Shown here one piece after another: positions 1-28,815 of a DNA stretch of 28,815 bases. The stretch is from the IMG/VR virus record IMGVR_UViG_3300017971_000238; one strand, given 5' to 3'. Under the pieces are notes generated by a model. It had not been told where the DNA came from. It saw only the letters and a list, made by a program, of their open reading frames with translations, and did not search any database. Each line of letters starts with the position of its first letter. Position 1 is the first letter of the stretch. Both the position numbers and the translations under genes were made by a program. This stretch comes from an uncultured virus (IMG/VR IMGVR_UViG_3300017971_000238) (taxonomy: Duplodnaviria > Heunggongvirae > Uroviricota > Caudoviricetes).

Positions 1-113
1 TCTTCGATGAGGAGGACGAGGTCCTGTTGGGCGCGGTAGATGCCGGGCAGTTCCTCGTTATCTAGGAGGGCGGAGAATTCCTCGGCGGCGATTTTCGCCA
101 ATTGGTTTTTCAT
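1..113 (-). CDS. Hypothetical protein, 5' part only (runs off the window)
   Basis: Not in the ORF track. ATG at 113 lies 6 nt after box B (120-130) and reads MKNQLAKIAAEEFSALLDNEELPGIYRAQQDLVLLIE with no stop before position 1. Confidence 0.75.
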   Translation of the reverse strand, partial: MKNQLAKIAAEEFSALLDNEELPGIYRAQQDLVLLIE

Positions 114-119
114 GGTGTG

Positions 120-247
120 CTCAACTCGTGCGGGATGCCAGAGTGGATGCATTACGGGGACGCACGACGGCTTTGCGGGGACACGTTGCCTTACCATGCA
201 CGGACCCGTCTTTCCCGTGCATTCACTCTGGTATTTTCACCCGTGAA
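120..247 (-). promoter_or_regulatory. Intergenic cassette element U1 (box B, 105-nt hairpin insert, box A)
   Basis: CTCAACTCGTG at 120-130 and TTCACCCGTGAA at 236-247. A 17-bp stem pairs 135-151 with 218-234 (ATGCCAGAGTGGATGCA/TGCATTCACTCTGGTAT), with inner stems. Confidence 0.8.
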
Positions 248-265
248 TTAGAGAAGGGAAAAAGA

Positions 266-826
266 TTAAAGATGGAGGGAATGCGCCTCGAGGAGGGCGA
301 TTATGTATCGGGTGGTGATGCCCTCGCGGATGCGCTTGATTATGTGGGCGACTTCCTCCTCGGGAAACATGTTGTCGAGCTCGTCGAAGGCGCTGTCGAG
401 AAGTTCTTTCTCGTGGTCTACATAGCAGGTGTTCCCGTGAATAGGGCGGGAGCACTGCGGGCAGCGGTTGATGCGCTCGATGAGATGGCACGAGGGGCAG
501 TAGAGAACCTCGCCGCCTTGAATGTGTACGGGAGTGAGGGGGGAATGGGCGCATGATGCGCACTTGAGGGCGACGGGCTTCGTGTATCGAACGCCCTCTT
601 GAAGGCGAGAAATGTCCTTGGGAGACATTTCTACCTTGTCTCCCGGTTCCACGTCCCAGAAGAGGCGGTCCCGTTGTATTTTCTTGGAGCGATGGCCCGT
701 TGATTTCTTGGGAGTGGTGGTACGTGTCGGCTTGGCGGTCTCCTCGACGAGGCGCAGGAGGTAGGCGATTTTTTGCTCGTCGTCGGTGAAGGTGGCGAGC
801 TTGTCGGATATTTGTTTCCTGTTCAT
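266..826 (-). CDS. Zn-finger protein (186 aa; CASC, CPSC, CPQC, CxxxH)
   Basis: Start re-called to ATG 826, 4 nt after box B (831-841). The ORF-track extension to 1171 overlaps the next gene. Three CxxC motifs plus C-x3-H. Confidence 0.8.
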   Translation of the reverse strand: MNRKQISDKLATFTDDEQKIAYLLRLVEETAKPTRTTTPKKSTGHRSKKIQRDRLFWDVEPGDKVEMSPKDISRLQEGVRYTKPVALKCASCAHSPLTPVHIQGGEVLYCPSCHLIERINRCPQCSRPIHGNTCYVDHEKELLDSAFDELDNMFPEEEVAHIIKRIREGITTRYIIALLEAHSLHL

Positions 827-830
827 GGTA

Positions 831-866
831 CTCAACTCGTGGTGAGGTGGTGCTTTCACCCGTGAA
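831..866 (-). promoter_or_regulatory. Intergenic cassette element U2
   Basis: CTCAACTCGTG 831-841; hairpin GGTGAGG-TGGTGC-TTTCACC; TTCACCCGTGAA 855-866; purine tract (U-tract on the mRNA) 867-890. Confidence 0.8.
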
Positions 867-891
867 TTAAAATGGAAAAATAAAGAGGGAT

Positions 892-1746
892 TTAGTTTTC
901 GACGAGGAACTTGAAGGCGTCGTGCTGTTCCTCGTAGGCGTCTTTCTTTCGCTGGCGACTTTCTTTCGTGGAAGAGGTTCGGTGCAAGAGATGGAGGCCC
1001 GTCTCGTTGAGGACATTCCACTTGTCGCCCAACTGGAGGGCGATGCCTCGGTAGAGGAGGTATTGGGTGCAGTAGTGCAGGATTTTCCAGAGGTCGACGG
1101 GTTCCCGGGGTTGCTTGTCCGCATCCTTGTCGTTGTTGTACTTCTTGAGGTCGGTGTTGTACTCGGCCCACTTTTTCTGGGCCGCCTTCACGGCATCGAA
1201 TGCCTCGAGTGGCCCGAGCTTTTTGTAGAGGGCCTTGATAGCGGCCTCGCGGTTGGACTTGATGGTGAGGTCCTCGTTGAGGGCGTCTAGCTCGAAGATG
1301 GGAGGCGTGGGCATCGAATCAACGGAGCGCATCCCGCTCGGGTCGTACTCGGAATAGACCCACTTGGTTATCATGGCCTCGGTGATGATTTCCGCTTCGA
1401 TGGCTTCCACTGCCCACATGATCTGTGAAAATTTGGGCACTAGGAAGTCAAAGAACGAACCGTCGTTCATTATGAGCTCGGATGCGATGGCGAGGGACAG
1501 TTTTTGCATGTCCCCGGTGTTGTAGGCCTCGATAGCAGCGCTGAGGCGGTCGGCTTGGTCTAGCTGGATGATTTTCTTACCCCAAGTGCGCCCGCTGTAG
1601 AGCTCGGCGGGTGATAGGTTGTACGTTTCACCAGCGACGGTGATGGACGAGACGAAATAACTGAGGGCGGCGAGTAGCTCTTCCTTGTTGATGGTGCGGT
1701 CCTCGCTCATTATAGAGGAGGTGAATGTTTCTTGATAGGTGTCCAT
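892..1746 (-). CDS. Hypothetical protein (284 aa, predicted mostly helical)
   Basis: Long ORF with ATG 6 nt after box B (1753-1763). No family recognised. Confidence 0.85.
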   Translation of the reverse strand: MDTYQETFTSSIMSEDRTINKEELLAALSYFVSSITVAGETYNLSPAELYSGRTWGKKIIQLDQADRLSAAIEAYNTGDMQKLSLAIASELIMNDGSFFDFLVPKFSQIMWAVEAIEAEIITEAMITKWVYSEYDPSGMRSVDSMPTPPIFELDALNEDLTIKSNREAAIKALYKKLGPLEAFDAVKAAQKKWAEYNTDLKKYNNDKDADKQPREPVDLWKILHYCTQYLLYRGIALQLGDKWNVLNETGLHLLHRTSSTKESRQRKKDAYEEQHDAFKFLVEN

Positions 1747-1752
1747 TTTTAA

Positions 1753-1796
1753 CTCAACTCGTGTGCGGTGGGTTAGACCGCGATTTCACCCGTGTA
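1753..1796 (-). promoter_or_regulatory. Intergenic cassette element U3
   Basis: CTCAACTCGTG 1753-1763; GCGGT/ACCGC hairpin; TTCACCCGTGTA 1785-1796; purine/A tract 1801-1821. Confidence 0.8.
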
Positions 1797-1836
1797 TACG
1801 AAATGGAGGGGAGAAAAAAAATTACTTGAAAATAAA

Positions 1837-2100
1837 TCACGGGACGCGTTTTCCGGCAATTCGGGATGGGGAGACAGTGATCCCGGTAAGCAACCAGCGC
1901 TGGATGGTCTCGCCGGCTGCGTTACAGGTTTTCACCTCGCAGTGGAGGTGGCCGCCGATCCAGCAATCTGGATCGACGTAGATCACGATCGAGGGATACT
2001 CGCACGATCCCAACCCCTCGATCTCAAGTATTACGTCGTAATACTCGAGTGTGGCGTGTTGGACGTGCAAATCGTCCAACTGTTCCAAAGGTGTGTTCAT
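1837..2100 (-). CDS. Hypothetical protein (87 aa)
   Basis: ATG 6 nt after box B (2107-2117); fits the cassette pattern. Confidence 0.75.
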   Translation of the reverse strand: MNTPLEQLDDLHVQHATLEYYDVILEIEGLGSCEYPSIVIYVDPDCWIGGHLHCEVKTCNAAGETIQRWLLTGITVSPSRIAGKRVP

Positions 2101-2106
2101 GTTTTT

Positions 2107-2211
2107 CTCAACTCGTGATGGTGGTGCCCGTTTTTAACGACCCGGTGCATGGTCGTCTCCCTCCCGTCCTAAATGGGCGGGAGATGGGAGAAAAAGGGAA
2201 AAAGGGGAGAA
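2107..2211 (-). promoter_or_regulatory. Intergenic cassette element U4 (box A degenerate)
   Basis: CTCAACTCGTG 2107-2117. Only a CCCGT core of box A remains, inside the hairpin CTCCCGTCC-TAAAT-GGGCGGGAG (2161-2183). A long purine tract runs to 2211. Confidence 0.65.
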
Positions 2212-2454
2212 TTATAATTCCTCGCCGCATTCAGGGCAACAGGCGGCGTCCCCGTGAGCTTCCTTGAACAGCTCGCGGATATGGAACAGGGCGTCGCAGT
2301 GTGGACAGAATGCGTGGGCTTCTGCGATTTCATCGTAGGGCTGGATGATGAAGTCGCAGTATCGGCAGTACGTGTATAGCGGGTCTTCTATGCAGACCCG
2401 TGCAACCCGGGTGGGGGTGCGCCCGCACCCGAAACATTTTTTTGGCTCCTGCAT
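2212..2454 (-). CDS. Small multi-Zn-finger protein (80 aa, four CxxC)
   Basis: MQEPKKCFGC...CRYC...CPHC...CPEC; ATG 2454 lies 7 nt after box B (2462-2472). Confidence 0.8.
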   Translation of the reverse strand: MQEPKKCFGCGRTPTRVARVCIEDPLYTYCRYCDFIIQPYDEIAEAHAFCPHCDALFHIRELFKEAHGDAACCPECGEEL

Positions 2455-2461
2455 GGTTGGT

Positions 2462-2698
2462 CTCAACTCGTGGTGGTGGGGCCCGACAAATTAGAATTGA
2501 TTCAATAATATCTCCCAAAACAGCTTAATTATAAGCTGGGTACAGGGATTTTATTGAATCGTTTCGGAGGGGACCCGATAAGAGGTGCAGTGCCCAAGAA
2601 AACGCCATTTTATCTGGTAGCTCACCACGTGGTGAGGAGGATAAACGGGGATGGTAGTGGGCACTTAAGCCAGACTCGTTCTGGACTTCACCCGTGCA
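2462..2698 (-). promoter_or_regulatory. Intergenic cassette element U5 with a 214-nt multi-stem insert (ncRNA candidate)
   Basis: Box B 2462-2472 and box A TTCACCCGTGCA 2687-2698. Stems at 2499-2508/2551-2560, 2521-2527/2532-2538 and 2589-2596/2658-2665, plus a 16-bp palindrome at 2621-2636. Confidence 0.75.
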
Positions 2699-2700
2699 TT

Positions 2701-2713
2701 AAAAGAAAAAAAA
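2701..2713 (-). terminator. Archaeal-type oligo-U terminator (representative; similar tracts follow the other left-arm genes)
   Basis: TTTTTTTTCTTTT on the - strand directly after the stop at 2714. Similar pyrimidine tracts at about 250-265, 867-890, 1801-1821, 2186-2211 and 2891-2902. Confidence 0.6.
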
Positions 2714-2851
2714 TTAAATGTAGTGGTTGAGGAGCATCTGTACTATCTCCTCACGGGATAAATGGGGTAAATCTATCGAAAGCGAATCAACAAGCTCCTC
2801 TGGATTACACTGGAGCGCCGATTCTAGCGCTATGTAATCAACTGGTTTCAT
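2714..2851 (-). CDS. Small hypothetical protein (45 aa)
   Basis: Below the ORF-track cut-off. Reads MKPVDYIALESALQCNPEELVDSLSIDLPHLSREEIVQMLLNHYI; preceded by a box B variant (2857-2865) and followed by a U-tract. Confidence 0.7.
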   Translation of the reverse strand: MKPVDYIALESALQCNPEELVDSLSIDLPHLSREEIVQMLLNHYI

Positions 2852-2856
2852 TTTTA

Positions 2857-2888
2857 TCAACTCGTTCTAGGTGAAATTCACCCGTGAA
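2857..2888 (-). promoter_or_regulatory. Intergenic cassette element U6
   Basis: TCAACTCGT 2857-2865; hairpin GGTGA-AAT-TCACC; box A 2877-2888 extended to the perfect AATTCAC-CC-GTGAATT. Confidence 0.8.
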
Positions 2889-2905
2889 TTAAAAGAAAGA
2901 AATTT

Positions 2906-2922
2906 TAGATAGACTGTGTGGC
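2906..2922 (-). repeat. Inverted copy of the GCCACACAGYCTATCTA motif
   Basis: Reverse complement GCCACACAGTCTATCTA matches 4005-4021 at 16/17 positions. Confidence 0.7.
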
Positions 2923-2925
2923 AGC

Positions 2926-3078
2926 CTAGAGATCCAATTGTTGAAACCTTTCGGAGATTAAAGCTTTCAACATGGAACATTCTAGCTTGTCCCATGAGTT
3001 ATCGCGTTGTTGGTGAAATTCAAATTCACCAACAAGAGATATAATATCATCTATCAAGATTTCGATTTCTCTAACCAT
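2926..3078 (-). CDS. Small hypothetical protein (50 aa)
   Basis: MVREIEILIDDIISLVGEFEF...; start re-called to ATG 3078 with RBS AGGTGA (3089-3084). Confidence 0.65.
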   Translation of the reverse strand: MVREIEILIDDIISLVGEFEFHQQRDNSWDKLECSMLKALISERFQQLDL

Positions 3079-3088
3079 GTGATTCACC

Positions 3089-3346
3089 TTAAGGTGTGAA
3101 ATGCGTGAAATGCTTGTCTTGGGAGATTTTTTCGATGCGTGGATAATCATTCCACGCATATGCGGTAATGCGGTATTCAGTTGCTTTTGTTTTGCGGCTG
3201 GAGCGCTTTCTGCGCTCAAGATACTCAAAAATATCACCACTGATGCCCGCTTTTGCGGGCACCTTGATGATACCGCCCGAAACGGGCGTCGCTTTATGTC
3301 GGGTAACAATTTTACCCGAATCTAACTCGAAAACTTGTTTAGGCAT
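3089..3346 (-). CDS. Basic hypothetical protein (85 aa); doubtful, overlaps five strong hairpins
   Basis: ATG with GGGTGA upstream and a stop abutting the next RBS. However, the span is packed with perfect inverted repeats and may instead be a structured non-coding insert. Confidence 0.4.
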   Translation of the reverse strand: MPKQVFELDSGKIVTRHKATPVSGGIIKVPAKAGISGDIFEYLERRKRSSRKTKATEYRITAYAWNDYPRIEKISQDKHFTHFTP

Positions 3347-3360
3347 GATGATTCACCCGT

Positions 3361-3845
3361 AGATGAGGAGAAAGCCCGTGATAGTTATTACTTCTCACGG
3401 GCGCACGTTTTTTTTCACGGGTAAAGGAGGATTTGAACCTCCGCGTGATATGCGCGGTAATGCATATCGGGTGCGTAGAAAACGTGCAAACTACAAACGA
3501 GTGAGTTTGTAGCCTTTACATTACTCTTCCCGTGCCCCGTGCTCACCCGCCCGACATTTCGCTCTTCTCCTAGGCAGGACTACAGCCTAGGCAGGGCGTT
3601 GAGTCTCATCTCTATCCTCTTCAATTGCAACTACTACTGTTTTAGACCGCGACACTGCTCCGCCAAGGCTGATAGTAAGCAGGCATGCTTAGCTAGGTGG
3701 CGATCGGTATGCTTTCGCTGCACTAATCACAAGGACGCACGAGGCAACTGCTTAACGCAACTAGCGCTAACGGGCGCACTTTCTACGGGAGTGCGGCACG
3801 CTAACGCCTAGTACGAGCAATTGAGATACGCACAAGACAAGAGGA
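3361..3845. ncRNA. Candidate large structured non-coding element containing a tRNA-like T-arm
   Basis: Stems at 3374-3381/3395-3402, 3403-3411/3479-3487, 3426-3430/3438-3442, 3447-3453/3462-3468, 3491-3498/3505-3512, 3361-3367/3605-3611, 3621-3628/3817-3824 and 3775-3795. No credible ORF. Confidence 0.5.
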
Positions 3846-3928
3846 CTTGATTTTGTGTCCCAATTACTAAATAAAGTATAGTCTTTCTTGAATTTAAGAA
3901 TTGTGAATGCGAACCTCAGAATTTTGCA

Positions 3929-4021
3929 GCCACACAGCCTGTGGATGCATTCTATGAATCGACACTGTTTCTCAAAATTAATTTTTTAATTTTCAAATTC
4001 TCAAGCCACACAGCCTATCTA
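3929..4021 (+). repeat. Direct repeat GCCACACAGCCT (3929-3940, 4005-4016) around an AT-rich stretch
   Basis: Exact 12-bp direct repeat upstream of the terS promoter; a third, inverted copy is at 2906-2922. Confidence 0.7.
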
Positions 4022-4140
4022 TGCAAAAGAATGCTTTTTTAGAAAGCAACGAGGTTAGTTCCCCATCCACCACCGCGCTATCCAAATACATTCGGGCTAA
4101 TCTGGAGGTCCAGTCCCCCACGGGACACCACCACGAGAAT

Positions 4141-4152
4141 AACATTTATATA
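4141..4152 (+). promoter_or_regulatory. Putative archaeal promoter (TATA box) of the packaging/morphogenesis operon
   Basis: AACA-TTTATATA, preceded by purine-rich GAGAAT, about 35-40 nt upstream of ATG 4185. The same AACATTTATA recurs at 10102-10111. Confidence 0.65.
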
Positions 4153-4184
4153 CGCTGGTTCCCACCATCTCCTTGAAAATCGCC

Positions 4185-4694
4185 ATGTCCAAGTCCAAAC
4201 CGCTCCGCATCCACGTGCCCGAGGCGCCCGCCCTCGCTCCCGCCACCGCCCGAAAGGCGCTTGCAGAGATTCGTGCGGAACCTCTCCACCAATCTGTCAA
4301 TCCTGATGACCCGCGCCAGAAACAGATCACGGTGCATCCCGTTCTCATCGACGTGGTCACCAACGCGCCCATCGACACGCTTCAGGAAGCCCAGCAAATC
4401 TACGCGGTCACGAAAAACGTCGCCATGGACATGCTCGCCGAATCCCACAAAAAAGGCAAGACCGACCCGCAACTTCTTGGCTGGGTGAAAGAAACTCGTG
4501 AACAACTCAAGCTCATCCACTCGATGACTTCCGGCTTCCAGCAGAAAGTATCCCTCAAGAAAATCGAACTCATGGCAACGTTCATCAATTCGAGCTCCGA
4601 CCTTCGTGACGAGTTCAAGATACAAATGATAAAAGAGCTCGAACAGGTGGAGGCGGCACGCGAATTACCACAACCAATGGAGATTGAAGAATGA
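4185..4694 (+). CDS. terS: Putative terminase small subunit (169 aa)
   Basis: Directly upstream of terL and overlapping it (ATGA); size and helical character fit. No diagnostic motif. Confidence 0.55.
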   Translation: MSKSKPLRIHVPEAPALAPATARKALAEIRAEPLHQSVNPDDPRQKQITVHPVLIDVVTNAPIDTLQEAQQIYAVTKNVAMDMLAESHKKGKTDPQLLGWVKETREQLKLIHSMTSGFQQKVSLKKIELMATFINSSSDLRDEFKIQMIKELEQVEAARELPQPMEIEE

Positions 4695-6394
4695 GCATAT
4701 CTGCACAATATGGCGACTCCTCCTTCCTCCTCGACCAGCTCTCATCGCTTGGTATCGATCCAGAAGACAATCCCGCCGAATTCCGGCGTTTCCAACTGGC
4801 TTCTATTTCTTGGGTCCATTTCGCCGAGTATTTCTTCAAGAACCCGCTCGACGAGGACCAACCCCTTCGTCTGGATCCACCCCAGAAAGCCGCCATAAAT
4901 GCAGTCCAATTTGGCTACGACATCGACATGTATCCATGGACAATCCCCGACCACAAGCGCCCGAAAGAAATCGTGATGATATGGCCCCGCCAGTTCGGCA
5001 AGACCACTGCCGTGGCTGTCGCTGCCGCCTGCGCCTTCATCTTCATGGTAAAACGCTTCAACATCGCCACCTTCTCCGTTAACGAGGACGGCGCCAAGGA
5101 ACTCATGGAGCGCATCAAGTACTTCATCGAAACCTCGCCATTCGGCTACATGATCGAGGACTCCAACACGACGATGATTCGCAAGATCGGCAAGAAAGTC
5201 AAATGCACCGCCTATCCCGCTTCCGACGGTGTTCGTGGCCGTTCCATCCAACTCGGCCTCATCGACGAGGCAGCGCACATCAAGGAGAAAATTCTCATGG
5301 GCGCGATCCTCTACACCCTCCGCCGTGTTGGCGTTCGCTGGATCATGCTCTCGACCCCCCTCGGGTACAAGGGATCATTTGTCGACCACTTCCAGATAGC
5401 CATGAGAACACGCCCGCTCGTCTGCCTCGACTGCGGATCACTCGTATCGCAAACCGACGACATCATGAATGCATTCACGCACAAGTTCGACAGGTACTAC
5501 ATCCCGCAAGGCCTTCCACCATGTCCAACGTGCCAATCTCTTTCTTGGGAATATGGCGTGGGCGAGTACTGCGTCATACCCGTCGACCCGTTCAAGTGCT
5601 CGTGGAAAACAAAAGAACAAATCCTTCACGAGCTCGATCTCGCTGGAAACACGCCTCTCGCCCGTCAAGAGATGCTTGGCGAGATAATCATGGAAGGCTC
5701 GAACGTGTTCTCACGCCAGATGCTCGAACGTGCAATCAACGATAAACTCGACAATCGCATCAACCCGGTGTACGAGATTCGCAATTACGTGGTTGGCATG
5801 GACTTTGGCAAGGTCCACGATGCTTCCGTATCCGCCGTGATGCATTACGACTGGGATCGCAAGACATCCATTCTCGACCATCTATACGTCATACCGGCCC
5901 GCTACCAGAACATCGACTACAAGGACATCCGCGACGCATTTTTAAATGTCGTGGAAAGATACGATCCCATCTGGATATGCCCGGATGCTACTGGTGTGGG
6001 CGATTCCGTCACGGATGACATGTGGCTGGACCTTAGAGAAAGAAAGCTGCGGGCACGCATCTACTCCAACAAGAACAAGCAACAGTCCTACTTCTCGTCG
6101 GAAAAGATAAAACACAAGGGATTCGTGTTCGACATCAAGTCCAAGATGGAACTCATCAATAACCTCGTGGAGGGATTCACGACGAGGCAAGACATAGAAA
6201 TACCACCGAGACACGTTCCGGTAATAGACCAGTTATGGGACGAGCTTCTCCAGTTCTCGTACACGGTCACCGAAAGTAAAAACATAAAATACGGCACCCA
6301 GAATGCCCACGATGATTGCGTGATAGCACTTGCCCTCGCGTACTGGGTAGCCAGACAAAAACCGTTCATTCCATTATCATCAAGGTGTGCATGA
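4691..6394 (+). CDS. terL: Terminase large subunit with a Zn-ribbon insertion
   Basis: Walker A WPRQFGKTT, Walker B LGLIDEAAH, coupling motif STP, and RNase H-like nuclease motifs VGMDFG, PDATGVG and HDDCVIALAL. Confidence 0.95.
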   Translation: MSISAQYGDSSFLLDQLSSLGIDPEDNPAEFRRFQLASISWVHFAEYFFKNPLDEDQPLRLDPPQKAAINAVQFGYDIDMYPWTIPDHKRPKEIVMIWPRQFGKTTAVAVAAACAFIFMVKRFNIATFSVNEDGAKELMERIKYFIETSPFGYMIEDSNTTMIRKIGKKVKCTAYPASDGVRGRSIQLGLIDEAAHIKEKILMGAILYTLRRVGVRWIMLSTPLGYKGSFVDHFQIAMRTRPLVCLDCGSLVSQTDDIMNAFTHKFDRYYIPQGLPPCPTCQSLSWEYGVGEYCVIPVDPFKCSWKTKEQILHELDLAGNTPLARQEMLGEIIMEGSNVFSRQMLERAINDKLDNRINPVYEIRNYVVGMDFGKVHDASVSAVMHYDWDRKTSILDHLYVIPARYQNIDYKDIRDAFLNVVERYDPIWICPDATGVGDSVTDDMWLDLRERKLRARIYSNKNKQQSYFSSEKIKHKGFVFDIKSKMELINNLVEGFTTRQDIEIPPRHVPVIDQLWDELLQFSYTVTESKNIKYGTQNAHDDCVIALALAYWVARQKPFIPLSSRCA

Positions 6395-7803
6395 TGTTCA
6401 GTTCAGCAAGAATATACAACAACCCGATGACCACCTATTCGGGGCCATCGCTGCGGTCCGTTTTCCACTACATGATGGGAACGCCGCCACAAGAATCGCA
6501 AATTTATGGAATATTGAAAAATAGCGTTGAAAACACTGCCCAGAACCGCGAAATCCTCCTGTGGGGAGACCCGGTGCCGATCTCGTTCGCGTTGATGACG
6601 GCATACACGGTTTCTCTTGGGATGAAGCCGAAATCGCAAAACAAGCAAGCCATAGAAATAATCAACGGGTTCAATGACAGGATTAATCATGGAAACCAGA
6701 CGATAGAAGACCTGTACACGCACTCGTACACGGACATGGCATCACAATACGGGAGTTATTGGCGTATCCTTCATGATCGTGACATGGAATACGGTGTGGA
6801 CATTGCGAGGCTCGACACCCTCACGCTCACGAAGCGCAGGGAAGATCGCAAGGGATGGGAGGCACTGGTGCAACGTGCCCCAGAAAGCATCGAGCGGTAT
6901 TACTCGAAAGCAGCTTTCTACAACCATCTCAAGAACAGGGCGGCCATGGTGAACCCGACTGGATATGGACAGGATGACCACGAGGAAGGTCCGCATGAGG
7001 CAATGGAACGGTTCGTGGTAATTCCAAACGAGCCAGACATTCTTCTCGAGTTCGAGTTCTTCAGGAGACCGCTCATAGCGCCCGTGCTGGATTATCTCAT
7101 TTACAAGCGATGGATACTCTGGTTCATGAGGAACTATAGCGAGAGGTTCTGGTCCCCTAATCGTATAGGGTTCGTCGGTGACCCTGCTGGAGGGATGATG
7201 CCAGACGATCCCGAGGTCATGAAGAAACAACGGGACGACCTGCTCGATGGTCTCGTGCAGCTACGCACGTTTGGTGCGATGGCAACCGCTGGCTACAACC
7301 GCATAGAAGAACTTGGAAAGAACACCGCCAAATCAAGTCAAGTGTACGTGGACTTCATAAACTTGCTTGACAAGCAGACGATGTATGCCCTTGGCGGTTC
7401 CATGGGCCAACGGGACGCATCAGGCAACGAGCTTGCCACCTCGCGTACCCTGCAAGAAGGATGGCTTCGTTTCGTCCTTGGTATTCGTGCCCGGTATGCA
7501 CGTCGTCTCAAGAGATTCTATCGCAAGGTACTCCTTCCCGCGAACGGCATAAAACTCGGGTACAACGAGCTGAAACTCGTATTCAGCCCGGTGAACATGA
7601 CGGGCACGCTGGATCTCGTGAAAGCAATACGGGAAGCACAAGATGGCATGCTCTTTGAAAACGTGAACGAGCCACGTTCAATTCTCGCGGAAATCTGGGA
7701 ACAGATCGATGACGTTGATTCCACCGCAGCGGAAAGGATGCGGAATGATTACATGGAGCTGTACAAGCCAAATGTCCCTCAACCAAATCAAGCAACTGCT
7801 TAA
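6391..7803 (+). CDS. Portal protein (470 aa)
   Basis: Immediately after terL with ATGA coupling (start re-called to 6391); size and C-terminal pattern (helix ending ANG, then LKLVF) fit a portal. Confidence 0.75.
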   Translation: MMFSSARIYNNPMTTYSGPSLRSVFHYMMGTPPQESQIYGILKNSVENTAQNREILLWGDPVPISFALMTAYTVSLGMKPKSQNKQAIEIINGFNDRINHGNQTIEDLYTHSYTDMASQYGSYWRILHDRDMEYGVDIARLDTLTLTKRREDRKGWEALVQRAPESIERYYSKAAFYNHLKNRAAMVNPTGYGQDDHEEGPHEAMERFVVIPNEPDILLEFEFFRRPLIAPVLDYLIYKRWILWFMRNYSERFWSPNRIGFVGDPAGGMMPDDPEVMKKQRDDLLDGLVQLRTFGAMATAGYNRIEELGKNTAKSSQVYVDFINLLDKQTMYALGGSMGQRDASGNELATSRTLQEGWLRFVLGIRARYARRLKRFYRKVLLPANGIKLGYNELKLVFSPVNMTGTLDLVKAIREAQDGMLFENVNEPRSILAEIWEQIDDVDSTAAERMRNDYMELYKPNVPQPNQATA

Positions 7804-8035
7804 CACCGCGATAGATCAGGTGATCGATAACAAGGAACCGGAGATCCCTGAAAAACTCCCGGAAGACATCATCAAGGAAATAGAAAAGTATTACTTTGCC
7901 CTTAATTTCATGGCTTCCACGCCATATTTTAGCGTGGACGTGATAAAAGACATGAAACGTGCGGCCAACAGGACGCTTTACGTGATAAAAAGGAAAATAG
8001 AAAATGACGAAATCGTGGAAAACCCACCTGAATGA
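7772..8035 (+). CDS. Hypothetical protein (87 aa)
   Basis: MSLNQIKQLLNTAIDQV...; fills the gap between the portal and the next gene. Confidence 0.65.
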   Translation: MSLNQIKQLLNTAIDQVIDNKEPEIPEKLPEDIIKEIEKYYFALNFMASTPYFSVDVIKDMKRAANRTLYVIKRKIENDEIVENPPE

Positions 8036-8879
8036 CATCAGGAGCATCGAATCCAAAATCAAGCTGGCCAAGTCCAACTTGTCGAAACTGAAGCGTACCA
8101 GACACAAGACCGAGCAGGTAAAGAGCAACATAGACATCATGGTTAACCACATAGACACCCTTAACAAAAGATTAAATAAGACACGTAGATTGCAGAAATG
8201 GGCCATCATCAACTCCCTCAGGTCGGAGGAACAGAAGAGAAAGATAGACCTCGGCGCTTTCGAGGACGTTGGCGAACATGGAGAGCTCAGCCTCAGGGAA
8301 GGAATGCAGTTCCTTGCCCGTTTCATCGACATCGTGGATCGCGATGAAAACGCCACGAAGCAAATAACCAAGGAAGCGATGGTGAAATTCCCACTTCGCA
8401 TGAAGAAGAGCGATACTCGCCAGCTTGGGAAATGGTACTTTGCATCCATGGCAGATGATTGTGCGGAAGCCGTTGTCTCCGTGATAGAACAGCGGAAGAT
8501 GGGCATCAAGATAAGCGAGGCATGGGCCGCCACGAAGAGACGACTATCCAAGCCATCAGAAATAACAGGTAGGATGGAAGTGACAATGGAAAGGTACGGT
8601 CAGTCCGGGGAAGTAAAGGCGATCAAGCCAGATCACCCGCTCATCTGGACAGGCATGTTGCTTGAAAGCATCGAGGGCTGGTCTGAATGGCAAGAACGTG
8701 CCGCATATTTCGGTGTTAGGAAGAAAGGAAAAATACATACCACCGGTCTCGACATAGCCGATGTGGCAGGTATTCTCATGTACAATTACAACTTTCTATG
8801 GCGTCCCGCTGTAAGACGGATGGTCATGGAAAGGATAAAACAAAGAACGGAAGAACTAATAAACATCTTGGTAGGTTAA
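8004..8879 (+). CDS. Virion morphogenesis/neck (tail-completion) protein, Mu gpG / P2 gpS-like C-terminus, N-terminal coiled coil
   Basis: W..ATKRR...PLIWTGMLLESI...FLWRP resembles the PLxDTGxLxxSI signature of this family. Confidence 0.55.
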   Translation: MTKSWKTHLNDIRSIESKIKLAKSNLSKLKRTRHKTEQVKSNIDIMVNHIDTLNKRLNKTRRLQKWAIINSLRSEEQKRKIDLGAFEDVGEHGELSLREGMQFLARFIDIVDRDENATKQITKEAMVKFPLRMKKSDTRQLGKWYFASMADDCAEAVVSVIEQRKMGIKISEAWAATKRRLSKPSEITGRMEVTMERYGQSGEVKAIKPDHPLIWTGMLLESIEGWSEWQERAAYFGVRKKGKIHTTGLDIADVAGILMYNYNFLWRPAVRRMVMERIKQRTEELINILVG

Positions 8880-8880
8880 A

Positions 8881-9270
8881 ATGCCAGTATCGAAAGACGA
8901 ACCACGAGATTTAAAATCAATGTTAAGGAGTTTCCACCTCGACAACCCGGATTGGAAGGACTACATGCCACGTGATCCCGTAGAAGGCCCTCGATTACCA
9001 CCGGGGCTTGAAGATACAACGGGTCCGCGAGGGTTCAAGCGCCCCTACAACCGGTGGGGAGAGGACAAGCTCGAAGGCTTCGAGCCGCCAAATTGCAGGT
9101 TTTGCGGCACGAAAATGTATTTCCATCACGAAACGAACGATTCTTTCGTGTTTGCATGCCCGTACCCAGATTGTCCAAACAACCCGGAATCGAAAGGCGT
9201 GGAGGGGAAAGATCCTTACATGGACTCTACAAAGAGACCAATCGGAAGTCTAAAAGAAAATCATTGGTGA
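8881..9270 (+). CDS. C4 Zn-ribbon protein (129 aa)
   Basis: CRFCGTKM...FACPYPDC (C-x2-C...C-x4-C), reminiscent of Ogr/Delta or topoisomerase-type Zn ribbons. Confidence 0.7.
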   Translation: MPVSKDEPRDLKSMLRSFHLDNPDWKDYMPRDPVEGPRLPPGLEDTTGPRGFKRPYNRWGEDKLEGFEPPNCRFCGTKMYFHHETNDSFVFACPYPDCPNNPESKGVEGKDPYMDSTKRPIGSLKENHW

Positions 9271-9277
9271 TGAAAAC

Positions 9278-9649
9278 ATGACAGTAGTCGAACAAGCGGA
9301 ACAGGAACGCATCAAGGTGCGCTGCGATAACTGTGGCAAGCCATTTCGTGTCATCAAGCCAAACTTTTCCAGTCCATACGAGCAATCCGTGTGGCTGGAG
9401 AAAACAAGGCTATGCACGGATTGCACGCAACTCAATATCCAGCCAACACAAATCAAGATGCTAAAGAATCCCAATCCAAAAGGCGTCAAATGGAATCCTG
9501 CGGAACATGGAGACCACTACCTCTCGAATGACATAGACGAGGAAGAAATGAAAGCCCTCGTGGAAAAGGAGAAGGAAATCCGCAAGAAAAACATGGAATT
9601 GCAGCGAGAGCGCCTAAGAAATGAATTTAAAAAAGGAGCAGAAGAATGA
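9278..9649 (+). CDS. Zn-finger protein with a C-terminal coiled coil (123 aa)
   Basis: CDNCGKPF...CTDC and a charged helical tail. Confidence 0.75.
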   Translation: MTVVEQAEQERIKVRCDNCGKPFRVIKPNFSSPYEQSVWLEKTRLCTDCTQLNIQPTQIKMLKNPNPKGVKWNPAEHGDHYLSNDIDEEEMKALVEKEKEIRKKNMELQRERLRNEFKKGAEE

Positions 9650-10119
9650 ACTTTGGCAAGCATGCCATATTATCTAACTCTATTGCCATTCTATACTGGG
9701 TAATAGGGTGGGTAATATTAGGCCCGCAAGGAAGTCCCCTAAACTTCGTATCGCTCTTCACGTTCTCCCTGCCCGACGTGGACCTCAAGACAGTATTAGG
9801 GGACCCAACGAAAAATAAATCGAAGCACCGGCACTGGTTTTGGCATGGTGCATTTATCCCAATGGTTGTCTTTTTCTTGGGATTCACTTCTCCGGATCAT
9901 ATCTTTTCCGTCGGCGTGTTTTGCATATCATACGGGATGCACTTGATCGGAGATTTGAAAATTGGAAGTAGCTGCAAGCGTGGCACGTATCTCATCTTTA
10001 AGCGAAAAGGAGATAGAATGTCCAGAAGGAATACCGATATATACCTATGTCTTAACGCCTTCTTGTGCATTGCCGCCAGCATAGTTGCGCTATACATAGC
10101 AAACATTTATAAACTCTAA
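9646..10119 (+). CDS. Membrane-bound metal-dependent hydrolase (YdjM-like)
   Basis: About four hydrophobic segments with N-terminal H, LPDVD, HRHWFWH and HLIGD, matching the PDxD / HRxxxH / HxxxD pattern. Confidence 0.7.
   Translation: MNFGKHAILSNSIAILYWVIGWVILGPQGSPLNFVSLFTFSLPDVDLKTVLGDPTKNKSKHRHWFWHGAFIPMVVFFLGFTSPDHIFSVGVFCISYGMHLIGDLKIGSSCKRGTYLIFKRKGDRMSRRNTDIYLCLNAFLCIAASIVALYIANIYKL
10102..10113 (+). promoter_or_regulatory. Putative internal promoter for the capsid genes
   Basis: AACA-TTTATAAA, nearly identical to the terS promoter, at a similar distance from ATG 10147; RBS AGGTGG at 10136-10141. Confidence 0.6.
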
Positions 10120-10146
10120 GACCATGATGGATACAAGGTGGTTCGC

Positions 10147-11220
10147 ATGGAAACCGTGGTTGACAAATTAACCCTGCAGTCTTCTGGAGCATACTCTGAG
10201 ACGGAAGACTCCCTTTCTTTCTGGGCGAAGAGTATATCCGAGAAGGAAGTATGCGAGCCAATGATGGACATCCTGATCTCGCAGGCTCCGAACCAACCTT
10301 TTATTTTTCGCCATAGACATCCAGCGAGCACGGATGAAAAAGTTATTCCTATTTTTGGAAGGATAAAAAACGCCAAGAAAGAAAAAATCGATGATAAACT
10401 TTTCATGGTATGTGAATTTGAAGTGCCATTGAAAAGTCCATTGGGCCATGTACTACCCCATAACAAGGTTTTCGCTGACTGGATAAAAGAGAGCTACGAG
10501 GCAAACGACCCGATAGGTATATCGCTAGCATTTCTCAAGTACTTGGAGAAAATAAATGGCGAGCGGAAGGCATTTTGGGTGGACTTGTACGAAGCCAGTG
10601 GTACTCATATACCAGCTTGCGTGGACTGTACACATATCGAAGGAGGTGTTGTCATGTCAGTAAATGAAAACGCTGGTCAAGACGACGCAACCAAGAGTAA
10701 ACCGAAGGAAGGAAATAAAGTAGAACAAGAAAAATATAAGGAGCTCGAATCCCAACTTGAAACCATGACACTCGAGAAGCAAAATCTTGAGAAGGAAATC
10801 AAGGGTCTTCAGGATGGCAACGAGACTCTAAAGAAAGCCCTTGAGGAAAAGGACGGTGCCACGAAGCTTCTCATGGAGCAAGTCACCAAGCTGGCGCAAG
10901 GAGTTACCGCACTTGAAGAGAAATTGGAATACGCGGAAACCATGAAACCGCTTGTGGACAAGCTCGTGAAGCTCGAAGGTAGGCCCGAACTCGAGTCATT
11001 CTACAGGACGCAGACCAAGGAATACCTCGAAACTGAGATCAAGAAGCACGAGGGGCCTGTAGATGCGACCACTGATAGCTCTGATGTGGCAGCGAGATTG
11101 CTTGCTGGCATGAAGGAGAAACTCGAAGTGAAGGAACCAACCAAGGAGGAACTTGAGAAGAAAATCGACCCGACCCTCATTCCACTCATGCAGGATTTCT
11201 GGAAGAATGGAGGTAGGTAA
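10147..11220 (+). CDS. Prohead protease fused to scaffolding protein (357 aa)
   Basis: FRH...GISLAF...LYEASGTHIPA matches the HK97-type protease pattern (H; GxSxGF; LxEVSxVxxPA); long C-terminal coiled coil. Confidence 0.75.
   Translation: METVVDKLTLQSSGAYSETEDSLSFWAKSISEKEVCEPMMDILISQAPNQPFIFRHRHPASTDEKVIPIFGRIKNAKKEKIDDKLFMVCEFEVPLKSPLGHVLPHNKVFADWIKESYEANDPIGISLAFLKYLEKINGERKAFWVDLYEASGTHIPACVDCTHIEGGVVMSVNENAGQDDATKSKPKEGNKVEQEKYKELESQLETMTLEKQNLEKEIKGLQDGNETLKKALEEKDGATKLLMEQVTKLAQGVTALEEKLEYAETMKPLVDKLVKLEGRPELESFYRTQTKEYLETEIKKHEGPVDATTDSSDVAARLLAGMKEKLEVKEPTKEELEKKIDPTLIPLMQDFWKNGGR
10654..11220 (+). CDS. Nested in-frame scaffolding protein (188 aa)
   Basis: Strong RBS AGGAGGTG at 10641-10648 before the in-frame ATG 10654, exactly at the protease/coiled-coil boundary. 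Confidence 0.6.
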   Translation: MSVNENAGQDDATKSKPKEGNKVEQEKYKELESQLETMTLEKQNLEKEIKGLQDGNETLKKALEEKDGATKLLMEQVTKLAQGVTALEEKLEYAETMKPLVDKLVKLEGRPELESFYRTQTKEYLETEIKKHEGPVDATTDSSDVAARLLAGMKEKLEVKEPTKEELEKKIDPTLIPLMQDFWKNGGR

Positions 11221-11222
11221 AG

Positions 11223-11714
11223 ATGGGCGCTCCTTATATTAACCGGCAGAACTGGACCGATGTGATTGAGTCTGGTAAGTACATTGTACCGAAGGACAAG
11301 TCGCTTTTTATCGGCGAACCAGTGAAATATCTAGGAAGCACGTCTGGCGACGGCGTTCCCGGCTATGACAAGTACTACTCCGTGAGCGGTTACGATGATG
11401 CCACTGGAGTGGAACCATGCATGGGCGTTAGCGAGGACGAGATCATACGTGCTGACAATCTACCAGCTGCTCTCCGGAATATCGAGTTTCGCCAAGGACG
11501 GAGAGATGTCGCGCTGTGCTTGCATGGCGATCGGACGATGTTGAATAAGGACTCTGGCTACACGGCCAAGATCAATGAACTTGTTGCTCCTGCTCCCGGA
11601 GGTTTCCAGAAGTGGTCCACGGGCAAGGCCGTTTTGGGCAAAGTCAAGGAAGGCCCTATCGAATATAATCAGAGAGGGCTAATCATGATCGACACGGAGA
11701 ATGTCGCGCCATAA
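11223..11714 (+). CDS. Putative head decoration/cement protein (163 aa)
   Basis: Position between scaffold and capsid genes, size, and Gly/beta-rich sequence; RBS GGAGGT. Confidence 0.55.
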   Translation: MGAPYINRQNWTDVIESGKYIVPKDKSLFIGEPVKYLGSTSGDGVPGYDKYYSVSGYDDATGVEPCMGVSEDEIIRADNLPAALRNIEFRQGRRDVALCLHGDRTMLNKDSGYTAKINELVAPAPGGFQKWSTGKAVLGKVKEGPIEYNQRGLIMIDTENVAP

Positions 11715-11729
11715 GGAGGTTAAAAGAAA

Positions 11730-12851
11730 ATGACATGGACATTTACTGGCGGCGGGCAAAACATGCCAAACCTTGCGTATGCGAATCTTATTCCAACGTG
11801 GCTCTTACAACAGGGCTTCGTACAGATGGTACGCATGTGGGATGGAAAATGGGCACCTGCCTTACAACAAGTCATGCGACGTGTAAGATCCCCGGGTGGT
11901 AAATCCAATTTCACTTGGCCACTCGTCGTTGATCCCCAGATGGTTGCTGAAATGCACAGCCCCTACGGACGCACGAAGTACATCACCACGGGTATCGATG
12001 CCGAGCAATGGTGGACTCGGATGACCAAGGCAGGATTCATGATGGAACCTGAGGAATTCCTCAACGAGTTTACTCCAGAGGCAAACTTTGGAACCAACGT
12101 GAAGATGCAAAAGCTCACCCAAATCTGCATTCGTGCAATCGAACGTAGGATCGAGCTGGAACTGGTCAATTATCTCTGGGGCAATCCATTCTGTATCGAG
12201 AACTTCTCGAACCAGTACACCAATCGTCTGGAAAAGTTTGACTTGACCGTTGCGACGAAAGGCATGACTGGTAAAGCATGGAATGATTACGAGAATAGCA
12301 ATCCCTTCATGGACATCGACAACGCGGTTGAACTCCAAGAAGGCATGGGCGACCTGCCATTGAACAGGATGTTCGTTGGTAGCAAGACTGCCAAGGTCTT
12401 GAAGAACCACAAGGTTATCCTTGAACGTCTCAAGTACGTCCGGGACACGAGTGGTGGAACGCTTCAGGCATTCTATGCTGGTCTTGATAACCAGATGATG
12501 GTCACGAAGGTTACCGCGAACACCGCGAAAAAGAACGCGGCAGATGCGAACAGACCGGGAACACCGTATCCGGGCGATCTGGCAGCGGACCAATGGGACA
12601 ATCGAAACAAGTACTGGTTCATGCGTGAAAGTGGCTACGAGTTCGTGTTATTGGCGAATGAGAATCTTGGATTCACGTTCTCCAGCAAGTGCAACCAGTT
12701 CCATGGGAACTTTGACACGCCTTACACGTACTCGTGGGTTGATCACGAACCGCACATCGTGCGAACCCGGTTCGAGTTGAAGTTTGCTCCCGGAGTCAAC
12801 GATTTTGCCAACGAGATGATTCTCAGGAAGGCTTGCCCGATAACCGCCTAA
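11730..12851 (+). CDS. Major capsid protein (HK97 fold expected, 373 aa)
   Basis: Position, size and strong RBS AGGAGG. The segments RAIERRIELELVNYL and W.....SNPFMDI...PLNRMFVG resemble lambda E/Mu T-type capsid proteins. Confidence 0.8.
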   Translation: MTWTFTGGGQNMPNLAYANLIPTWLLQQGFVQMVRMWDGKWAPALQQVMRRVRSPGGKSNFTWPLVVDPQMVAEMHSPYGRTKYITTGIDAEQWWTRMTKAGFMMEPEEFLNEFTPEANFGTNVKMQKLTQICIRAIERRIELELVNYLWGNPFCIENFSNQYTNRLEKFDLTVATKGMTGKAWNDYENSNPFMDIDNAVELQEGMGDLPLNRMFVGSKTAKVLKNHKVILERLKYVRDTSGGTLQAFYAGLDNQMMVTKVTANTAKKNAADANRPGTPYPGDLAADQWDNRNKYWFMRESGYEFVLLANENLGFTFSSKCNQFHGNFDTPYTYSWVDHEPHIVRTRFELKFAPGVNDFANEMILRKACPITA

Positions 12852-12860
12852 GGTGACAAC

Positions 12861-13391
12861 ATGGTAGCCACCATTCCAACAGCAGAAGAGATACTGGAAT
12901 ATCTCGAGTACGCCACTTTCAACCTCACGGTCGACAAGATAGCGTATGGTATCCTTTCCAAATTAACCACGTCTGAAATTTTCACGTGGTTGGAACGGGA
13001 AGAGATAGACATCGATTCTTTCGATGACATCGATGACCCGAAATTCTATATCTGGTCTGCTGGGATGTGTTTTTACCTCGAATACCTTTCCATGCGCGGA
13101 CAAATCCAGCAATCATCTGGAGATGTCAAGACGCACAAGGTAGGAGACGTGATGACAGATTTCCAAAGGTGGCAACCGTTGTTTTTCTTTGCCAAGGGCA
13201 TGGCAGAGGCTTTTTACGAGCTGATGCCACATGACACGTATCGCATGAAAGCATTCCAGTTCCTCAGGAGCTGGAAGCATTGGAAATTCAAGAAATCTCA
13301 CGAGGGAGAAGTGAGGCACGGCACCGCCGTGGCCATATACGATATAAACACGAACTCGTACAAGAAATATGCATCTGGGAAGGAAATATAA
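12861..13391 (+). CDS. Putative head-tail adaptor (176 aa)
   Basis: First gene after the capsid gene; helical with a KTHKVGDVMTDF beta-hairpin as in gp6/gp15-type adaptors; RBS AGGTGA. Confidence 0.55.
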   Translation: MVATIPTAEEILEYLEYATFNLTVDKIAYGILSKLTTSEIFTWLEREEIDIDSFDDIDDPKFYIWSAGMCFYLEYLSMRGQIQQSSGDVKTHKVGDVMTDFQRWQPLFFFAKGMAEAFYELMPHDTYRMKAFQFLRSWKHWKFKKSHEGEVRHGTAVAIYDINTNSYKKYASGKEI

Positions 13392-14458
13392 TGCTTGGAA
13401 ACTTGTATCTCAAATCCATCGACAGGATTCAGAATCCTGAAGATGACAAGGTCTACCTCATGCTCAATGGATCGATAGACAGGATTGATGGTGGAAAATA
13501 CATCGAGAATTCACCGATCCTTTTAGATCGTATCAGTGGAGCTGTTGCCGTTCGCGGTGGGCACTTCAACTTGACGAGGGAGATCAACGGGATCAAGTAC
13601 AAGGGCCTAGAGGAATACCACATTCCACTGGACGAGATAAACAAGCTTCGCATAACAAAGGACGACATGCCACGTATCATGATATTCCATAATGGCATGG
13701 TTGCCCGTGTAATTGACTTCCAGATCGCATGGAATGCAAGAACCGTGAGACTCTGGGTCGAGAAAACGAAAGACCCGTATCCCAATACTTACTCCGTGTG
13801 GACATTTGAAGACAATCAAGTGGGGGAGTATCCTACTGGCTGGGGATACAATGATCCCACATCAAGTAGAACCATTGGTATATATGGAAATCCATATAGT
13901 CTTGGTAAGAGCGTGCAAATATACAATACCGTGTTGGAACCTGAAGAGGAATATGGCCCATTCATGGTGCTCGCCGCGAGTGATTTCATAACTGGTCCAT
14001 TTGTTAGGATAAAATGGAGAGCGTTATGGATGAGCATAGTCGATGATGGAGGATTTTGCGGATTTGACTGGTTGGGCATCGCGCCTAATTTGTTCATTGG
14101 GTTTGATTATCTGTCGTGGTTTGGCGTGTATTCCCCGATGAATAGCCTAGGCGGAGTATATCATTTATATGGCGAAAACACGGTACTAATGTACATTAAT
14201 GAATGGTATGCATTCGATCTTACCTTAGATAGGGCCAATAACAAGCTTATATATACCATCACGAGGGAGTCAACCGAGGAGAAGATAGTGGATATTGAAG
14301 ACGAGTACACCGATTATCTCGAATCTGAAATGCATCCACTGGATTTACCATGTGCCTATTACCTCGGGTTTGACGGAAGTCCGATTGGAGGATTGTCTGG
14401 TCTCGGAAAGGCTGGTATACGTAGAATAGATGATGTGGAGGTGTCTTCCATTGCTTGA
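13391..14458 (+). CDS. Putative head-closure protein fused to a ConA/LamG-like domain (355 aa)
   Basis: TAATG coupling gives start 13391. About 135 N-terminal beta-rich residues occupy the stopper position, followed by WTFED..G.YPTGW...EWYAFDL...IDDVEV. Confidence 0.5.
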   Translation: MLGNLYLKSIDRIQNPEDDKVYLMLNGSIDRIDGGKYIENSPILLDRISGAVAVRGGHFNLTREINGIKYKGLEEYHIPLDEINKLRITKDDMPRIMIFHNGMVARVIDFQIAWNARTVRLWVEKTKDPYPNTYSVWTFEDNQVGEYPTGWGYNDPTSSRTIGIYGNPYSLGKSVQIYNTVLEPEEEYGPFMVLAASDFITGPFVRIKWRALWMSIVDDGGFCGFDWLGIAPNLFIGFDYLSWFGVYSPMNSLGGVYHLYGENTVLMYINEWYAFDLTLDRANNKLIYTITRESTEEKIVDIEDEYTDYLESEMHPLDLPCAYYLGFDGSPIGGLSGLGKAGIRRIDDVEVSSIA

Positions 14459-15122
14459 TGAAGATATACTTGATAGATTAGTTGATAATCTTGACAATCT
14501 AAACTTCACCATCTGCCTTCCAGAAGTAGAAGAAGCACGGGATCAGTACGGTGTCACGAAAGATCAGCCATCTTTCAGGGCAGAATCCATGTTGGGTTAC
14601 GAGTTCAAGAACTACGAACACCCCACTATCGTGGTTAATATAGAAGATCACGGGCCGGGAGTGGCAGGCATGGCAAATCTCGATCATTATGACCCGGAGA
14701 CTGGCGTGTACCATTTTTCCCAAGAAATGATTGCTGATGTGGAGATACGAATCACGTCACGGGCAAAGAAATATGGCGGTATCATCATTCACCAGAGAAA
14801 AATTACTAGGGAATTACTCAAGAAAATCAAGGACCATGTCCTTGCGTTTCTTGGTGGATGGGGTGAAATCCTTGCAGATGCAAAGGGAAGTGTCATCACA
14901 TCTACCATACATAGAGAAAAAGACCTTAGTGATTATGACCAAGCTGATAACTCGTCGCTTGTCTTGCTTACTTTTTCGATAAGGTACGAGGAGCATTGGG
15001 ACAAGTTTCTGGACGAAACGGAGCCAGAGGTTGCTCCGCTTGTCGAACGCATTGATCTCAAGACAGACGAGGTCGGTGGCGTGGATGATGATTACATCGT
15101 AATACAACCTCAGGAGGAATAA
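14451..15122 (+). CDS. Putative tail terminator protein (223 aa)
   Basis: TTG start 7 nt after GGAGGTG (14437-14443); located before the sheath; YEHPTIVV and terminal LTFSIRY strands fit this family. Confidence 0.55.
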   Translation: MLDEDILDRLVDNLDNLNFTICLPEVEEARDQYGVTKDQPSFRAESMLGYEFKNYEHPTIVVNIEDHGPGVAGMANLDHYDPETGVYHFSQEMIADVEIRITSRAKKYGGIIIHQRKITRELLKKIKDHVLAFLGGWGEILADAKGSVITSTIHREKDLSDYDQADNSSLVLLTFSIRYEEHWDKFLDETEPEVAPLVERIDLKTDEVGGVDDDYIVIQPQEE

Positions 15123-15126
15123 CAAG

Positions 15127-16659
15127 ATGTCAGATCTATACATAATCGTAAATGAAAGGGCCCCTGTTCCAGATCGTGTTCCGATCGGGGTTGCCAATGT
15201 TGGCGTTATCGGATTCGATGATGAAAACACTGGCAAATTCCTGAGTGGTTCTGGCGTTCCCATAAAGGACGGCAACACCAGAGGATTCATAGTTGGTAGC
15301 CTCGACGCATTCCAAAAACTGTACGATGGTGGACCGAGCGAATCGGAACTCACCAAGTGGATGGAATCGTATTACAACGAGCTAGATTACCAAGCAGACG
15401 CGGCAAACGTGTACTTTTACAGGTTTCTCCAAGCAGATACAGGTGGTAGCGTTTCCGACGAGGAGATGTTGCCAACGGGTATCACCGGGGAATGGGTATC
15501 TGGCACGTCACCAGTAGCTACTCTAACAACCGTCAAGGTGTCGTATCAAGTAGACACGTACTCAAGTGCCCCGTCCACCGTGACGCAACCATCCGAGGGA
15601 TACGATGTCGAGGAGGTAAACGGTATAAAAACCGGCAAGATTACTTTCAAGACTGGTTACCCAGTCAACAGCGGAGGCAATCCGCAGAGTGTTGGGAGCG
15701 AGGACAGCGTTCTCGTTTCTTACACCACAAGCGGGATTGCTGGCGCACTAGGTGTTTTCAACAACGCCGACGTGCAGTTGATGTCGCTCGCATACGACCA
15801 TTCAAAAATGGATGGCAGTACATCCGCGGAAGGAATTTATGGCGGCACGTCATTCGTGGACGACATGAAACAGCTGGTGTCGCATTGTAATGCCCGGTCA
15901 AGTGCCGGGTTCATGCGGCAAGCCTGTATCAGCCTTCCGGCGAATAGCAAACCTTGGGAAGATGGAAGCTCGTATGGAGCTACTGGACTGTGGAAGGAAT
16001 TGCGCGCCAACGACATCGGGCAAACAAGGAACGCAATCGTCGTGGGATTCCAAAACGCCATTGATACGACACAGGATTACCAAGCGTCTTTCGATGGTGG
16101 CGCCGTGATCGCCGCGATGGTTAGAAAGAAACCCGTTCGTGGTAATATCGGTGGAGTCTTCCCTGCTACAGCAATACCTGCATACGAGGACGCCGCCACG
16201 ATTGCGGCATTTGAAAAGGCACGTATCGGAACAGTGGTCAAGATCAGTCATCTGGTTTCAAGTTCATTCTTGAACCGTGGATATACTTTCGGCACTGGCA
16301 GGCAAAAATGGATTAATAATGTCCGTTGCCGCTACCAGATCAAGCACCTTCTCATGTCTGGCCTGATGCAACTCATTCTTGAGGACATCAGGTACAACTC
16401 GAACGGGATCAACGCGATCATATCAAGGATCTCGGCGATAATGAAGGATGCGCAGATTCGTGGGTGGCATGACGGACTCATTACCGTGAAAGTCCCAATC
16501 AAGCAGTACCTCGACATCCCAGTTAACCAGCGAACCGGCGAGGAGCAGGACATTGTTTCTGCGGCACAAAATAGCGGGATCGTGGATAACATCGAGGTGA
16601 CATACTTGTGGGGCACCAATGTCGAGAAAATCATAATAAGCGCACTAGGTGAGATATAA
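15127..16659 (+). CDS. Contractile tail sheath protein (510 aa)
   Basis: Size and position; C-terminal WINNVR...I.YN.NGI..I...I..IM...VEKIII pattern typical of sheath proteins. Confidence 0.8.
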   Translation: MSDLYIIVNERAPVPDRVPIGVANVGVIGFDDENTGKFLSGSGVPIKDGNTRGFIVGSLDAFQKLYDGGPSESELTKWMESYYNELDYQADAANVYFYRFLQADTGGSVSDEEMLPTGITGEWVSGTSPVATLTTVKVSYQVDTYSSAPSTVTQPSEGYDVEEVNGIKTGKITFKTGYPVNSGGNPQSVGSEDSVLVSYTTSGIAGALGVFNNADVQLMSLAYDHSKMDGSTSAEGIYGGTSFVDDMKQLVSHCNARSSAGFMRQACISLPANSKPWEDGSSYGATGLWKELRANDIGQTRNAIVVGFQNAIDTTQDYQASFDGGAVIAAMVRKKPVRGNIGGVFPATAIPAYEDAATIAAFEKARIGTVVKISHLVSSSFLNRGYTFGTGRQKWINNVRCRYQIKHLLMSGLMQLILEDIRYNSNGINAIISRISAIMKDAQIRGWHDGLITVKVPIKQYLDIPVNQRTGEEQDIVSAAQNSGIVDNIEVTYLWGTNVEKIIISALGEI

Positions 16660-16660
16660 A

Positions 16661-17212
16661 ATGCCAATTGAATCAGGAAAAAAGGCTTGGAATGACAAGT
16701 TAAAGGCCACGCTCAAGTACCCGTCCAACATAGGAACGGGCACGGCAACTAATTTCATCATGGCGGTTATCGAGGCCATTGAAATTAGTGGTGTTGGCCA
16801 TCCGCACGAGCTTCGCCACGGCATATCATCCCATGCGCAAATCATGGTAACGAGAAAGAATGACGGGCAAACCGGGCGAATGATCGTTGCGGAAACCGAA
16901 CCGGCAGCGGCGATGCTGTTATGGCTAGCGAGAAACGATGCCTTCTTCGACGTGATACTTGAAGAAATACCAAGTGAACAAAACGAAGGATACGGGCAAT
17001 GGATTCTCGAAAAATCGGAACTGGTTGGATGCAAGGTCGATCCAATGGATTTCAGGTATGATGGTGACTTGCCATACGTCACGGCACCGTTTACATGGAT
17101 GAGGTACTACGACATCGATGGTAAACAGATTGGCGACGCTCTCTTCGTCCTTGACGAGGCGAACTTGCCAGCAGGAAGCGAGTCATCTGGAGCATTAACT
17201 GCGCCACCATAG
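16661..17212 (+). CDS. Tail tube protein (183 aa)
   Basis: Directly after the sheath; beta-rich; start re-called to ATG 16661 with RBS AGGTGA. Confidence 0.65.
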   Translation: MPIESGKKAWNDKLKATLKYPSNIGTGTATNFIMAVIEAIEISGVGHPHELRHGISSHAQIMVTRKNDGQTGRMIVAETEPAAAMLLWLARNDAFFDVILEEIPSEQNEGYGQWILEKSELVGCKVDPMDFRYDGDLPYVTAPFTWMRYYDIDGKQIGDALFVLDEANLPAGSESSGALTAPP

Positions 17213-17952
17213 TGATGATCATGGTCGACCTAATAGACGCTATCTTGAAAGGCGTCGATCTTATTTCTTTTTTTCAATCGAAATACTACGGCTCAATCAA
17301 GTTTAGACCCATTACCATGCACGAGGTAAACGATGTTTTCATGAAATCCTTGATAGGACACTCGATCGGAGCGGTTAAATTCGCCACGATGTTTAGATTC
17401 GAGAAGAAGGAAGAAGACGTGGATACACTGGAAATGCTCCTCGAGGTAAACCAGATAAGGCACAAGATGAACAAGTGGATCGTGTACCATGCGGTGAAGG
17501 ATTTTCAACCGGATTATTTCAAGAAGGAAGAAAACGAGATTCCCCTAGGAATACATGCGTTCAATGAGGAGGGATGTTGCTTGGAAATAGAGGAGTTTGC
17601 CAAGGCGGTGCTTGATATAAGCTGCGCACCGAGGGGAGACGTGAAGGCGGTGCTTGAGACACCATCTGGTGATGTCATGGGCACTGCCGTTTGGAAACTG
17701 GACTACAACTTGGTGGAAAAGATAGAAGACCTGACCGATGTCCAGCTATATTTCATAATCGAAACGTACAACAAGTACACCGGTAAATCGGAGGAAGAGA
17801 AAGGAGACCTCAAGGAATTCATGCAAAAGATAAATTTCAAGCCGGTGGTCACCAAGATGACGGACGAGCAAAAGGACTTGATAAAAAGACTAAACGTGAT
17901 GAAAAATGAGCTCCAGCATGCAGGACGTGTCGATAAGGATAGGGGTAGGTGA
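17212..17952 (+). CDS. Putative tail assembly chaperone
   Basis: Between tube and tape measure, with an IKFRPIT motif. The start could be 17212, 17215 or 17221. Confidence 0.5.
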   Translation: MMIMVDLIDAILKGVDLISFFQSKYYGSIKFRPITMHEVNDVFMKSLIGHSIGAVKFATMFRFEKKEEDVDTLEMLLEVNQIRHKMNKWIVYHAVKDFQPDYFKKEENEIPLGIHAFNEEGCCLEIEEFAKAVLDISCAPRGDVKAVLETPSGDVMGTAVWKLDYNLVEKIEDLTDVQLYFIIETYNKYTGKSEEEKGDLKEFMQKINFKPVVTKMTDEQKDLIKRLNVMKNELQHAGRVDKDRGR

Positions 17953-19813
17953 CATATCAGAGTTACGGGATGCATTCAGGCTGGTGAGATCAATCTGGGC
18001 AATGGCGGTTCCTGCCACCCAGCAATTGCAGAATCTCGTTGCCACTGGTGCATCCCTCGAAGGCAAGAAACTCAATGCACAGCAGAGAAAATCCCTTTCC
18101 GAGATGGTGAAGTCATACGAGAATTTCTTCAAGGAGATGGCACATGTCTGGGGACAGTTTGACGCCGGTGAGACGGAAAAACTATCAAGCATGACTTCCA
18201 TAGTGAATGCCATGGTGGAAAAGATAAAAGCAGGCGTGGAAATGCTTGAGAATGCGGTCACCAATATACAGGACGAGATTGGCATCAAGTACCTAAGAAA
18301 AACACTCAAATCCGTGCAGGAGCTCAAGACTAGCTTGATTGGTGACGAGGATACGGAGGAAAGGCGAGGACCGGGACGACCAATGCCATTGATAAAGCGG
18401 TGGTTGCAGGAGTACTACAAGATGGCGATAAACTCGATGAAGAAGGAAGGGATCAACATCGAGAAGGCGGAAATCACCGGTGTAAGGGGAACCACGCTGT
18501 TCAAGAACATAGAGCGTCGTGTAAACGAGGCATTCGACACGTACATCAAGGAAGAGATGTCGAAGATGGAAAAGAGCATCGTGACATTGCTTGCCACGTT
18601 GAAAAAGGAAACCATTAATATAAAGAACAAGGAAATCAAGGTAATACTCAAGATAATAGAGCAGATAAAAGATGCAATATCTTCCATCATAAAGGAACCT
18701 GAAAAAATAATAGAATCGATAGAGTCCATAAAAAAGGCCGCGGAAAGCATAGACCTTAAAAAACTAACCGCGAGATTGAAACAGATAGAAACTGGTGGGA
18801 TAGAAAGTTCCATCGTGGCGAAGATCAAGGAAGTGCTGGAAAATGTATTGTCGGAAGAAAAGATGGAATCGTATTTCAAGGCGAACGTGTCCATAAAAAA
18901 GATGCGGTCGCTCATCAACGAAACCGTGAAAAGCACGCAGAAGTTAATTGCAGGTGCCATGAAAGATGCCATTTCGTCCATGGATATACCGACGGCTGGC
19001 AAGGAATCCATAGAGAATGCGGTAACGAAGAAACAATCTCCCTCCAATGACATGAGGATGTTGGCCGCCGCATTCAAGAAAATAAGGGAATACATGGAGG
19101 AAAGGATAGAAATATCCGATTCCATAGAAGGAAGGATAATATCACTCATGGAATGTTGCGAGGATGTCAAGGGATTCGTGCAAAATGATATATTGGATGT
19201 ATTGGTTGAAATACAGAATGCCCAGCAAAATATGCCGGAAGTGCAGGCAAAACTTCCTTCCATGGATAAGATAATAGAAGCCATTCCTAAAATGGAAGAA
19301 ATGGGCATGATAGTTCCAGACGAGTTAAAAAATATTTTAAATAATATACAACAGGGTGTAGAAACCCTTCCAGATAAATTATCCGATATATTGGATAGGA
19401 AATTGGATGATTTAAAGATACCTTCTATTCCAAAAGAAGGCACGATACCGGGAAATATTAAAAAACTGCTTGACAAGATAGAAAAGATGCCACGTGAGGT
19501 AAAGACGCAGAAGGTCACGAAGGCGATGATAGAAAAGGAAATAAAGGCCCTCCCGGTATCAGAGATCACGAAGGTACGCAAGGACGTGTTTTCCGTCGAA
19601 ACGACGAGCAGGAAACAGTTCACGAGGGAAATGCTTAAGCTCGTGGAAGCGGTGGATAAAATGAAGGAGACCATCAAGGAAGAGGTAATGGACGTGAAGA
19701 ATGGCGTGAGCGAGGTATCCGAAAAGCTGGACGAGGAGAAAAGGACAGCCGACACGGAACCAACAAGCACCACGAAAATCAGGAGAACGAGATCGAAAAG
19801 GAGAGGTAGATAA
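17906..19813 (+). CDS. Putative tape measure protein (K/E/I-rich, helical, 635 aa)
   Basis: Position, all-helical heptad-rich composition, and N-terminal VSIRIGV strand. Confidence 0.55.
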   Translation: MSSSMQDVSIRIGVGDISELRDAFRLVRSIWAMAVPATQQLQNLVATGASLEGKKLNAQQRKSLSEMVKSYENFFKEMAHVWGQFDAGETEKLSSMTSIVNAMVEKIKAGVEMLENAVTNIQDEIGIKYLRKTLKSVQELKTSLIGDEDTEERRGPGRPMPLIKRWLQEYYKMAINSMKKEGINIEKAEITGVRGTTLFKNIERRVNEAFDTYIKEEMSKMEKSIVTLLATLKKETINIKNKEIKVILKIIEQIKDAISSIIKEPEKIIESIESIKKAAESIDLKKLTARLKQIETGGIESSIVAKIKEVLENVLSEEKMESYFKANVSIKKMRSLINETVKSTQKLIAGAMKDAISSMDIPTAGKESIENAVTKKQSPSNDMRMLAAAFKKIREYMEERIEISDSIEGRIISLMECCEDVKGFVQNDILDVLVEIQNAQQNMPEVQAKLPSMDKIIEAIPKMEEMGMIVPDELKNILNNIQQGVETLPDKLSDILDRKLDDLKIPSIPKEGTIPGNIKKLLDKIEKMPREVKTQKVTKAMIEKEIKALPVSEITKVRKDVFSVETTSRKQFTREMLKLVEAVDKMKETIKEEVMDVKNGVSEVSEKLDEEKRTADTEPTSTTKIRRTRSKRRGR

Positions 19814-21798
19814 TGGCAATAACGGGTGCAGGATTGGCTGGAGGTGGATCAACATTCACCCAAGTAAAACGATTTTTGAACACGAGTGGGCAGGACAACA
19901 TCAAGAAGATGTGGTTCAATCTTGGCACGCAGATGGCAGAATTCATGGGCATGGAAGTGGCTGGAAACCTTGCTGGCTCAAGCATCGTGCCAGATGTATT
20001 GATCGGATGGCTACCACTTTACGGCGTGCAGGACGTGGATTCTGCCGTGTCAAACAAGCAACTCAGGTTCAGGAGTTTTGGTGGCCACCTGTTATCTTTC
20101 CAAGCTGGTGAACACGAGAGCCTCATAATAACATTGAGATTATGCGGAAGGTATGCCCTCATATGGTTAAGCATCTTGGAGTATTATTACATCGAGGGGG
20201 AACCTCGCCCATCCATAAGAGGCATACCTCAATCAGAAATCCTCAATGCTGGCCCACTGGCAAGACCATTTACACAGCCCGGTGGGTTTTTTGGTCAGAT
20301 ATTTAGATCTCCATACAATACAGTAACGGGAGGGGAAATATCAACAATTGGTGATTTAAATGCCATACAGGATGTGGATCTCGTGAATGATACATACGTG
20401 GAAAAGAAATCCCAGATACCTCCACTAAAACAGGAAAAAATCCAAAACTACGAGATCCTGTGGAGGCACAAGACGTTCAACGTGATCACCAAGCACAAGG
20501 TATGGACAAGAATGTTCATAGAAACCATGCGCACCAGCAAGAGTGTCGCCCATGGTAAAGAAGAGTACGAGGTGCAACTTCTCCTCCGAAAGTACTTGGA
20601 CCCTCCAAGAAAACTGTACATGAAAGTAACCGAAGTAATGAAAGGCATGGAAGGAATTATAAACAAGAAAACTATACTCGACCGGCTCAAGTCAATGGCA
20701 GCGAGGGACGTGCAGGGAGCAAGACAAGCGTACAACGATCTCAGCAATGCTAAAACTGGAAGCAAGAAAGGACAATCATTACAAATAAAACAAAGAATCG
20801 CGTCGAAGAAATGGTGGAACACGACGCAAAAAACCTACCTGTTCGTGAACCCGTACCAGCAAGGCTACACGAAAATGAAAATAGGTGGCGTGAGAAGGGG
20901 CTTGGCATGGCAGGAATGGTTCGTCAATTTCCTGTGGCGATCCGGTTGGGTAGTGAGTGATACTTACAAGCATCCGGGGCTTGCCACCAATGACCCGCTA
21001 GCATCCAAGATACAATTAATAGGCGTTACTATATCAAAATCCATGGGGAACGATAGAAGGGAATATGTTTCCGATAACACGTTCATGGAAAAAGGAACCA
21101 AGAGAAGAAAATACGAATCCGGTACATCGTTTACAGGAACCGGTGAAGGTTCCAGAACGTACATCACCGATGCATCGTTCCCGGAAGGAGCGGGGCAATC
21201 ACGAGCATATGCTCCAGATCCAAGTTTCGTGGGAGATCCTTCAAAGTTAAAAGTAGACGTGACCATTGGAGAACAGCAAGACATGGAAACCACCATAAGC
21301 GCGTACCAATTTCTTGAAAGCCTCGGTATAGAACAAACCATTACAGTCGCAACTACTCCAACCATAGATGATTACCTCGTTACCGTGCCCCAGAAAAAGC
21401 AAGGTGATTTTGAAAACTGTTGTCTCTTGGGAGCCACTGTAAGGGAGTTCAACGGGTCGATTGTTGGTAGTGGCCAACTCGTGTTTAATTTCCCATTTGA
21501 TTTCCATATAGAGGTTACTAGGAGAACTGACCCGTTTGCCAATCCAATATCCATAAAGATGATAACTGGCAACTACCACATGGAAATCTCACCGGGATTG
21601 GTGTTTTTCTTGGGATCCAGTGATAAAGCAGTTTGGGATACTGCCACGATAACCAATGATGATGATGAATTGGTGGAAGTGAACTACGTGAAAAAGCCAA
21701 AATCTGACGAGGTTTACATGTACATTTCAGAGATCGTGGAGAATGGAGTAACCACGATTATAAAAGGATTCTTTATCCATCCAACATACGGGATATAA
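19813..21798 (+). CDS. Putative tail tube initiator/distal tail (Dit-like) protein with a C-terminal extension (661 aa)
   Basis: Follows the tape measure gene; FNVITKHKVWTRMFIETM...YEVQLLLRKY resembles Dit/gpU-type tube-fold strands. Confidence 0.45.
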   Translation: MAITGAGLAGGGSTFTQVKRFLNTSGQDNIKKMWFNLGTQMAEFMGMEVAGNLAGSSIVPDVLIGWLPLYGVQDVDSAVSNKQLRFRSFGGHLLSFQAGEHESLIITLRLCGRYALIWLSILEYYYIEGEPRPSIRGIPQSEILNAGPLARPFTQPGGFFGQIFRSPYNTVTGGEISTIGDLNAIQDVDLVNDTYVEKKSQIPPLKQEKIQNYEILWRHKTFNVITKHKVWTRMFIETMRTSKSVAHGKEEYEVQLLLRKYLDPPRKLYMKVTEVMKGMEGIINKKTILDRLKSMAARDVQGARQAYNDLSNAKTGSKKGQSLQIKQRIASKKWWNTTQKTYLFVNPYQQGYTKMKIGGVRRGLAWQEWFVNFLWRSGWVVSDTYKHPGLATNDPLASKIQLIGVTISKSMGNDRREYVSDNTFMEKGTKRRKYESGTSFTGTGEGSRTYITDASFPEGAGQSRAYAPDPSFVGDPSKLKVDVTIGEQQDMETTISAYQFLESLGIEQTITVATTPTIDDYLVTVPQKKQGDFENCCLLGATVREFNGSIVGSGQLVFNFPFDFHIEVTRRTDPFANPISIKMITGNYHMEISPGLVFFLGSSDKAVWDTATITNDDDELVEVNYVKKPKSDEVYMYISEIVENGVTTIIKGFFIHPTYGI

Positions 21799-21799
21799 A

Positions 21800-23539
21800 A
21801 TGTCTGGTGTCAATTTGCTAAAAGGTATAATATCGAACTCGCAATCGGCAATCAACCGCGATCCAAACAAGGACCCGGCGTTTAAGATACGTATAGTTAA
21901 TTACATGGACAACGAGCCGAACGGTGTGAGGGATATAGAATGGCAGGATAACGAGCTAGAAATCCACACGAGGTATGGTGTGGAACCTAGCTACGCGGAT
22001 ATACGCATGTACCTCACGGACCCGAATTTCACCGTGGAAACAGCGTCCACCATGAAAATAGGAGACCCGATACAGATACTCGTGCATGATCTCAGCATAC
22101 TCGCGGAAACGCTCCTGTTGATCGTGAAGGCTATAGGATACGAGAATGGTGAGAATGGATGGTGCCTCAAGGTGAGCGCGGAAATACCTGCATATTATTA
22201 CACGAGCTTGGCAAGACCGGAACTGTCTATAGTAATGCCAAAAAATTCCACGATAGTGGATGCAATAGCCGCCATGATAGAAAATACGTGGTTGCAGTAC
22301 GAGTTTGTGGACTCGATGCCAAGTATACGATACGATGGAAATACCATTTTTAAGAATGGAATGGAGTATTCCCATGTATTCTCATCCAACAGGCCACTCA
22401 ATGAGGTGATGGAGAGCATGGTGACAGAGAACTCGCTTGAATGGTATTTTGATATTTACAATAATGCCATTTGTATAGGGGAGCATGCACCACTTGCGCA
22501 TGATGACGTGACTGGCATAACAGAGGTCATCGAACAGTTCCCCGGTAACGTGAAGTTTTATTCTATTGGAGGGGAACGTGTGGATGGAGGAGAAGTGAGG
22601 GTGGCAAGTGCGATAGTACCCGGTGATCCGTTCTTGATGTGTGGAAACGGGTTGAGGATGAATGACGGGATGATCTGGAAAGTGGTAAAGTCCATTTATT
22701 ACCTCAAGTCGGATGGTGAGAGCGAGAGTCAGGTGTGGCTATTGCAGTCCATAGACGTGTGTGATAATGATGTAATGGATCTCATAGAAGATATTAAAGT
22801 GTCGGAGATGGAGAAAAACATTTCCGACCACGTGAAAATGATGGATATTGAACTTAGTAGAAGCAAGGATGCACTTGGAGATAATGCCGGTGATCCGGGG
22901 GATTTCTACAAGTTCCATGATAATGACGGGTATTATATTCGTGCTGTAAACGCGACGCAGGACCCTAGAAAAATAGAATTTTACAGGGAATTCTGGACAG
23001 ACAGGGTGGTAATGTCCACGCCATTTGCAGGAGATGGGGTTGGTATAAAGTTTCCAAAGGAAGACGAGGGAAGGCACATCACCATTTCACCATTTGGATT
23101 GCCACACATACCAATAGCGATGAACATGATTTGGAGGCACAAGGAAGGCAAGTACGGGGATGAGGATGATGTTATACCGGTATGCAACCCGAAGGACTTT
23201 TACCTGCGAATGCACAAGGGATACCTGTATTTCGACGAGGAGAATAGTCATTGGTTTATAAGGTCTCCAAACATCACATTGAATGCAGATGAAGTAGAGG
23301 AGCCTACTATAAAACCAAGACCGGATTATCCAGATTTGTCCACGCCTATATTTGTAATGTCTAATGATCCAGTAATAATAAACTTGCATGTACAAGAAGA
23401 TAACGAGATAACCATTATAGATGGAAAAATAACAATAGATGTTGATGGTAAGAACATCACGCTGGATTCGAGTGGCGTGGTGATTACAGATGGTACAAGA
23501 ACCATAACAATGAACGGGAGCACGGTAGATGTCACTTGA
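21800..23539 (+). CDS. Baseplate hub fused to central spike (VgrG-like, gp27+gp5/gpV)
   Basis: Hub-like N-terminus, OB-fold signature TPFAGDGVGIKFP, and C-terminal beta-helix repeats (ITIIDGKITIDVDGKNITLDSSGVVIT). Confidence 0.7.
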   Translation: MSGVNLLKGIISNSQSAINRDPNKDPAFKIRIVNYMDNEPNGVRDIEWQDNELEIHTRYGVEPSYADIRMYLTDPNFTVETASTMKIGDPIQILVHDLSILAETLLLIVKAIGYENGENGWCLKVSAEIPAYYYTSLARPELSIVMPKNSTIVDAIAAMIENTWLQYEFVDSMPSIRYDGNTIFKNGMEYSHVFSSNRPLNEVMESMVTENSLEWYFDIYNNAICIGEHAPLAHDDVTGITEVIEQFPGNVKFYSIGGERVDGGEVRVASAIVPGDPFLMCGNGLRMNDGMIWKVVKSIYYLKSDGESESQVWLLQSIDVCDNDVMDLIEDIKVSEMEKNISDHVKMMDIELSRSKDALGDNAGDPGDFYKFHDNDGYYIRAVNATQDPRKIEFYREFWTDRVVMSTPFAGDGVGIKFPKEDEGRHITISPFGLPHIPIAMNMIWRHKEGKYGDEDDVIPVCNPKDFYLRMHKGYLYFDEENSHWFIRSPNITLNADEVEEPTIKPRPDYPDLSTPIFVMSNDPVIINLHVQEDNEITIIDGKITIDVDGKNITLDSSGVVITDGTRTITMNGSTVDVT

Positions 23540-23921
23540 AATAGTCGTGGAAGGATACGAGGTATCCGAAGTTTGGGTGCCAGTTCCGGATGCTGAACCA
23601 GAAATATCGTACATCGATACATATAAAGATATTCTTACGGTGGATGATAATAGAGTGGTAAAATTGATAGAATTCTCGTTTACCGATCAAGGTGGGCCAC
23701 CATCAGGCGTTCCTCCAGTACCATCTCCTCCACCTGCATTAGTCGAAGGAGAGATTTTACCAACTAGTACTGCCCTGACCGTGCAAGGAGATACTCTCGT
23801 CAGGGAGACAAACAACGCATCTGCGCAAGGATTATTCATAGTAAGTGGCACTCCCGGAACATTGTGTGTTGTCACCATAACAATTACAAACGCAGGACAA
23901 GAAAAATTAAAAAGTGTATAA
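23529..23921 (+). CDS. Putative PAAR-like spike tip protein (130 aa)
   Basis: Directly after the spike; LTVDDNRVV, GEILPTSTALTVQGDTLVR and terminal ITNAGQEK patterns. Confidence 0.5.
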   Translation: MSLEIVVEGYEVSEVWVPVPDAEPEISYIDTYKDILTVDDNRVVKLIEFSFTDQGGPPSGVPPVPSPPPALVEGEILPTSTALTVQGDTLVRETNNASAQGLFIVSGTPGTLCVVTITITNAGQEKLKSV

Positions 23922-23922
23922 A

Positions 23923-24300
23923 ATGAAACGAACGGAAAAAACTATAAGCATGATTGGATGGATATTCTGGTTCCACGTGTACGTGGGACTTATTATATTC
24001 GTGTACTGGTTGATCACGATAGAGAAAGATGGTCCTAGCATGTTCATGTCGCTAAGCACCACGTTGAAGATCGTGTGGATCATTGTGTTGAGCGGGGCGT
24101 TTTTCCTCTATACGCTGGTAATGCTCAGGGTGAAACTGCTATTCGACATAGTGTCGGCCAAGCTTTCCATCGGCCTCATGAAGGCACAGATAAGCACCAT
24201 AGAGTTCCGTGATAGATTGATAAGTGAACTGGAAGTAAGGAAAAAGGAAAAGGACAATGTCGCAGGAGAGACTGGACTTCGGGAAAGCGGTCAGGCGTGA
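23923..24300 (+). CDS. Two-TM membrane protein (holin-like candidate, 125 aa)
   Basis: Basic N-terminus, two long hydrophobic segments, and a charged C-terminal tail. Confidence 0.55.
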   Translation: MKRTEKTISMIGWIFWFHVYVGLIIFVYWLITIEKDGPSMFMSLSTTLKIVWIIVLSGAFFLYTLVMLRVKLLFDIVSAKLSIGLMKAQISTIEFRDRLISELEVRKKEKDNVAGETGLRESGQA

Positions 24301-24676
24301 CCCTAGAACTGGGGATATATACGTGGACAAGGATGGCAATCTTATCGATATAGAGAGCCTAAAACTCGTCGTGCAGGAATGCAGGGTTGCACTGGAAAGT
24401 ATCAAGGGAGAGGACCCGTTCGACGTGGAATGGGGATTTCCTCTTCTCGACGTGCTAAATAATCCATGGAACCTTGCGGCCGAGATACTTATACCACAAG
24501 CAATTCTTGAAACACTAAATCCAAGCACCATTCCATTCCTAGATTATGTTGAAATAACTGGCATGGCGGAAAACATTGACGAGGAAGGGGAAGGTGCATG
24601 GAACGTGGAAATATTAATAAGGACTATAAATCAAGATCAAGTGATAATGGGAGCTGATATACCATATGAGTTCTGA
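24257..24676 (+). CDS. Baseplate wedge/sheath initiator (gp25 / Mu gp46-like, 139 aa)
   Basis: DPRTGDIYVDKDGNL...VQECRVAL...KGEDPFDVEWG pattern; located before baseplate J. Confidence 0.75.
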   Translation: MSQERLDFGKAVRRDPRTGDIYVDKDGNLIDIESLKLVVQECRVALESIKGEDPFDVEWGFPLLDVLNNPWNLAAEILIPQAILETLNPSTIPFLDYVEITGMAENIDEEGEGAWNVEILIRTINQDQVIMGADIPYEF

Positions 24677-26555
24677 AATTGAATACGGTGTAACCGAAAT
24701 AGGATACAACATAAAACCATTGGACAAGGTACTCGAGGATGGATTCAACCTGTTACACAGGATAGACCAGAGAATATCCACGAGTAGAGGAACATGGGTA
24801 TGGCAGATATACAAGGCATGGGCGCCAAAAGTAGTCGAAATAGACACGAATATTGGCGATGCCATGACAAATATCAACATCTCCACCGCACGAGGGTTCG
24901 CACTGGATTCGTGGGGCGCCGAGAAGGGAATATTCAGGAAGGAATCTACCAAGGCAACCCTGAGAATAAGGGTAACCGGTTCAGCGGCAGATACCGGGAT
25001 ACCTGCAGGCTCCGTGTTCGCAAGTGAACTTGGTATAGAATACATTACCATAGAATCTGCAAGATTGCCAACCATAATTTCAATTAGAAAGGGATCTGCA
25101 AATGGTGTAGATGCCATACCATATCCATATTCAAACGTGACATCCATACAATGGATAAACACCAGCCCATCGAGAAATGATATAGAATACGTGGAAACAA
25201 CCGACTGGACATTCGAGAATGACACTATAGACTGGTCTCCCGGTGGTGATGAACCGGCAGAGGGAACGATTTATTTCATCGGTCTCTATACCGCGGAAGA
25301 TATTTCCACGACGATCAACACGATTGCCGCGAATGGAGGCACGGAGAACAGGGTAAGTATAGGCCAAATAACGATAAACTCCGATGCAATTGCTGGCGTA
25401 TCATCCGTTACAAACGACGAGAGTTCCATCGGCGGGACGGACATAGAAACCGATAGCTCGTACAGGAGAAGAATAATCAAGTCGAGCAACGTGCAGTTTG
25501 GATACGCGCGCATTTCCAGCAACACGGAATCGCTGGAACCCGTTCGCTCGGCAAAGACATATCAAGTAACTGGCGTGGACGTGGCATATCCAAATACCGA
25601 CTGGCAAGAATCCGCCACGTGGACGACATTCGAGACATGGAATTTCTACGACGCTGGTGACGTCATTCTTGGGCAAACGTTCAAGCCAACCGGCAACAGG
25701 ATTAGTATCAAGGAAATATCGCTATACGTGAAGAAGACTGGTAGCCCCCCTCCATTAAGGATGAAATTCTACTACTGGATAACCGATTACTCTACCACGG
25801 TATCAATCAAGGAAATGTCCAACCGCGTGTTCACCGTGGAAGACGTGGATCAAGATAGCCCTGATGAATGGCAGGAGGTAAAAGTCCCGTGTGAATTTGG
25901 TGGGCTTGATTTCACCAAGACGTACCTTTTCACGATAGAAATAGATAGCGGGTCCGATGCCTCCAATCACTGGAGCTTAAAGTACCAGAATAGCGGCGAC
26001 GAGTATAGTAATGGACAGATGTATTCAGATGGTACTTTACAAAATAGTGGACTTGCTGACATTGCTTTCAAGACGCGGTGGGGCGGTGCAGGTTACAACC
26101 TCGTGGTTGCCATCAATCCGGGATACAGTCTCTTGGACTGGGAGCAGGAAATCCGAAACAAGATAATCAACTTCGAGGAGAAGGCATGGTCTCCAATCTG
26201 CATCCAAGCCAACATCATGGAAGCCACGAAGGTTTACGTAAATATCACTGGGACAGTGTTTATATCATCCACCGCGGATTGGCCAACCGTGCAAGATTCC
26301 ATGAGGCTAAGAATCGCCGATTACCTTAACACGAGGTTGCCGGGAGAGAACGTGATATTCTCCCGCATAGAAGCAGAAATGATGGCGGTGAATGGCGTGG
26401 AAAAGATACGAAATGTTACCATCCAACGAAATGGCGATACGCCCATCACCAATGCCCAAGAAAACGATATACTTGTTGGGGATCTTGAAATAAGCGAGTT
26501 GGATACTGGTAATTATGGACCCGGTGTTAATTTCACACAGGGAGTGTGGATATAG
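24666..26555 (+). CDS. Baseplate J-like wedge protein (P2 gpJ / Mu gp47) with inserted domains
   Basis: TARGFALDSWG...GIFRK..T.A, IPAGSVF, GGTDIETDSSYRRRI, and C-terminal PGENV.FSRIE...VNGV. Confidence 0.9.
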   Translation: MSSEIEYGVTEIGYNIKPLDKVLEDGFNLLHRIDQRISTSRGTWVWQIYKAWAPKVVEIDTNIGDAMTNINISTARGFALDSWGAEKGIFRKESTKATLRIRVTGSAADTGIPAGSVFASELGIEYITIESARLPTIISIRKGSANGVDAIPYPYSNVTSIQWINTSPSRNDIEYVETTDWTFENDTIDWSPGGDEPAEGTIYFIGLYTAEDISTTINTIAANGGTENRVSIGQITINSDAIAGVSSVTNDESSIGGTDIETDSSYRRRIIKSSNVQFGYARISSNTESLEPVRSAKTYQVTGVDVAYPNTDWQESATWTTFETWNFYDAGDVILGQTFKPTGNRISIKEISLYVKKTGSPPPLRMKFYYWITDYSTTVSIKEMSNRVFTVEDVDQDSPDEWQEVKVPCEFGGLDFTKTYLFTIEIDSGSDASNHWSLKYQNSGDEYSNGQMYSDGTLQNSGLADIAFKTRWGGAGYNLVVAINPGYSLLDWEQEIRNKIINFEEKAWSPICIQANIMEATKVYVNITGTVFISSTADWPTVQDSMRLRIADYLNTRLPGENVIFSRIEAEMMAVNGVEKIRNVTIQRNGDTPITNAQENDILVGDLEISELDTGNYGPGVNFTQGVWI

Positions 26556-28815
26556 ATGGAAAGGCATGATATACGGATGTTTACCTCGGCATGGGGCAAG
26601 CGATATAGTGATTCCATACGTGGAGCATGGGTACCAATACTTGGAGAGCTTAGGGAGAAGGTGTTTACCGAGAGTGGTATCGTGTTGCACGAGAACGAAA
26701 CGCTCATCAATCCATGCCAGATAATCATCGTGCCCATGGTTAGGGTGAATAATCAGGACATTACGATAACTGTCACGTACAAGACCGCAAGTTTGGCAAA
26801 CTGGGAATTACAAAGTATAGAAGGATATAATTACAGTTTCCCGGTGTACGAGTACGCGTCGCAGAAGACAGTGGATATAGAAATACCTGCATTCACGGAA
26901 GCGGAGACCCCTATATTATTACCAGATAACAACGCATATGAATTGGTAGAGGTTGTCCAGACAGGTGGGTATGGATCGGAGATATTTTCGTTCTTTGCTC
27001 TCGCGTCCCCCTCGCCTCGCATCCTCTTCGGCCTAGGCTGGAACAGGATTTACAGCAACTTCGTGCGTCTCAAGAGGGGGACATTCGCATCATTAGCATT
27101 CTGTGGAACATGTAATGGTACTGGTTTCGTGGAAGAAGGTGTTATTTGTCCAGAGTGTGACGGGTTCAGGTTCTCTGGGCCAAATTCGTCAGGATACCTG
27201 CTCGATGTCAAGGGGCGTGACGTGAAGATCTCTCGAAACGAGAACGAGGAAGACGAGCAGTTTGCCAAACGCATCTGGGCGCGTAGATGGACACTGATAC
27301 CAATGGAAAGCGAGATCGTGCGATATTTCGCACATTTCGCACACTGTGACGAGGATGCAATCGAAATAATCAAGTACGAGGATCTTGACGAGCCGACATA
27401 TATCGTGGCACTCGATGCATACAATATAGGCACCAAGGCGATTTGGCAGACTACAGATGAGTTCGAGAACTGGGCTGGTATAGTAAAGAGTACTCCACCA
27501 GCAGGTGTCAACGCGTACTTCTCTTGGATCTCGATGTTCGAGGACACGATTGAAATCATCGACGATGGTGTTGATCCCCTCACGTACACGGGTATCTACG
27601 ACCCGTACAATAGTGTGTGGGGAGGTGCGGAATTCATGAACAGCGGGTTCAACGAGCTGCGCGATTTCATCTCCGCGTGCAGCGGTCATTACAAGGCATG
27701 GGAAAGTTTCTATAATGGTGTTGAGGGAAACCCACCGTCCGGGTGGACCATCTTAACTGGAGAACTTGAAGTAGCAAATTCTTTCTTGGGACACAACAAG
27801 TGCGCGTGGGCAAAGAATCGTGATGATACCGGGCAATACGTGTTTGCCAGTAGATCGGTAACGCTTTCCGACTTTTACCAGTACGATTACTATATTTGCA
27901 TGCTTGATGATATAAGTCCTACGAACTATCAATCGGTTAGTGTCCATCTACAATCTCCAACATTGATTTTCGGGGTACTGGCCACGTATCTTAATGGCCA
28001 GATGAGGTTTCTCTTGAATGTAAATGGTGTCAATAGCACGGTGATGTCCGGATTGGAAATCCTGCGGTGGTATCATGTACATGCGGAGGCAACCATTTCC
28101 ACCGGGCAGATAGACGTGTACATTGATGGAGTTCACGAACATTCAAGAAACGTTGGTACCGGTGTCTTAATAGCATACCCGTCCTGTGTCATTGCATCTA
28201 CTTCCGGGGCGTATTGCGGATTCATGGTGGATGCCATCGATGGATCATGGGATGGTAGTTATTGTGCCCAATCCGATGGTTCCGTGTGTGTCACGAGGAA
28301 CATGGTACAGGTGAGTGAGGCGCCCGGCCTCAACAATTCCAGCTATCCGTCATGCGCAAACCCGGTAACTGGCATAGCGGTGAATCACTGGGTGCAGGGA
28401 TTCGAGCACGTGGACGAGCAGTCATTCAAGTGGATGCCATACAGGTTGAAACACGAGGCAGTTATACAGTGTCCTTCTGGTCTCATCATGGACCCCGGCA
28501 AGTACGGGGCTACCATTGAATACTGGAAGATCGATGGAACCCCTATCATAGACGAGGATTTCGAGGGATACACGCCGGGAGCAGCGATAACAACCGGGCA
28601 GTGGTCAAACCCCAACGAGAATGGCACCACGTTACGATTCTACGCCGTTAGCCTTGGCGGGTCGATACGTGGTTATATATATGATAATCAAACATCTCCT
28701 CCAAACCCGAGAAATCTTATTCTTGATTTCGCGTTCACCAGTCCAAGCCCGTTACCAACGGTAAATATTGCCATGGAAGTGGACTTCGAGATACGTGCCA
28801 TCACGTCCCCTTCTC
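26556..28815 (+). CDS. Baseplate wedge (P2 gpI / Mu gp48-like) fused to a DnaJ-type Zn finger and ConA/LamG-like domains; 3' end outside the window
   Basis: Missing from the ORF track because it has no stop. Manual translation from ATG 26556 stays open to the end: MERHDIRMF...CGTCNGTG...CPECDG...GYLLDVKG..R..NEEDEQFAKRI...PPAGV...GNPPSGW...WYHV...VYIDG. Confidence 0.8.
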   Translation, partial: MERHDIRMFTSAWGKRYSDSIRGAWVPILGELREKVFTESGIVLHENETLINPCQIIIVPMVRVNNQDITITVTYKTASLANWELQSIEGYNYSFPVYEYASQKTVDIEIPAFTEAETPILLPDNNAYELVEVVQTGGYGSEIFSFFALASPSPRILFGLGWNRIYSNFVRLKRGTFASLAFCGTCNGTGFVEEGVICPECDGFRFSGPNSSGYLLDVKGRDVKISRNENEEDEQFAKRIWARRWTLIPMESEIVRYFAHFAHCDEDAIEIIKYEDLDEPTYIVALDAYNIGTKAIWQTTDEFENWAGIVKSTPPAGVNAYFSWISMFEDTIEIIDDGVDPLTYTGIYDPYNSVWGGAEFMNSGFNELRDFISACSGHYKAWESFYNGVEGNPPSGWTILTGELEVANSFLGHNKCAWAKNRDDTGQYVFASRSVTLSDFYQYDYYICMLDDISPTNYQSVSVHLQSPTLIFGVLATYLNGQMRFLLNVNGVNSTVMSGLEILRWYHVHAEATISTGQIDVYIDGVHEHSRNVGTGVLIAYPSCVIASTSGAYCGFMVDAIDGSWDGSYCAQSDGSVCVTRNMVQVSEAPGLNNSSYPSCANPVTGIAVNHWVQGFEHVDEQSFKWMPYRLKHEAVIQCPSGLIMDPGKYGATIEYWKIDGTPIIDEDFEGYTPGAAITTGQWSNPNENGTTLRFYAVSLGGSIRGYIYDNQTSPPNPRNLILDFAFTSPSPLPTVNIAMEVDFEIRAITSPS

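Follow-up and report, generated by a model that had tools for sequence, protein, structure and literature searches.

Repeated boxes in the spacers of a minus-strand gene array

At one end of a 28,815-nt stretch of DNA from an uncultured archaeal tailed virus (the window), small minus-strand genes are separated by spacers that repeat one layout, which raises the question of whether these spacers are expression signals, recombination sites or both. The window shows about one-third of a roughly 90-kb genome. It begins within the array, cutting the first gene (g1) at base 3, and public contigs extend at least 14 kb further left. The nearest relative (L037/L047, TerL 83% identical) lies in a Thermoplasmata MAG and carries 11 units of the same architecture in different letters.

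Each spacer runs from stop codon through T-run, TATA-like box, box A, insert and box B to the ATG, in an order that is constant relative to the stop and start codons (Table 1). Box A (CACGGGTGAA) occurs in five exact copies on the minus strand. Box B (CACGAGTTGAG) also occurs in five exact copies, and a sixth (AACGAGTTGAT, in U6) has two mismatches. Exact copies of either box are confined to the intergenic spacers of the array, between 114 and 2925. By our own arithmetic over 2 x 28.8 kb, chance would supply about 0.05 copies of an exact 10-mer and 0.01 of an exact 11-mer. When one mismatch was allowed, box A had eight matches in the window against 1.99 expected, six of them on the minus strand within 236-3361.

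The exact repeats and constant order bear out the shared architecture that the initial annotation had proposed for the six spacers. Its insert lengths of 105, 13, 21 and 214 nt were reproduced from the coordinates, its 11 nt for U6 becomes 10 or 11 nt depending on where box B is taken to start, and the ATG does lie 4-7 nt 3' of box B in all six units. The description of box A as a palindrome (TTCAC-GG-GTGAA) holds for three of the five exact copies (U1, U2 and U6) and fails for U3 and U5, which read ATACAC and ATGCAC, respectively. The seventh box A variant reported at 3352 exists, with one mismatch, and is placed as an ordinary Shine-Dalgarno sequence 5 nt before the g8 ATG; a further GGTGAA, 4 nt 5' of the g7 ATG, likewise has an ordinary Shine-Dalgarno position.

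Table 1. Features of the array, positions 3-3421 of the window.
Feature	Position	Strand	Description
g1	3..113	-	Cargo ORF cut by window start, 37 aa visible; no Pfam match
Spacer U1	114..265	-	T5 run directly 3' of g2 stop; fold z -2.1
U1 elements		-	TATA-like TCTAATT 246-252; box A 236-245; insert 131-235 (105 nt); box B 120-130
g2	266..826	-	186-aa Zn-ribbon ORFan; Zn-ribbon matches weak, below cut-off
Spacer U2	827..891	-	T5 run; TTTTAATT 865-872; box A 855-864; insert 842-854 (13 nt); box B 831-841
g3	892..1746	-	284-aa ORFan
Spacer U3	1747..1836	-	T8 run; TCGTATA 1795-1801; box A 1785-1794; insert 1764-1784 (21 nt); box B 1753-1763
g4	1837..2100	-	87-aa ORFan; no homologue in relative
Spacer U4	2101..2211	-	Two T5 runs; degenerate box A ACGGGAGGG ~2159-2167; box B 2107-2117
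g5	2212..2454	-	80-aa double Zn-ribbon ORFan; no homologue in relative
Spacer U5	2455..2713	-	T8 run; TTTTAATG 2697-2704; box A 2687-2696; box B 2462-2472
Structured noncoding element in U5	2473-2686	-	214 nt; fold z -5.8
g6	2714..2851	-	45-aa ORFan
Spacer U6	2852..2925	-	T4 only; TTTTAATT 2887-2894; box A 2877-2886; box B variant 2856-2866
g7	2926..3078	-	50-aa ORFan; starts 10 nt after g8 stop
g8	3089..3346	-	85-aa first array gene; no family found
g8 leader	3347..3421	-	Box A variant TACGGGTGAA 3352-3361, Shine-Dalgarno position; TATA-like GTAATAAC

Occurrence of the motif in the virus and its nearest relative

A search of the 1.7-Mb MAG with the relative's motif pattern returned nine matches, eight on the viral contig and one on a 2.7-kb viral-looking contig, with none in the remainder of the MAG and no control matches. 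Because the matches are confined to these two viral-looking contigs, the motif is viral and does not belong to the host. A sequence model of the 17 units (R1) recovered 16 of its own training units. It gave no further matches when run over the remainder of the window, 22 loci of more distant TerL relatives and two stretches of the haloarchaeal virus HGTV-1.

Hairpins, T-runs and Shine-Dalgarno-like boxes

Hairpins of 4-8 bp form in every one of the relative's 11 units, where no more than 0.013 of 300 shuffled sequences folded equally well, and in four of the six window units. GGGTG, the 5' arm of the hairpin, is unvaried in 17 of 17 aligned units, while arms and loops vary from unit to unit (GGGTGG/CCACCC in one, GGGGT/ACCCC in another). 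The claim that insert stems close against the boxes was upheld for U1, U2, U5 and U6 (GGTGAA/TTCACC in U6), where GGGTG(A) forms the 5' arm, and lost for U3 and U4, whose stems are no better than shuffles. U4 has a local hairpin (CGACC/GGTCG) and an A/T-rich GTTAAAAA 14 nt 5' of box B. At its start the U1 insert has a unit of the relative's type (GGGTGAAAATACC-AGAGTGAAT) together with another, degenerate box A (ATGCACGGGAAAG), and U5 carries an additional box-B-like AACGAGTCTGG, TATA-like TCTAATTT and degenerate box A (GTCGGGCCCC).

Runs of at least five T lie 0-16 nt 3' of the stop codon in five of six window spacers and in all eight L037 spacers. The coding sequence of the array (2,583 nt) has a single run of this kind, and T-runs of the late region number 16 sense versus 48 antisense. 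Runs of T5-T8 would stop archaeal RNA polymerase, and their presence after five of six stops argues against a single long precursor RNA. At least 4 nt of GGAGGTGATC are matched upstream of 15 of 23 late genes. GAGTTGA of box B is one mismatch away from GAGGTGA, dropping one G from GGAGGTGA gives the relative's GGAGTGA, and both boxes read as one-off variants of the late-gene Shine-Dalgarno sequence. A BRE-like stretch and TTTAAATA stand 22-24 nt 5' of the ATG in the family's more distant members, which is the expected TATA-to-start geometry.

Cargo genes and cassette turnover

The cargo genes are ORFans. Gene order relative to L037 is kept by three of the eight array genes, which have syntenic homologues: g2 (L037 d, 27% identity, E 4e-16), g3 (L037 c', 28% identity, E 6e-33) and, weakly, g8 (L037 a, E 1e-4). 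The other five have no homologue there. Only one credible relative of g2 was found among 1.84 billion representatives, and the g3 family has two members. The 214-nt "insert" of U5 is a separate, conserved, strongly structured noncoding cassette; its L037 counterpart (z -5.0) lies between two complete units. The comparison covers two genomes, which are too diverged for recombination break-points to be mapped onto the modules.

A probable composite boundary between expression cassettes

On balance, these features suggest that the spacers are composite terminator, promoter, hairpin and RBS modules, which would give each ORFan its own expression signals and provide homology for cassette exchange. 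Of the readings in the initial annotation, co-regulated early genes with shared expression signals came closest to the data, but as one composite module per gene and not as the operator with RNase III-type sites that it proposed. The hairpins are 4-8 bp long, and a T-run follows five of six stops.

The oligo-T run directly after the stop would very probably end the upstream transcript in the archaeal manner. The adjacent TATA-like box would then, with somewhat better than even prospects, direct a new start about 22-24 bp downstream; the predicted start falls 7-9 nt 5' of the ATG in the relative, and in the short units of the window it falls close to where box B begins. Box B would quite probably lie in a short 5' UTR as a slightly imperfect Shine-Dalgarno sequence. 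Between the TATA-like box and the start site, GGGTG and its complementary arm would fold into a small hairpin, most likely an attenuator or insulator acting on read-through RNA from the upstream gene, as has been proposed for the stem-loops in PeSL promoters (described below); this is the least certain step. In units with the TATA-like box further upstream, the hairpin would sit at the 5' end of the mRNA instead. Since each ORFan is bordered by about 35-45 bp of near-identical sequence, whole self-expressing cassettes, including the noncoding one, could be deleted, inserted or swapped by ordinary homologous recombination. The long "inserts" of U1, U4 and U5 would represent extra or decayed units and one conserved structured noncoding cassette, and not loops within one element.

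Several observations weigh against a promoter in every module. The TATA-like boxes lack the purine-rich BRE of the relatives' clear promoters, some are poor (TTATCATG, TCGTATA), and U3 has 31 nt between TATA-like box and box B, which departs from the short-unit spacing. Five of the 17 units (g8; L037 a, h and i; L047) keep GGGTG with no adjoining TATA-like box, and the four other than g8 also keep the hairpin and box B. A structure-conserved hairpin that is never transcribed from its own promoter is hard to explain. Promoter, start site and terminator are sequence-based predictions, since no RNA run that was checked contains the array.

Alternative explanations

The strongest alternative, which we nevertheless consider unlikely, places the modules at the RNA level. 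The array would be read as long RNAs that start at the g8 promoter, with perhaps a few additional promoters, the A/U-rich stretch and hairpin would be a processing or stabilising site, and the GGGUGA hairpin with box B would control translation of each cistron. Conservation of the hairpin by structure and not by sequence, together with the Shine-Dalgarno likeness of both boxes, is consistent with this. In g8, L037 a and L037 h, the TATA-like box lies 26-28 nt 5' of GGGTG, which would put the hairpin inside the mRNA, at its 5' end, and favours an RNA-level role. L047 has a box-B-type sequence 3' of a tRNA-like element in a tightly packed operon, and box A pairs with the end of the insert in U1 and U5, over distances of 105 and 214 nt. 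Against it stand the T5-T8 runs directly after the stops, with sense T-runs otherwise avoided, the shortness of the stems, and the long element of the relative, which is flanked by two complete units and not enclosed in one. The pairing of box A with box B that had been proposed to mask the RBS is predicted in U2 and U6 but is no commoner than with shuffled upstream sequence: none of three window units reached the 0.05 level, and nine of nine relative units gave no signal.

A less probable alternative is that box A is chiefly an operator, bound by a dimeric viral or host protein at the palindrome TTCACGGGTGAA 3' of each TATA-like box to switch the whole array. Archaeal repressors usually bind between TATA box and start site, which is where box A would lie, and the palindrome is perfect in three exact copies. 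TCACGGG/CCCGTGA is also enriched (12 matches against 4.0 expected, 10 of them within 1-3421), including inverted copies around the g8 TATA-like box (3375-3381 minus, 3395-3401 plus and 3415-3421 plus), and a similar CACGGG...CCCGTG pair lies 5' of L037 unit a. The palindrome is, however, broken in U3 and U5, and none of the array proteins matched a DNA-binding family. The relative's inverted repeat spans 13-19 nt with variable loops, which is more in keeping with a hairpin than with a fixed dimer site.

Dedicated recombination sites of the integron type, folded like attC and moving the cassettes, are very improbable. The GTTRRRY noted earlier in box B of U1-U3 is indeed there, the inserts are folded and variable, and cassette content differs between the two viruses. 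Yet GTTRRRY is absent from the other three window units and from all eight units examined in the relative, and RYYYAAC occurs in one of six and none of eight, which largely refutes an attC identity. The sites also lie upstream of genes, with promoter-like and RBS-like signals. No recombinase family was matched among the 31 window proteins, and no tyrosine recombinase among the relative's 14. Contigs of four public runs contained no alternative or excision joints, which is weak evidence because contigs drop rare forms. Least credible are the hairpin promoters also suggested initially, taken as N4-type single-strand promoters read by a virion or viral RNA polymerase: a small conserved hairpin does precede every early-looking gene, but its loop and stem sizes vary, an ordinary TATA-like box is present, and no RNA polymerase-like protein was seen in the window (about one-third of the genome).

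Comparison with known systems

Composite expression-cassette boundaries, the reading preferred here, have counterparts in other viruses, and the initial statement that nothing similar exists in described archaeal viruses was wrong, as the HF2 repeats (PMC8707807) and the HGTV-1 motif (PMC3950731) illustrate. Integron attC sites resemble the array in being folded, variable-length sequences between single-gene cassettes; they differ in that the array lacks conserved core sites, places its modules upstream of genes with expression signals and has no integrase among the window and relative proteins.

In halovirus HF2, nine of nine intergenic repeats tested in reporter assays had promoter activity (Russ, Pfeiffer and Dyall-Smith 2021, PMC8707807). 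As that report describes them, they are, like the array modules, virus-specific, with A/T-rich motifs found nowhere else in the genome. Unlike the modules, they are few (seven class I, two class II) and head long transcripts instead of single genes, and hairpins are not general among them.

HGTV-1, a haloarchaeal myovirus, is described as having a motif of TATA-like sequence and inverted repeat upstream of most ORFs in one arm of its genome (Sencilo et al. 2013, via PMC3950731), and within 15.9 kb of its record a 68-nt module is present in 21 copies. Like the virus described here, it is an archaeal tailed virus in which an arm of small hypothetical genes runs on the opposite strand to the terminase module, and a conserved module containing a T-run, TATA-like box(es) and an inverted repeat stands before each gene. 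The HGTV-1 module is longer, at about 100 nt against 35-45 nt for the array module. It has two TATA-like boxes around a 9-bp inverted repeat, and a separate BRE/TATA lies about 22 nt upstream of a leaderless ATG, whereas the array module has a single TATA-like box, a hairpin of 4-8 bp and a Shine-Dalgarno-like box. The sequences are unrelated, as the R1 search of two HGTV-1 stretches indicated, and the host lineages differ (Halobacteria versus the Thermoplasmata MAG of the array's relative).

The HGTV-1 motif has itself been likened to the promoter-early stem-loops (PeSLs) of T4-type phages (PMC3950731; Arbiol et al. 2010, PMC2839356; Comeau et al. 2014, PMC4122927). A PeSL unit is described as a stop codon in an AT-rich region, a promoter with a stem-loop inside it (often GGGG...CCCC), an SD and an ATG; PeSLs flank ORFans and mediate indels and mini-circles (PMC2839356). 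From these accounts, the array shares intergenic modules that recur between the small ORFans of a hypervariable region, whole-cassette indels between related genomes, the order of elements, and a stem-loop in or next to the promoter, with GGGG...CCCC also in the relative. It differs in having an archaeal TATA-like box where PeSLs have bacterial sigma-70 promoters, in lacking sequence homology to them, and in that its hairpin arm and RBS box are near-copies of each other. Because the T-run precedes the hairpin, the latter is not a bacterial-type terminator. For PeSLs, experiments have demonstrated promoter activity, terminator activity and mini-circles, whereas the array module is described here from sequence. 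The module is best read as an archaeal analogue of the T4-type PeSLs and the HGTV-1 motif, an arrangement with precedents in T4-like phages and in one haloarchaeal virus, and not a new recombination system.

Gene layout and a close relative

The plus strand from position 4173 on holds the packaging and structural module of a tailed virus. The array, eight small minus-strand genes designated g1 to g8, is divergent from this module. The search with the large terminase (TerL) gave an 83% identical protein that bears the NCBI name 'Thermoplasmata archaeon M11B2D', and other relatives of at most 58% identity; one more TerL protein, P0002, is 85% identical. By the kinship of its terminase, the window is therefore that of an archaeal virus, and its host, assigned by MAG binning only, is probably a sediment Thermoplasmata. 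The relative compared here comprises the contig of the 83% identical terminase (L037) and the small contig L047. One TerL homologue of 928 aa (P0054) contains the intein/LAGLIDADG Pfam domains PF14528 and PF14890 and is an intein-bearing terminase. A resemblance of g8 to AbrB-like regulators found no support in Pfam or Atlas.

Features of the array, its surroundings and their counterparts in the relative
Feature	Position	Strand	Remark
g1	3-113	minus	truncated at window start
g2	266-826	minus	
g3	892-1746	minus	
g4	1837-2100	minus	
g5	2212-2454	minus	
U5 element	2473-2686	minus	214 nt; fold z -5.8
Palindrome within U5 element	2621-2636		16 bp, perfect
g6	2714-2851	minus	
g7	2926-3078	minus	
g8	3089-3346	minus	
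Array-to-small-terminase gap	3347-4172	minus	about 800 nt without convincing ORF
Three extra half-sites	3375-3421		around g8 TATA-like box
tRNA-like T-arm	3426-3442		end of gap
Direct repeat	3920-3949 and 3996-4025		30 nt, 80% identical, noncoding; family D10
Large terminase	from 4173 on	plus	PF03237, phrog_2
Portal	from 4173 on	plus	weak match
Major capsid protein	from 4173 on	plus	phrog_1005
Baseplate J	from 4173 on	plus	
L037, counterpart of U5 element	4770-4985		fold z -5.0
L037, gap equivalent	5356-6040		
L037, T-arm	5445-5463		similar to window T-arm
L047, tRNA-like region	about 925-1061		minihelix at about 1025-1061

The gap between the array and the small terminase gene ends in a tRNA-like T-arm, GGAGGTTCAAATCCTCC, and a similar T-arm lies in the equivalent gap of L037. 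On L047, an acceptor/T-arm minihelix ending in CCA is followed by a box-B-type sequence. ARAGORN and Rfam returned nothing for these tRNA-like pieces. In HF2, a tRNA-like gene has been interpreted as attP in one account (PMC8707807); the same role was rejected here, as no matching host tRNA was found in the MAG and the matches obtained were self matches only. The direct repeat upstream of the small terminase contains CCACACAGCC. The related locus L009 (TerL 54% identical; regions 5421-6296 and 517-5412) has the palindrome CTTATCCAGTATAAGC five times within 850 nt, with an iteron-like look, and the promoter-like sequence TATTTAAACTTTACGYTGGT four times, which is echoed as ATTTATATACGCTGGTT upstream of the small terminase in the window.

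A repeated module separates the array genes

The six spacers between the array genes (U1 to U6) had been described in the initial annotation as sharing one architecture, and this was confirmed. Box A (CACGGGTGAA) and box B (CACGAGTTGAG) each occur in five exact copies and one extra variant copy, all on the minus strand and all intergenic. Each spacer runs in constant order from the stop codon through a T-run, a TATA-like box, box A, an insert and box B to an ATG 4-7 nt further on. The half-site TCACGGG/CCCGTGA, three extra copies of which surround the TATA-like box of g8, has 10 of its 12 window copies within positions 1-3421, some of them intragenic, and a similar CACGGG...CCCGTG pair precedes the first unit (a) of L037. 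Two small ORFs, of 33 aa in U1 and of 17 aa in U4, were dismissed as chance frames, their start ATGCAC(G/C)GG being a degenerate TATA/box A junction.

L037 carries nine opposite-strand genes upstream of TerL, separated by spacers composed of a T6-T8 run, a TTATAAT-like box, a GGGGTG-loop-CCCC hairpin, AGGAGTGAAC, 3-6 nt and ATG. The pattern GGGGTG..CCC..GGAGTGA matched eight times on L037 and once at the start of the 2.7-kb contig L047; it had no match in the rest of the 1.7-Mb MAG, and a reversed control pattern gave 0 matches. When 17 units of the two viruses were aligned, leaving aside U4, g7 and the proximal portions of U1 and U5, GGGTG was the sole invariant block. The two boxes also resemble one another within each virus (CACGgGT-GAa and CACGaGTTGAg in the window, GGGGTGAA and GGAGTGAA in the relative). 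These results show that the architecture, not the letters, is conserved between the window and its relative.

RNAalifold returned no consensus pairs for these units because their 3' arms do not align, and the model built from them (R1) was therefore sequence-only. R1 regained 16 of its 17 units. It found no further copy in the window's other 25 kb, among 22 loci from more distant TerL relatives or in the two HGTV-1 stretches searched. This search covered 27 of 56 loci, leaving aside L001-L005 and L050-L052 (chance matches), L028-L036 (weak or duplicate) and sub-loci of G001. Neither box was present in the loci chosen through TerL, of which 26 came from metagenome contigs and 5 from viral contigs, with TerL identities no higher than 57%. 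In viral_contigs, single matches to the bipartite box A/box B pattern at five loci, none with a full box B, and to the relative-type pattern at three loci were attributed to chance.

Terminator-, promoter- and ribosome-binding-site-like parts

A run of at least five T residues begins 0-16 nt past the stop codon in five of the six window spacers (U6 has T4) and in all eight L037 spacers, while the array coding sequence has one such run in 2,583 nt. The late region has 16 T-runs on the sense strand against 48 on the antisense strand. Oligo-T is an established archaeal terminator. The TATA-like box (TTTTAATT, TTTTAATG or TCTAATT) immediately adjoins box A and is at this fixed place in 12 of the 17 aligned units, none with a BRE. 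Five units lack an adjoining box, and three of these have one 26-28 nt upstream. Clear promoters in more distant members of the family consist of a purine-rich stretch and TTTAAATA, 22-24 nt before ATG, a distance that indicates leaderless starts as far as sequence can tell. With the same spacing, the start site of U2 and U6 would fall near the CA of box B and leave a 5' UTR of 12-16 nt, and that of the relative's units would fall 7-9 nt before ATG.

Upstream of 15 of the 23 late genes, 4 nt or more match GGAGGTGATC. The GAGTTGA of box B, at its distance of 4-7 nt from ATG, is one mismatch from the late-gene Shine-Dalgarno sequence GAGGTGA, and GGAGTGA in the relative is short of one G. GAGTGA-type sequences also precede internal genes on L047, and box A itself (GGGTGA) is at the Shine-Dalgarno position of g7 and g8. 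Beyond AAGTCGTAA, the full-length 16S match of the MAG (L048, 1400-1560) no longer follows the usual 3' end, and the host anti-Shine-Dalgarno sequence is therefore unreadable there; misassembly or an intervening sequence may account for this divergence.

A hairpin with GGGTG in its 5' arm folded better than shuffled sequences in all 11 units of the relative and in four of the six window units (U1, U2, U5 and U6); the folds of U3 and U4 were not better than shuffles. The relative's hairpins total 13 to 19 nt, and their loops and arms differ. This variation is more in keeping with selection on the folded strand than on a fixed dimer-binding site.

A structured element in U5, probably a noncoding cassette

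The long inserts had been regarded as loops of a single element. This view was not borne out for the structured noncoding insert between box A and box B of U5, here the U5 element, the counterpart of which lies between two complete units in L037. The element is strongly structured in both viruses, has a long 3' hairpin and shares near-identical blocks with L037, for example GGTCCCCTCCGAAaCGATTcAATAAA; it is far better conserved than the neighbouring proteins, whose identity is only 27-28%. A TATA-like box, box A and the box-B-like AACGAGTCTGG come before it in the window; after it come the TATA-like TCTAATTT, a box A in degenerate form, and box B. Because units stand on both sides of it in L037 and in the window, the U5 element is best read as a separate noncoding cassette, with a small RNA or a protein-binding site as candidate roles. 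It had no Rfam match, and its conserved block had 0 matches in viral_contigs. A protein-coding reading was rejected by eye, as the corresponding frame of the relative contains no start codon. Each half of the perfect palindrome within the element, CTCACCACGTGGTGAG, is a copy of box B with two mismatches.

U1 starts with a relative-type unit (GGGTGAAAATACC-AGAGTGAAT), after which comes another box A in degenerate form, and U4 contains three box-A-like fragments. These extras would be tandem or decayed units, the debris typical of recombination between repeats.

Turnover of the array genes

Three array genes have homologues in the relative, with their order kept: g8 and a (E = 1e-4), g3 and c' (E = 6e-33), and g2 and d (E = 4e-16). 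No counterpart was found there for g7, g6, g5 or g4, and g1 was too short for judging; the relative in turn carries another five cassettes that do not appear in the window. The tally of 3/8 syntenic genes and 5/8 without a counterpart is between two highly diverged genomes. True ORFans make up the cargo: the family of g3 has two members, g4 is without a relative, and a search of 1.84 billion representatives gave a single credible relative of g2. The g3 and g2 proteins are 27-28% identical to their syntenic homologues, as against 83% for TerL. This contrast is indicative of very rapid divergence or of an exchange for distant alleles, and it marks the array as a fast-evolving host-interaction arm.

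Proposed function and alternatives

We lean slightly towards reading the spacers as composite cassette boundaries, in which terminator, promoter, hairpin and ribosome-binding site would be combined and the module sequence would double as homology for cassette exchange. If the adjoining TATA-like box is the promoter, the hairpin would lie between TATA and the start site and would be transcribed only by read-through from upstream. The stem-loops of PeSL (promoter-early stem-loop, a repeated module of T4-type phages) sit likewise relative to the promoter and are described in one report as attenuating upstream transcription (PMC2839356). The role of the hairpin is the weakest step of the proposed mechanism.

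Action of the modules at the RNA level is unlikely, and is retained because of the five of 17 units that lack an adjoining TATA-like box, among them the three with a box 26-28 nt upstream, in which the hairpin would fall at the mRNA 5' end. One form of it, a helix between the box A/TATA region and box B that would mask the ribosome-binding site, was predicted in U2 and U6, but shuffled versions of the upstream 25 nt paired as much; this test skipped three of the six window units (long or degenerate), L037 unit c and L047.

We consider it improbable that cassettes are exchanged in an active process directed by structure, with the modules as its substrates, as a counterpart in archaeal viruses to the traffic of integrons or PeSL mini-circles. 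Self-expressing ORFan and structured noncoding cassettes would then move between Thermoplasmata viruses, with the invariant GGGTG hairpin as recognition point and the relative-type unit in U1 as an import footprint. No RNA run was listed among the sequencing runs that contain the sequence. Assembled contigs of four runs contained no alternative joints, variants or excised circles, a weak test since rare circles would not show in contigs. The resemblance to integron attC sites did not hold up, with GTTRRRY in three of six window and none of eight relative units, and RYYYAAC in one of six and none of eight. No recombinase was found among the 31 proteins of the window and 14 of the relative, a set that covers only part of the genome of about 90 kb. 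RNase III-type processing sites, also proposed initially, are at odds with short-unit stems of 4-8 bp and with T-runs after each gene.

Comparison with known systems

T7/SPO1 RNase III sites are irregular double-stranded RNA hairpins of about 20 bp between cistrons of one early transcript, and are not matched here. The archaeal bulge-helix-bulge intron has two 3-nt bulges on opposite strands, with a 4-bp helix between them, at the insert borders; it was rejected, as the predicted structures had a one-sided bulge of 3-4 nt only and an outer helix not above controls. Integrons comprise IntI, attI and a common promoter serving promoterless cassettes, whereas each cassette here has its own promoter-like signal.

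In the HGTV-1 record, a module of about 100 nt stands before each of the small hypothetical genes in the arm opposite the terminase (128-143.8 kb). It consists of CTTTTTATA, CTCCTCGTG/CACGAGGAG as an inverted repeat, TATATAAA and finally, at about 22 nt from ATG, a promoter of the form CGAAAG-CTTAATAC. Repeat finding gave 21 copies of a 68-nt core. A TATA-like box and an inverted repeat before most ORFs of one arm are an architecture common to HGTV-1 and the present element, but there is no sequence similarity (R1 had 0 matches in the HGTV-1 stretches L053 and L054), and length and layout differ. In HGTV-1 (L054, 33000-48855), the inverted repeat has a 3' arm that resembles box B, which may be coincidence or a shared preference.

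As in PeSL, the present motif is repeated and restricted to intergenic spaces in a region rich in small ORFans. A stable stem-loop in or beside the putative promoter is present in 11 of 11 relative and four of six window units, and the 3' Shine-Dalgarno sequence and start codon and the upstream stop in an A/T-rich stretch are both present. PeSL of T4-like phages have a sigma-70 -35/-10 pair, whereas this archaeal virus has a TATA-like box and no such pair; the present element is therefore an analogue of PeSL and not a member by descent. A literature search on Thermoplasmata or MBG-D viruses listed no paper with such a motif, which does not prove its absence. The feature is real, its main interpretation is ordinary for tailed viruses, and it does not represent a new system class. 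With it, the "mobile regulatory cassette" design, known from T4-like phages and one haloarchaeal virus, reaches viruses of uncultured sediment Thermoplasmata, which suggests that tailed viruses in the two prokaryotic domains arrived convergently at one way of carrying and exchanging orphan genes. The modules also offer compact, portable candidate promoter, terminator and ribosome-binding-site elements for a host lineage without genetic tools.
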